In this document: in pieces, positions 1-64,000 of the stretch | Layout of the letters: every line of letters starts with the position of its first letter | Numbering within the stretch: the first letter of the stretch is position 1 | Virus record (IMG/VR): IMGVR_UViG_2751185632_000005 | Location: 1-64,000 of that record | Strand: one strand, 5' to 3' | Source of the DNA: a virus | Lineage: Duplodnaviria; Caudoviricetes | DNA length: 64,000 nucleotides | Translations under genes and position numbers: made by a program | The notes under the pieces: generated by a model | Told to the model about the DNA's origin: nothing | What the model saw: only the letters and a program-made list of their open reading frames with translations | The model's database searches: none

Positions 1-33
1 GCGCCGGCGGGTTGCGGCGGCTATAAGCGCCGC

Positions 34-876
34 ATGTCCGACGAAACCTCCTTCCCAAAGCGTCCCGGCCAGCGCCCCAGCCGCCCGCACGGCCGGCCGG
101 CCGGCAAGTTCGGTCCGCGCGATTTTCGACCCCGCCCCAAACGCGAGCGAGAGGCCGGCGAGGCGCTCTGGCTCTATGGCCTGCACACGGTGGAATTCGC
201 GCTGAAGAACCCGCGCCGTACCACCCTGCGCCTCCTCGCCACCCGCAACGCCACGGCCCGGCTTGCCGAGCGCTTCCCCGAAGGCAAGTTGCCGATCGCC
301 GTCGAGGAGGCGTCGCCATATGTTCTCGACAAGCTCCTCGGTTCGGAAGCCGTGCATCAGGGCTGCGCGCTGGAAGTCGAGCCGCTGAAGCCGCTGACCA
401 CGCTGGAGCTTTCGGGCGCCCGGCTGGTGCTCGCCCTCGATCAGGTGACCGACCCTCACAATGTCGGCGCCATCCTGCGCTCGGCCACCGCCTTCGCCGT
501 CGATGCCGTGCTGACCACGACGCGCCACAGCGCCGCCGAATCCGGCGTGCTGGCGAAATCCGCGTCGGGCGCCCTCGACGTGGTGCCGGTGACGACGGTC
601 CGCAATCTCGGCGACACGCTGGAGGAGATGAAGGCAGCCGGCTTCACGGTGGTGGGACTCGATTCGGAGGCGCCGGTGCCGCTCGACGAGGCGTGTCTCG
701 TTGCTCCGGTCTGCCTGGTGCTCGGCGCTGAGGGCAAGGGTCTGCGCCAGCGCACGCGCGAACTCTGCGATGTGCTCGCCCGCATCGACATGCCCGGCGA
801 AATCAAGAGCCTCAACGTCTCCAACGCCGCCGTGCTATCGCTCTACATGGTGAGGAAGGCGATCGCCGCGGACTGA
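34..876 (+). CDS. rlmB: SPOUT/TrmH-family RNA 2'-O-methyltransferase (RlmB-like)
   Basis: Motifs LDQVTDPHNVGAILRS, VLGAEGKGLR, SLNVSNAA. Confidence 0.85.
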   Translation: MSDETSFPKRPGQRPSRPHGRPAGKFGPRDFRPRPKREREAGEALWLYGLHTVEFALKNPRRTTLRLLATRNATARLAERFPEGKLPIAVEEASPYVLDKLLGSEAVHQGCALEVEPLKPLTTLELSGARLVLALDQVTDPHNVGAILRSATAFAVDAVLTTTRHSAAESGVLAKSASGALDVVPVTTVRNLGDTLEEMKAAGFTVVGLDSEAPVPLDEACLVAPVCLVLGAEGKGLRQRTRELCDVLARIDMPGEIKSLNVSNAAVLSLYMVRKAIAAD

Positions 877-932
877 TCCTTCCCCGCCTCAGGGTTGCGC
901 CTCTCCTTGCCATCGGCTATTCGGAATTCCGC

Positions 933-984
933 GCCGGCGTAGCACAGCGGTAGTGCAGCGGTTTTGTAAACCGAAGGTCGGGAG
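933..984 (+). pseudogene. 5' part of split host tRNA-Thr(UGU), at attL
   Basis: GCCGGCG acceptor strand, D arm and TGT anticodon arm intact; no T loop or 3' acceptor strand; missing half at 16346-16391. Confidence 0.9.
962..984 (+). repeat. attL core, 23-bp direct repeat TTTTGTAAACCGAAGGTCGGGAG
   Basis: Identical copy at 16346-16368. Confidence 0.9.
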
Positions 985-1069
985 GCGAGAAGGCGAATCG
1001 GATCATGCGCTTAGGCGGCGCGCGGTCTGCGTAAGTACCGAATAGGCACCGAAGTCTCGGTGTCCGAGG

Positions 1070-1144
<75 letters not shown>

Positions 1145-1231
1145 TAACCTTCCCGCCGAGACCGCCAAAGGCGATTTTGGCGTGGCGCGGGTTCTCATTT
1201 TGTTCTATATTATCCGGCAAGGGACGGGAAA

Positions 1232-2195
1232 ATGTCGGATGCGCACTACAGGGTCCGGGTCGAGGGAGACCACCTAAAGAAGCTCGCGAGCGCGAAGCCG
1301 AGCCAGGCCGTGGCCGAGCTGATCTGGAACTCTGCGGATCCCGATGCCACTCGGATAGATTTGGAGATCGAGACCGACGACATCGCCATGCGTTCGGTGA
1401 CCGTTCGGGACAATGGTCATGGCATCCCCCATCCGGACGTAGAGGCTGTCTTCGGTAAACTCGGGGGTTCATGGAAGGCACACGGCAGCCGCTCCAAGAC
1501 CCAAGGGCCGCATCCTGCATGGCAAGGAGGGCAAGGGACGCTTCAAGGCGCTTGCCCTAGGCCGAGTGGCCGATTGGGCCGTCCGCTACCGCGAAGATGG
1601 AAAGCTATTCGGTTACAAGATCACGGTGCTTCGGGACGACCTCGTGGACGTGCGCGTCACCCAGCCAAAGGAAGTCGACGGCGCTCTGGGGACCGGCGTG
1701 GAGGTGCGCATCACGGAACTCGACAGGAGCTACCGCTCGCTCGATCCTCAATACGCGGTCCAGTCCCTGTCCGAGGTGTTCGCGCTCTATCTGACCGACT
1801 ATTCCGATGTGGGCATATTCGTCGAGGGAGAGCGCCTCGACCCTTCCAAGCTGATCGCCAGTCGCGAACGGTGGAGCTTTTGGGTACTATCCAATGACTT
1901 GGACTCATATGCCAGCATCCAGACCAGGCAGAAGGGCAAGGCCAGGGGGCAAGTTTTCCAGTCTGAAGACGGGGGTATCGAGGTCTGGGTCAAGACGTGG
2001 GCGGAGGTGATTGCCGAGTGCAAGTCTCGGATGAAGTTTGTCCAGGAGCACCTCCAGGCGAACGTCGATAGAGAAAGTTCCCTCAAGTATCTGAAGAAGA
2101 CGTAGGAGAAATACCTAACTGGGATTGCGGAGGGTAACGAAGGATACACCGAGCCGGTGGACCAAGAGACAGAGCGGGAAACCGTGGAGGAGTGA
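1232..2195 (+). pseudogene. Degraded GHKL (HATPase_c/MORC-like) ATPase
   Basis: ELIWNS, DNGHG, HGKEGKGRF motifs split by a frameshift near 1500; apparent internal deletion near 1870; in-frame TAG at 2103. Confidence 0.75.
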
Positions 2196-2213
2196 AAGCG
2201 ATCGGAAGGCGGC

Positions 2214-2630
2214 ATGGATAGCCTGACACCCGAACAGCGCAGCGAGCGCATGGGGCGCATTAAGGGCCGCGATACAGGCCCGGAGATGGTTGTGCGGCGA
2301 CTCCTGCACCGTCTCGGCTATCGCTATCGTCTGCACGCACGCGACTTACCAGGGCGACCAGACATAGTGTTCCGCAGCCGTAAGGTGGCGATCTTCGTGC
2401 ACGGGTGTTTTTGGCACCGCCATCCAGACCCCGAGTGCAGGTTGGCGCGTCTACCTAAATCACGCCTCGACTTCTGGTTGCCAAAGTTGGAGGGGAACTT
2501 TTCTCGCGACGTGGAGAATCGAAGGCGCCTAGAGACCATGGGATGGAAAGTCTTGGTTATTTGGGAGTGCCAAACTGGCAAAATGGATGAACTCGAATCA
2601 GCCTTGCGGGAGGCTCTGACGTTGCCATGA
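2214..2630 (+). CDS. vsr: Very short patch repair endonuclease
   Basis: RSERM..IKGRDTGPE, LPGRPD, FVHGCFWH motifs; directly upstream of C5-MTase. Confidence 0.93.
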   Translation: MDSLTPEQRSERMGRIKGRDTGPEMVVRRLLHRLGYRYRLHARDLPGRPDIVFRSRKVAIFVHGCFWHRHPDPECRLARLPKSRLDFWLPKLEGNFSRDVENRRRLETMGWKVLVIWECQTGKMDELESALREALTLP

Positions 2631-3841
2631 AGTCCATAGAGCTATTTGCCGGCGCCGGCGGGTTGGGAATGGGCGTCTCTTTAGCAGGCTTCCATCCGAT
2701 CGAGGTCGTCGAGTGGGACGCATATTGCTGCGACACGCTCAGGGAGAACCGTGAACGTGGCATTGAGCCAGTGCGCACATGGCCGTTGACGCAAGGGGAT
2801 GTTCGCAAGATCGACTTCTCGCGACATGAGGGGACCGTTCAACTCGTCACCGGTGGACCGCCCTGCCAACCCTTCTCGATCGGTGGCAAGCATCGGGCTT
2901 ATGACGATGCCAGAGATATGTTCCCTCAAGCCGTGCGGGCTCTTCGGGAGGCCAAACCCAAGGCATTCATATTCGAGAACGTAAAGGGTCTGACTCGCCA
3001 AACATTCCGTAATTATGTCGAGTATATTCGCCTTCAGATGATGCACCCGGAGGTGGTGATGCGGCATGGGGAGGCGTGGAGCGACCACCTTGCTCGGCTT
3101 GAACAGCATGAAACAAGCGGTAGCTGTGAGGGTCTGACGTATAACGTCATCATCCATCTCGCGAACGCCGCCGACTATGGTGTTCCCCAGCGGCGCGAGC
3201 GTGTATTCTTCGTGGGGTTTCGCAGCGATCTTGAGATCGCGTGGAGCTTCCCTCGGGAAACCCATTCAGCGGAAGCGCTTGCATGGGAGCAGTACCGAGA
3301 CAATGCTTATTGGGAACGACACAGTGTATATTGGAAGGATCGTGCCTTTTCTGAAAGGACTCGTGCGCGAGCGTGGCGCTTTACAGAGCGGCCTGAGACA
3401 AAGCCGTGGGTAACTGTTCGGGATGCGTTGATGGGGTTGCCGGACCCCGAGCATAACCCTGCCTCGGCAAAACGCTACCTCAACCATCGTTTTCAGGCCG
3501 GAGCACGTTCATATACTGGGCATACTGGCAGTCCGCTTGACGAACCAGCGAAGACGCTCAAGGCTGGTGTCCACGGAGTTCCTGGCGGTGAGAATATGCT
3601 CTTGAAACCAGACGGTTCAGTCCGCTATTTTTCCGTGAGGGAGAGCGCTAGGCTTCAAACATTCCCAGACAACTTCTTGTTTCACGGATCGTGGACTGAG
3701 GCGATGCGTCAGCTTGGCAATGCTGTCCCTGTAGATCTAGCGCGGATCGTCGCACAAGACGTGATGCGTCACTTGGAGAACAGGATTGACCAAGGGGCCA
3801 TACAACCCACTCGACAAAATAAATCTCGCCCGAAGCATTGA
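2627..3841 (+). CDS. dcm: DNA cytosine-C5 methyltransferase (M subunit)
   Basis: ELFAGAGG, GGPPCQPFS, ENV, QRRERVF, ARLQTFP, QLGNAVP. Confidence 0.95.
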   Translation: MKSIELFAGAGGLGMGVSLAGFHPIEVVEWDAYCCDTLRENRERGIEPVRTWPLTQGDVRKIDFSRHEGTVQLVTGGPPCQPFSIGGKHRAYDDARDMFPQAVRALREAKPKAFIFENVKGLTRQTFRNYVEYIRLQMMHPEVVMRHGEAWSDHLARLEQHETSGSCEGLTYNVIIHLANAADYGVPQRRERVFFVGFRSDLEIAWSFPRETHSAEALAWEQYRDNAYWERHSVYWKDRAFSERTRARAWRFTERPETKPWVTVRDALMGLPDPEHNPASAKRYLNHRFQAGARSYTGHTGSPLDEPAKTLKAGVHGVPGGENMLLKPDGSVRYFSVRESARLQTFPDNFLFHGSWTEAMRQLGNAVPVDLARIVAQDVMRHLENRIDQGAIQPTRQNKSRPKH

Positions 3842-4463
3842 GATTGAGGTTCTCTCGCGTGATGTCCTGCCTCTGGGCACAGCGGAATTAGTCTCAGGCG
3901 CGGGCGTATATGTCCTCTACTATAAGGGTGACTTCGCTGCTTACACGCCGATTGCTTCAGCGAACGCGGAAAGCTGGGAACGGCCTATCTATGTCGGCAA
4001 AGCGATTCCCAAAGGCGGACGAAAGGGCGGCATCACCCGCGACACCGCTACCGCAGGTACGGCACTTGGATCACGACTGAGGAAGCATGCGGAATCGATC
4101 CGCGCGACCGAAAACCTCAAGATTGAAGACTTCGTTTTCCGCTACATCGTCCTTGACGACATTTGGATACCGCTCGGCGAGAACATTTTGATCGAAACGT
4201 TCAAGCCGTTGTGGAATGTCGCCGTTGAAGGATTCGGGATCAACGATCCGGGCAAGGGGCGGTTGAACCAAAAGCGTTCTCCATGGGATGTACTACATCC
4301 CGGCAGAGGTTACGCAGCACGGTTGACCGGCGGCGGGCCTGATTCCGCCGCTGTTCTGGGCAGGATCGAAGATCATTTTGCCGGTAAGCCTCTTCGTGCC
4401 CTTCCCAAGGTTCTTGCTGAGGCGGCGGATGAAGCGATTGAGGAGGACCGAGGCGAGGTTTAG
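3786..4463 (+). CDS. Eco29kI-family GIY-YIG type II restriction endonuclease
   Basis: PYNPLDK N-terminus, GVYVLYY, IYVGKA, RLRKH, GFGINDPGKGR, SPWDVLHPGR; TTG start. Confidence 0.85.
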   Translation: MTKGPYNPLDKINLARSIEIEVLSRDVLPLGTAELVSGAGVYVLYYKGDFAAYTPIASANAESWERPIYVGKAIPKGGRKGGITRDTATAGTALGSRLRKHAESIRATENLKIEDFVFRYIVLDDIWIPLGENILIETFKPLWNVAVEGFGINDPGKGRLNQKRSPWDVLHPGRGYAARLTGGGPDSAAVLGRIEDHFAGKPLRALPKVLAEAADEAIEEDRGEV

Positions 4464-4494
4464 CCAAATGGCGCTTTGATCAAATCCCACTTCC

Positions 4495-4824
4495 CTATTT
4501 ATCCAGCGACGCGACCGCCTCTGCCTGGACGACGGTTATTTCCAGTGACCGCTCGTCCATGCGGCTTGCAGCGATCCTCAACCTATCTTGCAGAAGCTCT
4601 TTGGCAGATAAACTCTCATCTGTTGCTGGAGCAACAAGCAGTGAGTTCGGTGACGTGCCAAGAACCTCTGCAATTTTGACAAGCGTCGCTAAGTCCGGTT
4701 CTCGCTTGCCACTGACATAGTTCGCATAACGACGCTCGCTGAGACCAACGCGGCGCGCGACCTCAGCGTTAGATATTCCGAGCTCCTCAGCCCTACGGCG
4801 CAGATTCGACGCGAACGGCAACAT
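4495..4824 (-). CDS. XRE-family HTH regulator
   Basis: LRRRAEELGISNAEVARRVGLSERRYANYVSGKREPDL. Confidence 0.85.
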   Translation of the reverse strand: MLPFASNLRRRAEELGISNAEVARRVGLSERRYANYVSGKREPDLATLVKIAEVLGTSPNSLLVAPATDESLSAKELLQDRLRIAASRMDERSLEITVVQAEAVASLDK

Positions 4825-4891
4825 AGGAACAAAATGTTCCGACAGGCCGCTTCACGTCCACGAACGATATGTTATCCATGATAAGAACGAT

Positions 4892-5221
4892 TTGTTCTTA
4901 TCATGGATGAACCGCTTGGATTGGCTCCTGCTCGCGCTGAAATGGCTGGTGATCGCGGTGGCGGCCTCGCCCATCGTGCTCGGCATCGGCTCGGTCGTGG
5001 TCGAGGTGTCGATCCTGCCGCGCCTCGTCCCGCGCGCGGAGATCGAGGCCATGGCCGACGCGGTGATGCGGGACCACCCCGACGACCCGGAGGAGTGGGC
5101 GTTCATGGAGGAGCACGCCGCCTGGTATCGGAGCCTGAGCTTCGAGCAGGGCAAGTGGCACCGCGTCCGAAAGGTCATCCGGCGTCGGCTTCTGGCCGGC
5201 GACTACCCGCCCGCCGCCTGA
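4892..5221 (+). CDS. Hypothetical membrane-anchored protein
   Basis: Hydrophobic N-terminal segment, coding-like composition. Confidence 0.55.
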   Translation: MFLSWMNRLDWLLLALKWLVIAVAASPIVLGIGSVVVEVSILPRLVPRAEIEAMADAVMRDHPDDPEEWAFMEEHAAWYRSLSFEQGKWHRVRKVIRRRLLAGDYPPAA

Positions 5222-5636
5222 GCGGGACGGCCTCACCCCGCCTCCTCATCTTGCTCGCGTACCACCTGACCGACTTCTCGCTCGCGTGGGCGCCCTCGAC
5301 CAGCCGGTTGACCTCAGCGGCGATGGCCGAATAGGTCCAGTCGGGATGCTCGACGATCAGCGCCTCGGCGGTGCGCCCGACGCCCTTGCCCCGGCCCGAT
5401 GCGGCGGCCCGTGGCGGCTTCGATGCGGCCGGGCCTGATGAGGCCGAGCCGAAGCTCGTCGAAGGCCTCGGCGGCCACCGGAACTCATCCGGATCGATGC
5501 CGTACTTGTCGACAAGCTCCTCGGCCTTCTCGAACGCCGCCGCGGCCTCGCCGGCCGTGCAGCCGTTGGCCACCGTCTTCAACAGCAGCGCCTCGATGCG
5601 CCGCCTCACCAGCGGCAGCTCTCTCTGATGCGACAT
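5175..5636 (-). CDS. DUF2786-like N-terminus fused to a small HTH-like C-terminal domain
   Basis: RIEALL..NGCTAGEAAAAFEKAEELVDKYGI; C-terminal SEKSVRWYASKMRR. Confidence 0.65.
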   Translation of the reverse strand: MSHQRELPLVRRRIEALLLKTVANGCTAGEAAAAFEKAEELVDKYGIDPDEFRWPPRPSTSFGSASSGPAASKPPRAAASGRGKGVGRTAEALIVEHPDWTYSAIAAEVNRLVEGAHASEKSVRWYASKMRRRGEAVPLRRRAGSRRPEADAG

Positions 5637-5794
5637 GGAAAACCCTCCAACGGCGGAATGCCGATGGAAGCCAGCATGTCGCGGTTGCAGGGCTTCGCGA
5701 GCCGGTCGGAGGCGGAAATCTTTGTCGGATCAGGGGGCTCGCGGCGGCTCGGAAACGCGACACGATGGAGGGAGTGCAGATCAGGAGACAGAGA

Positions 5795-6028
5795 ATGACC
5801 GCCGCCAAGACCTACTACGCCGTGATCGCGGTTGGCGAAGGAACGCCGATCGACGACATGCGCCGCCGCCTCTTCGCGATCCTCGGAGAGCCGGCGACGT
5901 TCCGGCTGATGTCCTATCGGACGAAGCCGTCCGGCATCGTCACCCACCACATGGCCGAGGTGAAGTTCGTGACCGACGCCGGCGACGACCGGCTCGACCT
6001 GATCGAGGCCGCCGAGATCGAGGACTGA
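5795..6028 (+). CDS. Hypothetical protein
   Basis: AGGAG RBS before ATG 5795. Confidence 0.55.
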   Translation: MTAAKTYYAVIAVGEGTPIDDMRRRLFAILGEPATFRLMSYRTKPSGIVTHHMAEVKFVTDAGDDRLDLIEAAEIED

Positions 6029-6466
6029 TCAGTCCTCGACGATCCTCGCGCCCTTAACCGTCGCCAGTCCCTCCAGCACTGCCGTCTGGACGAAGCCGGC
6101 CGGCGCCTGCTTCGAGTGCCCGTCGTTCAGCGGCTGGATGTGCGGCGCGTTGTTGGTGATGTGGATTTCGCGGTTGGCGGCGATGTTGAACGCCTCGATG
6201 GTGGGCGTGCCGGCCTCTATGGTCGCGGCGGCGTTCTCCTCCGCCGTCGATCCTCTCTCGCCCGGCACCCGCGCCGGAAACAACCCCTCGAAGGCGCGGT
6301 CCAGCTCCGGCGTCCAGTTCGAGCGGGCATAGCCGGTGTCGACCGGCGTGTTCTCGACGACCGAGCGGAGGACGGCACTGGCGCAGTCCTTCACCGCCCG
6401 CTCGACGTTGCCCTCGACCCGCACGGCGATGCGGTCGATGCGCTTGGCGAAGTTGTCAAAGCTCAT
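6029..6466 (-). CDS. HK97 gp10-like neck/tail-completion protein
   Basis: TPVDTGYARSNW and NNAPHIQPLNDGHSKQAPAGFV. Confidence 0.75.
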   Translation of the reverse strand: MSFDNFAKRIDRIAVRVEGNVERAVKDCASAVLRSVVENTPVDTGYARSNWTPELDRAFEGLFPARVPGERGSTAEENAAATIEAGTPTIEAFNIAANREIHITNNAPHIQPLNDGHSKQAPAGFVQTAVLEGLATVKGARIVED

Positions 6467-6815
6467 CGGCGTACTTTCCCACGCGGCGCAGCTCGGCCTC
6501 GGCGACGCGGCGCATGACCGCTTCGAAGATCGGATCGCAATCGGCGTCCGGCTCCATGAACGGCATGTCCTCCGGCCAGAGGTCGCGCTCCGCCTGAGAG
6601 CGGCGCCAATGCACCCGCTGCGGCAGGCCGCCGCTCGGATCGACGGTGCATTCCCGATAGCCGAGCGTGCGCAGGTGCCACTCCATCATGAAGCGGGCGT
6701 GCGCGCCGAAGGTCTCCGGCGTGCCGCCGAGATAGATGTGCAGCGTCAGCGGCGTGGTGGAGAACACGCCGGCCAGAGCGTCGCGGATGGGCTGCTCACG
6801 GTTCGCCATGGTCAT
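6456..6815 (-). CDS. Hypothetical protein
   Basis: Overlaps both neighbours in the operon. Confidence 0.55.
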   Translation of the reverse strand: MTMANREQPIRDALAGVFSTTPLTLHIYLGGTPETFGAHARFMMEWHLRTLGYRECTVDPSGGLPQRVHWRRSQAERDLWPEDMPFMEPDADCDPIFEAVMRRVAEAELRRVGKYADEL

Positions 6816-7078
6816 GCCCCCTTCAGATAGCTGCCGCCGCGGTCGAGGTTCGGCCAGATCGATTGCGCCCGCGCGCCGACCGGCAGGCCGTGCACAAAGG
6901 CGGCCGGAGAACTGGTGAGGTCGACCGAGGTCCAGCCGACGAGCGCGTTCGGCTCGCCGAGCAGGGTCTCGGCCACGACGCGCGCCGCCGAGGCGGTCGC
7001 CCCGACCGCGACGGCGAAGTTCAGCCCGTCGCCGCGGCGCTGCTCCTCGCGGGCGGGAAAGAAGGCAAAGGTGGCCAT
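6812..7078 (-). CDS. Hypothetical protein
   Basis: GAGGA RBS, coupled to next gene. Confidence 0.6.
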   Translation of the reverse strand: MATFAFFPAREEQRRGDGLNFAVAVGATASAARVVAETLLGEPNALVGWTSVDLTSSPAAFVHGLPVGARAQSIWPNLDRGGSYLKGA

Positions 7079-7081
7079 GGC

Positions 7082-7831
7082 TCAGTCCTCCTGATCGGCA
7101 AGGGTGTCGAGGGCGTCGTCGGTGACGCCCAGCTCGGCGCGGTCGCGCGCCCGCAGGGCGAGGCCGATGGTGCGCTCTGCCGGATTGCGACCGGTCTCGA
7201 AGGCGCGGTCCTCGATCATGGCCCGGTCGGCGATGTCCTCGACCTCGAGGATCGCCGCCTGGACGGCGCGGTACTCGTCACCGACGATCCGGTCGGCGAG
7301 CTCCTGCGGCGAGAACGGCCGCTCGGCGTGGGGCATGCGGTTGACCCGCGCCACCAGCACGGCGGCAAGCTCGCGGTCCTTGGTGGATGCCGCGAGCGCA
7401 GCGAGGCTCGAAAGCTCGACGTCGCCGGAGTGCTCGATCTGCTGCATCAGGCGGGAGCGGCGCTCGCTGCCCAGCCCTTCGCGCATGATCATCTGAATGC
7501 TGGAACTATAGTGCGCCTTCGCGTCGGCGACCTCGCGCTTGACGGCGTCGAGATTTCGAAGCCGGGCGACCCGGTCGTCGAGGCTCGCCCGCTTCAGTTC
7601 GGCGCGCAGTCCGCCGACCGCGCGAGAGACGACCTGCATGCGATGGGCGGGGGCGAGATCGGACAGCGTGGAGTCCAGCTCTTTGCGGCGGGTTTCCACG
7701 CGGCCGTTCATGTCGGCGATCAGCCGCGTGTGCTGCTCGCCGAGCTCCCGTGCCCGCGAGAGCGACGCCCGCAGATCGGTCACCGATCGCCAAGGCTTCG
7801 TCAGGGTGGGCTTGGGCTTCAACTTTGCCAT
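7082..7831 (-). CDS. Helical/coiled-coil hypothetical protein
   Basis: AAGGAG RBS before ATG 7831; helix-rich sequence. Confidence 0.65.
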   Translation of the reverse strand: MAKLKPKPTLTKPWRSVTDLRASLSRARELGEQHTRLIADMNGRVETRRKELDSTLSDLAPAHRMQVVSRAVGGLRAELKRASLDDRVARLRNLDAVKREVADAKAHYSSSIQMIMREGLGSERRSRLMQQIEHSGDVELSSLAALAASTKDRELAAVLVARVNRMPHAERPFSPQELADRIVGDEYRAVQAAILEVEDIADRAMIEDRAFETGRNPAERTIGLALRARDRAELGVTDDALDTLADQED

Positions 7832-8005
7832 GGTTGTTCTCCTTCGTCGTGGCGCGTCACGCCCCACGAGGTCGGATGACCACGGCGCGGGACACAGCCC
7901 GCATGAGCGTCCACCGCCAGCGCGGTGACCGGGCCGGCCCATCGGTCGGCCCGTAGACAGCGTCACGATGCGGCGTTCGCGGAGGTCGAGGAGCCAACGT
8001 TTCCA

Positions 8006-8401
8006 TCAGTGGGTCGAACCCGCAGGCATCGCCGGCACGCTGGTATTGACGCCGGCTTCGCGAAGCGTCGCCAAAACCTCGGGCGGCGCATCTTCGGAGA
8101 TGAGCAGCCCTCCATAATTTCCGGTGCGCTTGAGAAGGGCGGTGAAGGAATTAAGCGTGACTTCGCCTATCTGAATGCCCGCTGCGGAGTTGATCAGGGT
8201 GCTGGTCGCCTCCATGAACTTCTTCGTCAGAACCTTCTTGGTGATCGGCACCTCGATCCGGTGCCCCATCGTCTCATCGTTGATCGTGACCTCGAACAGC
8301 GCCCCCATGTCGATGGTGATCTCGCGGATGTGCTTGTGACCCGGCAGATCCTCGCCATCCTCGGCGGTCATGATTCCCAGCAAACGCATCTCGACCTGCA
8401 T
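8006..8401 (-). CDS. Hypothetical protein
   Basis: Probable start MQVEMR at 8401. Confidence 0.55.
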   Translation of the reverse strand: MQVEMRLLGIMTAEDGEDLPGHKHIREITIDMGALFEVTINDETMGHRIEVPITKKVLTKKFMEATSTLINSAAGIQIGEVTLNSFTALLKRTGNYGGLLISEDAPPEVLATLREAGVNTSVPAMPAGSTH

Positions 8402-8478
8402 GGCTTGTCCCTTTCTCGCCTGCTTGCTATACTGCATCACACTGCACCACATGGCGTCAGCGTGAGACGGAGGTAAGC

Positions 8479-8844
8479 ATGAGTGACACTGATGCGTCAA
8501 GCGGCAAAATGATGCGACGAATCTCAGTTAGCATCAGAGAGGATCAGTATCAGGGGCTGGAAGAGGTCGCCGAAGACCTCGGAGTCAACCTTTCGGATGC
8601 CGCAAGGGAGGCCATCAACTCCTATCTGCTGGACGTCCATTGGGGAAACTCGATCGGCAGCTATGCCCGCAAGCTCATTGAGAACGGACTGACAAATAAG
8701 GAGGTTTTGGAGAAGGTCCGCGAAAAATTCCCGCACGGAGCGACCTCGCCGGAGTCAATCGCCTGGTATCGCTCGAAAATGCGCCGGGAGGGATTGGCGG
8801 TCGTAACCGACCGCGAGGCCAAAGCGCGAAGAAACGCTGAATGA
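8479..8844 (+). CDS. Ribbon-helix-helix protein with second C-terminal HTH-like domain
   Basis: RISVSIREDQYQGLEEVAEDLGVNLSDAAREAI (CopG-like); TSPESIAWYRSKMRR; GGAGGT RBS. Confidence 0.7.
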   Translation: MSDTDASSGKMMRRISVSIREDQYQGLEEVAEDLGVNLSDAAREAINSYLLDVHWGNSIGSYARKLIENGLTNKEVLEKVREKFPHGATSPESIAWYRSKMRREGLAVVTDREAKARRNAE

Positions 8845-8879
8845 CTCATTGTGCTGACGAGTGGTGTTATTTTGCAACG

Positions 8880-9146
8880 TCACTCGTCGTCATCTCCCAC
8901 GTTTGATCGGTGTTCCGCTTGATGCTCGTCGGCCATGCGCTCCCACAGATCGACCGGAACGGGTGAAATCGACCAGAACCACGCCCCGGTCGGATGGCCG
9001 CGAGTGGCGACGAGCGCCTGCGCCCCGCCGGCCTCGGCAATCGTCCTCGGCGCGGTGGCGGCGAGCGTGCCGGTCAGGGCCTCGGCGGCCATAAGGTCGC
9101 GCAGCATCTGCTGCACGGCTTCAGTTGATTGGGACGAGCGCGCCAT
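8880..9146 (-). CDS. Hypothetical protein
   Basis: GGAGG RBS before ATG 9146. Confidence 0.5.
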   Translation of the reverse strand: MARSSQSTEAVQQMLRDLMAAEALTGTLAATAPRTIAEAGGAQALVATRGHPTGAWFWSISPVPVDLWERMADEHQAEHRSNVGDDDE

Positions 9147-9627
9147 CGGCCTTGGCCTCCACCTCGACGACCAGATACTTGCCAAGCAAGTCAATCAAGG
9201 CAGCGCGGTCGATCGGCTCCATCCGTGCGATGACGCGGGGATCGAGACCAGCAGGCGCTGCGGCGGCCGAACCGCCCTCGGCTGTAAAGGCGAGGAAGCC
9301 GTTCAGCCGCTCGGGCCATCGGAACTTGAGCAGGACCTCAATCAGCCGGTCCGAAGGCTCCTCTTCGGCAAGAGACCGCTCGAACGCCTTGCCCAAAATC
9401 TCATGAAACGCCGTGTCCATGGCGGCACCGTAGCGCGCACCGAAGTCGGCATCGCGCCTGCGGTGGTCGTGGATGGTGGCGACGGACACTCCGACCGCCT
9501 CAGAGGCGCGCTTCGGCGATCCGGTGCGCGACACGATGTCGAGCACCTTCGCCTCGATGGCAGGCGACCAACGCCTGTCCATGGCGGGACAGCGAATTGC
9601 TCTGGTTGCATTTCCCAACTTGCCCAT
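9121..9627 (-). CDS. Terminase small subunit-like HTH protein (start may be 9582)
   Basis: ASEAVGVSVATIHDHRRRDADF...SDRLIEVLLKFRWPE pattern resembles TerS-like proteins. Confidence 0.55.
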   Translation of the reverse strand: MGKLGNATRAIRCPAMDRRWSPAIEAKVLDIVSRTGSPKRASEAVGVSVATIHDHRRRDADFGARYGAAMDTAFHEILGKAFERSLAEEEPSDRLIEVLLKFRWPERLNGFLAFTAEGGSAAAAPAGLDPRVIARMEPIDRAALIDLLGKYLVVEVEAKADGALVPIN

Positions 9628-9734
9628 TGGTGGGTTCCAATTTAAGTTCTACTGGAGAATATAGAAATTGCCCTGATTCACATACCAACAATTGAGAGTT
9701 AAACTGCGTAATAATTCCAATCCTACGGGGGCTG

Positions 9735-10964
9735 ATGGGCCATTCAAAGATACCACTTTTTGCGTTTGTTGACGAAACGGGCAATACTGGTCACAATTTA
9801 TTCGACGACACGCAACCTGATTTCTTTACTGCATCGCTAATTACAAAGGGCGATTTCGATGCAGTGTGTGGCGCGCAGGTATCGGCTCTTGCGCAGAGAT
9901 TTCAGAGCAATTCGCTTCACGCACAAAACCTTGGCATCGGGCGCTTGGAGATTCTTTCAGAGGACTTTGCCAGCATTCTTGTGCGGTCACAGGCAAGATT
10001 TTTCGTATCGCGCGTCGAGAAGAAGTATCTACTGTGTACGAAGATATTTGACGCCATCTTTGATTCCGGAGAAAATGCTGCGGTCGCATGGCATCATTAC
10101 AATCTGCGCCCGATGCGGCTAATTCTTGCATTTAAGCTTGCCTCAACGGTCGATATGGATACTGCAAAGCTTTTCTGGCGGTCTATCCTTGAACCAAAAG
10201 AGGAAAAAGCAATCGCAATGCTGCCGAGTGTTTGTGATGGATTGCTTGCAAATTTAGATCGGGTGCCAGACGCAAGATCAAGAGAAATACTCGGAGATGG
10301 GTTGAGGTGGGCGAGGGAGCACCCCGAGACAATCCAGATTCACACCGACCGCAAGTCAACTAGACAAGGCCATCTACCGAACCTAGTTGCGTTCGCCAAT
10401 CTGCTTGACGGACTTGAGAAGATTTCCAGTGAAAGTAAAAGACGCGTCGCAAAAATCAGACATGACCAACAGAGTGAATTTGGAAAAACACTCGCTGCGT
10501 GGCACGAGATGTTCTCGACAGCTGCACCGGATGAATTGAAATGGGCAGGAGAAACTTATCGCTTCCAAAAAGTCGTTGGCAGCGAATTTGAAATTTCCGA
10601 GGATTCCAATAGCCCTGGAATTCAGGTCGCAGATGTTGTGCTGTGGCTCTACAGCCAATTCAGAAAAGGCAGACAACTTCCTCCAGGATGCATGAAAGTG
10701 ATTGGGTACGTTTTATCAAATGGATGGGAAAATGATTTTTCTTTTTCAGGCGTAGAACGCGAAGCGATGAACCGTTTCGGCCCCATGTTGACGACGCCTC
10801 TTACTGAGAAGCAAGAGGTTTCGGCTCGTCAAGCACTAAAAGAGCTTGAGAAGGCAAGGCTTTCGTCAATGGAGAAATATAAATTGGATCACCTGCCTCC
10901 TTTTATGAGGGGAAAGTCATTGTCTTTGCCAGATTCAGGCAGCGCACCTGAGATCGGAGATTGA
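9735..10964 (+). CDS. DUF3800-family (RNase H-like) protein, putative defence cargo
   Basis: N-terminal FVDETGN, C-terminal GIQVAD; low GC; inverted relative to island core. Confidence 0.75.
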   Translation: MGHSKIPLFAFVDETGNTGHNLFDDTQPDFFTASLITKGDFDAVCGAQVSALAQRFQSNSLHAQNLGIGRLEILSEDFASILVRSQARFFVSRVEKKYLLCTKIFDAIFDSGENAAVAWHHYNLRPMRLILAFKLASTVDMDTAKLFWRSILEPKEEKAIAMLPSVCDGLLANLDRVPDARSREILGDGLRWAREHPETIQIHTDRKSTRQGHLPNLVAFANLLDGLEKISSESKRRVAKIRHDQQSEFGKTLAAWHEMFSTAAPDELKWAGETYRFQKVVGSEFEISEDSNSPGIQVADVVLWLYSQFRKGRQLPPGCMKVIGYVLSNGWENDFSFSGVEREAMNRFGPMLTTPLTEKQEVSARQALKELEKARLSSMEKYKLDHLPPFMRGKSLSLPDSGSAPEIGD

Positions 10965-11679
10965 ACAGTACCTTCAGATCTTGAGCTTCATTGGTTTTTC
11001 CTAACAATTTTCCTTAGAAGTGATCGAGAAACGTCATTAAGGATGGGCCGTGAGGCACACGGACGCCCCAGGACGCCGGTCTGTCCACCGATGGAAGTAG
11101 GTTGCTTTGCCCGAAAGGCCCTCCGGCGGCTGAACATCCGCCCCTTGTCGGTGCCTGGCCCTGTGCTTTCGGTGCCGCTGTCATCCATGCCCTTGCACCG
11201 GCTCGCCTTTTGGGCTTGCTCCACCCAATCACAAGTTCAATGCTCTGTCGCCTAGCACCCCCACGTCGGCTCTTACGCCTGCCGTCGATGCCTTCGGTGA
11301 TTTCGGCCTTGCTCGCCATCGCGACGCCGCCGTCGAGCGCCCTGCCGCTAACCTATGCGCCGCCGTGGCTCTGCCGGCATCGCCCTTGGCCGGCTGATTG
11401 GCTGCCTCGCACGCGCGAGGACTGCGTGGTCTGCGAGGCGCGCGCCTCCGGCACCGTCTTCCAAGCATTTGCCGCTGTATCTCGGTATATCTCGGAGCTC
11501 CGACACTTACCGGACAGTCTATACGCTGCCGCCGCTGCCCCTATGCCTTTCCCTATTCGATGATGATTTATATAGATAAGATACAACAGATACAGCAGAC
11601 GGAATTGCGCAGTCGGAACAGAGCGTTGCGGTGCGGTATCCCGACCTGGAAGATACCGCGCCACATGCAGCGCCGACGC

Positions 11680-13884
11680 TCAGAAGGTCGGGTCGACGGG
11701 CGAGACGTAGCCCGTACCCGACCTCTGACCGTCCCTGAGGTTGGTCTTGTGCCGCCAGCCGAGCTTGGCCATCAGCATCGAGACGCGCTTGGCGTCGTTC
11801 TGGTTGCGACGGCTGCACGGCACCTCTACCGCCTGCTCCAGCAGCTCCTCGGACAGGAACCGCGTCTTGTCGGGCCGGCACTCGACATAGGCGCGGAGCC
11901 TGTCGAGCCACGGGTCGTCGATCATGCGGTCGCCCTGCTTTTCCGCCGCGTCGGCCCAGAGGGTCTGCGGCAGCGCCAGGGTCTCGCCCGTCGCCTCCAG
12001 GCGGCTCGCCTCGGCCCAGAGCTGGTCGCGGTCCCGCTTCAGTGCTTCGAGATCGATGTCGCCGGTAGCCACTGGCAGGTAGCGCCGGTTGCCGGTGTGG
12101 TCGCGCAGGTAGGAGCCGCTGTTGGTGGTGCCGACGAAAACGCAGCGACGGGGATAGGTCTTCACCGTCTTGCCGTAGGGTGGGCGATAGCGGTCCTCAG
12201 TGCGGGTGACGAACGCCTTGAGGTGGTCGACCTCGGCCTTGTTCATGGCGGTGAGCTCGCCCAACTCCATGATCCAGACGCCGTGCAGCGCCGCCGCCGA
12301 GTCCTTGCCGTCGACGCGGCCAAGCTCGGCGTCGGAGTGCCAGTCGCGACCGAGGACTCGCAGCGCCGAGGTCTTCCCCGAGCCCTGCTTTCCCTCGATG
12401 ATCGGTACCATGTCGAACTTGGCGCCGGGGCAACGCATCCGCCTCACTGCCGCCAGCATCAGCTTGCGGCCGACCGCGCGCTCATAGGCGCCGTCCGCCG
12501 ATCCGAAGTAGGATGGAAACAGGCGGTCGACGCGGGGCACGCCGTCCCACGTCAGGCCGTCCAGGTACTCGACCACCGGGTTGAAGGTGTTCTTGGTGGC
12601 AAGGGCGAACAGGACGTCGGAGACATCCTCGCGCTTGGGCTCGAAGCCGAACTGCTCCATGATCCACTCGCGAATGATGCGGATCAGGTCGTCGTTGACC
12701 TCGCGGCCGATGTCGACAGTCCAGGGCAAGCGCTCGGCCCTAAGGCAATAGCGCTGCGCCAGCTCGTCGTAGCCGACTCCGAAACCGCCAGCCTCCACGG
12801 CGCGCTGGGTGTTGCGGTAGTTGGCGACGATGACGCCCTTCACCGTCATGAACGTCGGCTCGGCCTTCAATGCAGGCAGCGCGATGTCGTCGGGGAAATC
12901 CTCGCACGCGGGAGCGCGCAGCACCTCCTCGATGAGCCCGCCCTTGCCGGCGTCGGAGAGCGCCTTCAGGAGCGTGCCGAGCTTGACGCCGTTCGGCTTC
13001 ATAGCGAGCGAGCGCCACTTGCGGCGGATGACCTCCTCGTCGTCGGCGTAGGTGGGGTCGCCGAGCGACCAGGCGACGAACGGGTCGACGCCGGCCCCGC
13101 CCGTGCCGTAGTGCGCCGCCATCATGATCCGCATCCAGTCGTCGTGCCGGCGGTTGTAGGGGGCGACGTCGAGACCGGAGAGCAGCTTTTCCAATTGTTC
13201 GGGCGTGACATCGCCGTAGACGTCGCTCAATGCCGCCCCGGAAGGCCGCCGGATGGCCTCCAGCAGCGCCGTGGTCGCCTCGGGCGCTTCCGACAGAAAC
13301 AGAGCAAGCGCGTCGTCGTCGAGGCGGTACGGCTTGCCGTTCGGATGCACCGAGCCGGCCGCCACCACGAACCGCCCCGTTGTGGCGAACTCGACGCCGG
13401 GGTATTCCGGCAGGCCGTGGACGATCAAAACGTCAGCCGGCTTCCTCATGTAGAGGTGCCGACCGCCGCCGCCCGTCAGCACGAAGGGCGAGACCGGCAG
13501 GGCGAAGTCGGCGATCAGCCTTGCGAGCGGGTCATCGCCCTCGGCGAAGTTCCTCGGGTCGACGTCGATCACCAAGTCGATATCGCGCAGGCGAACGCCG
13601 ACGTTGGCGTCGGCCATCAAACGAGCCTTGGCCTTTTCGAGCGACAGGGGAACGGTACGCCGCCAACCCCGCTCGACCGGCCGCTTGCCGTCGATCGGGA
13701 TCAGGTCATGGCCGGCTGCGATGTGGGCCTTCAGGGCGTCGGGGTCGTGCTTCGACGGCGTTTCCGAGGCTGCCAGAGTGGCATCTTCAGTCTTGTCGAT
13801 GTCGAACTCGACGGTCTTCCCCAAGCTCATCGCGGGCGCGCCGATCCCCTCGGCGCGCCCTTCTTCATTGAGAAAATCGCTCAT
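11680..13884 (-). CDS. Prim-Pol primase / PriCT-2 / VirE (VapE) helicase fusion
   Basis: LVIDVD, TGGGGRHLY, DDWMRIM..FVAWS, Walker A GKQGSGKT, TGNRRY. Confidence 0.88.
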   Translation of the reverse strand: MSDFLNEEGRAEGIGAPAMSLGKTVEFDIDKTEDATLAASETPSKHDPDALKAHIAAGHDLIPIDGKRPVERGWRRTVPLSLEKAKARLMADANVGVRLRDIDLVIDVDPRNFAEGDDPLARLIADFALPVSPFVLTGGGGRHLYMRKPADVLIVHGLPEYPGVEFATTGRFVVAAGSVHPNGKPYRLDDDALALFLSEAPEATTALLEAIRRPSGAALSDVYGDVTPEQLEKLLSGLDVAPYNRRHDDWMRIMMAAHYGTGGAGVDPFVAWSLGDPTYADDEEVIRRKWRSLAMKPNGVKLGTLLKALSDAGKGGLIEEVLRAPACEDFPDDIALPALKAEPTFMTVKGVIVANYRNTQRAVEAGGFGVGYDELAQRYCLRAERLPWTVDIGREVNDDLIRIIREWIMEQFGFEPKREDVSDVLFALATKNTFNPVVEYLDGLTWDGVPRVDRLFPSYFGSADGAYERAVGRKLMLAAVRRMRCPGAKFDMVPIIEGKQGSGKTSALRVLGRDWHSDAELGRVDGKDSAAALHGVWIMELGELTAMNKAEVDHLKAFVTRTEDRYRPPYGKTVKTYPRRCVFVGTTNSGSYLRDHTGNRRYLPVATGDIDLEALKRDRDQLWAEASRLEATGETLALPQTLWADAAEKQGDRMIDDPWLDRLRAYVECRPDKTRFLSEELLEQAVEVPCSRRNQNDAKRVSMLMAKLGWRHKTNLRDGQRSGTGYVSPVDPTF

Positions 13885-14120
13885 CGACCGTCCTCCCCGA
13901 GCACAAAGGCGTTGAGGTCGTCGATGTGGTAGCGGACGATCTTGTCGTGGATGACGCGATAGCGCGGTCCCTGACCCCGCGCCCGCCATGAGCGGAGCGT
14001 ACCGGACGTGCAGGAGAGATAGGCTGCTGCCGTCTCGGTGTTGAGCCAAGGGCTGTTGGTTTCCTTGAGATGGCGGGTGAAGCTGTCACCGACCGTCTCG
14101 ATCTTCGGCGTGTCACGCAT
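13881..14120 (-). CDS. AlpA/HTH_17 excisionase-like protein
   Basis: WLNTETAAAYL..TLRSWRARGQGPRY..RYHIDDL. Confidence 0.85.
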   Translation of the reverse strand: MRDTPKIETVGDSFTRHLKETNSPWLNTETAAAYLSCTSGTLRSWRARGQGPRYRVIHDKIVRYHIDDLNAFVLGEDGR

Positions 14121-14389
14121 TGCATGGACCTCCATGCGGTCGACGGCAGAGCCGTCGAACCGGTTTCAGACAAAGGGTTTCTGTCTAAGGAGGACCGGGA
14201 TCGCCCCGGTCACGCGCTTCGCCGTGAGGCTCCTCGAAAAGCGCGCGTCGTCTAATCATCACGGATCGGCGTGCAGAGACATCAACGTTTACGGTCGCCC
14301 TTTATGGGAGACTTGACAGCGGCGATCTTCCCTCACGATGTGAGCCACATACAGTTCAAACGGGAATCTATGGGAGTCGTGAGCTTCAG

Positions 14390-14626
14390 ATGAGAGAATT
14401 CAGCCTAACGGAACCGGTCACTGTCTTCTGGCGGAATGACCTCGAGCGCCTGCAATATCGGCCTGAGTCTCATTATTTTGAGAGGGCCGAGGATGCTATA
14501 CGATGGATGTTCGAAGTTTTGACCGGCGATCAACGCTGGTCCGCTTACATGCGTCTTGAAAGCGAACACGAGCAAGTCCCCGCGTCATCTCTGGAAGAGC
14601 AGTACCGCCGAATTACATCGAGATAG
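14390..14626 (+). CDS. Hypothetical protein (counter-oriented moron)
   Basis: Lower GC, abuts convergent HTH gene. Confidence 0.5.
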   Translation: MREFSLTEPVTVFWRNDLERLQYRPESHYFERAEDAIRWMFEVLTGDQRWSAYMRLESEHEQVPASSLEEQYRRITSR

Positions 14627-15028
14627 TCAGTCGCCTTTTTCAATCGGACTCGGCAACGCTGGCCCGATCGCCACCTCCTTCACCTTGTCGCGCATCCATT
14701 TCGGCACCCGCCGCCGGCCGCCCCGCACGAAGGCATCGAGATCGTCGATGTGGTATCGAATGAATTGCTCGTTGACGAGGTAGAAGCGCGGGCCTTCTCC
14801 CCGTGACCTCCAGCCCTTGAGCGTGCCCGGCTCGCGCCGCAAGTAGGCGGCGGCGGCTTCGGTGTCGAACCAAGGCGTATAGCGGTGGGTTTCAAGAAGC
14901 CAACTGACCAGAAGCTCGACGTCATCGATGGTGACGGGTCCTTGCTTCCTTGGCGGCCGAGGCTTTTGGATCGGCACCGGCGAATGCGGCTTGGGCCGTG
15001 GAACGTTCGACTTAAGCGGCCGCGGCAT
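14627..15028 (-). CDS. Second AlpA/HTH_17 excisionase-like protein
   Basis: WFDTEAAAAYL..TLKGWRSRGEGPRF..RYHIDDL; overlaps integrase stop. Confidence 0.8.
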   Translation of the reverse strand: MPRPLKSNVPRPKPHSPVPIQKPRPPRKQGPVTIDDVELLVSWLLETHRYTPWFDTEAAAAYLRREPGTLKGWRSRGEGPRFYLVNEQFIRYHIDDLDAFVRGGRRRVPKWMRDKVKEVAIGPALPSPIEKGD

Positions 15029-16199
15029 CGTCGTCCTCCTCGTCGTCGTCTTCAAAGGCCGGCAGGATGAAGCCGGCCGTGCGGGCGGCGACGACCTTGT
15101 TTTCCAACGCCTGTGCGTGCGGCCGCAGGTGCTCGACGAGGTGTTCTGCGTGGACGTAGCCGCCGGACGCTCCGGGAAGGCGCTGGCCGAGCAGGAGCGC
15201 GCTCTCGGCATAGGGCACGCCGGCCGCGATGAAGAGGGTGCGGGCGTGGTGCCGGTACTCGTGCGGGCTCGGCAGGCCGCGCCGCTTCTCCTTGGGCTCG
15301 GTGGTGCAGCCGGTGCCGCTCTGAGGCGACGGCCAGAGCCAAGGATTGTTGAGGGGCCGGTCGGCGCGCATCCGTTCCTCGACCATGGCCGCGAGAAAAT
15401 CGCCCATGGGAAAGAGCATCTGGCCGCCCGTCTTCATGTGGGTGAAGCGCAGGAGCTTGCGGTCGAGATCGACGTCGGCCCGCTTCAGGTTGAGGATGGA
15501 GGCACGCCGGGCTCCGGTCAGCATCATGGCGCGGTGGAGGTCTCGCCGGATCGGTGGAAGCTCCTCCGTCGTCTCCCACCATTCCGAAAGGTCAAGCGCC
15601 TCGACCTGACGGTCGGGCGGCATCGGCAGGCGCAGGGCGCAAACCGGATTGTCGGTGAGCGTCTCGTCCATGCGCATGGCAGTATTGATGATGGCGCGAA
15701 GGACGCGCATGACGCCGGTCGCCGTGGTCTGGCCGCATCCGGTGCGGAGCTTCTCATAGATCTCTCGAACCAGGGGGCGGCTGAGATCGACGATCGGCCG
15801 GTTCCTGTGGCGGGCGAGATAGTGATCGACGTTGTACCGATAGCTGTCCTCGGTGGCCTTGCGGAACGGGCGTTCGCCGAGGTGGGTTTCCAGCGCTTCG
15901 GCGATGGTGATGGTGCTTTCCCTCGGCTTGACCGTGGGATCGACGCCGGATTGGATCTGCGACATCAGTTCGCGGGCGCGGTTGCGGGCCTCCTTCAGGC
16001 TGATGCGGTCCGCCCGGTCGATCTTCACCCGGACGGTTCGGACGTGGCGACCGTTTCTGCGGACGTCGCCTTGCACGGAGTAGGTTTTTGTGGTGGCATG
16101 GCAGATGATCATCAGGCCCTTGACCTGCTGGTCTCGCCAGATGCCGGAGCCGAGGGGGAGTTCCCGGATGCGGGACTCCGTGAGATTGAGGGAAGCCAT
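15012..16199 (-). CDS. int: Tyrosine integrase (P4-like, arm-binding N-terminus)
   Basis: LTGARR, HEYRH, LLGQ, GGYVH; adjacent to attR. Confidence 0.9.
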   Translation of the reverse strand: MASLNLTESRIRELPLGSGIWRDQQVKGLMIICHATTKTYSVQGDVRRNGRHVRTVRVKIDRADRISLKEARNRARELMSQIQSGVDPTVKPRESTITIAEALETHLGERPFRKATEDSYRYNVDHYLARHRNRPIVDLSRPLVREIYEKLRTGCGQTTATGVMRVLRAIINTAMRMDETLTDNPVCALRLPMPPDRQVEALDLSEWWETTEELPPIRRDLHRAMMLTGARRASILNLKRADVDLDRKLLRFTHMKTGGQMLFPMGDFLAAMVEERMRADRPLNNPWLWPSPQSGTGCTTEPKEKRRGLPSPHEYRHHARTLFIAAGVPYAESALLLGQRLPGASGGYVHAEHLVEHLRPHAQALENKVVAARTAGFILPAFEDDDEEDDDAAAA

Positions 16200-16345
16200 T
16201 CGATTATTTCCTTCGCGAACACCGGTCGGAGTACCGGATGCCGATCATCGAAAATCAGCATCCGTCGCTCATGATGTCGTGTAAGTGCCTGTTCGCGAAC
16301 CAATAATCAGCGCAGATCGATTCCAACGTACGGTTGATGAACACA

Positions 16346-16391
16346 TTTTGTAAACCGAAGGTCGGGAGTTCGATCCTCTCCGCCGGCACCA
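16346..16391 (+). repeat. attR: displaced 3' half of host tRNA-Thr
   Basis: Anticodon loop through CGCCGGC-ACCA, complementary to GCCGGCG at 933. Confidence 0.92.
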
Positions 16392-16430
16392 TTTCCGACC
16401 GGCCCCGCCCGGCCCCGAAAGCTTCCATCC

Positions 16431-16844
16431 TTATTGGCCGATCCACTGCGCCATGCCGATCGAGGCGGGCGCCGTTGGGACAAAGCCGTATTGCGCGTAG
16501 AGATGCCGTGCATCGCCATCGGCGATCAGGCTGACGTAGGCTTCGGCCGGGGCGATTTGCCGCAATTCCTGCATCAGCCGCGCGACGATCGCCTTGCCGA
16601 GGCCGCGCCCCTGATGGGCCGGCTCCACGGCGATATCAACGATCTGGTAGCAGAGCCCGTCGCCCATCGCCCGCCCCATGCCCACGACACGATCGCCCTG
16701 CCTGACCAGCACGCCCACCACCGTGTTCGGCAGTCCGGCCGCCGCCGCCGTCTCGCTGCGGGGCGTCAGGCCGGCATCCCGGCGCAGGCGGCAATAATCC
16801 TCGACCGAGGGCACCTCGACGCTCACCCTATACTCGTCCATCAT
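16431..16844 (-). CDS. GNAT N-acetyltransferase
   Basis: IVDIAVEPAHQGRGLGKAIV..LYAQYGF. Confidence 0.9.
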   Translation of the reverse strand: MMDEYRVSVEVPSVEDYCRLRRDAGLTPRSETAAAAGLPNTVVGVLVRQGDRVVGMGRAMGDGLCYQIVDIAVEPAHQGRGLGKAIVARLMQELRQIAPAEAYVSLIADGDARHLYAQYGFVPTAPASIGMAQWIGQ

Positions 16845-17027
16845 GTCGGCCCGTCTCCATCCGAAAGGCTGGACGATGGCCGCTTTCCGGCGGCTGTGCA
16901 ACGGAGCCAGCCGGCGGCAGCCTTGGACTGGAATATTTTTCCTTGATTTCGCCTGTCGGGAAGCCTTTCAAAGGTGTCGTTCCAGCCACCTGGAGTCCTT
17001 GGGCAAAGCAGCCGGGAGTGTTCTAGC

Positions 17028-18017
17028 GTGCATCGCGCCCTGTCCTTGATCCGGCGGCGGGCGGTCAGCGCCGTGCCGGTGCTGCTGATCGTTGTGGTTG
17101 CCACCTTCCTGCTGCTCGAAGCGGCGCCGGGCGACGCCGTCGACGCCTATCTCCTGTCGGCCGGCGGCGGCGACGCCGCGCTGGCCGCTTCGCTGCGTGC
17201 CCAATACGGCCTCGACCAGTCGCTGCTGTCCCGCCTCTGGCTCTACGTCACCGCTCTCGGCCGGCTCGATCTCGGCTGGTCGGTGGCCTTCGAACGGCCG
17301 GTCACCGACCTCATCCGCGAACGCCTGCCGGCGACGCTGCTGCTGATGGGCTTGGCGACGGCACTGTCCTTCGGCCTCGGCTCGCTCTTCGGCGTCGTCG
17401 CCGGCAGCCGTCCGGGCTCGTTCCGCGACCGGGCGCTGTCGATCGGCGCGCTGACGCTCTATGCCGTACCCGGCTTCTGGCTTGGCCTCGTGCTGGTGCT
17501 GGTGTTCTCGGTGGCGCTCAGGTGGTTGCCGATCGCCGGCCTCGAAACCATCGCCTCCGGTAAGCACGGCCTTGCCCGGGCCCTCGACATTGCCCGCCAT
17601 CTGGTGCTGCCGGTCGCCGCCCTCGGCTTCATCTATCTCGCCCTGTTCCTCAGGGTGATGCGCGCCTCGATGGCCGAGGTCTGGCGGCAGGACTTCGTGC
17701 TGGCGGCGCGCGCCAAGGGCCTCAGCCGCCGCCGCATCGTCTGGCGGCACGTGGTGCGGGCGGCGCTACTGCCGCTGATTACCGTGCTCGGCCTGCAATC
17801 GGCCAGCATGCTCGGCGGTTCGGTGGTGATCGAGAGCGTGTTCGCCATTCCCGGCTTCGGGCGGCTGGCGCAGGAGGCGGTGGCCGGCCGCGATGCGCCG
17901 CTGCTGATCGGCATCATCCTGACCTCGGCGGTGCTGGTGATCCTCGTCAACCTTCTGATCGACATCCTCTATGCCGTCCTTGATCCGCGCATCGGCGCCT
18001 CGGAGGCCTCGGCATGA
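17028..18017 (+). CDS. Peptide/nickel ABC transporter permease (DppB/OppB-like)
   Basis: PGDA, RLPATL, ARAKGLS EAA loop, PGFGRL. Confidence 0.92.
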   Translation: MHRALSLIRRRAVSAVPVLLIVVVATFLLLEAAPGDAVDAYLLSAGGGDAALAASLRAQYGLDQSLLSRLWLYVTALGRLDLGWSVAFERPVTDLIRERLPATLLLMGLATALSFGLGSLFGVVAGSRPGSFRDRALSIGALTLYAVPGFWLGLVLVLVFSVALRWLPIAGLETIASGKHGLARALDIARHLVLPVAALGFIYLALFLRVMRASMAEVWRQDFVLAARAKGLSRRRIVWRHVVRAALLPLITVLGLQSASMLGGSVVIESVFAIPGFGRLAQEAVAGRDAPLLIGIILTSAVLVILVNLLIDILYAVLDPRIGASEASA

Positions 18018-18841
18018 GCGTCATCCGCCGGCTGTTGTCGAGCCCTACCGGCGCCGTCGGCGTCGCCTTGCTCGCCGTCATCGCCGCCGCCGCGCTCGCC
18101 GCCCCATGGATCGCTCCCGGCGACCCTTTACGCATCGCCGGCCCGGCGCTGCTGCCGCCGTTCGTCGATCCGGCGCTGCCGCTCGGCACCGATCGGCTTG
18201 GCCGCGACGTGCTGGCCGGCCTGCTGCACGGCGCCCGCACCTCGCTGGTCGTCGGCATCGCGGCGGCGGCGGCAGCCGTCATCGTCGGCTCGCTGGTCGG
18301 CACCGTCGCCGGCTTTGCCGGCCGGCTGGTCGACGAAGCGCTGATGCGCGTCGTCGACGCCTTTCAGATCGTGCCGGGATTCCTGCTGGCGCTGGCCTTC
18401 GTGTCGGTGGCCGGCGGCTCGCTTCCCACCGTCATCCTGGCCATCGCGCTCAGCGCCTGGGCGCAGCCGGCCCGCCTCGTCCGCGCCGAGGTGCTTAGCA
18501 TCCGCGAGCGCGACTATGTCGCCGCCGCCCGCGTGCTCGGCATGCACCCCTTGGAGATCGCCTTCAAGGAGATCCTGCCCAACGCCCTGCCGCCGGTGCT
18601 GGCGCTCGCCGCGGTGATCGTCGCGGCGGCCATCCTCACCGAGGCGGCGCTGTCTTTCCTTGGCCTCGGCGACCCCAACGTCGTCACTTGGGGCTCGATG
18701 ATATCGGAGGGCCGCAACGTGTTGCGCTCCGCACCCTTCCTGTCGGTGATCCCCGGCATCGGCCTCGTCGCCACGGTGCTCGGCGTCTATCTGGTCAGCG
18801 AGGCGGCCGGCGAGGCGCTCGGTCGGGGAGGGCGGCCATGA
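18014..18841 (+). CDS. Peptide/nickel ABC transporter permease (DppC/OppC-like)
   Basis: LGTDRLGRD, EAALSFLGLG. Confidence 0.92.
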   Translation: MSVIRRLLSSPTGAVGVALLAVIAAAALAAPWIAPGDPLRIAGPALLPPFVDPALPLGTDRLGRDVLAGLLHGARTSLVVGIAAAAAAVIVGSLVGTVAGFAGRLVDEALMRVVDAFQIVPGFLLALAFVSVAGGSLPTVILAIALSAWAQPARLVRAEVLSIRERDYVAAARVLGMHPLEIAFKEILPNALPPVLALAAVIVAAAILTEAALSFLGLGDPNVVTWGSMISEGRNVLRSAPFLSVIPGIGLVATVLGVYLVSEAAGEALGRGGRP

Positions 18842-19620
18842 CCGCGCTCGCCGAGATCGCCGGTCTTTCGGTGCGCTACCCCGGCGCCGCCGCGCTGGCA
18901 CTCGCCGATCTATCACTGGAGATCGAGGCCGGCGAAATCCTCGCCATCATCGGCGAGAGCGGCTCCGGCAAGTCGACCTTCGCCCGCGCGCTGATCGGCC
19001 TGCTGCCCGAACGGACGGAAATATCCGGCCACATCGACTGGCCGGGCCTCGGCGAGGCGCCGCGCGCCGGTCGCGACATCGGCTGCGTCTTCCAGGATCC
19101 CGGATCGAGCCTCAATCCGGTGCTGCGCATTGGCGAGCAGGTGGGCGAGGGCGCCCGCCGCCATCTCGGCCTCGACCGCCGCGCCGCCGACGCCGAGGCC
19201 GTCCGGCTGATCGGCCGCGTCCGCCTGCCGGAGCCCGAGCGCATCGCCCGCGCCTTTCCGCACCAGCTCTCCGGCGGCCAGCGGCAGCGGGTGGCCATCG
19301 CCGCCGCCATCGCCGCCCGGCCGCGCCTGCTGGTCGCCGACGAGGTGACGTCGGCGCTCGACGTGGTGGTGCAGGCGGCCATCGTCGATCTGCTGGTGGA
19401 ACTGGTGCGTGCCGACGGCATGACGCTGGTGTTCGTGACGCACGATCTGGCGCTCGCTTCCGGCATCGCCGACCGCATCGCCGTGATGGCCGCTGGCCGG
19501 CTGGTCGAACTGGGGGCGGCCGCCGAGGTGGTCGCCGCGCCGAAGGCCGCCGCCACTGCGGCGCTGGTCGCCGCACATATCGACCTGGCGACACCGCCGC
19601 TCATCGGAGGCGTGCCATGA
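18838..19620 (+). CDS. ABC transporter ATP-binding protein (DppD-like)
   Basis: [24 protein letters not shown]. Confidence 0.92.
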
Positions 19621-20402
19621 CAGAGCCGCTGCTCGTCGCCCGCGACCTGCGCCGCACCTTCGCCAGCGGCGGTCGCCGCGTCGCGGCGCTTGACGGCGTG
19701 TCGCTGCAGATCGCGCCCGGCGAGACGCTCGGCCTGGTCGGCGCCTCGGGCTGTGGCAAGTCGACGCTGGCGCGCGTCCTCACCCGCCTTCTCGAGCCGG
19801 AGGCCGGCTCCATCACCTTCATGGGCGACGACTGGCTGAAGCTATCCGGCGGCCGCCTGCGCGCTGCCCGCCGCCACATGCAGATGGTGTTTCAGGAGCC
19901 GCTCGCCGCCTTCAATCCGCGCGCCACCGTCGCCGGCGTGCTGGCCGATGCCCTGCGCATCCACGCCGTCGTGCCGAAGGCCGAGCGCGGCGCCGAGATC
20001 GCCCGCCTCGTCGACCGCGTCGGCCTGCCGGCGGCGCTGGTCGGCCGGTCGATCCGCGACATTTCCGGCGGCCAGCGGCAGCGGGTGGCGATCGCCCGCG
20101 CCATCGCCGTGCGGCCGCGCCTCGTCATCCTCGACGAGGCGGTGTCGGCGCTCGACGTGTCGGTGCGCGGCCGCATCCTGGAACTCTTGGTGGGCCTGCA
20201 ACGCGAGAGCGGCATTGCCTGCCTGTTCGTTTCGCACGATCTTGCCGTGGTGCGCGCCGTCTCGCACCGCATCGCGGTGATGGAGACCGGCCGCATCGTC
20301 GAGGAGGGGCCGGCGGCCGAGGTGATCGCCGCTCCGTCCACCGCCGTCCTCGGCCGGCTGATCGCCGCCGTGCCGCGCCTCAAGGGAAAGCCTGGAGCAT
20401 GA
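19617..20402 (+). CDS. ABC transporter ATP-binding protein (DppF-like)
   Basis: [24 protein letters not shown]. Confidence 0.92.
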
Positions 20403-21436
20403 ACGATTTCGATCCCGCTCGCCTTCTTGATCCGCCGCCCTTTCCGGCCGAGGCCGTCGCCGGCCTCGGCGACCGGCTTGCCCGGCTGATCGGCACCTCG
20501 GGCGACGTGCTGTTCGTGCAGGCCGAGGCGGTGACGGCGCTGGAAGCGGCAGCGGCCAGCCTCGGCCGGCCGGGCGTCAAGGCAATCAACGTGGTAACCA
20601 GCCCTTATGGCGCCTGGTTCGGCCGCTGGCTACGAAAAGCTGGCGCCGCCGTCGTCGAGATCAGAGCCGAGCCGGCGCGGCCGGTCAGCCTGCGGGCGGT
20701 GGCGGCGACGCTCGACGCCCATCCCGACGCCGGCCTTCTCGCCGTCGTCCACGCGGAATCGGCCAGCGGCATCCGCAATCCGATCGAGGCGATCCTGCCG
20801 CTCGCCCGCCAGCGCGGCCTCCTCACCGTCGTCGATGCCGTCGCCTCGCTGGGCGGCCATGCCTTCGACGCCGACTCGCTCGGTGCCGACGTGGTGGCGG
20901 TCGGGCCGCAGAAGGCGCTGGCCGGGCCGGCCGGAATCTCGGCCGTGGCGGTGAGTGCCCGCACCTGGGCGGCCATCGATCGGCCGGATGCGCCGACCGC
21001 CTCGACCTTGTCGCTCCTCGACCAGAAGCGCCTGTGGCTCGACGCCGGTCGCGGCGCACTGCCGGGCACGCCATCGCCGCTCGAACTCTGGGCGCTTCAG
21101 GCGGCGCTCGACCGCGTCGAGGCGGAGGGGCTGGACAGCATCATCGATCGCCATGCCGAGGCGGCCGCCGCCGCCCGCGACGGCCTCGTCGCACTTGGCC
21201 TGACGCCCTGGGCGGCGGCAGGCGAGGCGTCGCACCTCGTCACCAGCTTCGCCGTGCCGGCCGACATCGAGGTCGATGCCTTCCTCGCGTGCCTCCGCGC
21301 CGCCGATCCGGAGTTATCGCTGGGCGTCGGCGCCGGCGCCGGCCGGCTCGTCCGCCTCAACCACACCGGCCGCCGCGCCGACCCCGCGGTGGTGCACGCC
21401 ATGATCGCCGCCGTTGCCGGCGCGCTGCGGCGTTGA
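20399..21436 (+). CDS. Class V PLP-dependent aminotransferase (AGT / pyridoxamine-pyruvate transaminase-like)
   Basis: VHAESASG, VDAVASLGG, GPQKAL. Confidence 0.85.
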   Translation: MNDFDPARLLDPPPFPAEAVAGLGDRLARLIGTSGDVLFVQAEAVTALEAAAASLGRPGVKAINVVTSPYGAWFGRWLRKAGAAVVEIRAEPARPVSLRAVAATLDAHPDAGLLAVVHAESASGIRNPIEAILPLARQRGLLTVVDAVASLGGHAFDADSLGADVVAVGPQKALAGPAGISAVAVSARTWAAIDRPDAPTASTLSLLDQKRLWLDAGRGALPGTPSPLELWALQAALDRVEAEGLDSIIDRHAEAAAAARDGLVALGLTPWAAAGEASHLVTSFAVPADIEVDAFLACLRAADPELSLGVGAGAGRLVRLNHTGRRADPAVVHAMIAAVAGALRR

Positions 21437-21462
21437 CAAGCCCCGGCCGCGTCCCTAAACAT
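21433..21462 (+). promoter_or_regulatory. Sigma70-type promoter of tRNA-Gly
   Basis: TTGACA-N17-TAAACA(T), 13 nt before the tRNA. Confidence 0.65.
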
Positions 21463-21474
21463 CCGGCCATCCAA

Positions 21475-21548
21475 GCGGGTGTAGCTCAATGGTAGAGCAG
21501 CAGCCTTCCAAGCTGAATACGAGGGTTCGATTCCCTTCACCCGCTCCA
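21475..21548 (+). tRNA. tRNA-Gly(UCC); prophage attL
   Basis: GCGGGTG/CACCCGC acceptor, TCC anticodon, encoded CCA. Confidence 0.97.
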
Positions 21549-21565
21549 CTACTTAGCCCGAATCC

Positions 21566-21596
21566 GTGGGAAGCCCGTGGGACGCTTGTGGGAAGC
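21566..21596 (+). repeat. Three GTGGGA(A/C)GC direct repeats, 11-bp period (integrase arm-type sites)
   Basis: Copies at 21566, 21577, 21588. Confidence 0.65.
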
Positions 21597-21614
21597 TAAG
21601 TTCCGAAGGCGTTC

Positions 21615-22853
21615 TCATTTGCCTTTCTTGTTGCGATTCGCATCCCGCAGGTAGGCGACCTTTCGGCTCGTCTCAATGGCCGCGCCGCGGATGTAGCGGC
21701 TGGTCATTTTGGTCGTCGTGTGGGTCGCCATTCGCTGGAGATCCGAGACCGTGGCGCCCGCCTCGTCGCCTTCGGAGATTGCTCCGGCCCTGCTGTCGCG
21801 GTTCCAGACCTCTTTGGGAACTCCGGCGAGGTCGGCGATCTTCCGCCAGTTTCGGGAGAACACCAGCGACAGGTAAGGGAGGCCGGTGTTCTCGTTGATG
21901 ATGACGGGACCGATCCGCCGATCCTTGGGGAGCCGGTCAATCTCGGCTTTGACCAGCGGCATGGCCGCAAGATCATAGCCGGCCGTTGCGCCGTTCTTGC
22001 TGGTCTTGAGCGTGAGGATTAGCTCGGAGCTGATATCCTGCCAGAGCAGGCCGCGCCATTGCTTCCCCTTCACGGCGTACGGCGAGCCTACGCCACCTGG
22101 CTTCCTGATCCATATGCCGACAACGTCGGTCTGGCGGAGGCTGGTCTCGAACTGCAGGGCCTGCGCAAGGGCAATGCTCGGTCTCCCTTGCTCGTGTGCC
22201 TTTGCGATGATCGACACGACCATGTCGTAGGTGATGGCGGTCTCCCGCCGAGGCGGCTGTTCGAATCGCATCTCGTCTAGGATGGCCTTGAGTCGGCCGC
22301 ACGACGGAATCTCCGCCATTACCCCGAACGACACGATGGCCCTCAGCCTCTTGATGAAGCCTTGGGCCTTGCGCAGCGCGCCGCCGTCGATCGAATCGCG
22401 GGCGGCGTTGAACCAACGACGGAAGTCGGCCGCCTTAATGCTGGCTAGGGTTCGGTCTCCGACGGTACGCTCGACCAAGCGAAGCTCACCCAAGTAGGTG
22501 ACCAACGTGTTCTCTTTGACCAACTTGAATGGCGAGGCTTCGTGCGTCTGGTAGAGCCGCGACAAGTCCTTGACCGTCGAAACCACCCGCACAGGATTTG
22601 CCTTTGCGCCTCTCCATTCGTTGTATCGCGCCTGCTCGCGCTCGCATGCGGCCCGGATGCCGGGATGGTCAGCCGGGTCGTTGATGTCGAGATCAATGGC
22701 GACAGACTTAGGGTGATACCCGTCTTTCTGCCCTGCCTTCGGAGCGCGCCACAGCAGGCGGTAAGTGCCATCAGCTCGAGGCTTTGCCTCCAGCCCTACG
22801 GCTCCGTCCACCTTGGGGTTTGAATGCTTCAAGGTTCTCTTCTCCCTTCTCAA
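21615..22853 (-). CDS. int: Prophage tyrosine integrase
   Basis: TSLRQTD, RDSRAG, ATHTT, SRY; TTG start with GGAG RBS. Confidence 0.88.
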   Translation of the reverse strand: MRREKRTLKHSNPKVDGAVGLEAKPRADGTYRLLWRAPKAGQKDGYHPKSVAIDLDINDPADHPGIRAACEREQARYNEWRGAKANPVRVVSTVKDLSRLYQTHEASPFKLVKENTLVTYLGELRLVERTVGDRTLASIKAADFRRWFNAARDSIDGGALRKAQGFIKRLRAIVSFGVMAEIPSCGRLKAILDEMRFEQPPRRETAITYDMVVSIIAKAHEQGRPSIALAQALQFETSLRQTDVVGIWIRKPGGVGSPYAVKGKQWRGLLWQDISSELILTLKTSKNGATAGYDLAAMPLVKAEIDRLPKDRRIGPVIINENTGLPYLSLVFSRNWRKIADLAGVPKEVWNRDSRAGAISEGDEAGATVSDLQRMATHTTTKMTSRYIRGAAIETSRKVAYLRDANRNKKGK

Positions 22854-23103
22854 TGTCTCCCTCGGCTAAGTTGCCGGGGATCCCATTATGTCGATCGAAA
22901 AAAGCCCGTACAGCCGGCCAATAGCGGCGGCGGCTTATTGGGTCGGGAAGCGGCAGCCCAAGCCGCTCATACTGAGAGCGGAGTTGAGACCACCGTTCAA
23001 CACTGAAGCCGAGCGCTGCGGCGCATGCGGCCTCTGTCACGTAGAGGGTGGTAGGGGACAAGGCGAAGGTCTCCGAAGTCGCATAATTGCGGGGGTGCGG
23101 CAT
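22771..23103 (-). CDS. Excisionase-like winged-helix protein
   Basis: Upstream of int; GLPLPDPISRRRYWPAVRAFFD. Confidence 0.6.
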   Translation of the reverse strand: MPHPRNYATSETFALSPTTLYVTEAACAAALGFSVERWSQLRSQYERLGLPLPDPISRRRYWPAVRAFFDRHNGIPGNLAEGDIEKGEENLEAFKPQGGRSRRAGGKASS

Positions 23104-23137
23104 CGCCGCGATTTCAATTTAACGGCTTGCGGCTCGC

Positions 23138-24109
23138 CTACCCATGGCGCGCCTCCGTCTCGTAGGCGGCGAGCGCGGCGGCGGCGGCACGGAAAAGACC
23201 GACGGTCAGTTTGTTGAACTCAAGGTTCAGCGTCGAAATGCGTCGCTGGTCATCCCAGAAGGGATCGACATCGCGGACGAATTCAGCAAACGGCCTCAGC
23301 GCCTCGGCCATCTGCGCCTTCACCGGGTCAATTTGCGCTTCATCCGTTACAGGCAACGGCTGTTGTGTATCGCCGGAGGCCGCTCCGCTACATACAACGG
23401 GCGGCTCGGGGGCGGCGGCGAGCATGGCTCGGTAAACCCGCTCGGATGCATCCGGAGTGGCGCTGTCCTCATGGTCAATTGCCGGAGCAGTCACCATCTC
23501 GATCGTCGGCTCGACCGGCACCAGCTTCCAGCCGACCGGAATGGACGGGGCAGGCGCCGGGACATCGACGAGGGCCGATCTGATGCGCTGCTCGTAGTCG
23601 GCTTGGGCGGCGGCCTTGGCAGCGTCGGCTGTCGGATAGAATTCACCGATGCGGGAACGCTCATCTGGGGAGCTTCCCGGCGCATAGGTCATCCATTGGC
23701 CTGCCCACCTATCGGCAAGACAGGGGCGCACAAGATAAACGCTCGGCGAGATAATTGGGGACGCCCCCCGCTGCCAGTGCCAATCACACTCTTCCCACTC
23801 CAGCGGCTTCACAGCCACGGCCGGCCCCGGCGGCGCGAGGTAGAGGGGTCGCAAGATGGCGCCCTTAGCGCGATAGTGCGGTATGTCCTCGGAATCTACG
23901 AACTGCCACCATCCCATACTCTGCCTTGCGACGTAGCGCTGCCACTCTGCAGGCTCTCCAAGATGTGGCAGGGCCGCGAGGATGGCCGCCTCGGCGACGT
24001 TTCGGATTTCGCTCTCGGAGAGGATCTTGCTGAGCTTGCCGTGAGCGGTCTGTACGTCGCCAACGGCGAGGCATGCCGGCAAAGCGGCGGCGGAGGGGAT
24101 GATGGTCAT
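23138..24109 (-). CDS. Mosaic phage hypothetical protein (Ead/Eaa-like modules)
   Basis: VKPLEW, AKAAAQADYEQRIRSAL, GWKLVPVEPT..YRAMLAAAP. Confidence 0.65.
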   Translation of the reverse strand: MTIIPSAAALPACLAVGDVQTAHGKLSKILSESEIRNVAEAAILAALPHLGEPAEWQRYVARQSMGWWQFVDSEDIPHYRAKGAILRPLYLAPPGPAVAVKPLEWEECDWHWQRGASPIISPSVYLVRPCLADRWAGQWMTYAPGSSPDERSRIGEFYPTADAAKAAAQADYEQRIRSALVDVPAPAPSIPVGWKLVPVEPTIEMVTAPAIDHEDSATPDASERVYRAMLAAAPEPPVVCSGAASGDTQQPLPVTDEAQIDPVKAQMAEALRPFAEFVRDVDPFWDDQRRISTLNLEFNKLTVGLFRAAAAALAAYETEARHG

Positions 24110-24360
24110 GGCTTCAGCTCCTCCACAACCGACCAAAGCTGTACCCGGCCGCGTCGCTCAGTCCTGATGAGCCCCTTTCTGCGCAGGGACTGGATCTGCG
24201 CATCGACAATCAGATCAGTCGTAGTTCTCCACCCACCCGGACGACGCTCTCCCCGGCCGTATTTGTCCTCAGCGTCGTCGGCGGCTTCGGCGAACGTAAA
24301 CGGTGCCTTGCGTGCGAGAATGTCCGCGCGGACGGCCTGCTTTATTTCTTCACGGGTCAT
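24106..24360 (-). CDS. Hypothetical protein (possible wHTH)
   Basis: Coupled overlap with neighbours. Confidence 0.55.
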   Translation of the reverse strand: MTREEIKQAVRADILARKAPFTFAEAADDAEDKYGRGERRPGGWRTTTDLIVDAQIQSLRRKGLIRTERRGRVQLWSVVEELKP

Positions 24361-24629
24361 TTCTGGGGCTCCTTCTCCTCGCGCAACAGCGGCAGGTTGA
24401 CGCGTTTCTCGGCAGCTAAAGCGATGAGTGACCTGCGGTACTCGGCTGGGGTTGTTGCCTTCGCGAGGGCTTTCGCTACTTCGTAAGGGTAGTCGCTGGC
24501 GCCGCGGATCCAGAAGCGGAACAGGGCTCCATCCTGATCGTCGCTGTCGAAATCCGGCGCTCGACTTTCCGGAGGAGGAGGGAGATCATGCAAAGCCGTT
24601 GTCCTTGTAGGATAAGTCTCGCGCCGCAT
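24357..24629 (-). CDS. Hypothetical protein
   Basis: Operon position. Confidence 0.45.
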   Translation of the reverse strand: MRRETYPTRTTALHDLPPPPESRAPDFDSDDQDGALFRFWIRGASDYPYEVAKALAKATTPAEYRRSLIALAAEKRVNLPLLREEKEPQK

Positions 24630-25161
24630 TGAGTTCGGCCATCATGGCGTCACTGCCGCCGGCGTCGGGATGACGTTCGCGGGCAAGGCGCTTGTAAGCG
24701 GCGTCCACTTCGACCTTGGTGGCCGACGGGCGAATGCCGAGGACCTCGTGCCACGGTTTGCGGCCCGGCGCCGGCAACGCCAGCGAAAAGCCTTTGAAGC
24801 TGGCCCGGACCAGCGCCAGTGTGCCGTGGCGAAGTTCGACGCGTCGCGCCTCAAGGACATGGTGTATGGCCTGCAGATTGGCGGCTGGCGTGCTGTAGCG
24901 ATCGACAGGGATGCACCGTTGCTCGCCGTCCCAGACGAACCAGACGGCTACGCCCGGATCGGCCGGCTTCTCCATGCCGAGCGACACATTCGACGACAGC
25001 ACGACGTTCGAGACGAGCTTGCCACTGTCTCGCCCGAACAGCCGAAGGCTGTCCTGCACGTTCTTCAATGCGCCGGCGAGTGTGGTGCGGAAGGAGCCCG
25101 TTTCGCGTCGTTGTGAACGCGGGAATCCTTCGGGCCAGGAAAGCGGATAGGCGGCTGTCAT
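24586..25161 (-). CDS. J-domain (DnaJ-like) protein
   Basis: WHEVLGI..AYKRLARERHPDAGGSDAMMAELNAA. Confidence 0.85.
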   Translation of the reverse strand: MTAAYPLSWPEGFPRSQRRETGSFRTTLAGALKNVQDSLRLFGRDSGKLVSNVVLSSNVSLGMEKPADPGVAVWFVWDGEQRCIPVDRYSTPAANLQAIHHVLEARRVELRHGTLALVRASFKGFSLALPAPGRKPWHEVLGIRPSATKVEVDAAYKRLARERHPDAGGSDAMMAELNAARDLSYKDNGFA

Positions 25162-25163
25162 GA

Positions 25164-26276
25164 TCAGTTCTCCCTGAGCACGAGTGTGAGCTTTTCGGCC
25201 GCCCTGGTGACGGCCGTGTACAGCCAGCGCAGGCTGTCTTCGCGGAAGGCTTCGCTCTCGTCGAAGACGCAGACATGCGGCCACTGGGAGCCCTGCGACT
25301 TGTGGCAGGTGATGGCGTAGCCGAAGGTGAACTGCTGCTTGTTCATCAAGTCGCGGTAGGGCATCTCTGCGGCCCTCGCGTCGTTGCGGAAGAACTCCTT
25401 GGGAACCGTCACCGAGCGCTGAGCGCCTGTTTCCGCATCAAAGAGCTCGAGCCTGATCGTCTTTCCGCGCTTCGACTTGACCGCCTCGACGCGAAACAGG
25501 TCGCCATTGTTGACGCGCACCTGGCGGTCGTTCTTCAAGCAAATCACCGGCTCGCCTGTCTGAGGCATGGCGCCGGCGGCTATACCGGCCTTTTTTCTGA
25601 TCCAGTCGTTGAAGCTCCGCCGGGTGGCGTTCCGACCGACCAAGACGATATCGGCATCGGTGGCGACGGACCGATCGAAGCCGGACTTTCGAACCACCGA
25701 AAGGTTAGGGTGGTCGACTTCGGCACGATTCCATTCGCCTTGGCGGATGCTCGTCGCCAGCTTCAGGATGGGGCTGTCGGCTGCCTGCCGGTGGACCTCA
25801 GTCAGCATGTAGTCCGGGCCGCGGCTGGTGAAGAAGCCGGCGCCGCTCGGCGGCGGGAGCTGCGCGGGGTCGCCGAGCACCAGGACCGGGATGCCGAAGC
25901 TGAGAAGATCCTTCCCCAGATCCTCGTTCACCATGCTGACCTCGTCGACGATGATGAGGCTGTAGTCGCGGAGTTCTTCCGGCGACTTCAGAATGAGCGA
26001 CACCTCCCCTGTCTCCAAGTCGACTTCCGCGTGGTAGATCAGGCTGTGGATGGTCTTGGCGTCGGCGCAGCTCTTATTGCGCATCACGCGCGCCGCCTTT
26101 CCGGTAAAGGCGGCGAACGCCACCTTGCCGCGAGCATGCTGCGCAAGGTGCATGGCGAGCGTGGTCTTGCCCGTTCCTGCGTATCCAGCCAGATAGAACG
26201 TCGGCGAATACTTCATCCGCATCCACGCGCCGGCGGTCGACAGCGCCTCGTTCTGCTGTGGGGACCAGGTCGTCAT
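25164..26276 (-). CDS. SF1B helicase (RecD/Dda-like)
   Basis: GYAGTGKT, VDEVSM, GDPAQLPP, TCHKSQG, YTAVTRA. Confidence 0.92.
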   Translation of the reverse strand: MTTWSPQQNEALSTAGAWMRMKYSPTFYLAGYAGTGKTTLAMHLAQHARGKVAFAAFTGKAARVMRNKSCADAKTIHSLIYHAEVDLETGEVSLILKSPEELRDYSLIIVDEVSMVNEDLGKDLLSFGIPVLVLGDPAQLPPPSGAGFFTSRGPDYMLTEVHRQAADSPILKLATSIRQGEWNRAEVDHPNLSVVRKSGFDRSVATDADIVLVGRNATRRSFNDWIRKKAGIAAGAMPQTGEPVICLKNDRQVRVNNGDLFRVEAVKSKRGKTIRLELFDAETGAQRSVTVPKEFFRNDARAAEMPYRDLMNKQQFTFGYAITCHKSQGSQWPHVCVFDESEAFREDSLRWLYTAVTRAAEKLTLVLREN

Positions 26277-26554
26277 GCGCCGCCCTCGGTGTCGATCGCA
26301 ACGAGGTACGCGGCGTCCTTGGCGACTTGAGCCGAGGATTGGGCGGTGCCGATGTGGGCGGCGATATCGGCCAGCAGGCGCTTGGCGTCGAGTTCCTGCA
26401 TCCGCGCGCTGGAAACGTCGTTCCAGAGCTTCTCGACGGCGGCCGTCAAATGGTCGGCAAGGTCTCCTACCTGCCCGGTGACGTTGTCAGCGGCGGCCAG
26501 CACCTCGATAATGTCGTGCCGGAGGGACGCCCGGAGCAACGGGTCCAGCATCAT
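26273..26554 (-). CDS. Hypothetical protein
   Basis: Coupled to helicase start. Confidence 0.55.
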   Translation of the reverse strand: MMLDPLLRASLRHDIIEVLAAADNVTGQVGDLADHLTAAVEKLWNDVSSARMQELDAKRLLADIAAHIGTAQSSAQVAKDAAYLVAIDTEGGA

Positions 26555-26598
26555 TGATCTCCATGGTTCGCATACTTGCGGAGCGGAGGATTTGCGGC

Positions 26599-26832
26599 TT
26601 ACGCCGGCGGGCTCTTCCGGTAGCCCGAAATCAGTGTCTCGATGGCGATTGCCTCGCCGACGTTTCCTACCTTCCAGAAACCGGCGACTGTCCTCCCGTT
26701 GACCAGAATTGGCGTCCAGAGGTAGCGCGTTCCGTCAGGGGCGCAGATCTCATCCCGACCGAACTCAAGCCACTGGCCGTCCAGTGGGCCGCCAACGGCC
26801 GGCCCTATCAGTCGGGAGCGACCGGAGATCAT
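26599..26832 (-). CDS. Hypothetical protein
   Basis: Start MISGR overlapping upstream stop. Confidence 0.45.
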   Translation of the reverse strand: MISGRSRLIGPAVGGPLDGQWLEFGRDEICAPDGTRYLWTPILVNGRTVAGFWKVGNVGEAIAIETLISGYRKSPPA

Positions 26833-27086
26833 GCGTTTCGGCTCTCCCACTTCGGCAGATCGAGCGCGACCTCGAAATCGGTCAGAATGCGGTCCCTCTT
26901 GAGCCGGCCGGCGCGGATATCCTCCAGGGTCGTGAACGAGTAGCCGGCGCGGAACGCCACGGATTCGCACGTGACATTGAGTTCGTCGATCCGGCGCATA
27001 ATCCGGTCGTGCCGTGGTGGGATGTCGCCTCGCCGGCCGACTGAGCGCGCCTTGTTCGAACGCGGGACGAGGGGAGGATGGGGCAT
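26829..27086 (-). CDS. HTH-like hypothetical protein
   Basis: VAFRAGYSFTTLEDIRAG. Confidence 0.5.
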   Translation of the reverse strand: MPHPPLVPRSNKARSVGRRGDIPPRHDRIMRRIDELNVTCESVAFRAGYSFTTLEDIRAGRLKRDRILTDFEVALDLPKWESRNA

Positions 27087-27523
27087 CAGGGTCTACGCTC
27101 CTTTTTGCTGGTGCCGAACGGTCTGCTCGACCATTTGCTCTTGGGCTTCGGCTCGGTGCCGGGCTCCTTGGCGAGCAGCCGGCGGCGGAATTCTTCCTGG
27201 CTCTCGGCGAGCCTCCTGGTTCTAGCGATCTCGGTGACGTCGCCCTGGGCCTTCGCCTTGGTGGCACCGCCGGTTGTCTTGCGGCGGTGGTCTTCCCGGC
27301 GCCGCGGCACGATGTGTGCCGGGTCATTCGCCGACGGCTCGGTATCGCCCTTCTCGGGCACCCAGACCCGCATTTGGATCGGCGGATCGTGATCCCAATC
27401 CACCGTTTCCAGCGTCAGACCGAGGGCGCGCAACGCCGCCTCGAGCTTCACCTTCAGTGGCATGTGAGGGCGGTAGCCCTGGGGCGGAGCCGGCGCCGGC
27501 TTGGATGGGGCGATCTTGGTCAT
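27086..27523 (-). CDS. Hypothetical protein, degenerate HNH-like
   Basis: DWDHDPP..ANDP..DHRRKT. Confidence 0.55.
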   Translation of the reverse strand: MTKIAPSKPAPAPPQGYRPHMPLKVKLEAALRALGLTLETVDWDHDPPIQMRVWVPEKGDTEPSANDPAHIVPRRREDHRRKTTGGATKAKAQGDVTEIARTRRLAESQEEFRRRLLAKEPGTEPKPKSKWSSRPFGTSKKERRP

Positions 27524-27873
27524 AGGCGGTCGATCTCGTAGACCTTGACGCCGGCCTCGCGCGCCTTGTGGATCAGATCATCGACGTCCCAACCGCCAGG
27601 GAAGGCGATGACGAGATTAGGCCGCCCTTCCTCGAGCATCTTGGTGTTCAGTATGGGAACGGCGGTCTTGCCATACGTGGTCGACTCCGCTCGGAAGAGG
27701 ACAGCCTCAATGCCGTGAAGTCCCGCCCATCCACCGGCGATGCTTTCGGCGCCCTTGGCGTCGCTGTGGATCAGCACGGTCATGCCGAGGTTCTTCACTG
27801 CACGGTCGAGCACGAGGAAGACCCGGTCGGCGTTTTGGTATTTCGTGCCGCCACGGACGAGAATTCTGGTCAT
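27520..27873 (-). CDS. DUF2493 / YspA-like SLOG protein
   Basis: ILVRGG..Y, GAESIA, NTKML, VIAFPGG. Confidence 0.75.
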   Translation of the reverse strand: MTRILVRGGTKYQNADRVFLVLDRAVKNLGMTVLIHSDAKGAESIAGGWAGLHGIEAVLFRAESTTYGKTAVPILNTKMLEEGRPNLVIAFPGGWDVDDLIHKAREAGVKVYEIDRL

Positions 27874-28046
27874 CCTGCTCCCCCGTTCAATTGCCGCCGT
27901 GACGGTCGGGCCAAGACCTTGTCTTGGATCAGATGGACCGCGTGACGAACTTCGGTCGCATCGTCTGGGTGTTCGACGGGCAGAGCACAGAAGGTGTTCC
28001 AGAGTACAATCGTAGCGTCGATGACTGCCTTCTCTTGTTCGGTCAT
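27870..28046 (-). CDS. Hypothetical protein
   Basis: LWN.F..LPVEHPDD pattern; coupled. Confidence 0.55.
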   Translation of the reverse strand: MTEQEKAVIDATIVLWNTFCALPVEHPDDATEVRHAVHLIQDKVLARPSRRQLNGGAG

Positions 28047-28402
28047 CCGATCCCTCCCGCCGCCTCGATGGCAGCGCGCTTGCAGCGCTCCCATACCCGC
28101 ATGCACTGTGCTCCTTTCCGGTTCAGTCGATCCGCCGCCTCGCAGAAGCGATCAATGATCGCTCGATCGATGCCGCCATGATGCGACCGAGCGCATGCCA
28201 TCCCTTCTCTCTCGACGGCCTCGCACTTGATCTTCGCGGCGACATAGGCGGCTTCGGTCCGCGACTTGAGCCGCCGCAGCTTCCTCGTGACGGCGCGCCA
28301 GTGCCTGGCACAGATCCATTCATGGGGGAGTTCGGTCTCGTCCTTGTGGAGACCGCGAGTGTGCTTGCAGAACGGGACGCAGCAGGAGATGCGATCGGTC
28401 AT
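28043..28402 (-). CDS. Cys-rich hypothetical protein
   Basis: CCVPFC..WICARHW. Confidence 0.6.
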   Translation of the reverse strand: MTDRISCCVPFCKHTRGLHKDETELPHEWICARHWRAVTRKLRRLKSRTEAAYVAAKIKCEAVEREGMACARSHHGGIDRAIIDRFCEAADRLNRKGAQCMRVWERCKRAAIEAAGGIG

Positions 28403-28405
28403 CGC

Positions 28406-28717
28406 TCACGCGCTCCCTTCAGGCTTCACGTGCTTCATCTCGTAGGCGCGGATGAAGTCGGCTAACTCGCGCTCGATCAGATCGAGCTTGCGGAGATCGG
28501 CATCGGTAGGCTCTTCGCCATCGTCGAACACGCACATCAATGACGCGAAGAGGTGCTGAGCGCCGGCGAAGAATGCCGCCCGCATTTCTTCAAGCTGTGC
28601 CGCCGGGGTGTTGAGCGGGATTGCAGCGAGACGGAGCCCGTTCCAGCCGGCCTCAACGAGCTTGCCCTGATCGACAAGTTCCTTGGTAATCCGTTCGAGG
28701 TGGGCGCGGTCAGCCAT
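28406..28717 (-). CDS. Hypothetical protein
   Basis: EMRAAFFAGAQHLF pattern. Confidence 0.6.
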   Translation of the reverse strand: MADRAHLERITKELVDQGKLVEAGWNGLRLAAIPLNTPAAQLEEMRAAFFAGAQHLFASLMCVFDDGEEPTDADLRKLDLIERELADFIRAYEMKHVKPEGSA

Positions 28718-29063
28718 GGGAGACGTCTCCGAATTCGGTCGGCAGTTCCGGCTCGTCATCTGGAAGGCGGCCCTTGATGGCCTTGCGGCTGATGGTGGTC
28801 GACTTGTCGGCGCCGTCCGGCTTAATCCACACCTCGTCGTCCGTGGCGCCGAGAACGGTGGCGTAGGCGCACTCAGCGTCAGACAGGCTGATCCGATCGC
28901 CCACCGAGAGGTTGAAGGTGTTGACATCTACGGAGTCGACGGGGACAGCCCAAACCGATACCCGACCGGAGACTGTCTCTAGATTGATGACATCCCCAGC
29001 AGTTGAGAATCCTGTAACTTTTGCCGGCAGGTGGACAATGTCGCCCCTTTTCAGGATCTGCAT
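28710..29063 (-). CDS. Hypothetical protein
   Basis: AGGAG RBS, coupled. Confidence 0.55.
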   Translation of the reverse strand: MQILKRGDIVHLPAKVTGFSTAGDVINLETVSGRVSVWAVPVDSVDVNTFNLSVGDRISLSDAECAYATVLGATDDEVWIKPDGADKSTTISRKAIKGRLPDDEPELPTEFGDVSHG

Positions 29064-29072
29064 GGCGGTCTC

Positions 29073-29801
29073 CTAAGCGAACGGGTAGGGGGTGGCATCC
29101 TGGCGCCGCTGGCGGAGATGGTGCCGAGCGGTGTTCATGACCTCGTCGTCGAAGTCCTTCTTCAGAATCCATTCGAGGTAGCCGGCGTCCATGTCGGCCC
29201 AGAGCTGGCCCTCGTATTTTCCGAAGGGCACGCGCTTCTGAAGGATCGGCAGCCTGGACAGCACGGTGAGGTCGCGGGTCGAGTTCTCCACCAACATGTG
29301 GCGGACGATACCGGCCGTGACGTAGGAGTCCGGGCCGGCCCGGTGCGGCGGCATGGCGAGCACCGGCCACTCGAACCCCTCGTCGATGCCGAGGATGTAG
29401 CGGAGCGTCTGGTTGGAATAGCCCGGCAGGTCGTCGTAGAGGTGCTTGGCCGCCACGTAGGTGCAGATCCACTCGTGCGTCCCGCCGGGGAAGAAGGTCT
29501 GTTCGAAGGAGGCGCGGTGGGCGGCGAACAGGTCGCCCGGTTCCATGCCCGCCATCAGCAGGGCGCGGGCCTCCGCCGGCGACATGGCGCCGGCCACATC
29601 GGCGTCCGAGATATGGTGGATGGCTCGCGCTTCCGGCGGGATCGGCATGCCGGGGTCGACGTAATGCCAAGTGGGCATGGAGACATAGCGCGTTTCCGCG
29701 TCGACATCGGTGTAGCCGATCTCGCAGATCTCCACCCTCTTGCCCGCCTTCAGGTCCTTGTCGGTTCCGGTCGTTTCAAGGTCGATGATCCTGATTTTCA
29801 T
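29073..29801 (-). CDS. DEDDh 3'-5' exonuclease (ExoX-like) with C-terminal PFGKY module
   Basis: IIDLETTG, AAHRASFE, HRAGPDS, PFGKYEG..GYLEW. Confidence 0.85.
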   Translation of the reverse strand: MKIRIIDLETTGTDKDLKAGKRVEICEIGYTDVDAETRYVSMPTWHYVDPGMPIPPEARAIHHISDADVAGAMSPAEARALLMAGMEPGDLFAAHRASFEQTFFPGGTHEWICTYVAAKHLYDDLPGYSNQTLRYILGIDEGFEWPVLAMPPHRAGPDSYVTAGIVRHMLVENSTRDLTVLSRLPILQKRVPFGKYEGQLWADMDAGYLEWILKKDFDDEVMNTARHHLRQRRQDATPYPFA

Positions 29802-29809
29802 GGCGGACC

Positions 29810-31048
29810 TCACTGGTACTTGCCGACGTTGAGGCGTTCGACGTCGAGCTTGGCGGCCAGCTTCTGCGAGAAGGTCATGTGGTCGGGAGCCCACGACATG
29901 CCACGCGCCTCCCGCTGAAGGCACCAGTCGACCATGGAGATGACGATGCGCAGGGCCTCATGCAGGTGCTCAGGCATGTTCGCCTTCTTCTCAGGGGCGA
30001 TGGCTTTCAGGATCCCGCGCCGGTCCTCGACAGAACAGCCGGGTTCATTGGCGATCGCCAGCACCTTCCCGAAGGACTCGGCAACAGCGACCGTCTCGTC
30101 GGCATCGGTCGTCATGACGTCAGGAACGGCGGGAGCGTCTTCCAGGTATTTCTGGCGCTTGACGGGCTCCTGGCTGGTCTTCTGAACCGGCTGGTCGTCC
30201 GTTCGGACGGAGGCCATCACACGGGCATCCTGGCGCTCCGTGGCGGCCATCTCGATCGTCTGGGTCCGCTGGTGCTCGATGGCTTGCGTCGGCTCCTTGC
30301 GGCCTTCCAGTGCCGCGCCGCCGGCAAATGGATCGACGCGCTCGGCTTGGGCCGTCTGGCGGAAGTCGAACATGTCGTCCTGGCGCTCGATCAGCGCGCG
30401 GATCTTGTCGTTGTTGATCGGGACATACTTCGAGCCACGGCGGAGCACGGCCTTGCGGCACATTTCATTCCACCACTTTTTCCACGCCGGGCTCTCCGGT
30501 GCCTTAGAAGCCTGTCGGACCTTTTCGAAGTCCTCGAGCGACATGGTTTCTAGATGCATCACCCGCTTCTGGTCGTCGCGGAAGATGGCATAGCCGCCGA
30601 CGACGGCGCCACGCCGATCCGGCTTCGCGAACGGGTCTGATTTGTGCACCAGCGAGTCCGGGTCGGCCTCGTTGAGGATGAACTCGTCGTTTTCGTGCAC
30701 CAATTTGCACATGATAGAGAAGACGCCGCCAAGTTCCTTCACCCGCTTGATGATGCCGTGCACCATCGGTTGGTAGTTCGCGAGCAAAGCCTTCTCCTTG
30801 CTGTCCCAATAGGGCAGCAGCACTGCCTCCTTGGAGTCGGGAACGAGCCCGTCCGCGGCACATTTGGAGATCTCGCGACGCAGGCTGTCGGGAGTACACT
30901 CAAGGAGCTTCGGTTCCTGGAGAACCGCGATCTTGAAGGTGGAGAGCAGCCGGTCGAAAGACTGCCCGTTCTCGGCGAGAAGGGGGGCGATGTCGCCGCG
31001 GATCTCGTCGAAGATGGCGAGGGCGTTAGCGGGCTGCGGGCTGCTCAT
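29810..31048 (-). CDS. recT: RecT-family single-strand annealing protein
   Basis: GLVP..AVLLPY, YQPM..GI, SPAWKKWWNEMCRKAVLRR. Confidence 0.85.
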   Translation of the reverse strand: MSSPQPANALAIFDEIRGDIAPLLAENGQSFDRLLSTFKIAVLQEPKLLECTPDSLRREISKCAADGLVPDSKEAVLLPYWDSKEKALLANYQPMVHGIIKRVKELGGVFSIMCKLVHENDEFILNEADPDSLVHKSDPFAKPDRRGAVVGGYAIFRDDQKRVMHLETMSLEDFEKVRQASKAPESPAWKKWWNEMCRKAVLRRGSKYVPINNDKIRALIERQDDMFDFRQTAQAERVDPFAGGAALEGRKEPTQAIEHQRTQTIEMAATERQDARVMASVRTDDQPVQKTSQEPVKRQKYLEDAPAVPDVMTTDADETVAVAESFGKVLAIANEPGCSVEDRRGILKAIAPEKKANMPEHLHEALRIVISMVDWCLQREARGMSWAPDHMTFSQKLAAKLDVERLNVGKYQ

Positions 31049-32198
31049 AGGAAAGGCCTCGGTTGTAGGTGGGGAACATGGAAGCGTTGAGCCGGAGGGG
31101 AACCTTCGGCGGCGGCGTCCAGAGCTGGTCGAGGCCAAACTGGTCGACATAGGACCGGTAGACGTCGAGGGTGTCGTCAATGATGCGGTCGGCGTGGACG
31201 ATGACCGGATCCGGATGCGTTTCGACCGATCCGTCCTCGCCTACGTAGGAGACGTCGCCGCCGATGGATGCGACGACCGGGGTCATGCCGGCGTCGCGCC
31301 GGATCATGACCCAGACCCAATCGACCTCATCGGCGCCGAAGAAGGATTCGACGTAGCCGCTCTGTGGTGCGTCGCCAAAGACCAGCCCTTCGGCGAGAAG
31401 GCGCTTGGCGGCGCGAAACGCACGAAGGTACCAAGCTGACTGCACGTCGTAGGCGAACTCGTAGAGCTTGGAAACGGCCGCCTCCTCGTCGCTGCCACTC
31501 CGGAATGTGGTGAAGCTCTTGAGGTCGACGACTAGGCTCTTGGTGCGTGCGCCGGCGGGGGCGAGGCTATAGTCGAAGCGCGCCTTCCGCCGGATGCCGT
31601 TCTCCGTGTAGAAGACGGACATCTCGGCGGCGCCGTCGATCAGCGCACCAGCCTGCATGACGGCCGCCAGCGTCGGGTCGCGCAGCATGTTCGAGACGGC
31701 GTCCTCGATCTCCTGCACCTGACGCGGGGTGAGCTCGACAAAGTCGGGGTGCTCGACTCTCCAGGCCGCAAGCAGGTCATCGAAAATCGGCGGGCAGTCT
31801 TCGCAGGCCTTGGCGCGGGCGACGAGTTCTGACTTGACGCCGGTAAGCCGCTGCCCGTTCTGGCGGAGGAAGTCCTTCACGTCGTCGGACGTCACGAGGC
31901 AGCCAGGAAAGTCCTCAGGCCTTGGTGGCCGGGCGTAGCGGGAATCGAACGCCGCTTTGCCCTCGAGGACGCGGCAGTGCCAGGCGCGACCCCAAGTCAG
32001 GTACTCGGTTTCGATCTCCTTGCGTGGGCGCAAACGGTTGTATTGCCAAAGGCAGGGCTTGCTGGCGAGATCGATGATGGATGTCGAGCCGAGCGCATCA
32101 TCAGCATGGTAGATCTTCTCCGACAGGCCGAAGTAGATGCCATCCGGTAGGTGATAGACGCCGTTCTCGTCAGGCTTGAAGTCGATGGGTGCGGGCAT
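31026..32198 (-). CDS. RecE-like PD-(D/E)xK exonuclease
   Basis: YHAD..LGST, GRAWH, KARFD, VDLK, YDVQSAWY. Confidence 0.8.
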   Translation of the reverse strand: MPAPIDFKPDENGVYHLPDGIYFGLSEKIYHADDALGSTSIIDLASKPCLWQYNRLRPRKEIETEYLTWGRAWHCRVLEGKAAFDSRYARPPRPEDFPGCLVTSDDVKDFLRQNGQRLTGVKSELVARAKACEDCPPIFDDLLAAWRVEHPDFVELTPRQVQEIEDAVSNMLRDPTLAAVMQAGALIDGAAEMSVFYTENGIRRKARFDYSLAPAGARTKSLVVDLKSFTTFRSGSDEEAAVSKLYEFAYDVQSAWYLRAFRAAKRLLAEGLVFGDAPQSGYVESFFGADEVDWVWVMIRRDAGMTPVVASIGGDVSYVGEDGSVETHPDPVIVHADRIIDDTLDVYRSYVDQFGLDQLWTPPPKVPLRLNASMFPTYNRGLSYEQPAAR

Positions 32199-32213
32199 TT
32201 CTTCCTCCCTCGC

Positions 32214-32414
32214 TCAAGCCAGAACGGCAAGGGTGATCGAGGCGGCGACCAGCGTGAGGACGGCGATGATGCTGCCTCCCAGGCTCTCCACTTCGAGCGG
32301 GGTCATGTCCGAGAATTGCTTCGTCGGACCCATCTGCCGGCCGATCGAGACCGAGAGCACGACCGAACCGAAGGCGGCGGCAATGCTGCAGAGGATGAGG
32401 GCGATGGTCGTCAT
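32214..32414 (-). CDS. Small two-TM membrane protein
   Basis: Two hydrophobic segments. Confidence 0.55.
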   Translation of the reverse strand: MTTIALILCSIAAAFGSVVLSVSIGRQMGPTKQFSDMTPLEVESLGGSIIAVLTLVAASITLAVLA

Positions 32415-32653
32415 CCCATGGCCTCCGTGGTCTTGAATGTGGGCGGCGTCTGCCCCTCCTTGATGAGGGACTGCGGGTGACATGGAACGGGGAACCTGGC
32501 GCCGTCGAACTGCACCTGGACGTAATGGGCGCAGCCGCTGTTCTCGTCGACCACGGCGCCATGCTTCTGCGTTTCATCGTGCATGACGCGGTCGCCGAAT
32601 TTGAAATCGAGCCCGTAGTGCTCGCGAATGTAGCGGTAGGACATGGCGCTCAC
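32411..32653 (-). CDS. Hypothetical protein
   Basis: YIREHYG..GDRV..CHP pattern. Confidence 0.6.
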   Translation of the reverse strand: MSAMSYRYIREHYGLDFKFGDRVMHDETQKHGAVVDENSGCAHYVQVQFDGARFPVPCHPQSLIKEGQTPPTFKTTEAMG

Positions 32654-33957
32654 TCCGCAGCTTCGGCGGCCGCCGGAGTGGCGACGTGTCCGTCTTCAAT
32701 GACGATGGCGGCTTGCCGGCCGGACTGGACCGTCTCGACCCACACCTGCAGTCCGTTGGCCTCGGCATAGCTGGCGAGGGCGGCCATGGAGTCGTCGTCC
32801 AGAAGCGATCCATCGCGCACTCGGATAACGCGAAGGCGGGGGTTCATGGCCCCGGCGACGGCGATAGAGACACGCAACTGCTCGGCATCGGAAGCCTGAT
32901 CGAACGGCACGCCGTTGAGCAGGACGCCGTCCTCGCTGAGTTCCAGCCCCTCTACCGGGAGATCGGCGTCCCGAACCGCCTTGGCGGCAGCGGCCTTGCG
33001 GGCGGCGATGCGCCCGGTCAGACTGGCGCTCTCCTCTGTCTTGGCGCGAAGCTCGGCGTTCAGCGTCTGCCGCTGCTTCTTCAGTTCGACGCTCCGATTG
33101 ATCATCTCGGATTCGGCGATCCTCAGGCGCACGTCTGTGGTGTCGATCTGGGCCGGAGCCAAGCCGAGGTCGTCGATAAGATCGCGGTGTTCCTCGATGC
33201 CGAGCTCCCGTGCAGCGATATTTTTCTCGATGTTGGCGATTTCCGCTTGCAAGCGGGCGATATCGAATCGTCCGCGCTGGATCTCTTCCTCGAGAGTGGC
33301 GATGGCCGCCGTGTGTGAATTGACCTTCTCGGCATGGCGGCGGGCTGCCTCGTTGGCATCGAGATCCTTCTGCAGCTCCTCCATCAGCGCCGCGAGGTCG
33401 ACGCGCTCGTCGGGGGTGCCGTCCGGAAGGGTGATCGCTTCGACGCGAACCTGAAGGTCTCGGATCGTGCGGTTCACTTCCGTGCGCGCTTCGAAGTCTT
33501 TCTTGTTGAGGCGATCGGCGTCGGCGAAGTCGTAGCCTGGGACCAGAGCCCGCAACGCGACGACTTGGTCGAGCGGCTTCATCCGTGAGAAGTCGAGGGG
33601 GTCGAAGGCGAGATCGCCGACCAACGCGTTGAGCAGCTTCTGAGGGTCGCTGTATTTGGCGCCGTCCTTGTTGGCGACGGTGAGCGAGGTCGTGTACTCG
33701 CCGTCATCCCGAACGCGGAACTTGCGGGTCACGACATACTCGCCGAGATCGATCGTTACCGATCCGCTGTCGGCGCCGTTGCGCACGGGTTTGTCCTGGA
33801 TGGGCTTGGTGCCGGCCAGCGCCCAATAGATGGCGTCGAGCACAGAGGTCTTGCCCTGGCCGTTCTTGCCTGTGATCTCGACGAGATTGCCGTTCGGGGC
33901 GATCTCCACGGCGGACAAGCGTTTGATGTTCTCGGCATTGAGCCGGACGATGTGCAT
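32650..33957 (-). CDS. SMC/Rad50-like coiled-coil ABC ATPase
   Basis: GKNGQGKTS, long coiled coil, RDGSLLD. Confidence 0.85.
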   Translation of the reverse strand: MHIVRLNAENIKRLSAVEIAPNGNLVEITGKNGQGKTSVLDAIYWALAGTKPIQDKPVRNGADSGSVTIDLGEYVVTRKFRVRDDGEYTTSLTVANKDGAKYSDPQKLLNALVGDLAFDPLDFSRMKPLDQVVALRALVPGYDFADADRLNKKDFEARTEVNRTIRDLQVRVEAITLPDGTPDERVDLAALMEELQKDLDANEAARRHAEKVNSHTAAIATLEEEIQRGRFDIARLQAEIANIEKNIAARELGIEEHRDLIDDLGLAPAQIDTTDVRLRIAESEMINRSVELKKQRQTLNAELRAKTEESASLTGRIAARKAAAAKAVRDADLPVEGLELSEDGVLLNGVPFDQASDAEQLRVSIAVAGAMNPRLRVIRVRDGSLLDDDSMAALASYAEANGLQVWVETVQSGRQAAIVIEDGHVATPAAAEAAE

Positions 33958-33990
33958 GGCTGCACGGCCATAGGCCGCCCTCTGGTTTGG

Positions 33991-34158
33991 TTAGGTCTGA
34001 TAGCCAAGGGCGCGGGCAAGAGATGAGCACATCGCCCAAATCACGGCGTCCTGCTGTTCGTCAGAGAGGCGGTCACCTCGCCGCCAAGCGTCGAGCGCTT
34101 CGCGGGTTTGGTTCTGCGATGTCGCTTCCTGCCTTGTCGTGCGGGTCGAAGCGGTCAT
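33991..34158 (-). CDS. Small first gene of leftward early operon
   Basis: GGAGG RBS just downstream of PL-like promoter. Confidence 0.55.
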   Translation of the reverse strand: MTASTRTTRQEATSQNQTREALDAWRRGDRLSDEQQDAVIWAMCSSLARALGYQT

Positions 34159-34176
34159 CGGTGCCTCCATGGCGCG

Positions 34177-34227
34177 ATTAGTACGCTGTGTACAAATCGC
34201 CGTCAAGGGGATTCGTACACGGTGTAT
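34177..34227 (-). promoter_or_regulatory. PL-like promoter with two GTAC-N5-GTA(C/T) operators
   Basis: TTGACG-N17-TACTAA(T) on minus strand; operators 34181-34193 and 34215-34227. Confidence 0.7.
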
Positions 34228-34259
34228 TGACGGCTGATCAGGAGAGGGCGTAGAAGCGA

Positions 34260-34287
34260 AAAGCCCCAGGCGGGAACCTGGGGCTTT
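34260..34287. terminator. Intrinsic terminator hairpin, possibly bidirectional
   Basis: Perfect 11-bp IR AAAGCCCCAGG/CCTGGGGCTTT. Confidence 0.75.
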
Positions 34288-34608
34288 GGATGGAGAGCGG
34301 TCGGTAGAGACGGTGGCGCTCTCGCCTCATTGCTGAGGTCTTTTCTATACCATCGGGCGCAGGAAGATAGAAGCCCCACTCCGAAAGTCCGAAGGGGTTC
34401 CTGCCGTGGCCTTACCAGAGGCGACGAAAAAGTGCGGACAACTGGCGACGCTGGTGTCGAGCGCCGGGGATGGGTGACGGGCGGCTCCGCCGAGCATGTC
34501 ATCCGGCATAGGGGCTAACCCTGGATGCTCGCGAGCACAGGGCTTAGTCCTCCTATGTCCGGGCTCAGGGCTCACCACCGAGCACGAGAGGAGATTCTTC
34601 CCTGAATC

Positions 34609-35244
34609 TCAGATCTCTGTGACGACGACTTTGACTCTTCCGAAGACCTGCACATCGTCCGTCAGCGGGATCGACATGTGGTCGGGATTCGTCGAGTAGG
34701 GGGTCATTCTTGGCGGATTTTTCCTGAACTTCTTGAACGTCGATTCACTTAAACCATTGACGAAGACATAGAATTTGTCGTTCAGCAGCGTCTTGTCGCG
34801 CCTGTTCACCGCAATGATGGCGCCGGGCGGGGCGATCCGATTCATGGAATCGCCATCGACTATGAGCCCCATCCACTCCCCATCCGGGAGGCCGCTCAGA
34901 GTTATGGTCCTGATGACGTCCTTCTTCTCGACGCCATCGCGGAACTGCAGCATGCCGGCGGTGACCATCGAAACGACAGGGATCTGGATGCCGCTGCCGT
35001 TCGTTGCGTCAGGCCCGTTGTACAGGTGCTCGGCAGTTACCCCAAAAAGATCCGCATATGCGAGCGCCAGGTCGTAGTCATAGGCGCGCCGGCCGCTCTC
35101 ATGATGGGTGTAAGCGCTCTGGGTGACCGGCAATCGGACCTGCCGGTACATCTCGCTGAGATTGTCGCCAAAGGCTTTGATCCGCGCCTCCTTGAGGCGG
35201 CGCGCCCGCTCGAGACGGGTTCTCTCGTCGATAACATTTTTCAT
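34609..35244 (-). CDS. cI: CI-like repressor (XRE HTH + S24 peptidase)
   Basis: HTH N-terminus; VDGDSM serine and TFKK lysine motifs. Confidence 0.9.
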   Translation of the reverse strand: MKNVIDERTRLERARRLKEARIKAFGDNLSEMYRQVRLPVTQSAYTHHESGRRAYDYDLALAYADLFGVTAEHLYNGPDATNGSGIQIPVVSMVTAGMLQFRDGVEKKDVIRTITLSGLPDGEWMGLIVDGDSMNRIAPPGAIIAVNRRDKTLLNDKFYVFVNGLSESTFKKFRKNPPRMTPYSTNPDHMSIPLTDDVQVFGRVKVVVTEI

Positions 35245-35269
35245 ACGCCGATTATGGATCAAATATCTA

Positions 35270-35320
35270 GTACGCGGCGTAGGAAGAGGGGTTGCAGGAG
35301 TTTTATACGTGCTGTACAAA
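35270..35320 (+). promoter_or_regulatory. PR-like promoter with two operators
   Basis: TTGCAG-N17-TACAAA; operators GTAC-N5-GTAG 35270-35282 and ATAC-N5-GTAC 35305-35317. Confidence 0.65.
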
Positions 35321-35327
35321 CTGCCGC

Positions 35328-35588
35328 ATGAGCGAGAAGCAATCATGTCCTACCTCCATTCCCGAACTCATCGACAGGTGGGCTTGGGGGCCGAACGGCG
35401 TATGGGGAGCTGTCGCTGAGTTCGCTCGCGCCGTCGACGTCGGTTATCAGACCGCCAGGAAGTGGCGGGAACGCGGGCGTATCCCGATGGAGTATTGGCC
35501 TGCCGTAGTTGCGGCCGCGCGCAAGAAGCGAGTTCGTGGCGTTTCTTTGGAATGGCTGGCGAAGGCGTGTCTCGAGACTGCCCCGTAA
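35328..35588 (+). CDS. cro: Cro-like HTH protein (probably leaderless mRNA)
   Basis: Divergent from cI; AEFARAVDVGYQTARKWRERGRIP. Confidence 0.8.
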   Translation: MSEKQSCPTSIPELIDRWAWGPNGVWGAVAEFARAVDVGYQTARKWRERGRIPMEYWPAVVAAARKKRVRGVSLEWLAKACLETAP

Positions 35589-35678
35589 AGGCTTTTCCTT
35601 GGTCATGTTGACAACTCCCTACACGTTACGTTCCGGAGACTGTCGTTTTGCGGCGTCTCTTCTCTGGGGCTTCACCGA

Positions 35679-35879
35679 ATGACGGCGAAGATTGAGTGGT
35701 CTGGGTCACAGCTGCAGAGGCTCCGGTCCATGTTGAACGAGGGGACGAGCCACGCGGACATCGCCCGATCGTTCGGGGTCAGCCGTCAGGCGGTATCGAA
35801 CCTCGTTGCACGAATAGCCGGGGCGGCTAGCGAAAAGAGGGATGGCGATGATGAGCAGAGATCACAACGAGAAGACTGA
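35679..35879 (+). CDS. Small HTH protein (CII/GcrA-like position)
   Basis: SHADIARSFGVSRQAVSNLV. Confidence 0.7.
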   Translation: MTAKIEWSGSQLQRLRSMLNEGTSHADIARSFGVSRQAVSNLVARIAGAASEKRDGDDEQRSQRED

Positions 35880-36327
35880 GCAGGAGCTCTACGAGGACCA
35901 GCAGTTCCTGCGCGGATACACTGAGATCAAGGAACTGACGTCGACCATGGCCGGTACCAAGGGAGACATGGGCGCGGTCTACAAACGGCTCAAGGATCTC
36001 GGCTTTTCGAAGAAGGACGTCGAGTTCGCGCTGTCGCTCGAAGACAAGGACTCCGGCAAGGTCATCGCCGAGTTCGAGCGGAAGATCCGCATTGCCAAGC
36101 TGTTCGGTCATGCGCTCGGCCGCCAGCTCGAACTGATGGACGACAGGGCGCCGCAGGACGACAAGGCTTTCGAGCAGGGCAAGGCCGCCGGCAGCCTGCG
36201 GAAGCAGAACGTGAATCCTTACCAGCCTGGCTCCTCGCAGTTCCAGCGCTGGCAGGAGGGCTACAACGAGGGCACGGCCTTCGTGAACAAGGAATTGTCG
36301 AGCGCCATGGAAGACGCCGGCAACTGA
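35842..36327 (+). CDS. Hypothetical protein, GapR/DUF2312-like N-part and RMF-like C-part
   Basis: DMGAVYKRLKDLGFSKKD; NPYQPGS..W.EGY. Confidence 0.55.
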   Translation: MAMMSRDHNEKTEQELYEDQQFLRGYTEIKELTSTMAGTKGDMGAVYKRLKDLGFSKKDVEFALSLEDKDSGKVIAEFERKIRIAKLFGHALGRQLELMDDRAPQDDKAFEQGKAAGSLRKQNVNPYQPGSSQFQRWQEGYNEGTAFVNKELSSAMEDAGN

Positions 36328-36376
36328 CCGCCGATTTCGGCGGCGACCCGCAAGCATGCGACCAACGGAGACAATC

Positions 36377-36715
36377 ATGAGTGAATTCAAGTTCAAGCTC
36401 GGCGCCATCGTGCGTTTGACGCACAGCCCCGAGACCGGCGAGGTCATCGGCCGCTCCGAGTACACCACCGCGGAGAACGGTTACCTCGTGCGCTATCGTG
36501 CCGGTGACGGCCGGCAGACCGAGTGCTGGTGGGGTGAGAGCGCGGTCCGGGCCGTTGGAGAACAACCGTCGGACGCCGCCGCGGACTATGCCGGCGAGGC
36601 GGCGTTTGTGGGTGAGCCGCTGAAGCCGTGTAGCCCCATGCGCATCGTCATTCTCGATACGCTCGGCGACCTCAACGACATCCTTTCGAAGGCATCGCCG
36701 CTTCCGAACGTGTGA
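36377..36715 (+). CDS. Hypothetical phage protein
   Basis: GGAG RBS; FKFKLG..V..GEVIGRSEY. Confidence 0.65.
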   Translation: MSEFKFKLGAIVRLTHSPETGEVIGRSEYTTAENGYLVRYRAGDGRQTECWWGESAVRAVGEQPSDAAADYAGEAAFVGEPLKPCSPMRIVILDTLGDLNDILSKASPLPNV

Positions 36716-36718
36716 CCC

Positions 36719-37120
36719 ATGGGGCGCCGGAGGGGAAACCGCTTCGGCCTGACCCCGCACCAGCAGCGCAAGCTGGATCAAGCGTTCGACCGTGCGGATA
36801 GGGAAGATGCACTTCGCAAGGAGCATGGCCGGTGCCACTACTGCCGGACCAAACTGACCATTCGCACGGTCACGCGAGATCACGTCGATCCTCGGGCGTT
36901 GGGCGGGTCGAACCAGCGGAAGAACATCGTCGCCGCCTGTGAGCGGTGCAACGTTGCCAAGGGCTCCATGCCCTACAAGCAGTTCGTGCGGATGATTAGG
37001 TTTCCCGAGTTTGGTGACCCGGTGCAGTTCTGGCTCATCAACATGGATCTCAGGATCAACAAGGCGCTCCAGAAGATGGAACGCGGCCTCGCGAAAGCCC
37101 TCGGCATCGACAGGATCTAG
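36719..37120 (+). CDS. HNH endonuclease
   Basis: CHYC..TRDHV.P...GGSN..N...ACERCN. Confidence 0.9.
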   Translation: MGRRRGNRFGLTPHQQRKLDQAFDRADREDALRKEHGRCHYCRTKLTIRTVTRDHVDPRALGGSNQRKNIVAACERCNVAKGSMPYKQFVRMIRFPEFGDPVQFWLINMDLRINKALQKMERGLAKALGIDRI

Positions 37121-37170
37121 CGCTCGCCACTGGCGGGCGCCTTCCCCACCACATTTCTTCGAGTCGATGA

Positions 37171-37740
37171 ATGACCGTCGTCGCTTCAGCATTCGAGCGC
37201 CGGCCCAACGACCTCTACGAAACCGAGGCTTGGGCAACCGAAGCGTTCATCAGGTTCTTCCCGGTTCGCGGCTCCAAGCTATGGGAGCCAGCGGCTGGCA
37301 ACCACAAGATGGCCGATGTGCTCCGCGAGCATGGATCGTCCGTTTTCACCTCCGACATCACGACTTATGAGCGCCAGCACGACGCTGAGTTCGACTTTCT
37401 TTCGGCGCGCGAAGGCCACGATGTCTTCGACGAGATCGTGACCAACCCGCCATACGGGAAGGGAAATCGGGTAGCCGTAAAGTTTGCCGAGAAGGCGCTT
37501 CAGCGCTGCGCCGGCACGGTTGGGCTGCTCCTGACGGCCAAGTTCGACAGTGGGAAAACGCGGCGTCACCTGTTCGCGGATAACCCACGGTTTGTCGCCA
37601 AGATCGTATTGCTCGACCGCATTCAGTGGTTTGAGGGCGACAACAAAGGCACCGAGGATCACGCCTGGTACGTGTGGGGTCCTCGCCCGCTTCTTCGCAT
37701 GCCGCCGCAGTTGCTTTATGCCGCGAGGCCGCAGCTATGA
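37171..37740 (+). CDS. Small amino-methyltransferase (N6-A/N4-C)
   Basis: DLYET, WEPAAG, TSDI, TNPPY. Confidence 0.8.
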   Translation: MTVVASAFERRPNDLYETEAWATEAFIRFFPVRGSKLWEPAAGNHKMADVLREHGSSVFTSDITTYERQHDAEFDFLSAREGHDVFDEIVTNPPYGKGNRVAVKFAEKALQRCAGTVGLLLTAKFDSGKTRRHLFADNPRFVAKIVLLDRIQWFEGDNKGTEDHAWYVWGPRPLLRMPPQLLYAARPQL

Positions 37741-38318
37741 GCTCCGCCCCCGGCTCTTATTTCGTCTTCGACCCGGGCAGGACAATGGGCTTCGCCTACT
37801 GCCTCGCCGGCGGCGGTAGCCTCCGCCATGGCACGTGGAAGTTCACCCAGCAGCCGGCCGGCGCCGCCTATGCCGAGTTCAGCTCCTACTTTCGGCGGGT
37901 GCTCAACAGCCTGCCTGACCCGCTGGTCGGAATCGAGCTTATGACCATCGTCGACCACGGTGAGCCGGGAAAACCGGCGATCGACGCGCAGCAGGTCATG
38001 TTCTCTTCCGGCTGGCCGACGCACGCGCAGACTATCTGCCACGTCATGGGGCTCCGGGAGCCGGAACTGATCGCCATCTCCACTTGGAGGTCGAAGACGC
38101 ACGGCAAGACCCGCGCGCCGAAGGAACTCACCAAGCAGCCAGAAAAGTCCAAGTGGCTGAAGCAGCAGGCCAAGACCTACTGCGACCGAAACGGCTGGTC
38201 CTACAACACTGAGGACGAGGCCGAAGCGCTCTGCATGCTCGACGCGCTCCGGATCATGCACGAGCCTGCCTACGCTTTCGACAAGGGGCGCTCCTACCAG
38301 CAGGATTCATTTCTGTGA
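37737..38318 (+). CDS. RuvC-like Holliday junction resolvase
   Basis: FDPGRTMGFA, IE, EDEAEAL acidic motifs. Confidence 0.7.
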   Translation: MSSAPGSYFVFDPGRTMGFAYCLAGGGSLRHGTWKFTQQPAGAAYAEFSSYFRRVLNSLPDPLVGIELMTIVDHGEPGKPAIDAQQVMFSSGWPTHAQTICHVMGLREPELIAISTWRSKTHGKTRAPKELTKQPEKSKWLKQQAKTYCDRNGWSYNTEDEAEALCMLDALRIMHEPAYAFDKGRSYQQDSFL

Positions 38319-40222
38319 ACGACATCGTCAAAGAAGTCCGCGTGGGACATCTTTGCTGCGGCTCTGGCTTTGGCGCCAAGGGCTTCCGCAAGGGCAACGC
38401 GCGTGTCGGAAATCTCGTAGCGAAGTTTCGCAATATCGGCGGCGTCGACGTCGACCCGGCTGGCGTCCGGGACTTCGAGCGCTTCGCCGGCGTCAAGGGG
38501 ACGCTGCTCGACCTGATGTCGCTGGAGCAGTATCGGGCGTTCCACGGTCACGAGCCGCCGCCCGGCTGGCGTGAGGCGACGCCGGACGACATCCGGGCTG
38601 CCATGGGCTACGAGCGCCCGCACATCTGGTTCGTGTCGGCACCGTGCAAGGGCTTCTCCGGCCTCCTGTCCGAAAAAGCGTCGGCCTCTGCGAAGTATCA
38701 GGCCTTGAACGGTCTGACGCTGAGGGCAGTCTGGCTGGCGCTCGAGGCCGACAAGGATGATCCCGCCGAGTTCATCCTGTTCGAGAACGTGCCGCGCATC
38801 GCCAACCGTGGCCGACCCCTGCTGCGGGCAATCCAGGCACTCTATGACGACTATGGCTATGCTTACGCGGAGACGACGCACGACTGCGGCGAACTCGGCG
38901 GGCTGGGCCAGAGCCGCAAGCGTTTCCTGATGGTGGCGCGGCATCGCGAGAAGGTGCCGCCGTTCCTGTACGAGCCGCCGAAGCGCCGGTTGCGCGGCGT
39001 CGGCGAGATCCTCGATCGCCTGCCGATGCCTGGCGACGATCAGGCCGGCCCGATGCACCGCATGCCGGCGCTGCACTGGAAGACATGGGTTCGCCTCGCC
39101 TTCGTCGAGGCCGGCTCGGACTGGCGCTCGCTCAACAAGCTCAAGGTCGAGGGCGGTGTGCTGGCCGATTTCGGGATCGCTCCGCTCGGCGCCGACGCGG
39201 CCGATATCCCGGACTTCGACCTTGGCGGCAAGAATTGGCAGGGCGGCGTGTTGGGCGTGAGCCCCTGGGGGCGACATTCCGGTGTCGTCACCGGCCGCGG
39301 CTCTCCGACCACCGGGACGTTCGCCGTCGCCGACCCCCGCGCACCAGCCGGCGCCGGCGAGTACGGCCAGTATGGCGTTCGTGGCTGGGGCGAGACAATG
39401 GGCGCCGTCATCAACGTCAAGTCGCCCGGTCAGGGCGGTTTTGCCGTAGCCGATCCAAGGACGGGCTTCGGCCCCGCCACCCATCACAACATCCTGCATG
39501 TGCACGACTGGGGCGACACCGGGAAGACGGTGACGGGCGGCACGCACCCAAGCGGCGGGGGGCTTTGCGTGGCCGACCCGAGGGCGCCGGCCGGCCGGGA
39601 GGGTAGCGGCAAGTACAAGGTGGTGGCCTTCGGCGAGCCTTCCGGCAGCGTCATCGGCGCCAGCACGACCGGGCAGGGCGCCTTCGCGGTGGCCGATCCA
39701 CGGCCGAAGGCTCTCAACGGCGAGCACCGTGAGGGGTATTCGACGCAGGGTCACTATGGCGTCGTACCTTGGGACCGCCACAGCGGCGCCGTGCCGGCCT
39801 TCGCCAAGAACAACAACGGGCCGTGGAGCGTCGCAGATCCTCGGGACATGCCCGGCGAGCTTCTGCAGGGCGGCCCTGTCTCCGGTCTGCCGGCCGAGAA
39901 TGACAAGCTCGTGGCTGTTATTCGCGCGCTCGACGGGACTTGGCATCGGCCGTTCACGACACTGGAGCTGGCCGCCTTGCAAAGCCTGTTCGATCCGGAC
40001 GAATGGTTTGGCTTCGAGATGGATGGGACATCCGACAGCGCATGGCGCGAGCGGATCGGCAACGCCGTGCCGCCGGATGCCGCCGCGGCGGTGGCTGGCG
40101 TCATGGGGCGCACGCTGCTGCTCGCCTGGGCCGGCGAGACCTTCATGCTGTCGAGCGATCCGATCTGGGTGCAGCCCCTGACCGTCGCGCTGTCGGTCGA
40201 TGTGCCGAGGGCCGCGGAATGA
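38315..40222 (+). CDS. Phage C5-cytosine methyltransferase with five internal repeats
   Basis: HLCCGSG, SAPCKGFS, ENVP, QSRKR, RIGNAVP; five ADPR-ending repeats. Confidence 0.88.
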   Translation: MNDIVKEVRVGHLCCGSGFGAKGFRKGNARVGNLVAKFRNIGGVDVDPAGVRDFERFAGVKGTLLDLMSLEQYRAFHGHEPPPGWREATPDDIRAAMGYERPHIWFVSAPCKGFSGLLSEKASASAKYQALNGLTLRAVWLALEADKDDPAEFILFENVPRIANRGRPLLRAIQALYDDYGYAYAETTHDCGELGGLGQSRKRFLMVARHREKVPPFLYEPPKRRLRGVGEILDRLPMPGDDQAGPMHRMPALHWKTWVRLAFVEAGSDWRSLNKLKVEGGVLADFGIAPLGADAADIPDFDLGGKNWQGGVLGVSPWGRHSGVVTGRGSPTTGTFAVADPRAPAGAGEYGQYGVRGWGETMGAVINVKSPGQGGFAVADPRTGFGPATHHNILHVHDWGDTGKTVTGGTHPSGGGLCVADPRAPAGREGSGKYKVVAFGEPSGSVIGASTTGQGAFAVADPRPKALNGEHREGYSTQGHYGVVPWDRHSGAVPAFAKNNNGPWSVADPRDMPGELLQGGPVSGLPAENDKLVAVIRALDGTWHRPFTTLELAALQSLFDPDEWFGFEMDGTSDSAWRERIGNAVPPDAAAAVAGVMGRTLLLAWAGETFMLSSDPIWVQPLTVALSVDVPRAAE

Positions 40223-41094
40223 ACGCTCCTACTCGTCCCGTCCTGCGGTGGCATGGTGGTAAGTGGCGCCTCGCCCCTTGGATCATCCAGTATTTTCCGG
40301 CGCATACGATCTATGTCGAGCCGTTCGGCGGCGCGGCAAGCGTTCTGCTGAGAAAGACGCCGACCGCTGCCGAGATCTACAACGACCTCGACGGCCGGCT
40401 GGTGAACCTGTTCCGCGTGCTGCGCGACGTGGACAAGGCGGCCGACCTGAAGCGCCGGGTGGAGCTGACGCTGTTCGCCCGCGCCGAATTCGATTGGGCC
40501 TACGGGATCCCGGCCGATGACGTCGACGACGCGCACCGGATGATCGTGCTGAGCTTCATGGGGCACGGGTCGGATAGCACGACGCGAACCTGCAGAACGG
40601 GTTTCCGGTCTCGACTGTCGGACAACCGGGCTCTGCCCTCGCAGGCCTGGTCGACGTGGCACCGATCGATCCCCGAATTCGCCGATCGTCTGCGGGGCGT
40701 GGTCATCGAGCAATGCCCGGCCGCCGTGCTGATCGAACGCTTCGCCCGGCCGGATACCCTGTTCTACGTCGACCCGCCCTATCTGCCGGAAACAAGATCA
40801 GCCATCGCCAACGGCCGGGCGAAGACGCACGGCTATCGTCACGAACTGACGGCCGCCGACCATGAAGAGCTGCTGGCGCTGCTCGACCGCACGGAAGGAA
40901 TGGTCGTGCTGTCGGGCTATCCGTCCGAGCTTTACGACGACATGCTGTCGGGTTGGACGCGGGTGGAAACCCGCGCCCTGGCGGATGGCGCCCGGCCTCG
41001 CACGGAAGTGCTTTGGCTCAACCCGGCGTGCTTGCGCGCCCTTGATGAGGATCGCGCTCAACTGGAAATCTTTGGCGGGACGGCGACACAATGA
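40219..41094 (+). CDS. Dam-like N6-adenine methyltransferase
   Basis: WHGGK, YVEPFGG, YNDLD, YVDPPY. Confidence 0.9.
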   Translation: MNAPTRPVLRWHGGKWRLAPWIIQYFPAHTIYVEPFGGAASVLLRKTPTAAEIYNDLDGRLVNLFRVLRDVDKAADLKRRVELTLFARAEFDWAYGIPADDVDDAHRMIVLSFMGHGSDSTTRTCRTGFRSRLSDNRALPSQAWSTWHRSIPEFADRLRGVVIEQCPAAVLIERFARPDTLFYVDPPYLPETRSAIANGRAKTHGYRHELTAADHEELLALLDRTEGMVVLSGYPSELYDDMLSGWTRVETRALADGARPRTEVLWLNPACLRALDEDRAQLEIFGGTATQ

Positions 41095-42203
41095 CCGTCC
41101 TCGAGAGGATCACCTACGAAGAGATCGTCCAGCGGCTGAACGATCATGCGGCGCAGATCGCCGAGGAATGCATTCGGGATGGGCGCAGGGACCGGAATTA
41201 CTGGCGCGGCGACTGCCACGGGAAATGTTCGGTCCACATTACCGGGCCGCGTGTCGGGATGGTTGGCTTCTGGCAGGGACAGGCGGGCAACACGAAGGGC
41301 GGTGGCAACCTCATCCATCTCATCGAGCTGGCCTTCGGCTGCAAGTCACACGGCGAGGCTGTCCAACTCGCCAAGGAACGATACCTCGGGCTCCGCGGAC
41401 GCGAGTTGACGCCGGAGGAGAAGAAGGCTTGGGCCAAGTCCCAAGAGGAATCGAAACGCCGCGCCGCCGAACGCCAGAGACAGGCGGAGTTGGATGCTGT
41501 CGCAAGGTCGGAGACGGCACTTGAGGTCTGGCGGGCTTCGGTGCCGATCGCGGGGACGCTCGCCGAGGTTTACCTCAACTCACGCGACATCGAGCTTTCC
41601 GACTTTCCGTCCGACCGGCCATGGCCTCCCAGTCTGCGGTTCAACCCGCGCGTCGAGCTTCGTCGCGGCGAGTTCCACCCGGCACTGATCGGCGGGACGC
41701 AGGCGGCCGACCGCAGGCTGATCGCCGTCTGGAGGATATTCCTACTTCCAGACGGGCGGCCGATGCTCGACAAGGACGGCAAGAAGATCAAGCTCGGGTT
41801 GGGGCCGGCCTCGGGTGGCGCTGTCCGGCTCGCTCCCGTCGGCGAACTGCTGAGGCTGGCCGAGGGCATCGAGACTGCGCTCGGCGTCATGCTGCTGACT
41901 AGTTGCCGCGTCCCTGTCTGGGCGACGCTTTCGACCTCCGGAATGATCGGCTTCCAGATCCCCAAGGGCGTGCGCCGGATCGAGATCTACGCCGATGGCG
42001 ACCGCCACCGCCTCAACAAGCTCACCGATCACGTAGACCGGCCGCCTGGCATCCATGCCGCCGAGACCCTGCGGGCACGCGCCCTCAAGGAGGGCGTCGA
42101 GTGCGTGATCGTTCCATCCCCTGAGCCGGACGACTGGCTCGATGTGTGGGTTTCCAGAAAGAAGGACATGCAAAATGGACGCAGCGTCGTCTACCTCGAC
42201 TGA
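41091..42203 (+). CDS. Toprim-domain DNA primase
   Basis: AEVYLNSR, AEGIETAL, YADGD. Confidence 0.82.
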   Translation: MTVLERITYEEIVQRLNDHAAQIAEECIRDGRRDRNYWRGDCHGKCSVHITGPRVGMVGFWQGQAGNTKGGGNLIHLIELAFGCKSHGEAVQLAKERYLGLRGRELTPEEKKAWAKSQEESKRRAAERQRQAELDAVARSETALEVWRASVPIAGTLAEVYLNSRDIELSDFPSDRPWPPSLRFNPRVELRRGEFHPALIGGTQAADRRLIAVWRIFLLPDGRPMLDKDGKKIKLGLGPASGGAVRLAPVGELLRLAEGIETALGVMLLTSCRVPVWATLSTSGMIGFQIPKGVRRIEIYADGDRHRLNKLTDHVDRPPGIHAAETLRARALKEGVECVIVPSPEPDDWLDVWVSRKKDMQNGRSVVYLD

Positions 42204-43587
42204 GGGCATCGGCAACGTCTCGATCGAGCGTCTGGTGCTCGGCGCCATCCTGCTCAACGAGGAGAACTACTGGGGCATCAGCGACGTTCTGTCGCTGGAC
42301 TGCTTCGGCTCCGATGACCACCAGAAGATCTTCGCGGTTATCACGGAGCTGGCCTCCGACGGTCGAGCCATCCGCGTTCCCCTCGTTGCAGGCCGCCTCG
42401 GCACGCTACAGGATGGTCAGGATGCCGACGCCTACCTGTCCGGTCTGCTGCACTTCGCCGGCAAGGAGGACTCCATCCCCCTACGAGACTATGCGCACGA
42501 CCTCAGGGACGCAGCGACGCGGCGGCGCGTGCTCGCCCTCGCCGAGGGCATGATCAAGAGCATCAAGGATCCGAGGCTGGATGCTCAATCCATCGTCGAT
42601 CGCGCCGGAGAGAGGATCGCCGACATCTCCAGGTCGGCGGCGATCGAATTCGAGACGACCGTCTCCGACACCATCAAGCGCATCCTCAAGACCGCATCGC
42701 CAAAGAGCAAGAAGGGGATCGCTCTGAAACCGTGCCTTGCAGGACTCGAAGAGATGTTCGGCTTCTTCGCCCCTGGGTCCCTTGTTCTATGGGGTGGCGG
42801 CCCGGGTGCGGGCAAGACGGCTATCGCCATGCAGCAGCTCCTGTGGACCAGCAGAAACGACCCGTCGAGCTTCTTCGAACTGGAAATGGACTCCGACAGC
42901 CTCGTGGCCCGTTCAATCGCCGGCGAGACAGGGGTCTCGGTGCGCGACATCATGCGAGGCATGAACGAGGACCAGTACGCCCGCCTCTCTCAGGCATCTG
43001 ACGACTATTCTGGGCTACATCTGCGCATGGTTAACCAGGCGAAGATGTCCATCCAGCAGATCCGGAGCCGCGCTTATGCGCACCGGCGCAAGCATGGCCT
43101 TAGCCTGCTCGTCGTCGATCACCTGAAGCTCATCGAGAGGCCGAGTAAAACTCGCATCGATCCGATCGAGCGCGCCTACGAGAACGCTCGCGACCTCAAG
43201 ACGCTTGCCAAGGATCTCGGCTGCGTCGTCATCGCCTTGTGCCAGTTCACCAAGATGGCCCGCCAGAAGGAACAGCCGGAACCGGAGATGGAGGACTTCT
43301 ACGGTGGCAGCCTTGAGGAGCACGCCGACTTGATGCTGGCCAACTTCAACAGGAACGACTGGCTAAAGAAGAATCCGCCCAAGACAAACCAGAGCAAGGC
43401 AAAGCTGGATTGGGAATCTCAGTGCAACCAGACAATGGGAAGAATTGAGGTGTACAAACTGAAAGATCGCTTTGGCTCCCCGCGTGACCGGAAGATATTT
43501 CACTGGGACGGGAAGAAGACGATGTTCTCGGACTTGTCTGTGCAACAGGATAGTTTCGACATTGGCGACAGCCGGGGGGTTCTATGA
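42175..43587 (+). CDS. dnaB: DnaB-like replicative helicase
   Basis: ERLVLGAIL N-domain, GGPGAGKT, VVDHL, LCQ. Confidence 0.9.
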   Translation: MDAASSTSTEGIGNVSIERLVLGAILLNEENYWGISDVLSLDCFGSDDHQKIFAVITELASDGRAIRVPLVAGRLGTLQDGQDADAYLSGLLHFAGKEDSIPLRDYAHDLRDAATRRRVLALAEGMIKSIKDPRLDAQSIVDRAGERIADISRSAAIEFETTVSDTIKRILKTASPKSKKGIALKPCLAGLEEMFGFFAPGSLVLWGGGPGAGKTAIAMQQLLWTSRNDPSSFFELEMDSDSLVARSIAGETGVSVRDIMRGMNEDQYARLSQASDDYSGLHLRMVNQAKMSIQQIRSRAYAHRRKHGLSLLVVDHLKLIERPSKTRIDPIERAYENARDLKTLAKDLGCVVIALCQFTKMARQKEQPEPEMEDFYGGSLEEHADLMLANFNRNDWLKKNPPKTNQSKAKLDWESQCNQTMGRIEVYKLKDRFGSPRDRKIFHWDGKKTMFSDLSVQQDSFDIGDSRGVL

Positions 43588-43925
43588 TGGCTGAGCTGAA
43601 TTGCTTCAAGGCATTCGCGGCGCCGGTCTACGGAGGCTACAACGCAATGGTGCGCACCGCCAAGGACGCCAAGGCGAAGCCGATCACAGGGAAGGGTGGG
43701 GCTCCACTCGTCTACCGGACCGAGTTGGAGGCGCTCAGGGCGGCGACGGATGGGCTTACGACCTGGATCAACGGGCACATGGAGCGCACCGGCGAAGTGG
43801 CGGGAGCGACTGCAGCAGCGGCGAACGCCGCCTTCACGATCAAAACGGTCGAGCCGCGGCGCCGGCAGATCACCGTCATCACGAAGCGAAAGGCGGTACG
43901 GGTTGGTCAAGATCGACAGGCATAA
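43584..43925 (+). CDS. Hypothetical protein
   Basis: Coupled to dnaB. Confidence 0.6.
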   Translation: MMAELNCFKAFAAPVYGGYNAMVRTAKDAKAKPITGKGGAPLVYRTELEALRAATDGLTTWINGHMERTGEVAGATAAAANAAFTIKTVEPRRRQITVITKRKAVRVGQDRQA

Positions 43926-44208
43926 GGACGCCACCGTCTACGTCGTGTGGGTCCTGTGGCTCATCGGCATGGGCGAGCGGGCGGTCGCGCTGGTGGCCGG
44001 CCTCGGCAAGAAGCAGGTGTCCGGCATCATCGCCAGGTCGCCCTACCGGAATCGATCCGCCATGTCCGACGCGGAACGGAAAGCCAAACTCGACGAACTG
44101 TGGTCGGTTCGTTTCGAGGACGGAAAGCCTCTCGACGGCGGAATTCTGGATCGGGTGCAAGGGCAGTTCCTGGAACTGCGTCGTGGGCAACGTAAGGGGG
44201 CAAGATAA
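43903..44208 (+). CDS. Hypothetical HTH-like protein
   Basis: TTG start; ERAVALVAGLGKKQVSGII. Confidence 0.55.
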   Translation: MVKIDRHKDATVYVVWVLWLIGMGERAVALVAGLGKKQVSGIIARSPYRNRSAMSDAERKAKLDELWSVRFEDGKPLDGGILDRVQGQFLELRRGQRKGAR

Positions 44209-44828
44209 TGGCGACCGGCCAGCACATCCTGGACAAACTCAAGAAGGCGAAGGAGGGCACGGTCGATCCGGCGCCGGAACCGACGGCCGACGGCCGCGGC
44301 ATATTCGTCATGTCCGGGGTCAAGATCGGCATCGTCAGCAAGGACGCCGGGCTGATCGAGCAACTGGTGGCGACTGGCCGGATCGTCTCGCCTGTCGACC
44401 CCGTCGGAACGTCGGGCGCGAGGTTCCACGTGGCGTTGCGGCTCAGGGACCTGTTCGAAGGCGCACAGGTCCGGGGCATGAGGTCACCGGCAATCGGGGA
44501 TGCCGGCGGGGGCGTGCCGTCCAGCGACATCACCGGCTACCAGCTCGATTGCCTGCGCATGGTCGGGCGGATGAGAGCCGCTATGCCGAAGCCCTATATG
44601 GTCGATGTTCTAGAGCATGCGGTTTGCTGGGACTCATGGCATCCATCCGCGCCGGGTGACCTCGACTACCGGATCAAGATCCTGCAGTGCGCGATCGACC
44701 ACGCCGGCGCGGCGCTCCATTACATTCCGGAGGAGTCTGTCATGCAGCGGTGGAGGCACGAGCTATGGCAGGAGGTGCGCCAAAGCGCTCCGCCAGTTCG
44801 GTCTCGTATTCGGGCCGCCAGGGATTGA
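44208..44828 (+). CDS. Hypothetical protein, possible late regulator (Q-like position)
   Basis: Last gene of rightward early operon; function inferred from position only. Confidence 0.5.
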   Translation: MATGQHILDKLKKAKEGTVDPAPEPTADGRGIFVMSGVKIGIVSKDAGLIEQLVATGRIVSPVDPVGTSGARFHVALRLRDLFEGAQVRGMRSPAIGDAGGGVPSSDITGYQLDCLRMVGRMRAAMPKPYMVDVLEHAVCWDSWHPSAPGDLDYRIKILQCAIDHAGAALHYIPEESVMQRWRHELWQEVRQSAPPVRSRIRAARD

Positions 44829-45021
44829 GGCCGGCCCGCACCGCCGACATGGCGAGGCGCTCGGTATGCGTGAGTTCGCGCTTGCCGGTGGCGGTCTCGC
44901 TGGCGCGGGTGCGGCCGGTGATCCCGATCAGGCTTGCGCCGACTGTCGTGGCGCCGCGCGACAAGCCCATGGACTGGAGCCAGGCGCGGAAGTCGGTGGT
45001 GGTCAGGTCTCGCTTAGGCAT
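44740..45021 (-). CDS. XRE-like HTH protein
   Basis: FRAWLQSMGLS..ASLIGIT; convergent overlap with 44208-44828. Confidence 0.55.
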   Translation of the reverse strand: MPKRDLTTTDFRAWLQSMGLSRGATTVGASLIGITGRTRASETATGKRELTHTERLAMSAVRAGLNPWRPEYETELAERFGAPPAIARASTAA

Positions 45022-45452
45022 TCTTCGGTAATCCTCTCGGCGGCATCGGCATTCGCCTCCGACATCGCCATCAGCCGGAACAGCACATGGACCGAGTGCG
45101 GCACGTCCTGCTCACCGTCCAGCCATTTGATAAAGCGATGCTGGGGGACGCCGGCTATCTCGGCAGCATAGGTGACCGTGATGTCGATCTCGTTGAGCAG
45201 GGCCGAAAGCTCACTGCCGGTGATGCGGCGGTAGCCGCCCGCCTTTCTGGTGTCGATTGTGCGGGAGTCGAAGAGGGCGGCGAACGCCTCGAGCGCCGCC
45301 GCCTCTGCTTCGTGTGGGGTATCGAAGCGCACGACCTTTCCGCCGCGTCGAACGAGATCGGGGACAAGACCAGGCAGCGCGAACTGCGCGACAAACTTGT
45401 CGCCATCCTGAAGCGCCTTGCAAATGCGGCGCGACGCGGGCTTGAGGGTCAT
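45003..45452 (-). CDS. Hypothetical protein with C-terminal XRE HTH
   Basis: AAEIAGVPQHRFIKWLDGEQDVP. Confidence 0.65.
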   Translation of the reverse strand: MTLKPASRRICKALQDGDKFVAQFALPGLVPDLVRRGGKVVRFDTPHEAEAAALEAFAALFDSRTIDTRKAGGYRRITGSELSALLNEIDITVTYAAEIAGVPQHRFIKWLDGEQDVPHSVHVLFRLMAMSEANADAAERITEECLSET

Positions 45453-45463
45453 GCTCGATCCTT

Positions 45464-47005
45464 TCAGTAGAAGGTCCTCCCGTCTTTATAGACGCGGACG
45501 ATGCAGGTGTTGACATAGGTCCCGACCTCGGCGAACGAACCGGCCGGCAGGTCGGACCACTTTGCGTGCATCTTCTCCATCATCTCGCGGAAGGCAATGG
45601 CCTTCCTGGTCTCGCGAAACTCGGTGCCCGCCGACATGATGGCGGCCAGATAACCGTCGGGCTTCAAGAACTTCAGCGCGTGGACGACATGGTCGATGTC
45701 GCGCTCTCGATCGAACGGCGGGTTCATGGCCACCACGTCGTAGAGGGCGTCCGGATCCGGCCGCATCTGCATGAAGTCGCCGCAGGTGACGCGGTTGTAG
45801 ATGCCCTCGGACTCGAGCTGCATGGCGAGGTGCGGCTGGATCTCGATGCAGTCGACCTTGTTGTCGAAGCGATACTCCTTGCCGTAGCGCTCACGCTGCC
45901 ATTCGGGGAAGTCCTCCCACCGCGTGAAGCAGCGTCGGGCCAGGTTGCCAGTACCCGCCGATGGCTCAAGGATGCGAAGTGGAGGCTTGTCGGCCGGGCG
46001 AAGGAGTGGGGTGCCCGACAGCAGTTCGTCGGCGGCGGCCTCCGGCGTCGGGAAGAAGCCGAAGTAGCGGGCCGGCGTCGTCTTTACTTCCGAGAGTGGG
46101 TCGGCTTCCTCCGTCTGGCCGTCGCCGATCACTTCGCCGTACCAGTCGGCCAGAACCTTGTTCACCTTTTCGACGAGATCGTCTCGGGTGAACCAGAGAT
46201 GAGCGTTGCCGTTCTTGAATATCCGGATTTTAAAGTAATCTCCGTGATGCTCGGATTGCTTCGGGTTCCATGTTCCTTGCCGCTCGCGATCGACGGTGCC
46301 GACGATGCCGGCGTAGCTGGCCTTCGGGCTCTTGCCGTCGAGGATCTGGAATGCCCGCTCGATATCGAGGAGGGTGTCCTGCTGGCTCCGATACCCCCAG
46401 CACCATCGGCCGCTATCGTCGAAAGCGTGGTTCAGGATAAGCCGCGAGCCGATCTTAAAGCCGTCATGCGAACGGAAGCGACGATCAAGCCTGGTGAAGG
46501 CGTTGGCGACGCCGCGTCGGAAAATGAGATCCGCATCGGCCTGGAAATGCTCCAGCGTGGCAAAGATGTTTTCGACCGTCACCGGCGGTAGGCCGCGTTC
46601 GATCTCGTCCATGTTGATCACCGCTCCCTTCTCGTTGGTGCGCTCCGGCACATAGCGCATCTGGTCGCGGAGCTTGTCCTTGGCTTCCTTGTCCATGAGG
46701 GATTCGATTTCGGTGGTCTGGATGATGTGCGACCAGACGTCGAGGTCGATCAGCCGCCGCGCGGTGCGGAGATACTGGTCGCGGTCCGGCATCCGGACTG
46801 CCTTGGCAAAGGCCTTGGTCTCCCGGCTGTCGTCGTAATAGTGCGGCGAGGCGCCGGGGGCCGCAGCGCGCCACAAGCCTGCTGCCTCCTTGAGAATGGC
46901 GTCGGCGGCGGCGATAGCACCGAACGCCTCCTCGTATTTCCGGATGGCTGCATCACGGAACCGGACGATCGTCTCGACCGAGTTGCGGGGTATAAGCGCG
47001 TTCAT
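45464..47005 (-). CDS. DUF4942-like domain plus N6-adenine methyltransferase
   Basis: FFPTP, ILEPSAGTG, MNPPF; N-half with FKIRIFKNGNAHL. Confidence 0.8.
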   Translation of the reverse strand: MNALIPRNSVETIVRFRDAAIRKYEEAFGAIAAADAILKEAAGLWRAAAPGASPHYYDDSRETKAFAKAVRMPDRDQYLRTARRLIDLDVWSHIIQTTEIESLMDKEAKDKLRDQMRYVPERTNEKGAVINMDEIERGLPPVTVENIFATLEHFQADADLIFRRGVANAFTRLDRRFRSHDGFKIGSRLILNHAFDDSGRWCWGYRSQQDTLLDIERAFQILDGKSPKASYAGIVGTVDRERQGTWNPKQSEHHGDYFKIRIFKNGNAHLWFTRDDLVEKVNKVLADWYGEVIGDGQTEEADPLSEVKTTPARYFGFFPTPEAAADELLSGTPLLRPADKPPLRILEPSAGTGNLARRCFTRWEDFPEWQRERYGKEYRFDNKVDCIEIQPHLAMQLESEGIYNRVTCGDFMQMRPDPDALYDVVAMNPPFDRERDIDHVVHALKFLKPDGYLAAIMSAGTEFRETRKAIAFREMMEKMHAKWSDLPAGSFAEVGTYVNTCIVRVYKDGRTFY

Positions 47006-47006
47006 G

Positions 47007-47504
47007 TCAGTCTCCGTTGGTGCCATGCGTGGCGGGGGTATCGAGAGGCGGAAGCCCTTGGCGGGCGCGCGCTCGGTTGACGATGTCGGTGAAGTCGACG
47101 GCCTTCAGGCCGGGGCCTCGGTAGATCCAGGGCGGATTGTCTGGGTCGAGTTTGCCGTGGTCGAACTGGTAGAGCATGTCGAGCAGGTATTCCGGCGTTG
47201 CCGGGTATGGCGCTGTGTTCCACAAGCGGGTTAGCGCTCGCCTGGTGTTGTCTCCATAGGCGAACAACTGGGTGCGGGCGCGCCGCCAGCCCGCCGCCCT
47301 TCTGTTCCGGACATTCTGCTCCCAAATGGTCCGCCTCACCGCCCGCTCAGCCATCACGGTGTCCGCGGCAGGCTGCTGCTCGGCGATCATCTCGGCCAGC
47401 AGCGGCAGCCTTTCGCGCTCGAGCCTTTGCTTCCTGGCGAGAGCCGCCCGCTTGCGCGACGTGTCCTCGTAGGGGCCGTAGCGCTGCTTCCTCGTGAATC
47501 TCAT
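47007..47504 (-). CDS. Hypothetical protein
   Basis: DTSRKRAAL.RKQ..ERE.LPLLA pattern. Confidence 0.6.
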   Translation of the reverse strand: MRFTRKQRYGPYEDTSRKRAALARKQRLERERLPLLAEMIAEQQPAADTVMAERAVRRTIWEQNVRNRRAAGWRRARTQLFAYGDNTRRALTRLWNTAPYPATPEYLLDMLYQFDHGKLDPDNPPWIYRGPGLKAVDFTDIVNRARARQGLPPLDTPATHGTNGD

Positions 47505-47698
47505 GCCTGCCCCCTGTCGTTTGTCCGCGTGCTGGTGTCGCCCATAGGCTCCCATGCGAGGATCTGCACGTCGCCATCGCGGCGGACGGTTGCGCTGGAG
47601 CGGACTTTGATGTGGCTGGAAGCCTGATCGACGGCCTGACCGATAGAGTCGGCGTCGACGGCAAGGCGCAGCCTTACCTCGACGATGTGCTTGTGCAT
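47501..47698 (-). CDS. Hypothetical protein
   Basis: AAGGAG RBS and leader motif. Confidence 0.55.
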   Translation of the reverse strand: MHKHIVEVRLRLAVDADSIGQAVDQASSHIKVRSSATVRRDGDVQILAWEPMGDTSTRTNDRGQA

Positions 47699-47732
47699 CG
47701 CGGTCTCCTTGGTCCCATGATCGGGGAAAAGA

Positions 47733-47760
47733 AAAGGCCGGGCTGTGTTGCCCGGCCTTT
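47733..47760 (-). terminator. Intrinsic terminator inside accessory operon
   Basis: Perfect 11-bp IR followed by TTCTTTT on minus strand. Confidence 0.75.
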
Positions 47761-47784
47761 GGAAAGCATCAGGTTCGCTTGCTC

Positions 47785-48144
47785 CTATCCGTCGATGACG
47801 CCAACCTTCCGCAGGTGAGCCGGGTCGTAGGAGTTGTAGAGCAGCCAAACCGATGAGCAGAAGGACGGAAGGTCCTCCTCAGCCTCATGTCGGGCCTCCG
47901 TCGCGCCCTTGAGGACTTGTTGCCTGGTGGTCTCGGCATCCCATCCCAGGGCCGTACCGAGGTCAATGATTTGCTCCAGCGTTTTCTCGTAATTGATCCG
48001 GAAACCGCTGCACTTTACATCAGCCTGCAAGAAGCGCACGAAGGCGGCGAAGTCTCCATCATAGGTCGGCTGGATGAAACCAGCGTCCGCGGCCCCGGCA
48101 ACTACGGACAGAAGAAGCGTAAGCGCAACGCGGCCAACAATCAT
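47785..48144 (-). CDS. Exported hypothetical protein
   Basis: Signal peptide-like N-terminus ending ADA. Confidence 0.6.
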   Translation of the reverse strand: MIVGRVALTLLLSVVAGAADAGFIQPTYDGDFAAFVRFLQADVKCSGFRINYEKTLEQIIDLGTALGWDAETTRQQVLKGATEARHEAEEDLPSFCSSVWLLYNSYDPAHLRKVGVIDG

Positions 48145-48213
48145 ATCGGCTCTCCCGAAAAGGTGAGCCGATGCTATTGGTCTGGCGGTGCGGTGGTCAA
48201 TCCTCTCCTCGGC

Positions 48214-48597
48214 TTAGGAGCAGAAGGGCGAGGCGAAGATCAGGTAGTGGCGCCCCTCGATGATGGCCGTCTCGGCGTAGCCCTCCATGCCATGGGCGGA
48301 CCACATCTCGTCGACGTCGTAGCCTTCCACGCCGGGGGCAAAGTCCATGAGGCCGCCCATCGCGTCCCAAGGGAGCGTCACCGCTTCGCCAGTGTCGTTG
48401 TAGCGGACGAGCCGGCATTCGAGTGCGACCACGTGCAGACTGAGATCGCCGATGGTCCATATCCCTTTGAGCTTGGCGCGCGGGTCGTGGTCTGGTCCGG
48501 CCTCGCGCCATAGCGGCTCTACAATCTCGGTTGAAGGGGCGTGCCGGTTCTCTCCGAGAAAGGCGTCGAATTCCGACTTGGTCAGGATCATGGACAT
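48214..48597 (-). CDS. Hypothetical protein
   Basis: AAGGAG RBS. Confidence 0.6.
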   Translation of the reverse strand: MSMILTKSEFDAFLGENRHAPSTEIVEPLWREAGPDHDPRAKLKGIWTIGDLSLHVVALECRLVRYNDTGEAVTLPWDAMGGLMDFAPGVEGYDVDEMWSAHGMEGYAETAIIEGRHYLIFASPFCS

Positions 48598-48639
48598 GTG
48601 CGGTCTCCTTGGCGCCATAAGCGGCGATTGGTGGTTAGG

Positions 48640-49827
48640 TCACGCTGCGATGCTGATCGGCTCTCCGAATGGCACCTTGGCGGCAAGCTGGTCGAAGGAT
48701 CGGGCATCGCCGTAGACGCCCCACAGAACAGGCATCGGCGGCTCGCGCCCGAAGTCGTAGACCTCCAGGTCGGTGAGGTAGATGCAGGCGCGGGCGTCGG
48801 GATAGTCCCGTTCGATTCTACGGAATGTGTCGGAAAACGCGGTGCCGCCGCCGCCGGCCGGATGGAGCACCAGTTCGTCGCCGGTCTCGAACTCCTCGAC
48901 GCGCTGAACCGCCGCATCGGCGTAGATGACGGTGATCCTGTCCACCGCTCCCTCGCAGAAGGCGCCGTTGATCTCGGCGGCGAAGGCGCGGAGGATCTCG
49001 TCGTTGATGGACCCGGAGGTGTCCACCGCGATCACGATGTGCGAGACGCCATCGGAGATAGTGCCGGGAGTGATGAGCCCGTGCGGGATCAGGCGCCGGT
49101 TCGGCCTGGACCATGCGAAGTCGCGCGTGGTGGACTCGTCGACGAAACGGCGGAGCACCGACCGCCAGTCCACCTTCGGCTTCAGAAGCTCGTCCACGAG
49201 GCGCTGGATGCCCGCCGGCAGGCTTCCGGCATTGGCGGCCTTGGCGATGTTCGCCGCCTGCCTAACGGCCGTCTGCATCTCAGCACGGGCCTCGGCGAGG
49301 GCGGCTTCGTCATGCGCCGGCGCCGCATCGAGAACGGCGCCACACCCACCTGGGTCCTGTCCGCCTTGTGCGCCGTTCACGCCGCCATCGGCATCTTCCT
49401 GAAGAAGGCGATAGATTTCTTCCGCCGAGAGCCCGGTGTAGGCCGGATCGATCAGGGCGCCCTTTGGCATAGCAATGGCGACCTTCGTGGTCTTGGAGTT
49501 TGCCCGAATATACGCATCGAGCTCGCCGTTGATGGCATAATCGCAGGCCATGTTCCAGCGCCGCTGATCGCGTGTCTGCCTGCGGATGTGGTGCTCGAGG
49601 GCGTTGTGCATGACCTCGTGGGCCAGCACGAACACCAGTTCCGGCTTCTTCAACCCGTCGACGAACTTTCGGTCGAAGAACAGATTGCGACCATCGGTCG
49701 CCATAGTGTCGATGCGCGAGTCATTTGTGGCCTCTGAGAGCCTCAGGCGGGTGGTTAGTGCCCCGAAGAACGGGTGGTTCCACATAAGCTCGGTCATGGA
49801 CCAGAGAATCTTGTCCTCGGCGATCAT
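48640..49827 (-). CDS. DUF2201-type metallopeptidase-like plus VWA domain protein
   Basis: TMATDG, HEVMH (HExxH), WNMACDYAIN, VDTSGS MIDAS. Confidence 0.88.
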   Translation of the reverse strand: MIAEDKILWSMTELMWNHPFFGALTTRLRLSEATNDSRIDTMATDGRNLFFDRKFVDGLKKPELVFVLAHEVMHNALEHHIRRQTRDQRRWNMACDYAINGELDAYIRANSKTTKVAIAMPKGALIDPAYTGLSAEEIYRLLQEDADGGVNGAQGGQDPGGCGAVLDAAPAHDEAALAEARAEMQTAVRQAANIAKAANAGSLPAGIQRLVDELLKPKVDWRSVLRRFVDESTTRDFAWSRPNRRLIPHGLITPGTISDGVSHIVIAVDTSGSINDEILRAFAAEINGAFCEGAVDRITVIYADAAVQRVEEFETGDELVLHPAGGGGTAFSDTFRRIERDYPDARACIYLTDLEVYDFGREPPMPVLWGVYGDARSFDQLAAKVPFGEPISIAA

Positions 49828-50192
49828 GATGTAGCTCCCTTCATGGAGATTCGAGCGCAGAGCGCGATGTCTTCGGGCGGTAGACGGGAGCGGAGCACGT
49901 TGGTAACCGTGCCGCTGAAGACCTTGGCGTTCGCGCCCCTGATGAACATGTCCTTGTCGACGAGAGGGCCGGCACTCTTCCAATGGGTGGTCCCGCTTTT
50001 ATCGACAACGCGCATTGACTGCGGTTGCGACCGGAATACGGAGAATGACCGGTCTTCCGCTCGGTAGATCAGCGTCCAGTGGGCAGTTTCATAGTTGGCG
50101 AGAATGCCAATGAATCCCCAGCGGATGCCGATATCTCCCGCCGTCACGATCTCTCGGCCGAATGGCCCCATCACTTTTCGGAAGTCAGCCAT
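49824..50192 (-). CDS. Paralogue 5 of uncharacterised tandem family
   Basis: WTLIYRAEDRSF and VTNVLRSRLPPEDIALC. Confidence 0.75.
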   Translation of the reverse strand: MADFRKVMGPFGREIVTAGDIGIRWGFIGILANYETAHWTLIYRAEDRSFSVFRSQPQSMRVVDKSGTTHWKSAGPLVDKDMFIRGANAKVFSGTVTNVLRSRLPPEDIALCARISMKGATS

Positions 50193-50529
50193 GAGCCTTC
50201 CTCCTGCCATTCATCGAAAGCCGGGTGCATCGTGCCAGATCCTCCGGCTTGAGGCGGGCCTTCAGGATGTCGGTGACGAAGCCCTCTTCGATCTCGCCCT
50301 TAGCGACAGAGGGGATTGAGAACAGATCTCTCCCCATTAACTTCCGTGCCCGTTCGGCTGCGACGGCGGACATGATGCGGCGGCATTTGAACCGGCGCGT
50401 ATCGGCGAAATAGATGAGCTTCCACTCGCAGAGTTCGCCGTCTTCCTTCATGCCGGAAAACCACCAGGTGACCCGGCCGAATGCTTCCTCGGTCTTTCTT
50501 GGACCCCAGACGCTCTTGATCCTCGGCAT
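50185..50529 (-). CDS. Paralogue 4 of uncharacterised tandem family
   Basis: WKLIYFADTRRF and VTDILKARLKPEDLARC. Confidence 0.75.
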   Translation of the reverse strand: MPRIKSVWGPRKTEEAFGRVTWWFSGMKEDGELCEWKLIYFADTRRFKCRRIMSAVAAERARKLMGRDLFSIPSVAKGEIEEGFVTDILKARLKPEDLARCTRLSMNGRRKAHG

Positions 50530-50532
50530 GGT

Positions 50533-50838
50533 TCACTCCGAAAGCGCGGCTGCCAAGCAGGCCGCGAGGTCGGCCGGCGGCAGAAGGCTGCGGAGATGAT
50601 CACGGAGGCTTCCGTCCGGTATGTCGATTGGGCGGTGACCGAGAGCCAGCATCATCTTCGGGTTCACCGCGAAGAAATCCCCGGCCTTTCGCAGGCTGAA
50701 CTTGCGATTGGAGTGGGTGAATTCGAGAGTCCATCGCAGGACAGAGCCGCTCTCGTAGGTGACCATGAATTCGAAGGTGGTCACGTTCCAGTCAGTGTGC
50801 CGGCTGAGCGGCCCCTCGATGCAGAGTGGTTTGGTCAT
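50533..50838 (-). CDS. Paralogue 3 of uncharacterised tandem family
   Basis: WTLEFTHSNRKF and LRDHLRSLLPPADLAAC. Confidence 0.75.
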   Translation of the reverse strand: MTKPLCIEGPLSRHTDWNVTTFEFMVTYESGSVLRWTLEFTHSNRKFSLRKAGDFFAVNPKMMLALGHRPIDIPDGSLRDHLRSLLPPADLAACLAAALSE

Positions 50839-51152
50839 AATCGCCGATCTCCGTACAGCGACATGGCGGCGCACTCAGCCATTTCCTTGGGGGTGAGCAA
50901 GGATTTCAGGTGGTCCACGAGTGGCACCGTGATGGTGAACTGCGTTCGTCCCAACCTCTTCAGATGGGCCAGACGCTTAAGGTCTTTCGGCCAATGTCGC
51001 TCTTTTCGGGTGCTGAACTCGCGTAACTCAGGGTTATACTGGAGTAAGTACGTAGCGAAGTCGCCATTGATGAACGTCACGACAAAGGTGAAGTTTGCGA
51101 TATACCATCCCGAAACGCAGCCGCGTCGCTCGATATCGATGACTTGTCTCAT
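50835..51152 (-). CDS. Paralogue 2 of uncharacterised tandem family
   Basis: YLLQYNPELREF and LVDHLKSLLTPKEMAEC. Confidence 0.75.
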   Translation of the reverse strand: MRQVIDIERRGCVSGWYIANFTFVVTFINGDFATYLLQYNPELREFSTRKERHWPKDLKRLAHLKRLGRTQFTITVPLVDHLKSLLTPKEMAECAAMSLYGDRRL

Positions 51153-51154
51153 GC

Positions 51155-51502
51155 TTAGATCTTTCTTGCAGTGAGTGAGGCGCCAGCAACCGTCGCAAGA
51201 TCGCGATCTGTAAGCATCCCGCGTAGGGCATTCACGATCTTCCCTTTCGGCAAGGCGGAACGGAGGACGGCGATTGGCCGAAACAGGGAGGCAAGCCGGT
51301 CGGCATGCGCCTGCTCCCACCCGTTGCGCGCCGGCGCGATGACGCGGAAGGCTCTGGTCGGCGTCTCGAAGACGAGCGTGTAGCGCCGGATGCGGCCGAG
51401 ATCGTCTCCGGCAATAAACGTCCATTGGAAGGCTACGCCGCCCTCGATGAGCGTCTTCCGGTAGCCGGTTGGGCCGGCAACCCAGACGATGGCGCCGCTC
51501 AT
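51155..51502 (-). CDS. Paralogue 1 of uncharacterised tandem family
   Basis: YTLVFETPTRAF and IVNALRGMLTDRDLATV. Confidence 0.75.
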   Translation of the reverse strand: MSGAIVWVAGPTGYRKTLIEGGVAFQWTFIAGDDLGRIRRYTLVFETPTRAFRVIAPARNGWEQAHADRLASLFRPIAVLRSALPKGKIVNALRGMLTDRDLATVAGASLTARKI

Positions 51503-52485
51503 CCGAACACGACGTCCTGGTTCCGGACGGTCCAGTCTATAAAGGCCTGCGTGTGCGAGAGCTTGCCGTCACGCCGGACAGCGTCCGTCATGAACAGGAT
51601 CTCGAACTCGCGCGGCAGGCGCTGCATGTAGATCATGGCGTTGCCGATGGTCTTGTCGGTCACCTTGCGGGCGAGGCCCGAGCTGATGGCGAAGCGCGCC
51701 GACGAGTCCTCGGGCACCTTGGCGCCGGTGGGATTGCTAAGCACCAGGTCGAGCGAAGGCAGCCCCTGGTAGACGCGGATGAAGCCCTCGAGTTCGGCGG
51801 CCGCGCCTTCGCCCACGATGCCGGCAATAAGCGCCAGCCGGAGCGGAGACGGCTGTTGGACCACCTTGCCGACCTGCTCCCACGCCCTCGGCGTAGGGAA
51901 GGCGCGGAGATGATCACCGTTCATGTCGTGCAGGAGGGCAGGGCGCCAGCGCAGGAAGGCGACGATGATCGGATCGACGCCGATCCTGTTGAAGTGGTGG
52001 ACGGTGGTGTCGACGTCCGGGTCGACGTCGATGTGCGCGAACCGATTGGCAAGCGCCGACGGCATGCGTTGCGCGGCGGCGCGGTCGGACTGGCGGTTGC
52101 CGGCGGCCACGACGCGCCAGCCCGGCGGAAGCTGGTAGTCGCCGACGCGGCGATCGAGCACCAGGCCGAACATGGCGGCCTGCATCGAGGGCGCGGCGGC
52201 GTTGATCTCGTCGAGGAACAGGATGCCTTCGGCGCCGTCGCGGCCGGGCTGTGGAAACTCGTCGGGAACCTTCCACTTGGTGGTGTCTGCGGTGAGATCG
52301 GGCAGGCCCATGAGGGCCACCGGATCACGGGTGGATGCGCGGAAGTCGACGAGGCCCCAGCTCCGCTCGTTGACGATGTCACGAACGATGGAAGACTTGC
52401 CGACGCCGGGCTGGCCCCACATCATGACGGGAATATCGGCGTCGAGGAAGGCGTAGAGGGCCTGCGCTGCGGTCTGCAGATTCAT
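51499..52485 (-). CDS. MoxR/CbbQ-like AAA+ ATPase
   Basis: GQPGVGKS, FLDEI, AAGNR, LANRF. Confidence 0.9.
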   Translation of the reverse strand: MNLQTAAQALYAFLDADIPVMMWGQPGVGKSSIVRDIVNERSWGLVDFRASTRDPVALMGLPDLTADTTKWKVPDEFPQPGRDGAEGILFLDEINAAAPSMQAAMFGLVLDRRVGDYQLPPGWRVVAAGNRQSDRAAAQRMPSALANRFAHIDVDPDVDTTVHHFNRIGVDPIIVAFLRWRPALLHDMNGDHLRAFPTPRAWEQVGKVVQQPSPLRLALIAGIVGEGAAAELEGFIRVYQGLPSLDLVLSNPTGAKVPEDSSARFAISSGLARKVTDKTIGNAMIYMQRLPREFEILFMTDAVRRDGKLSHTQAFIDWTVRNQDVVFG

Positions 52486-52631
52486 GGTTGGTCTCCTGGT
52501 GTCGCATGATCGCGGGTTGAGGAAGAGGGGTGGAGTGGGGTAATCTGAAACTGGGCGCGACTATTGCATGCGCTCATGTCCCCGGCCGCCAAAATTAGGC
52601 GAAGAAGTCGGAGAATATAGGACAGCGTACA

Positions 52632-52853
52632 TTGATGACATACTGGCTTGATCTGATGAGAATATCGTCCAAAGAAAACACAGGCGCCTTCGTCGTTTAT
52701 TCCTACCCTATAGAGGCAGAGAGCGACGGCGAGGCCAAGGTTTTGGCTTCTGAGAAAAGCCTGATCCCGTTTTTCGATGACTACGATTACGCGGTGCTCA
52801 TCTTGGGAAGCGGAGAGGTCGTAGCGACCTTCGGGGAGATGGCCGGCCTCTGA
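52632..52853 (+). CDS. Counter-oriented low-GC moron, acidic hypothetical protein
   Basis: AT-richer island within the minus-strand operon. Confidence 0.5.
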   Translation: MMTYWLDLMRISSKENTGAFVVYSYPIEAESDGEAKVLASEKSLIPFFDDYDYAVLILGSGEVVATFGEMAGL

Positions 52854-52899
52854 CCACTCCAAAAGAGATGAAAGGTGGCGCCCGCAGATGGGCGCCATC

Positions 52900-53310
52900 T
52901 CATTTCCACACGATGGTATCGGGAAACAGCACGGCGGGGCCGCAGATAGCCGGTGCCGATTCAAGGATTTCCCGCCTGGTGCATCTGAAGTCCGGCATCA
53001 GAATTTCGCCGGGCATCCAAGAGACATGATGGTATTGGGAATGCACAAAGTTGGCCTGGTAGATGTCTGTCGCCCTGACGTTCCGGATGTGCCGCCCGTT
53101 GATGGCTGAGGTCTCGCCGACGAACATGTCTCGGCGGTGACCATCGTACAGAACAGACACATGCTCGAACGGCTCATCGAAGAACTGAGTGATCGCCTGC
53201 GAGATGGAGTTGAACGCCACGCCGAGCAACGGGGCGTAGAAGGGCTGTATCTCCCCGATGACGGGGATGAGGAGGAACGTTGCCACGGTGGTTCGGGCCG
53301 GCGTTGCCAC
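52900..53310 (-). CDS. Hypothetical protein
   Basis: AAGGAGG RBS before GTG 53310. Confidence 0.6.
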   Translation of the reverse strand: MATPARTTVATFLLIPVIGEIQPFYAPLLGVAFNSISQAITQFFDEPFEHVSVLYDGHRRDMFVGETSAINGRHIRNVRATDIYQANFVHSQYHHVSWMPGEILMPDFRCTRREILESAPAICGPAVLFPDTIVWK

Positions 53311-53323
53311 CGGCCCGCCTCCT

Positions 53324-54229
53324 TCACGCAAGGAAATCGCCGATTTGGTCGAGGATGGCCTGCGCCTCGTTGGCAACGTCGCGGCGCTTGCCCTCGTCCT
53401 CGCGAAGGACGCTGGCGTCGTGCTCGCAAAGCACCTTCATCCGCTCCGCCAGTTCGGCGATGCGCGGGTCTCCGGTAATGTCGAGCGCCGGAAGAACGGC
53501 GAGCATGTCGCGCACGTTCTCGACCAGCGAGTCGCGGAAGATGCCTTCCGACCGCTCGCCCTTCTTGCTCGCCGGCTTGTAGGCGCCGAGCCGGTCGACC
53601 ATCCGCTCTGCCAGTTCGGCGATGCGCTCGAAGATGTTGCGCACGGCAGCACGCGTCGCCTCGCCGACCTGCTGCTCAATGTCGGCGCGGATGCGCTCGG
53701 CCTGAGCGTCAGAGATGGCGACACGGAAGTCGTCGGAGGTCGGGACCGGGAGAACCTTGCAATCCATCGCGAACTTGGCGCGCAGCTCTTCCGCCTCGGG
53801 ATAGTCAGCCGCCTTGAACATGCCGTTGAGGCGGGAGGCGGCAGCGGCCACATAGCCGGGGTACCTGGTGATGAAGGAGTCGACGGCCGCGTCGAACTTG
53901 GCCGACTGGGATCGGAGCCAAGCCATGTGTGAGAGATAGGCGTCGGCAGCCATGATGCGACTACCGTCCTGCATCCACGGCAGCGTCCGCTTAAGGAATT
54001 CATTGCGGGTTTCGCTGACGATGCGCTCGATCTCCTCGAGCGCTTCCTTCGGCAGAAGCAGCTTGTTGTAGCGGCCGGCGTCCGAGGCGGCGCCGTGTTG
54101 GTCGTTCACCTCCTTGGTGACTTCGCGGTCGAGCCGCCGGCCGGACCACTGCGAGATGCGCAGCGAGACGATCATCGCGCGGGTGGCGAGGGTAGAGGAG
54201 GCAGACTGGATCTGAGAAAAGGCGTTCAT
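53324..54229 (-). CDS. DUF3150-like protein
   Basis: VSLRISQWSG..LD, YNKLLLP, LPW; family usually linked to AAA+VWA pairs. Confidence 0.65.
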   Translation of the reverse strand: MNAFSQIQSASSTLATRAMIVSLRISQWSGRRLDREVTKEVNDQHGAASDAGRYNKLLLPKEALEEIERIVSETRNEFLKRTLPWMQDGSRIMAADAYLSHMAWLRSQSAKFDAAVDSFITRYPGYVAAAASRLNGMFKAADYPEAEELRAKFAMDCKVLPVPTSDDFRVAISDAQAERIRADIEQQVGEATRAAVRNIFERIAELAERMVDRLGAYKPASKKGERSEGIFRDSLVENVRDMLAVLPALDITGDPRIAELAERMKVLCEHDASVLREDEGKRRDVANEAQAILDQIGDFLA

Positions 54230-54300
54230 TTTGGGTCTCCATCGTTTCCATGAGCGGAGGGGGAAGGGCAGGCGGCTCGTGACGTCTCGCCCGGTCGTGG

Positions 54301-54687
54301 TCAAGCGGCGGCCGTCTCGGCCAATTGCGCGGCCAACCCGAGAACTTTGGAGCGTACGGCGGGATCGAGGCACCGAAACGCCGACAGCAGCTCGACCTCC
54401 TGCCGGTTCTGCGCGGTGACGACCGATGCGTTGCTGGCGCCCGCCGGAGAACTACCGAGTTCAGCGCCGTCGTAAAGCTCGACCACCGATACGCCCAAGG
54501 CCTGGGCGATCTGAACCATGCGCGAGCCGCCGACGCGATTGGTGCCCTTCTCGTATTTCTGAATCTGCTGGAAGGTGATGCCGACGGCCTCGCCAAGTGC
54601 CTCCTGGGACATTCCCTGGAGCTGGCGGGTGCGACGGATGTTCTGCCCGATGGTGATGTCGGCCTGAGCCGGGGACTTCATGTTCAT
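54301..54687 (-). CDS. XRE-family HTH regulator
   Basis: IGQNIRR..SQEALGEAVGITFQQIQKYEKGTNR. Confidence 0.88.
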   Translation of the reverse strand: MNMKSPAQADITIGQNIRRTRQLQGMSQEALGEAVGITFQQIQKYEKGTNRVGGSRMVQIAQALGVSVVELYDGAELGSSPAGASNASVVTAQNRQEVELLSAFRCLDPAVRSKVLGLAAQLAETAAA

Positions 54688-54936
54688 TCTGGTGTCCTTG
54701 GTAGAGGTGTGGTTGCCGCCGCCGTTTGCATGGGCGGGCGGTGACGGCTGAATCCCACCGGTAGTATTGGCGCCGGCTTTCAGGCCCGGCCCATGGCTTC
54801 CTCCTGTGTTGCAGAGACACGCACAGCCGCCGCGCCCCCAAAGGGCTCGCCTCAGTCTCTGTAGGGAATGGTTGGGTGCGGCTCCGCCTTTCCTGAAGCG
54901 GCTACTGCCCGTCCAGCGGGCGGGCAGGGTGTCGCG

Positions 54937-55683
54937 TCAGGACCAGCACGACCAGCCGTGGAAGCCACTCTTCTTGGAGATGCTGGAGCACCATCTCGTC
55001 GAAACCGCTGGGCCGGCGTCGCCGTCGGGGACGATGACATAGTGGTCGCCCATATCGCGGGCGACGACGCGCACCGTGCCACGATGGATGGGGAAAAGCC
55101 GCCCGAGCGCATGGTGAATCTCCCGCAACTCGCGCGGTTCGGTCTCCGCGGTGACCCATGCCTTGACGCGACGAGGCGGAAATCCCTCGTCTCTGCTGGC
55201 AGTGAAGTGCCATGCGCCACGGAACAGATCTTCGACCTCGCTCGGCAGGAATGTCGAGAAGATGCTCTCGTACCATGTCCAGAACACAGTCCACTCGATA
55301 CCGGGGATGCTCGGCAGGATGCCGGGATACTCGTTCTTGTCCAGGCGGCCTGTGAAATCCATGGGGCAACCATAGCGGATCAGTTCGATATCCCTGTCGT
55401 CGAACCGCTCGAGGTCGGGCCGGCGGCAGGCGACGAGATGACCATTGAAGTCACCGGGGCGGAGATTGCCCTCGTAGGTGCGGGCACGATTCCAGGAGCC
55501 GTTGCGAACGCATCCGCGCTCGTCGACCTGAATGCACATCGGGGATGGGGACCATCCCTCGGGAACGGCAGTGATGAGGACGCAAACCGGGTTGCCGCGA
55601 TAGGTCTTCCGCTTGAGCTGGAAGACGCGGCCCGGCGCTAGCTGAGTGCGCCAGCCGCGCGATACGCGATGCGGTTCAGACAT
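54937..55683 (-). CDS. Hypothetical protein
   Basis: AGGAG RBS before ATG 55683. Confidence 0.6.
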   Translation of the reverse strand: MSEPHRVSRGWRTQLAPGRVFQLKRKTYRGNPVCVLITAVPEGWSPSPMCIQVDERGCVRNGSWNRARTYEGNLRPGDFNGHLVACRRPDLERFDDRDIELIRYGCPMDFTGRLDKNEYPGILPSIPGIEWTVFWTWYESIFSTFLPSEVEDLFRGAWHFTASRDEGFPPRRVKAWVTAETEPRELREIHHALGRLFPIHRGTVRVVARDMGDHYVIVPDGDAGPAVSTRWCSSISKKSGFHGWSCWS

Positions 55684-55712
55684 GAAAGTCTCCTGTATCG
55701 ATAGGGGGTAGC

Positions 55713-55741
55713 TTGAAGGGACGGGTCGCACGGCATAGTGT
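55713..55741 (+). promoter_or_regulatory. Sigma70-type promoter of counter-oriented gene pair
   Basis: TTGAAG-N17-TAGTGT, ATG 5 nt later (leaderless). Confidence 0.5.
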
Positions 55742-55746
55742 GGCAC

Positions 55747-55959
55747 ATGCCCAAGAGACCCCAGCCGCCCCGCGAGAGGGCCGCCCGCGCCCTGTGCAGT
55801 CTGAAGAGCTTGCCCGAGAACACGAAGTTCGAAGGCCGGCCGATGTGGGAGTCATTTCTTCCGGAGGTAGACGCGGTGTTGAGGGCCGCGCTCACACCGG
55901 AGGAATTTGCCCGCATGAAGGGCGAAGATTGGTCGGCCGCTGACAGGACCAGGATGTAA
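55747..55959 (+). CDS. Hypothetical protein (counter-oriented)
   Basis: PRERAARALC..PEN.KFEGRPMW. Confidence 0.6.
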   Translation: MPKRPQPPRERAARALCSLKSLPENTKFEGRPMWESFLPEVDAVLRAALTPEEFARMKGEDWSAADRTRM

Positions 55960-55962
55960 ATC

Positions 55963-56163
55963 ATGCTTCCGGCGGAACGCGAAAGATTGGCTGAGCAAGT
56001 TGGGATGGCTGTGCTTCGGATGCGCTCTGATGCGCAACGATTCTTGGGTGAGGCTCAGAGCGCAGGCGATGCGAAGATGGCCCGAAAATGGACAAGCGAA
56101 CTTCGCAAGCTCGATGCCAGAATCGCCAAGTACGGTCTGTCTAGGTACGCGGACCGGAACTGA
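55963..56163 (+). CDS. Hypothetical protein (counter-oriented)
   Basis: Follows previous gene by 3 nt. Confidence 0.5.
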   Translation: MLPAERERLAEQVGMAVLRMRSDAQRFLGEAQSAGDAKMARKWTSELRKLDARIAKYGLSRYADRN

Positions 56164-56632
56164 TCTCCTCGAGGCGGTCCGCTTCCTCGTAGGAGAAATC
56201 TGCGCGCACTAGCAGGGCGTTGCCTCTGGTAACCTCGGCGTCTTCAGCGCATGGGATCAGGTCGGCCTCTTCTTCGAGGCAGGTGGCGATGCGCTCGCGT
56301 TCGGCCGAGACCAACTCAGAAGTGTCAAGTTCGCTTTGGAGGATGGCTACAGATCCGCACCAGTCCTTGATGTCGTTGGTGGCGTCGATCACCAGTTCGT
56401 AGTCTTCAATGCTGGCGACGCTGGTTTCGATGCGGCTGCCAGCCTCGTGAAACCAGGCTTCGACCGAGCGGAGGTCACTGTCCTCGTCGTTGAGTTCTTC
56501 CTGCAGGTCCGGCAGAAGCCACTCGGCAAATTCAGCACGAATCCATGCCTCGGCTGCCTCGTGGGTGATGAACGAGCGAACGTGTGCGCCCGGCACGGTC
56601 CAGCTCTCTACGATAGCGGTGAAGATTTGCAT
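56141..56632 (-). CDS. Acidic hypothetical protein
   Basis: GGAGGA RBS. Confidence 0.6.
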   Translation of the reverse strand: MQIFTAIVESWTVPGAHVRSFITHEAAEAWIRAEFAEWLLPDLQEELNDEDSDLRSVEAWFHEAGSRIETSVASIEDYELVIDATNDIKDWCGSVAILQSELDTSELVSAERERIATCLEEEADLIPCAEDAEVTRGNALLVRADFSYEEADRLEEISSGPRT

Positions 56633-56633
56633 G

Positions 56634-56849
56634 TCATGCATCCTCCGGATTGGTGATGATGCCGGCTTCCGCCTTGCTCTCGCCGGTCTCCCGGTTCTCG
56701 ATGCGAATATCTTCAGTCGACAGGGTCTCGGAGTCCTTGAAGGTCGAGCAGCCGTCCATGTGGAGCCGAAGCGCTTCTTCAAAGCTCTCGGCATTGACGG
56801 TGTAGCGCTCGCGGATCTCGGCGGTTTGGAAGATGTCGAAGGTGGTCAT
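56634..56849 (-). CDS. Small acidic hypothetical protein (possible longer GTG start at 57002)
   Basis: GGAGGA RBS. Confidence 0.55.
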   Translation of the reverse strand: MTTFDIFQTAEIRERYTVNAESFEEALRLHMDGCSTFKDSETLSTEDIRIENRETGESKAEAGIITNPEDA

Positions 56850-56998
56850 GTTGACGGTCCTCCGGGTGTCGTTGATCTCAGTGCCCGGTGCAGCCGCACC
56901 GTCACGGCGGGGGTGGGTGTTGGGGTGGTTGTCGGACCTCAGCGCCTTGGCGCCGGCCCGTTTCACCTTGCGCTTGGAGCGGGTTTTCTTGGTTGCGC

Positions 56999-57406
56999 TC
57001 ACGGCCGCTTCCCCTTGAAGCGATAGACAGCCCGCATCGGACGGACCTTGCCGCGCCACCTGCTTTTGCCGTTCTTCAAGCGCTCGAATGTGCCGTCGAA
57101 CTGCCAGATGCCGCCGCGAAGGTTGCCCTTCGCCTCGATCCAGTCGTCCACCTGGTCGTTCATGTCGCAATGGAGCCACGGGCTGCCGTCCAACTCGGTG
57201 CCGTCCTTCAGCTTGAACGTCCAGTCGATGATCGTGATGTCGCCATGCACTCCCAGCGTGAACAGCACAAAGCCCGAATACACCTCGCGCACCTTCGGCT
57301 GGAGATGTCCCCATGTGTCCTGCCAGACGGCTTCCACATACTGAGGGATCGGTGTGGGTGACTGCGGAGAGGCCGCGTAGCGGGCGGCTGCGGTCGTGTA
57401 GTTCAT
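56999..57406 (-). CDS. Hypothetical protein
   Basis: DTWGHL.P..R..Y.G pattern; GGAG RBS. Confidence 0.6.
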   Translation of the reverse strand: MNYTTAAARYAASPQSPTPIPQYVEAVWQDTWGHLQPKVREVYSGFVLFTLGVHGDITIIDWTFKLKDGTELDGSPWLHCDMNDQVDDWIEAKGNLRGGIWQFDGTFERLKNGKSRWRGKVRPMRAVYRFKGKRP

Positions 57407-57408
57407 GG

Positions 57409-57705
57409 TTACCGCTCCGCCTTGGCGATCGCCGCGCGAATGCCGGCGACGGTATTGCTCCATGGATGATGATCGTGGTCGATCGGCAAGCCGTAGGCTG
57501 CGCCGCCGGTCATGTTCTCGATGTCGACCAGCACCGACTTCAGTGCGGCCAGCATCTCGTCATGGCAGTTCGCCGCATGAACGAGCGGGGCGACGTGATC
57601 CATGGAGACGCACGTGGCGAGATCAACGCCGAAGCTGTTGACGATGACATCCTGCCTGCGAATGCTGCGGCCAAGCGGCAAGTGGAGGTGATCGGCGATA
57701 CGCAT
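57409..57705 (-). CDS. Hypothetical protein, C-terminal AIAKAE module
   Basis: DEMLAAL..IRAAIAKAER. Confidence 0.55.
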   Translation of the reverse strand: MRIADHLHLPLGRSIRRQDVIVNSFGVDLATCVSMDHVAPLVHAANCHDEMLAALKSVLVDIENMTGGAAYGLPIDHDHHPWSNTVAGIRAAIAKAER

Positions 57706-57707
57706 GA

Positions 57708-58043
57708 TTACCGGCCCTCCGCTTTGGCGATGATGGCGCGAATGCTGACGATCGCCGCCGCTGCGAGACCGTGTTCCAGCGGGTTGTTGTTTGGCTCGCC
57801 AAATGCGGTGACGAGCACGCCTATCGCCAATTCGAGGACAGCCAGCATCTCCGGCGAAGCGGCGATCAGATGAGTGTTGGCTTCGCATTCCCGCTCCGTG
57901 CGGCCGCAGACGATCGCGACCACGGTCCCGTCATCACCCCCAACGATGTTGCAGCGGTAGCCCCCGCCAACAGGCACGATGTTGAGATGCTTCGTGGTGA
58001 TCCGAGCCGGAAACCAGAGCGCGGGCGTATGTTGAGTGGTCAT
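57708..58043 (-). CDS. Hypothetical protein (HTP..W / AN..LIAA.PE.L / AIAKAE phage family)
   Basis: QHTPALW, ANTHLIAASPEML, IIAKAEGR. Confidence 0.7.
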   Translation of the reverse strand: MTTQHTPALWFPARITTKHLNIVPVGGGYRCNIVGGDDGTVVAIVCGRTERECEANTHLIAASPEMLAVLELAIGVLVTAFGEPNNNPLEHGLAAAAIVSIRAIIAKAEGR

Positions 58044-58046
58044 GGT

Positions 58047-58415
58047 TCATTCCTCCGGGCTGGCGGTGATGGAGAAGTCCCCGTAGAACTTGCCCTGCCA
58101 CGGGAAACAGCCATCGACGGGCTCGATGCTGTGCTCCACCCACGTCAGGCCGGTGCTGACGTCGTAGTCGCCGGTGGCGTTGCAATAGCCAGCGCTGACC
58201 CAGCTCTGGTAGACGTCGGGAAAGGCAGCCTTGAACGCCTCCCTCTCCATGGCAAACTTGATGTCGCCCATGTAGGTGATCTGCACGTAGCGGAATGGGC
58301 CGATCACGGGGCCGCGATAGCCCCAGCCGTCCATGTCCTCGGTGGCGGTATCTCGGCCGTGGAACAGGCTGATGTAGACGGCGCCCGTCTCGGGGCGGCT
58401 CATGGGAAGCGACAT
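58047..58415 (-). CDS. Hypothetical protein
   Basis: YISLFHGR..MDGWG..GP.IGP; leader motif. Confidence 0.65.
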   Translation of the reverse strand: MSLPMSRPETGAVYISLFHGRDTATEDMDGWGYRGPVIGPFRYVQITYMGDIKFAMEREAFKAAFPDVYQSWVSAGYCNATGDYDVSTGLTWVEHSIEPVDGCFPWQGKFYGDFSITASPEE

Positions 58416-58524
58416 AGGCGGTCTCCTTGAGTGCATGATTGCGGGGGAGCCCGGCCACCGGGAGGGTGGCGGCCGGGCTGGTGGCGATGGCACGGGTACG
58501 CAAAGAACAGTCGCCATCGCCGAG

Positions 58525-58788
58525 TTAGCGTCTCGGGGAACCGTAGGTCTCTCGGAGGTACCTGGCGGGGTTGATCCAGCGATCGACGGGGGGAATGTCC
58601 TCGTGTTCAGCGAGGGCCTCTACCCAATCCTTGGCGCGCTGGACGGAGATTTCCGCGCCGGCGATGTTTCCGAAAGACCATATGAACAGGCCGCGAGGGT
58701 CGGGCGTGTCGCGCACCGCGGCGTCCTTGCGCCCGGAAAGGCCAATCCATTTGCGGTTGATGCGCGACCACATGTGCGGTGTCATCAC
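58525..58788 (-). CDS. Hypothetical protein
   Basis: Coupled to upstream gene. Confidence 0.5.
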   Translation of the reverse strand: MMTPHMWSRINRKWIGLSGRKDAAVRDTPDPRGLFIWSFGNIAGAEISVQRAKDWVEALAEHEDIPPVDRWINPARYLRETYGSPRR

Positions 58789-59138
58789 CGCGCGAATTCA
58801 TCACGCATGCCGGCGAGCAGCGCCGGGCCGTAGCAGGACTCGAGGTTGCCGTCGGTGGGGGCGTTCTGGGCACGCCAGCATTCCGCCGTGATGCCTTTCG
58901 GGACAGGGATGCAGGCCGTGAAGCCGCCGTAGGTGTTGGCGAGGCGAGATGCCTGGATGCAAGCGCGTTCGGGCATGCCGGTCGCAATGATCGCGGCGGC
59001 GTTGTCCATCGATAGCTTGGCAACCTCGAAGTACTCGTCCTCGTAGATGGTGGCGAGGGTGAATGTCTCGGCGCGGACCGGCGCCGTGGCGGCGAGCGCG
59101 AGAAGGGCGGCAGAAGCCGCAAGCGCAGAAAGGCGCAT
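58785..59138 (-). CDS. Exported Cys-containing hypothetical protein
   Basis: Signal peptide ending VRA; ACIQA..FTAC. Confidence 0.65.
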   Translation of the reverse strand: MRLSALAASAALLALAATAPVRAETFTLATIYEDEYFEVAKLSMDNAAAIIATGMPERACIQASRLANTYGGFTACIPVPKGITAECWRAQNAPTDGNLESCYGPALLAGMRDEFAR

Positions 59139-59188
59139 GGATGGTCTCCGTGAGTGCATGATTGCAGGTGGATTCGCCGTGAGGCTTC

Positions 59189-59217
59189 TTGACTCCAAGC
59201 CTATTCGGCGTGACGAT
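59189..59217 (+). promoter_or_regulatory. Putative sigma70 promoter of mini-CRISPR unit
   Basis: TTGACT-N17-GACGAT ending 13 nt before repeat 1. Confidence 0.55.
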
Positions 59218-59230
59218 TGCCTTGGCGTCG

Positions 59231-59320
59231 GCCTCCCCCGCCAACGCGGGGATGGCCCTTGCTAGCGTCCTTATCGAACGCGAGCATATTGGGTTTCCCC
59301 GCCAACGCGGGGTTCCAAGG
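59231..59320 (+). CRISPR. Type I-E-like mini-array (repeat, 32-nt spacer, degenerate repeat); no cas genes in window
   Basis: R1 GCCTCCCCCGCCAACGCGGGGATGGCCCT and R2 GGTTTCCCCGCCAACGCGGGGTTCCAAGG share an exact 16-bp palindromic core, 61-nt period. Confidence 0.65.
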
Positions 59321-59350
59321 GACTGTCGGAGCAGTAACTCCGGGCCGGCG

Positions 59351-59530
59351 TCATCTCCCCACTTTATGGTCCGGGTCGTTGACCATCTCGATCCGATAAT
59401 GGTCGCCGTTGTAGCCGACCCAGCACATTTCGACAGGGCGCTGGAACTGCACGGGGAAAAGGCGCCGGAAAACGCCCCACAGGGATGACGGGGCTTCTTG
59501 TCCGGTTGTCTCGTTGACAATGCGGGCCAT
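59351..59530 (-). CDS. Small hypothetical protein
   Basis: AAAGGA RBS. Confidence 0.5.
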   Translation of the reverse strand: MARIVNETTGQEAPSSLWGVFRRLFPVQFQRPVEMCWVGYNGDHYRIEMVNDPDHKVGR

Positions 59531-59605
59531 GGTTTTTCCTTTCTTGTTGCTGTCGAGCATTGGCGCTCGGGGTCGCCGGCCTGTTACGGTCGGCGGGCCG
59601 GGGCG

Positions 59606-59800
59606 TCAGAACGTTCCGGCTTCGTAGGCGCCCGGAGTCTTGCTGATCAATTCGCGCCAGCCGTAGCCATCGCGCACGTACCAGCCACCGAGACGCCACC
59701 GAGGCTTTCTCCAGCGCAGGCGCTTATCCGGCATCTCGACCAGCACTTTCATGTCGCGATCCAAGGCGGGGCTAAACGGGTGTTCGTGCCTCTCCATCAT
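59606..59800 (-). CDS. Small Trp/Arg-rich hypothetical protein
   Basis: AAGGAG RBS. Confidence 0.45.
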   Translation of the reverse strand: MMERHEHPFSPALDRDMKVLVEMPDKRLRWRKPRWRLGGWYVRDGYGWRELISKTPGAYEAGTF

Positions 59801-59837
59801 CTTCTCCTTAGCGGCGCGTCGGACGGCTTGACGCGGG

Positions 59838-60107
59838 TTACAGGCTAGCTGCCTCGTAGATTGGCGGACAACCGAACGGATCGGCGTGGAAAGCGTCGCG
59901 GTCGTAGGCGCGAACGGAAACGACTTCACTGTGACCGGGCGCGATTTCTTCGGCGGCGATGCGCGCGGCTCGGGCCTCGGCGATGACCTCGTCGAGGGTA
60001 TTGCCGTGCAGGATCGAGGACGTGATCAGGCGTCCGTCTGGCATCCGGGGTTCATTCCGCTTCGGGCGGACATTGATAGCGGTGCGGATCTCAAGGCGGA
60101 TGGTCAT
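59838..60107 (-). CDS. Hypothetical protein
   Basis: GAGG RBS. Confidence 0.55.
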   Translation of the reverse strand: MTIRLEIRTAINVRPKRNEPRMPDGRLITSSILHGNTLDEVIAEARAARIAAEEIAPGHSEVVSVRAYDRDAFHADPFGCPPIYEAASL

Positions 60108-60112
60108 GACCG

Positions 60113-60349
60113 TCAGGCCTCGAGATAGAGGACGCGATACCGACCGTCGTTGCCGGGGTAGCACTCGACGGCGCGCGGATCGGATAGCGCGGGCGGCCCG
60201 ATCTCGATCGAGCGAGAGGCAAGAGCGCTGTCGACGGCCGACCACGGGTCGGGATAGCCTTGGGCTGCGAAGTGACGCAGCGCCGCGCGCTGGCTGACGT
60301 AATGGTGCGTTCTGACGACATGGGAGCGAGCCCGTGCAATGGCGGACAT
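60113..60349 (-). CDS. Hypothetical protein
   Basis: GAGGA RBS and leader motif. Confidence 0.6.
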   Translation of the reverse strand: MSAIARARSHVVRTHHYVSQRAALRHFAAQGYPDPWSAVDSALASRSIEIGPPALSDPRAVECYPGNDGRYRVLYLEA

Positions 60350-60436
60350 GGTGGTTTCCTCTTGGTGCATGGATGCGGGGTCGGGTTGATTGCCCGTATA
60401 GCCGCCACCGGCGGGCGGAGGCGGCTAGGCTGGAAA

Positions 60437-60742
60437 TCACACTCTTTGGTGCCGTCCGTTGCGCGACACGAAGCCGTAGGCACGGACTTCGGCACCAAGA
60501 ACATCCTGTGCAGTGGGGGAGTTGAGCGTGTCGAGAATGGCGCACTCGCCGGTGGCGTGGGGGTTGACGGGCCATTTTATGGCGACACCATCCGTCCGGC
60601 CGAGGTCGCGTCTGAGCACACCGTCATCATCCGGCATGTGCAGGCGATAGTGCGACACGGTGCCATCCGCGCCGCGGGAGACTTCCCAAAGGAAAATGTT
60701 GGCGCCGATCTCGTCGACCGACTGGGCGAGGGTGATCGACAT
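60437..60742 (-). CDS. Hypothetical protein
   Basis: GAGAGGAG RBS. Confidence 0.55.
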   Translation of the reverse strand: MSITLAQSVDEIGANIFLWEVSRGADGTVSHYRLHMPDDDGVLRRDLGRTDGVAIKWPVNPHATGECAILDTLNSPTAQDVLGAEVRAYGFVSRNGRHQRV

Positions 60743-60744
60743 AG

Positions 60745-61002
60745 TCACTCCTCTCCCATGGTGCGGAGGACGACGCGCGATAAGGCGATCTCGGCGAACT
60801 CGTCGAGTGCAACGCAGGTCGCAAAGCCCGGCCCCTGACGGACTATCGCGGCCTGATAGCAAGCGGTCGGGTCCTCGAAATCATCGACGACGGCGATGGT
60901 CGGCGCCGCGCCGGGGATGGTGTCGACCAGCCAAAAGGCCGGGCCGTCGGCAAGCGCCGGCGACGCGCTGGCGATGAGAAGGGCGGCGATGAGCGCGCGC
61001 AT
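60745..61002 (-). CDS. Exported Cys-containing hypothetical protein
   Basis: Signal peptide ending ALA; ACYQA..FATC. Confidence 0.65.
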   Translation of the reverse strand: MRALIAALLIASASPALADGPAFWLVDTIPGAAPTIAVVDDFEDPTACYQAAIVRQGPGFATCVALDEFAEIALSRVVLRTMGEE

Positions 61003-61132
61003 GGGGTTACCTCTTTCGCATGATTGCGGGTTCGGCCGTGCGGCCGTGGAAAGGCGACGCTGGCTCGCCCTTGCATGGATGCACGGAAGCCGCCCCGGCG
61101 GACCGGAGCGGCTGGATTGCATGGGGCGGTGA

Positions 61133-61696
61133 TCAGGCGGCGAACAGGTCGGAAGCCGAGGCCTGATCGGCGACCTTCGGCGCCTTGGCGGCAGCCGGCT
61201 TGGTGGGCTTCTCCGCCTTCTTGGCCGGCGCCGGCATCTTGGCGAGGTTCAGGGCGCCCTTGACGGCCTGCAGGATGCGCGGCTCGGCGTCCTTGTTCGT
61301 GAGGGTGTCGACCACCTTCGCGAGGTAGGCGGCGACGTCGAATTCCTTTTCGGCGCGGGCGCTGGCCTTGGCCTGCTTCTCGAAGTTGGCCGGCGCGACG
61401 GCGAGCAGGCCATCAACGTCCGTCTTCTTGCCCTTGGCGAAGGCGAACGCGCCGGTGTCCTTGTCGAAGGTAACCCGACCGAACGCGACCGACCACGACA
61501 CCAGGCCGGCGCGGTAGTTGGTCGGCGTGGCCTGATAGAGCGAGTTGAGATGCGACGGGCAAGAGTGCTGCTCGACGTGCATGAGGCACGATGCGGCGAG
61601 CTGGTGTTCACGCTCGGTGAAGCTGGCGGCAGCCTTGGCACGGCCGGCGATGGCGGACTTGAGAGCGGAACCGGTGAGGATGGCGAAAGTGGTCAT
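61133..61696 (-). CDS. Hypothetical protein, Ala/Lys-rich tail
   Basis: GGAG RBS and leader motif; strong codon bias. Confidence 0.75.
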   Translation of the reverse strand: MTTFAILTGSALKSAIAGRAKAAASFTEREHQLAASCLMHVEQHSCPSHLNSLYQATPTNYRAGLVSWSVAFGRVTFDKDTGAFAFAKGKKTDVDGLLAVAPANFEKQAKASARAEKEFDVAAYLAKVVDTLTNKDAEPRILQAVKGALNLAKMPAPAKKAEKPTKPAAAKAPKVADQASASDLFAA

Positions 61697-62024
61697 GATG
61701 AAGGTCTCCATTGGTGGCATAGTTGCCGGGGGGTAGGCCTTGAACGTCGGCCCGAAGACGCCTAGCTTGAGGGAAGCCCCGAGCCTTTCGGCCCGGAGCC
61801 CCCTTGCGCTAGAGGGGTATCGAAAGGGTCACGGTGAGGCGCACCGTGGCCCTTCTCCACTTCCAGCGAAGGGTAATCGACCATGAACGCATGGCGATTT
61901 TCCCTCTTGCTAGAGCCGCCGTGACGTGGCGGCGGATCGGGTGCTGGTGGACCGTTTAGCGGTCCGTAAGCGCACCGTGCGAGGCACCCAGCGGATGCCC
62001 CGAGGCGCTGCGCTTATCGCGCTA

Positions 62025-62156
62025 TCATCCCTTGAAGGTGTCCATCTGCCCCCAAGCGATGCAACGCGCGCCGTATTTGCTGATTATGTCCATTTCCTCG
62101 AAAGCGAGGTTCGCGAAGATCTTCCCGTCTTCAAACTTGACCCAGTAGCGCGGCAT
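62025..62156 (-). CDS. 43-aa small protein MPRYWVKFEDG... (not in ORF track)
   Basis: GAGGA RBS; translated by hand. Confidence 0.5.
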   Translation of the reverse strand: MPRYWVKFEDGKIFANLAFEEMDIISKYGARCIAWGQMDTFKG

Positions 62157-62166
62157 GATTTCATCC

Positions 62167-62289
62167 TCACATCATGTAGATGGCGATTGCTGCCCGGATG
62201 ATTTCCGAGACGGGGTTGTCGGTCGCGATGACCGCGACGAGGCCGAGACCGGCCATGTTGAAGGCGAGATAACCAAGCGGTTCGTACAT
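62167..62289 (-). CDS. 40-aa hydrophobic peptide MYEPLGYLAF... (not in ORF track)
   Basis: GGAG RBS; translated by hand. Confidence 0.45.
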   Translation of the reverse strand: MYEPLGYLAFNMAGLGLVAVIATDNPVSEIIRAAIAIYMM

Positions 62290-62810
62290 GCTTGCAGCTC
62301 CATTCCAAGGCGAGCCGGCAGGGATGCCGCAGGCTGGCGCTGGAATGCGAAAGGCGCCAAGCGTTGCCGCCCGGCGCCCTTCTGTCTGGCCTGAACCGGC
62401 CGCGTGCCGTCGGCGCTACGGTCAATCCAAGCCATCGAATTCCAACGTTGGTTTTCGATTGTCGCTTGCCCTTGCCTGTCTCGGTTGAGGGTCTAAGCGC
62501 TTGCATCTGGTGTGCCGCCACCTCCGTTCCCGCGCCTTGCGGCCTAGACCCTTGGTGATGCCGGTCCTTTATGGACTCGCCGGCATGAGACCCTTCCCTT
62601 TGCCTGCCCCTGCCGGCTTTGTCGTGCCGGCCGCTTGGCCTTGGTTGCCCTATGATCGGTTGCGAACCCCGCCCGAATCACTTCCTGCAATCCACCGACT
62701 TGACCTTTCGATCGTCGCGGCAACCACGGGCATGACTCAGCCGAAATCCACCGATTTCAAAGATCCCGGCGTTTCCGCCGCCCCGGTCCGCATCGCGTTC
62801 CGTTGGTTCT

Positions 62811-62839
62811 AATATTTGTACACAACGTACAAATCGCAA
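62811..62839 (-). promoter_or_regulatory. Leftward promoter of accessory operon with operator TTTGTAC-N5-GTACAAA
   Basis: TTGCGA-N17-AATATT overlapping the palindrome at 62815-62833. Confidence 0.6.
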
Positions 62840-63491
62840 GCGGATTTTTCGTATTCCGGCCAGAAAAATGATAACAGTCTGAAATATAATGATTTTCAAA
62901 TATCCAAATCTCATCCGTCTGGCGAACTTCGCCCTGCCTTTCATGCCTGTCTGGCAAAGCGGAATGGCAAGAAAAATCACGTAATATCAGCAATTTATGA
63001 ATAGGTCACTGGCTGATTCTCTACCTTTTTTGGGGCACGGAATTTCGTCCGATTTTGAAGCGGCACGACCGGCGGGCTTCTACATGCCGTATGAATTCTC
63101 CGCAGATAGAGCCTGTGGGCAAGGGGAGAGGTAGGCGCTTGACACGTGGCCGGCCGCGAGTCACCTCTCCCTTCAGAGGCGACACGTGCGCCAATCCTTC
63201 CCCGCTCATCACCACGCACCAGACGTCGATCGGCGACGGTTCACCCCCGCGTCTTGCCCTCGCATGACCGGTGGCAAGGCAGCTCGCACCCAACACACCC
63301 CGAAGGGGGGAGGGGGGCAAGCGCCAAGCGCAAGCGGACGCCAGGCGATGCTATCCGCCCCCATCGGCACGCGTGACGCCACCGCCCGACCAGCCCGCCC
63401 GGCACGCTGCAACGCCACATACGGCGCGATGCACTGCAACGCGGCTGAAAACTCTAATGAAACCAATAGAATGCACCCCTCCCCCTGGGGT

Positions 63492-63552
63492 GGGTCCTTC
63501 GCAGGTGCAGCATCGGCCGCGGGTCGGCGGCAGCGCAGGATTTTCGCGATTT
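63492..63552 (+). other. Lambda-like cos site (cosQ plus cosN)
   Basis: GGGTCCT, 23 nt, GGTCGGCGGCAG, CGCAGGATTTTCGCGATTT; mirrors lambda cosQ/cosN spacing and flanks. Confidence 0.7.
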
Positions 63553-63809
63553 CGAGCATTTCGATTCCAGGGTTCGGATTCGCGTTGAAAACCCGACACC
63601 GGTTCCTTGTAGGGAAGCCTCCAAACCACCGCCTTTCGGTTGTGCCGATGCGGCCTTGGTGGGCTCGAGATACGGAAAAACAGCATCCATAGATTGAATT
63701 CTGGGGAAGTGCCCGAGCCCTGGAAAGTGAGCAGCCGCAGCGCGCCGAGGTGCAGCGCGGCCCGGGCACCGAGCCGGTGGAAGGCCGGCATCAACAGCGG
63801 AGACGAACC

Positions 63810-64000
63810 TTGCGCGTCATCACGGTCTCCAAGGACGTGAAAGTGGTTTCGATCGCGCGGAGCAGCCTTGAGCGGCTGTTCGCCTCGTCCGGCCGGACGG
63901 AACTCTTCAATGGTGTCGTCGACGCTGGCCGCAAGACCAAGACGATCGTCCAGAAGGCCGTCACCAACCAGATGGCGCTGAAACCCGGCAACTATCAGGG
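63810..64000 (+). CDS. Partial first late-region gene (possibly GpZ/minor-tail-like), runs off window
   Basis: GGAG RBS, TTG start, open frame LRVITVSKD..DAGRKTKTIVQKAV; product is a guess. Confidence 0.45.
   Translation, partial: MRVITVSKDVKVVSIARSSLERLFASSGRTELFNGVVDAGRKTKTIVQKAVTNQMALKPGNYQ

Follow-up and report, generated by a model that had tools for sequence, protein, structure and literature searches.

Small, basic proteins as a probable accessory, cassette-exchangeable component of an N4 gp24/gp25-type AAA+ / zincin-VWA module in an alphaproteobacterial prophage

The window, a stretch of 64,000 nucleotides, belongs to an alphaproteobacterial prophage. Five small genes (P1 to P5) lie on its minus strand, between a gene for an N4 gp24-like AAA+ ATPase and a gene for a gp25-like zincin-VWA protein. 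The features of this locus are given below from upstream to downstream; the bit scores of the array members refer to the independent family HMM.

53324..54229, minus strand: p301, a 301-aa helical protein, third core gene of the module, conserved beside the AAA gene in related loci
52900..53310, minus strand: p136, a 136-aa conserved small protein with phmmer matches in 12 of the 20 related loci scanned
52876..52897, minus strand: terminator-like hairpin directly 3' of p136 (consensus scan only)
52614..52641, minus strand: weak sigma-70-like promoter match in the 415-bp gap that precedes the AAA gene (consensus scan, 9 of 12 matches)
51499..52485, minus strand: AAA+ ATPase, MoxR-like / N4 gp24 type, 328 aa (phrog_1297, E 1.6e-86; Pfam AAA_5, 30.8 bits)
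51155..51502, minus strand: P1, array member of subtype A, 115 aa, pI 11.3 (82.8 bits)
50835..51152, minus strand: P2, array member, 105 aa, without the N-terminal GP (42.1 bits)
50533..50838, minus strand: P3, array member, 101 aa (56.9 bits)
50185..50529, minus strand: P4, array member of subtype D, 114 aa, pI 10.1 (108.6 bits)
49824..50192, minus strand: P5, array member of subtype E, 122 aa, pI 10.0 (101.0 bits)
48640..49827, minus strand: zincin metallopeptidase (DUF2201_N, HExxH) with a VWA domain (DUF2201), N4 gp25 type, 395 aa (Pfam; phrog_1314, E 1e-94)
47733..47760, minus strand: strong terminator-like hairpin two genes past the VWA gene (11-bp stem, 8 GC pairs, T tract), likely the end of the transcription unit

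All five predicted reading frames of 101 to 122 aa were found on the minus strand. The coupling claimed for every junction from the AAA stop to the VWA start was also seen, each of the six being an overlap or a gap of 2 to 3 nt. Read from the DNA, the P1 start overlaps the AAA stop in ATGA, P1 and P2 are separated by 2 nt, P2 and P3 overlap in ATGA, P3 and P4 are separated by 3 nt, P4 and P5 share 8 nt (ATGGCTGA), and the P5 stop overlaps the VWA start in ATGA. The encoded proteins are about 25% identical to one another. Both motifs of the original prediction, [WY]-x-L-x-[FY]-x4-R-x-F and the C-terminal helix motif, occurred in all five copies. The N-terminal GP was present in four, with P2 as the exception, and no DNA-level repeat was found across the array, again as had been stated. 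P1 to P5 are real genes, because positional orthologues are kept in related prophages under a dN/dS of 0.16-0.43.

The ATPase gene scored 30.8 bits against the AAA_5 model (cut-off 22) and 18.5 bits against the MoxR-type AAA_3 model (cut-off 27), and its homologues are labelled 'MoxR-like' in GenBank phage records. The Walker A (GxxGxGKS) and Walker B (DE) motifs are invariant. Wherever a related locus reached far enough, a co-oriented VWA gene followed the AAA gene. The product of the window's VWA gene matched DUF2201_N (E 5e-45, 154.6 bits, cut-off 23.2) and DUF2201 (E 5.5e-22, 78.6 bits, cut-off 26.4). The HExxH motif that had been attributed to this protein was indeed present (H70, E71 and H74). 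It was invariant in 13 homologues, together with D269, S271, S273, T329 and D353 of an intact MIDAS (DxSxS..T..D). In tblastn searches of 50,697 phage records, the ATPase was found in 845, including N4 gp24, and the VWA protein in 546.

Of the 20 related loci scanned, 18 had the third core gene, p301, next to the AAA gene; in L021 and L022 it lay between the AAA and VWA genes. L027, a 4.4-kb contig with just 382 b upstream of the AAA gene, was without p301, and L031, which was left out of the scan with p301 as query, had no 300-aa gene among its called genes. The label 'DUF3150' given earlier to the 301-aa protein proved unsupported because p301 has no match in Pfam, NCBIfam or PHROG; when the 349-aa ORF was compared with 24,736 Pfam-A models by hmmscan, no family reached E <= 0.1. 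The AF2 model of p301 (pLDDT 81.8) consisted mostly of long helices, and a fold search returned only generic helical-bundle matches. The smaller p136 had no match in Pfam or NCBIfam, and we rejected it as a hidden member of the array family (hhalign probability of 0.1% against the family profile). A known defence system was rejected as well, since a PADLOC search gave only sub-significant matches of the AAA protein to RtcR/PspF-type models (E 9e-4 and 1e-2) and no match for the VWA protein, p301, p136 or P1 to P5.

The paralogy claimed for the five small proteins was examined with a family HMM built from 98 independent representatives, each less than 40% identical to any window copy. The window copies scored 42-109 bits, far above the 9.7 bits of the best of 10,000 shuffled copies. 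The matches were full-length (HMM positions 1-2 to 109-114), except that P2 matched only positions 19-113. A search of 1.8 billion (1.8e9) representatives gave 124 matches, about 115 of which were full-length proteins of 89-154 aa; the family amounts to about 110 clusters. The family has a median pI of 10 and no model in Pfam, PHROG or NCBIfam, and a tblastn search of the 50,697 isolated-phage records gave no match. It is a previously undescribed family of small, basic, single-domain proteins. Several long proteins with repeated partial matches (P0096, P0103 and others) were HYR_4C repeat adhesins and were rejected as repeat-inflated chance matches. A search for longer fused forms found none, which is weak evidence. 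One relative (L013, 7945-8541) carries 20-residue N-terminal tandem repeats before the family domain, so the domain is able to carry an added module.

The five copies, as one family, share one predicted fold, in line with the common fold expected of them. The AF2 model of P5 (pLDDT 87.4) has six strands and two C-terminal helices, and the family is predicted to form a six-stranded antiparallel sheet packed on these helices. The best match of the model was monellin in a Foldseek search of the PDB (E 0.5), and in BFVD the best E was 0.05. VIA-align over 48,161 chains gave SpoVG (Z 4.9), Pur-alpha (Z 4.0-4.3) and propeller blades (Z about 4), all below the meaningful level. The ESM Atlas held no usable match to the model, and a PDB search with the family sequence profile gave no match. 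Because none of the fold matches was strong enough, we assigned no fold to the family.

Most conserved columns of the family belong to the fold core, being alternate hydrophobic positions along the strands or positions on a single face of the C-terminal helices. Only G9-P10, R48, R/K101 and D108 are candidate surface or functional residues. The 'constant docking motif' that had been proposed is thus mostly hydrophobic core, and for this reason no clear docking surface could be recognized. In subtype A, represented by P1 in the window, conservation is higher in the middle region (42%) than in the core (35%), which does not fit the companion proposal if the surface is to be purely variable.

Homologues occurring independently of the ATPase pair would have spoken against the original prediction, and none were found. 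Family members lay between the AAA and DUF2201 genes in all seven non-self context look-ups, and all 16 family matches in five whole host genomes fell at the one module locus. The window's own 89-kb provirus contained five family matches only, namely P1 to P5. In every case examined the members were in or beside the AAA+ / DUF2201-VWA module; some flanked the slot closely, either ahead of the AAA gene or past the VWA gene. The family is therefore confined to this module. Because all carriers are related Hyphomicrobiales prophages, the exclusive linkage could partly reflect common descent. It holds across modules whose AAA protein is only 52-71% identical to that of the window, and also in a prophage whose module neighbourhood is unlike the window's (L030/L031). 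Within the window's clade the slot held family members only, apart from one unassigned 155-aa gene in L013, and no recognizable unrelated cargo was seen. Plasmid relatives were limited to short ATPase matches at about 71%.

Copy-number variation at this slot, for which the original prediction had proposed a search, was found, with 0 to 5 copies per slot among related modules. Besides the five copies of the window, counts of 0, 2, 3 or 4 were seen in related modules, with differing subtype combinations; L020, L027 and N4 itself carry none. In the tree, the window copies are old paralogues and not recent duplicates. Subtype A is always the first gene after the AAA gene, and P1 falls together with the genes that occupy the first slot in L006, L018 and L023. 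The P2 and P3 pairs form sister lineages (85% support), with a P2 orthologue in L006, and the clade of P4 (subtype D) has members from L024, L029, L012, L025 and L031. The C-terminal tail of the AAA protein reads F-[VI]-[DN]-W where a subtype A gene comes first and F-T-[NS]-W where a subtype D gene does; with few loci and one exception, this is a hint only.

A clean exchange was seen between two Brucella prophages, L023 and L024. Their DNA is 96% identical across the AAA gene and again from the second slot gene on, whereas the first slot gene is of A type in one and of D type in the other, with no DNA similarity. Single cassettes have thus been replaced between near-identical prophages, and the copies are interchangeable. 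The copies also changed faster than their neighbours. Between the window and L006, dN was 0.028 for the AAA gene, 0.073 for the VWA gene and 0.20-0.37 for P1 to P5, so that the copies evolve 3-13 times faster than the neighbour genes. They do so under purifying selection (dN/dS of 0.19-0.33 in the same comparison where dS was unsaturated; dS of P2 was saturated). Whole-gene dN/dS values below 1 gave no sign of an arms race.

The closest known counterpart of the flanking genes is the gp24/gp25 pair (PHROG 1297 and PHROG 1314) of N4, of other Schitoviridae and of other phages, which is homologous and has the same order and orientation. In coliphage N4, however, nothing lies between gp24 and gp25, in contrast to the five-gene array here, and the pair here belongs to a temperate phage of Alphaproteobacteria and is accompanied by the conserved 301-aa partner gene. 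The literature searched gave no tested function for the N4 pair. A MoxR and peptidase-vWA pair of jumbo phages, likewise a MoxR-like ATPase with a vWA protein bearing an N-terminal zincin domain, has been proposed to act as a virion-assembly chaperone and cochaperone with proteolytic processing (Iyer et al. 2021, PMC7824862), and the same paper cites a MoxR-vWA tail-assembly system of ATV. That proposal concerns virion assembly and includes no small-protein array, whereas the module here lies among early, replication and methylase genes. MoxR-vWA systems with a variable third component have been described as VMAP and iSTAND ternary conflict systems, along with small multi-copy co-effectors (DUF397) and peptide-processing subsystems that combine a zincin with small precursors (Kaur, Burroughs, Iyer and Aravind 2020, PMC7159879). 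The likeness lies in a conserved MoxR and vWA core with a diversifying third component. However, those systems are cellular; their VMAP or iSTAND proteins are large and multidomain, and their vWA component is fused to effector domains. The array here consists of single-domain proteins of about 110 aa, and the vWA partner carries a zincin domain only. This architecture sets the module apart, and we do not claim membership.

The best explanation of these observations is that the family is an accessory, cassette-exchangeable component of an N4 gp24/gp25-type AAA+ / zincin-VWA module. The small proteins are probably exchangeable partners or clients of the machine, because they are found only beside it, in 0 to 5 copies, and are swapped as cassettes. 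A functional tie to the module, in either of these roles, is probable. As our preferred yet tentative reading, to which we give a probability of roughly 0.4, they are exchangeable specificity partners, candidate adaptors or cofactors, of the AAA-VWA machine. They would be produced in step with the machine and would associate with it through the conserved scaffold and a few conserved polar positions (the GP turn, R48, R/K101 and D108). The subtype-specific middle regions would then set the target choice of the ATPase-VWA-peptidase. Subtype A may be a comparatively constant partner adjoining the ATPase, with more variability in subtypes D and E. The small proteins would modulate the machine and not be essential to it, because some related modules carry no copy.

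The common family and fold, exclusive linkage, the slot contents, coupling, variable number, mixed subtypes, the swap, the rates, the intact Walker A/B, HExxH and MIDAS motifs, the repeat-bearing L013 relative and the precedent of MoxR-vWA systems with a variable third component are points for an adaptor role. Conserved columns that lie mostly in the hydrophobic core, whole-gene dN/dS values below 1, modules without copies, members outside the slot, related carriers and the unrelated genes in the interval of distant phages are points against it, as is the basic pI (median 10), which would also fit nucleic-acid binding. A stronger form of the adaptor reading is quite unlikely. There the module would be a programmable phage remodeller/protease, in which each cassette docks and brings in its own host protein to be unfolded or cleaved, such as a defence or nucleoid protein, and prophages would retune host range or counter-defence by swaps like the one between the two Brucella prophages. 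Host defence proteins as its targets are pure inference. The F-box / SOCS-box receptors to which the array had been likened share with it an abstract logic only, one machine with many exchangeable small partners. In those receptors the docking motif is separate from the substrate-binding domain, whereas each protein here is a single small domain with conserved residues mainly in the fold core, and there is no relation in sequence or fold.

As clients, the small proteins would be effectors or cargo, either substrates processed by the zincin peptidase or proteins that depend on the AAA+/VWA chaperone for folding, activation or loading. They might, for example, be basic proteins bound for the virion or DNA, comparable to the internal proteins of T4, with the conserved scaffold or termini as recognition element. 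The T4 proteins are small, basic, cassette-variable and protease-processed. The median pI of 10, a copy number and subtype that vary as payloads would, and the adjoining metallopeptidase with its intact HExxH would suit such a role. Diverged small genes arranged in tandem next to a zincin that processes peptides are known from other systems (PMC7159879), and the virion-assembly proposal for phage MoxR and peptidase-vWA proteins involves proteolytic processing (PMC7824862). Yet the predicted domains are compact and folded (pLDDT 87), neither a leader/core split nor a conserved cleavage motif is obvious in them, and the surrounding genes are early, replication and methylase genes rather than structural ones. 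We consider clients unlikely. The same holds, with still greater force, for five obligate subunits of one fixed hetero-oligomer that would cap or regulate the AAA+ hexamer without being interchangeable. The same five genes in the same order in a Pleomorphomonas prophage and two metagenomic relatives, the purifying selection on each copy and the age of the paralogues are consistent with such an assembly. But related modules with 0, 2, 3 or 4 copies in differing subtype combinations, and the subtype swap between near-identical prophages, make it very improbable.

The linkage might instead be historical and not mechanistic, the array consisting of functionally independent accessory genes, such as genes for anti-defence or nucleic-acid-binding proteins, that occupy a permissive and well-expressed slot of this prophage lineage and diversify there. 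The AAA-VWA interval does take unrelated genes in distant phages (RNase H in phiFa; MazG and six small ORFs in CRP-7), the core pair also occurs where the family is absent, some members lie outside the slot and the carriers are all related. Fast evolution and cassette exchange are typical of accessory genes. The basic character and the best though weak fold matches, to the nucleic-acid binders SpoVG (Z 4.9) and Pur-alpha (Z 4.0-4.3), point the same way, but these matches fall below the meaningful level. Moreover, the family occurs only at the module even where the AAA protein is 52-71% identical and, in L030/L031, where the neighbourhood differs. Within the clade no identifiable unrelated gene occupies the slot, and the start/stop overlaps with both core genes are conserved. 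Independent accessory genes thus seem a rather unlikely explanation.

The ATPase and the VWA protein of the gp24/gp25 type each occur in hundreds of the phage records searched, and this prophage clade inserts variable partner-like small proteins exactly between the two genes. The small proteins therefore offer a handle on the pair, and their binding or fate should reveal the targets of the machine. Were they clients or unrelated accessory genes, they would still constitute an unnamed protein family, without an assigned structure, whose cassette dynamics are clear. Should they prove to be specificity factors, the module would show, in a bacterial virus, how exchangeable receptors can redirect a single ATP-driven protease/remodeller, and the family would also provide a new scaffold, small in size and variable by nature in one region.

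The 89-kb IMG/VR provirus, of which the window covers the first 64 kb, is located on contig LUYP01000036.1 of NCBI assembly GCA_001602765.1. The neighborhood of the ATPase-VWA module is devoted to phage DNA metabolism, with a DnaB-like helicase, a primase, RecT, a Dda-like helicase, an SbcC-like protein and several methyltransferases.

Gene order at the module in the window
54301-54687, minus strand: HTH regulator
53324-54229, minus strand: p301, a 301-aa protein
52900-53310, minus strand: p136, a 136-aa protein
52486-52899: 415-bp gap separating p136 from the ATPase, with a terminator-like hairpin and one weak match to a promoter
51499-52485, minus strand: AAA+ ATPase
51502 down to 49824, minus strand: P1-P5, five small genes
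48640-49827, minus strand: 395-aa protein combining a zincin domain (DUF2201_N) with a VWA domain (DUF2201)

As originally noted, each of the six junctions between the AAA stop and the VWA start was an overlap or a 2-3 nt gap, and the array contained no DNA repeat. Besides the hairpin, the 415-bp gap held a promoter-like match on each of the two strands and an opposite-strand 73-aa ORF (52632-52853), called as a gene by public annotation.

P1 aligned end to end with the other four copies at 23-26% identity. Scored with a profile of 98 family representatives, each less than 40% identical to any window copy, P1-P5 reached 42-109 bits, against 9.7 bits for the top scorer among 10,000 shuffles. 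Positional orthologues of all five were present in a Pleomorphomonas prophage (L006, identical to L016) and in the metagenomic relatives L008 and L009. The dN/dS of orthologue pairs was 0.16-0.43 (dS was saturated for P2 versus L006), indicating purifying selection. Judged by sequence, P1-P5 are paralogues and real genes. Between the window and the Pleomorphomonas prophage, amino-acid identity was 94.8% for the ATPase (dN 0.028), 88% for the VWA protein (dN 0.073) and 60-73% for P1-P5 (dN 0.20-0.37). The dS of P1-P5 was raised as well, suggesting alleles that are older or were exchanged.

When 1.8 billion representative proteins were searched with the profile, 124 matched, about 115 of them full-length (89-154 aa). 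The few large proteins among them were HYR_4C repeat adhesins and were discarded. Family members, the majority metagenomic, were labelled 'hypothetical protein' in their sources, and the models of Pfam, PHROG, NCBIfam and PADLOC gave no match to the family. Its members are basic, with a median pI of 10.0 and values above 8.5 in 95%. The AlphaFold2 model of P5, built on a 124-sequence alignment, was confident (pLDDT 87.4) and predicted six β strands, then a loop of lower confidence and a pair of C-terminal helices, a fold without a meaningful match in any of the fold libraries searched. Overall, this is a real, rare and undescribed protein family.

In all contexts retrieved, family members were flanked by an AAA+ gene of ~328 aa and a DUF2201 gene, and this held for the most distant matches too (profile E ~1e-4). 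The linkage was kept at L030 and L031 although the genes upstream of the module there differ from those of the window: they include SSB and a PIF1/UvrD-type helicase but lack a 300-aa gene. Across the whole genomes of five hosts (two Brucella, formerly Ochrobactrum, and one each of Roseibium, Hoeflea and Aurantimonas), 16 of 16 family matches fell within the single module locus, and the only matches in the window's own provirus were P1-P5. The genomes of 400 other species of the same order yielded one weak partial match, so the family is rare. Since all contexts, genome matches and provirus matches were at the module, these homologues did not occur independently of the ATPase pair; the family is strictly linked and coupled to the AAA+/zincin-VWA module. 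In the GCA_004017145.1 module, the DUF2201 gene was broken into two ORFs of 203 and 182 aa (L030 6282-7450 versus L031 6282-7442) and one array member was frameshifted; both were intact in a near-identical metagenomic contig. This module looks like a decaying copy.

We gathered 14 further loci via the ATPase and scanned every locus with the family profile. The copy-number variation proposed as a check was found, with 0 to 5 copies in the slot between the AAA and VWA genes.

Family copies in the slot
0 copies: L020, L027 (AAA directly adjoins VWA); L017 (1-kb gap, no match); L021, L022 (p301 between AAA and VWA)
2 copies: L019, L025, L028
2-3 copies: L029 (third a partial match); L032 (two profile matches, three called genes)
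3 copies: L023, L024, L031
At least 3 copies: L012 (contig ends)
4 copies: L014 (identical to L026), L018
4-5 copies: L013
5 copies: window, L006, L008

Some loci had members outside the slot as well: immediately upstream of AAA in L024 and L025, upstream of p301 in L019, and immediately downstream of VWA in L013, L028, L029 and L032. The family is dispensable for the core module. The L017 interval (7978-9012) had no convincing ORF; it is possibly the remains of an array, or else an element that escaped recognition. At L023:8740-9033, L024:8723-9016 and L013:6072-6401, short, very diverged members, below profile detection at E <= 0.01, directly preceded the VWA gene or were separated from it by one gene. 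They share a C-terminal D-D-I-P-F tail, a possible docking peptide. Just downstream of the L013 VWA gene, a 198-aa relative (7945-8541, plus strand) had three to four tandem repeats of 20 residues at its N-terminus, with a unit close to LTGCTSLTALPDGLTVGGSL that is leucine-rich-repeat-like by eye, followed by a short family domain; a Pfam search of it found nothing.

In the family tree, window copies grouped with subtype relatives from other loci and not with one another; P2 and P3 formed a lineage-specific sister pair. Subtype A, which includes P1, took the first position after the ATPase in every case; P4 belongs to subtype D and P5 to subtype E, and a further subtype, F, had no member in the window. 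The Brucella (formerly Ochrobactrum) prophages L023 and L024 were 96% identical in DNA over the ATPase and over the stretch that runs from the second slot gene to the VWA gene inclusive. Their first slot genes had no DNA similarity: one prophage carried an A type, the other a D type. The swapped span (L023 7943-8358 versus L024 7943-8341) takes in the last ~19 ATPase codons. This clean replacement of the first slot gene is our decisive cassette example, and the array varies in copy number, draws on old subtypes and undergoes cassette replacement. L024 also carried a 380-bp insertion upstream of the ATPase (6599-6978) with an extra, very divergent family member. The ATPase tail mostly read F-[VI]-[DN]-W before an A-type gene and F-T-[NS]-W before a D-type gene, with one exception; given the few loci, this pattern may reflect either co-adaptation or recombination linkage.

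The original prediction envisaged a constant docking motif with a variable surface. The motif was indeed conserved, but column conservation placed it mostly in the fold core, to which strands 2-4 contribute alternating hydrophobics and the C-terminal helices one face. As conserved positions outside the core, only the GP turn, R48, R/K101 and D108 stood out. The variable part of the family is residues 56-93. In subtypes D and E the middle region was 15-19% identical versus 36-38% for the core, whereas in divergent members of subtype A it was more conserved than the core (42% versus 35%), with the motif W-[ED]-x2-H ... Y-R-P-x-A-V-L-R-x2-L-P-K-G. Thus, only part of the family fits a constant scaffold with a variable surface, and subtype A looks from its sequence like a constant partner.

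The ATPase (PHROG 1297) and the VWA protein (PHROG 1314) belong to the families of coliphage N4 gp24 and gp25. Their Walker A/B, HExxH and MIDAS residues were invariant in relatives, so the machine is probably active. Phage MoxR and peptidase-vWA pairs were described by Iyer et al. 2021, who proposed that they act as chaperones when the virion is assembled (PMC7824862). The cellular MoxR-vWA conflict systems reported by Kaur et al. 2020 are ternary, and their third component diversifies (PMC7159879). The relevant passages of these two papers do not mention a small-protein array. Adjacent to the AAA gene in 18 of 20 related loci scanned, p301 is a conserved third core gene of the module. Its earlier label of DUF3150 is unsupported, because it matched nothing in Pfam, NCBIfam or PHROG; its model is a helical bundle with generic fold matches only. 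p136 was kept in 12 of the 20 loci, with a strongly conserved core (E-H-V-x-V-L-Y ... R-D-M-F-V-G-E ... N-G-x-H-I-R-N-V-R-A-T), no matching family model and no relation to the array family.

The small proteins might be unrelated accessory genes living in a permissive slot. Distant phages do hold unrelated genes in the AAA-VWA interval, RNase H in phiFa and MazG in CRP-7, and in N4 the interval is empty. However, the family was confined to the module in all contexts retrieved, which makes this explanation doubtful. In the window's clade no recognisable unrelated gene was seen in the slot, a 155-aa ORF in L013 being the sole unassigned slot gene. That the small proteins are clients or processed cargo of the peptidase/chaperone is rather unlikely, and a fixed hetero-oligomer is highly improbable given the 0-5 copies per slot and the subtype swap between L023 and L024. 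We infer from the genomic pattern that the small proteins work together with the AAA-VWA machine. Because the family is confined to the module, is coupled to the AAA and VWA genes alike and varies as a specificity layer would, its members may be exchangeable specificity partners of this machine, as adaptors or cofactors, a tentative reading to which we assign a probability of about 40%.

Follow-up and report, generated by a model that had tools for sequence, protein, structure and literature searches.

A cas-less type I-E mini-array in a Pleomorphomonas prophage as a possible anti-CRISPR RNA gene

Why would a prophage carry a type I-E repeat, a spacer and a second repeat when it brings no Cas proteins to use them? 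The locus that raises this question lies in a 64,000-nt stretch of viral DNA (the window), which forms the first part of a provirus record of 89,471 nt that is 95% complete. A search of this 89-kb record for Cas6e and Cas7e, the two cas families covered, found neither. We consider it an evenly balanced proposition that the single-spacer type I-E mini-array is a prophage anti-CRISPR RNA gene, whose product is a Cracr-like mimic of a crRNA, and we favour this reading over four others that are weighed below. The argument proceeds from the anatomy of the element, through the immunity of the host clade, to the search for a target.

Anatomy of the mini-array and of its cassette

Repeat 1 (59231-59259, plus strand) is a full 29-nt type I-E repeat with a 6-bp stem, a CAAC loop and an 8-nt 5' handle. 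It is followed by a 32-nt spacer (59260-59291, plus strand), which begins, in nucleotides 1-9, with a match to the extended -10 consensus TGnTAnnnT and forms a modest hairpin, and by repeat 2 (59292-59320, plus strand), which has kept the 5' part and the stem-loop, corresponding to the 3' end of a crRNA, and has lost the handle. In line with this, repeat 2 agrees with I-E repeats at 17-18 of the first 21 nucleotides and at only 1-3 of the last 8. The 16-nt stem-loops at 59236 and 59297 are identical copies placed 61 nt apart, so that the original prediction was correct in the coordinates and sequences of both stem-loops, the first repeat, the spacer and the handle-less second repeat. This pair comprises the only I-E-type stems in the entire record; in 100 shuffled genomes, single stems turned up at a rate of 0.1 per genome and pairs at a distance of 56-68 nt not at all.

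A mini-array is expected to have two to three repeats with the geometry of a subtype, a spacer of subtype length and a repeat compatible with the CRISPR-Cas system of the host clade. The geometry found here is 29+32 nt with stems 61 nt apart, and repeat 1 is identical at 24 of 29 positions to the arrays of three family genomes, namely Pleomorphomonas sp. NRK KF1 (G010), G019 and G024. Compared with the array of the closest relative the identity is 20-21 of 29. The stem and the cleavage-site bases are retained. Judged by this anatomy, the element is a viral cas-less type I-E mini-array. An Rfam search of the window returned two tRNAs and nothing else.

Upstream of repeat 1, and ending 13 nt before it, lies a putative sigma-70-type promoter (59189-59217, plus strand), with a -35 box at 59189-59194, a gap of 17 nt and a weak -10 box at 59212-59217. 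The TTGACT-N17-GACGAT-type site that had been proposed is thus present as sequence and, as also proposed, no GTAC operator was found in 59140-59230; it has 8 of 12 consensus matches and lay under the threshold of the promoter scanner. Motifs of this class occur only three times in the 89 kb, and from its sequence the site may well act as a promoter.

The spacer folds on itself at -9.0 kcal/mol. This self-folding had been foreseen and taken to favour a decoy, for which it turns out to be weak evidence, since 25% of 207 natural I-E spacers of relatives fold equally well, the proportion being 6.5% among GC-matched spacers. The hairpin is therefore unexceptional among natural I-E spacers. Compared with natural spacers, its seed ranks in the lowest 8% for accessibility, and most of it is paired in the predicted fold. 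The motif TGnTAnnnT stands at position 1 in none of 678 natural spacers and anywhere in the spacer in 11 of them; the -10-like start is suggestive only, as the motif was spotted after the fact.

The putative promoter and the mini-array share a 383-bp segment (59169-59551) with an orphan ORF of 59 aa (59351-59530, minus strand; 69 aa from an upstream ATG), which has a strong RBS and is convergent with the mini-array. The segment is absent from three related prophages: in two of them (L149 and L151) the 59168 side abuts the 59552 side directly, and in the third (L003) the flanks are joined with a 4-nt gap. Because the flanks are contiguous there, the promoter-like site, the mini-array and the ORF arrived together as one cassette. 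Its neighbours are a hairpin on the upstream side and a copy of the leader motif of the operon on the other, and the mini-array runs antisense within a block of small leftward genes. The insertion point coincides with the border of the leader motif that is repeated ahead of genes in this block (window 59140-59168 and 58420-58445), a position that is consistent with cassette exchange at such sites.

A second copy of the cassette was not found among 61 relatives, phages or plasmids. The spacer variation among related prophages that the original prediction had hoped to compare does not exist in those examined, as none of them contains an I-E unit. For the 59-aa ORF we found no homologue, no PHROG, Pfam or PADLOC match and no usable Atlas match; by position only, it is a candidate anti-CRISPR protein. 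The window also holds a second, satellite-like element distinct from the large prophage (1070-16200), which follows a tRNA gene and encodes an integrase (15012-16199) and a primase/VapE-like protein (11680-14049).

Type I-E immunity and regulatory units in the host clade

According to the flanking host genes, the host of the prophage is Pleomorphomonas, with P. koreensis as the closest species at 92% nucleotide identity. Of 27 family genomes, 4 have a I-E cas7 gene, which the closest P. koreensis genome lacks. A metagenomic close relative, however, whose genes are 97.6% identical in nucleotide sequence to the host flank, possesses a full I-E operon; flank and operon were assigned to one genome by inference, as their contigs have the same length of 583,440 nt and both occur in one ENA assembly. 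Two spacers of the I-E array of this relative match the phage at 32 of 32 positions. The protospacers are located at 78112-78143 and 78919-78950 of the viral genome, outside the window and inside the full record. These perfect matches demonstrate that the phage lineage encounters type I-E immunity.

The flanks of the two protospacers establish AAC as the PAM of the clade: one has AAC, and the other has GCC where a related prophage (G002) has AAC. The GCC may be an escape change. The last base of repeat 1, a T, is the PAM-derived position in the host clade, as read from these sequences. With a I-E cas locus and matching repeats at hand in the relatives, where it had been proposed to look for them, the objection that the clade might have no I-E system falls away.

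Several features of the arrays and operons in this group are recorded here in their own right. In the I-E operons of two members of the Pleomorphomonas-like clade, gene calling gives cas8e as two ORFs in succession, either split or frameshifted (L212:7771-9438, in the metagenomic relative, and L297:6772-8417). In Pleomorphomonas sp. NRK KF1, the I-E cas3 is preceded at a distance of about 9 kb by another CRISPR array, whose repeat is different and longer (L109-L110; G010:C11:937900-938400). A I-E array in the genome G220 (L313:11378-12020) has unusually heterogeneous repeats and several spacers with similar starts, and two of its repeats share the 8-nt handle of the prophage repeat.

Where else does the stem-loop of the prophage occur? 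In the chromosomal arrays of 23 I-E loci, none of the 626 repeats has a stem with the CAAC loop, and the stem-loop together with its AT is absent from 401 alphaproteobacterial genomes. Without the handle, the exact 16-nt stem-loop forms the distal repeat (psiR2) of CreR-type units in Polymorphum gilvum (L294, unit 6690-6760) and in the family genome G019 (L136, unit 4975-5045). These two units are homologous and lie between cas3 and cas8e; their first repeat is strongly divergent, and their second repeat directly precedes the ribosome-binding site of cas8e. Their spacers of 31/32 nt have a seed match to a -10 box about 330 nt upstream, with the PAM AAC. The published CreR layout fits both of them (bioRxiv 10.1101/2023.03.10.532045; 10.1101/2023.03.03.530964).

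The spacer of the prophage resembles none of the host CreR spacers found. The CAAC loop is one change away from CCAC, the commonest array loop, and unrelated hairpins containing it occur in 4 of the 401 genomes; the identity with the host psiR2 may be convergent. A further host regulatory mini-array, in the genome G407 (L306:5830-5930), combines a spacer of 20 nt with a target of 14 nt just downstream, which has the PAM AAG and adjoins a -35-like box.

The same stem-loop is also present in other viruses. About 8 of 12 viral contigs that contain it carry mini-array-like units with unrelated spacers, which indicates that the design is recurrent. As a side observation, I-E mini-array-like units with the CAAC loop were seen in the unrelated viral contigs L001, L113, L114, L156, L158, L159, L161 and L163, and the spacer of the unit in L159 starts with a perfect -35 hexamer, making it a Cracr candidate.

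Search for a target of the spacer

Across 23 I-E loci there is no PAM-flanked seed match of more than 7 specified bases. These loci include that of the closest relative, some are cut by contig ends, and the locus of the actual host is not among them. Seed searching of this kind did find the targets of the host units in P. gilvum, G019 and G407. A Cracr is recognised by 9 or more PAM-proximal matches to a host CreR/CreA spacer or a cas/creT promoter, and no such match was found in the 23 loci. In CreTA the guide has a partial match to the promoter of a toxin gene next to it; the cassette and the rest of the viral record contain no seed match of this sort.

Searches in other genomes gave a similar picture. 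Curated phages and plasmids yielded no match above chance (E of at least 0.9), nor did IMG/VR and metagenomes, the best match was 21/32 in seven related prophages and the Logan contigs and 20/32 in the viral record itself and the satellite-like element, and PAM-anchored scans of viral and metagenome sequences reached at most 23/32. A protein-level search for the target returned nothing significant, and codon-degenerate searches, run with the spacer in its two likeliest reading frames, gave zero viral matches. The 401 order-level genomes contained 6 matches vs. 20 in controls, and PAM-anchored matches in the family and I-E-positive genomes were fewer than in controls (2 vs. 15 and 2 vs. 25). 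A PAM-flanked protospacer in another virus, which would mark an inter-viral array, was not found in a collection in which alphaproteobacterial phages are thinly sampled. The proposal that phage, plasmid or host sequences or the cas promoters would reveal the target has thus produced no PAM-flanked target.

Three candidate matches were considered and rejected. A tail gene in an IMG/VR contig (L115) matches at 24/32, with CGG on the PAM side and at the chance level for an 18-base pattern. An origin of the spacer from a homologue of a neighbouring gene is not borne out, as the 58047-58415 family reaches 21/32 at best with no AAN PAM, and none of 150 homologues comes close to the peptide implied by the spacer. 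Among the PAM-anchored matches a single one is promoter-like; it stands before an ECF-sigma-like gene in a distant genome and has a seed match of only 9 nt.

Weighing the explanations

Extrapolating from established I-E biology, we hypothesize that the mini-array would be transcribed from the plus strand, from its own putative promoter, and that the Cas6e of the host would cut each stem at its base and so release a single 61-nt crRNA-like RNA. Loading of this RNA would divert the host Cascade from antiviral crRNAs. In the manner of the Salmonella I-E Cracrs, the loaded Cascade would probably be parked on a -10 promoter box by seed-only pairing, without cutting by Cas3, and the box would most plausibly be the cas promoter of a I-E variant outside those sampled. 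We favour this anti-CRISPR reading because the element combines I-E geometry with 24/29 identity to repeats of the genus, because the I-E array of a relative targets the phage lineage, because the stem-loop equals the distal repeat of host regulatory units and the spacer starts with an extended -10 motif, and because there is a precedent in the I-E Cracr arrays, which repress PcasA and compete for Cas proteins (bioRxiv 10.1101/2024.10.29.618823). On the other hand, it is weakened because the seed-match test failed on the sampled loci, because the closest P. koreensis genome lacks I-E cas7 and the cas8e of the relative is called as two ORFs, because most of the seed is expected to be base-paired and the spacer is unlike those of the host CreR units, and because the CAAC-loop match is possibly convergent and the -10 motif was noticed post hoc. 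Among the functions offered at the outset, cas repression or a decoy has gained ground over inter-phage attack, and a target has been found for none of them.

Could the RNA instead be aimed at a competitor? Attack on other viruses is the usual role of viral mini-arrays (PMC7099407), and a crRNA that borrows the host Cascade and Cas3 against a competing phage or plasmid, a form of heterotypic superinfection exclusion, is the main rival, a possible though doubtful explanation here. The full-length spacer and the intact proximal repeat with its PAM-derived last base would suit it, as would the occurrence of the same architecture in unrelated viruses and the thin sampling of alphaproteobacterial phages; it is opposed by a spacer start that is promoter-like rather than coding-like, and by the lack of a protospacer in viral, plasmid, metagenome, prophage and 401-genome searches. 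A guide might also make Cascade repress a non-cas host promoter through its -10 box and so alter a receptor or the physiology of the cell, and here a specific site can be named: in one Pleomorphomonas genome, nucleotides 1-16 of the spacer have an exact match in the promoter region of a flaG-like gene, about 55 nt ahead of it. From genome-wide composition, the family set should contain about 0.001-0.03 matches of this length. This gene sits in a flagellin cluster, and nucleotides 1-13 match in three more genomes. We nevertheless regard such repression as improbable, given that an AAN PAM is present in 0 of 15 orthologues, that the P. koreensis lineage of the host is mismatched at seed positions 2 and 3, that the pattern search gave 7 matches vs. 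5 in controls, and that a shared -10 motif accounts for part of the flaG match.

The remaining two explanations deny the element a function as a guide. That it is a neutral or decaying remnant of a host array or regulatory unit, imported with the orphan ORF, would agree with its presence in one prophage only, with the weak -10 box and with a target that was not found, and the cassette may be retained for the ORF. We consider this unlikely: both stems are perfect, the one part lost is the unused handle, where a unit yielding one crRNA tolerates decay, the promoter-like site lies inside the edge of the cassette, and the same design recurs in other viruses. Least probable of all, in our judgement, is a pair of hairpins unrelated to CRISPR, such as minus-strand terminators or attenuators or a REP-like pair. 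Folding speaks for it, the minus strand folding better than the plus strand (z = -4.7 vs. -2.3), and the same 16-nt hairpin is found elsewhere singly in terminator- or REP-like elements. Neither a U-tract nor a terminator call is present, however, the 29+32 spacing is exact, and the handle and the 5' ends match I-E repeats in the plus orientation. In addition, the REP pair seen in a relative has its copies in inverted rather than direct orientation; the repeat-like site that stands alone in P. carboxyditropha, rejected as a candidate, is an inverted REP-like pair. The non-CRISPR three-hairpin RNA that had been suggested as an alternative fails likewise, as the unit matches the I-E system of the host clade.

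How does the element compare to known systems? Cracr RNAs are viral crRNA-like RNAs that repress Cas or CreT and include I-E arrays of Salmonella prophages (Liu et al., bioRxiv 10.1101/2024.10.29.618823). Like them, the element is cas-less and prophage-borne, consists of a repeat, a spacer and a degenerate repeat matched to the host I-E system, has a stem-loop identical, perhaps by convergence, to that of host regulatory units and adjoins a small orphan ORF; unlike them, it shows in the sampled loci no defining match to a host CreR/CreA spacer or promoter target, and its spacer has 32 nt, compared to 21-24 nt in the Salmonella I-E Cracrs. With the I-E CreR mini-arrays (bioRxiv 10.1101/2023.03.10.532045; Shmakov et al., 10.1101/2023.03.03.530964) it has in common two repeats, of which the distal one is reduced to the 5' part and the stem, and with the CreR units of the clade itself a full-length spacer. 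It differs from CreR in its location in a prophage instead of between cas3 and cas8e, in its canonical proximal repeat, which is divergent in CreR, and in a spacer unrelated to those of the CreR units found.

The inter-virus mini-arrays (Faure et al. 2019, as cited in PMC7099407; Medvedeva et al. 2019, PMC6858448) likewise have one spacer and no cas genes, and occur in temperate viruses without a leader of the host type. In comparison to these, the repeats of the element reach 24/29 at best to the sampled host arrays, and its spacer targets no related virus. With Racr RNAs (Camara-Wilpert et al. 2023, PMC10651486) the element shares the layout of a repeat mimic in a prophage behind a promoter of its own, a putative one here, and a likely competition for Cas proteins. 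A solitary repeat should have no partial repeat within 100 bp; here the second repeat is 61 nt away, the two repeats would give a full-length crRNA-like unit, and the SRUFinder rules lead to a mini-array (PMC10651486). The element probably works like a Cracr. On the available data, however, the test that defines each class failed for Cracr, inter-viral array, Racr and CreTA alike, and we place it in none of these four.

Viral I-E mini-arrays and Cracr RNAs have already been published, and the present locus contributes, from the Alphaproteobacteria, a further phage RNA apparently built for the type I-E Cascade of its host. Its context is unusually complete, with a mobile and sharply bounded cassette, a clade whose I-E system targets the phage, a PAM, and host regulatory units that share the stem-loop, and the orphan ORF within the cassette is a testable anti-CRISPR candidate. 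If the guide were to repress a host gene other than cas, viral crRNA mimics would extend beyond anti-CRISPR activity to the physiology and the receptors of the host.
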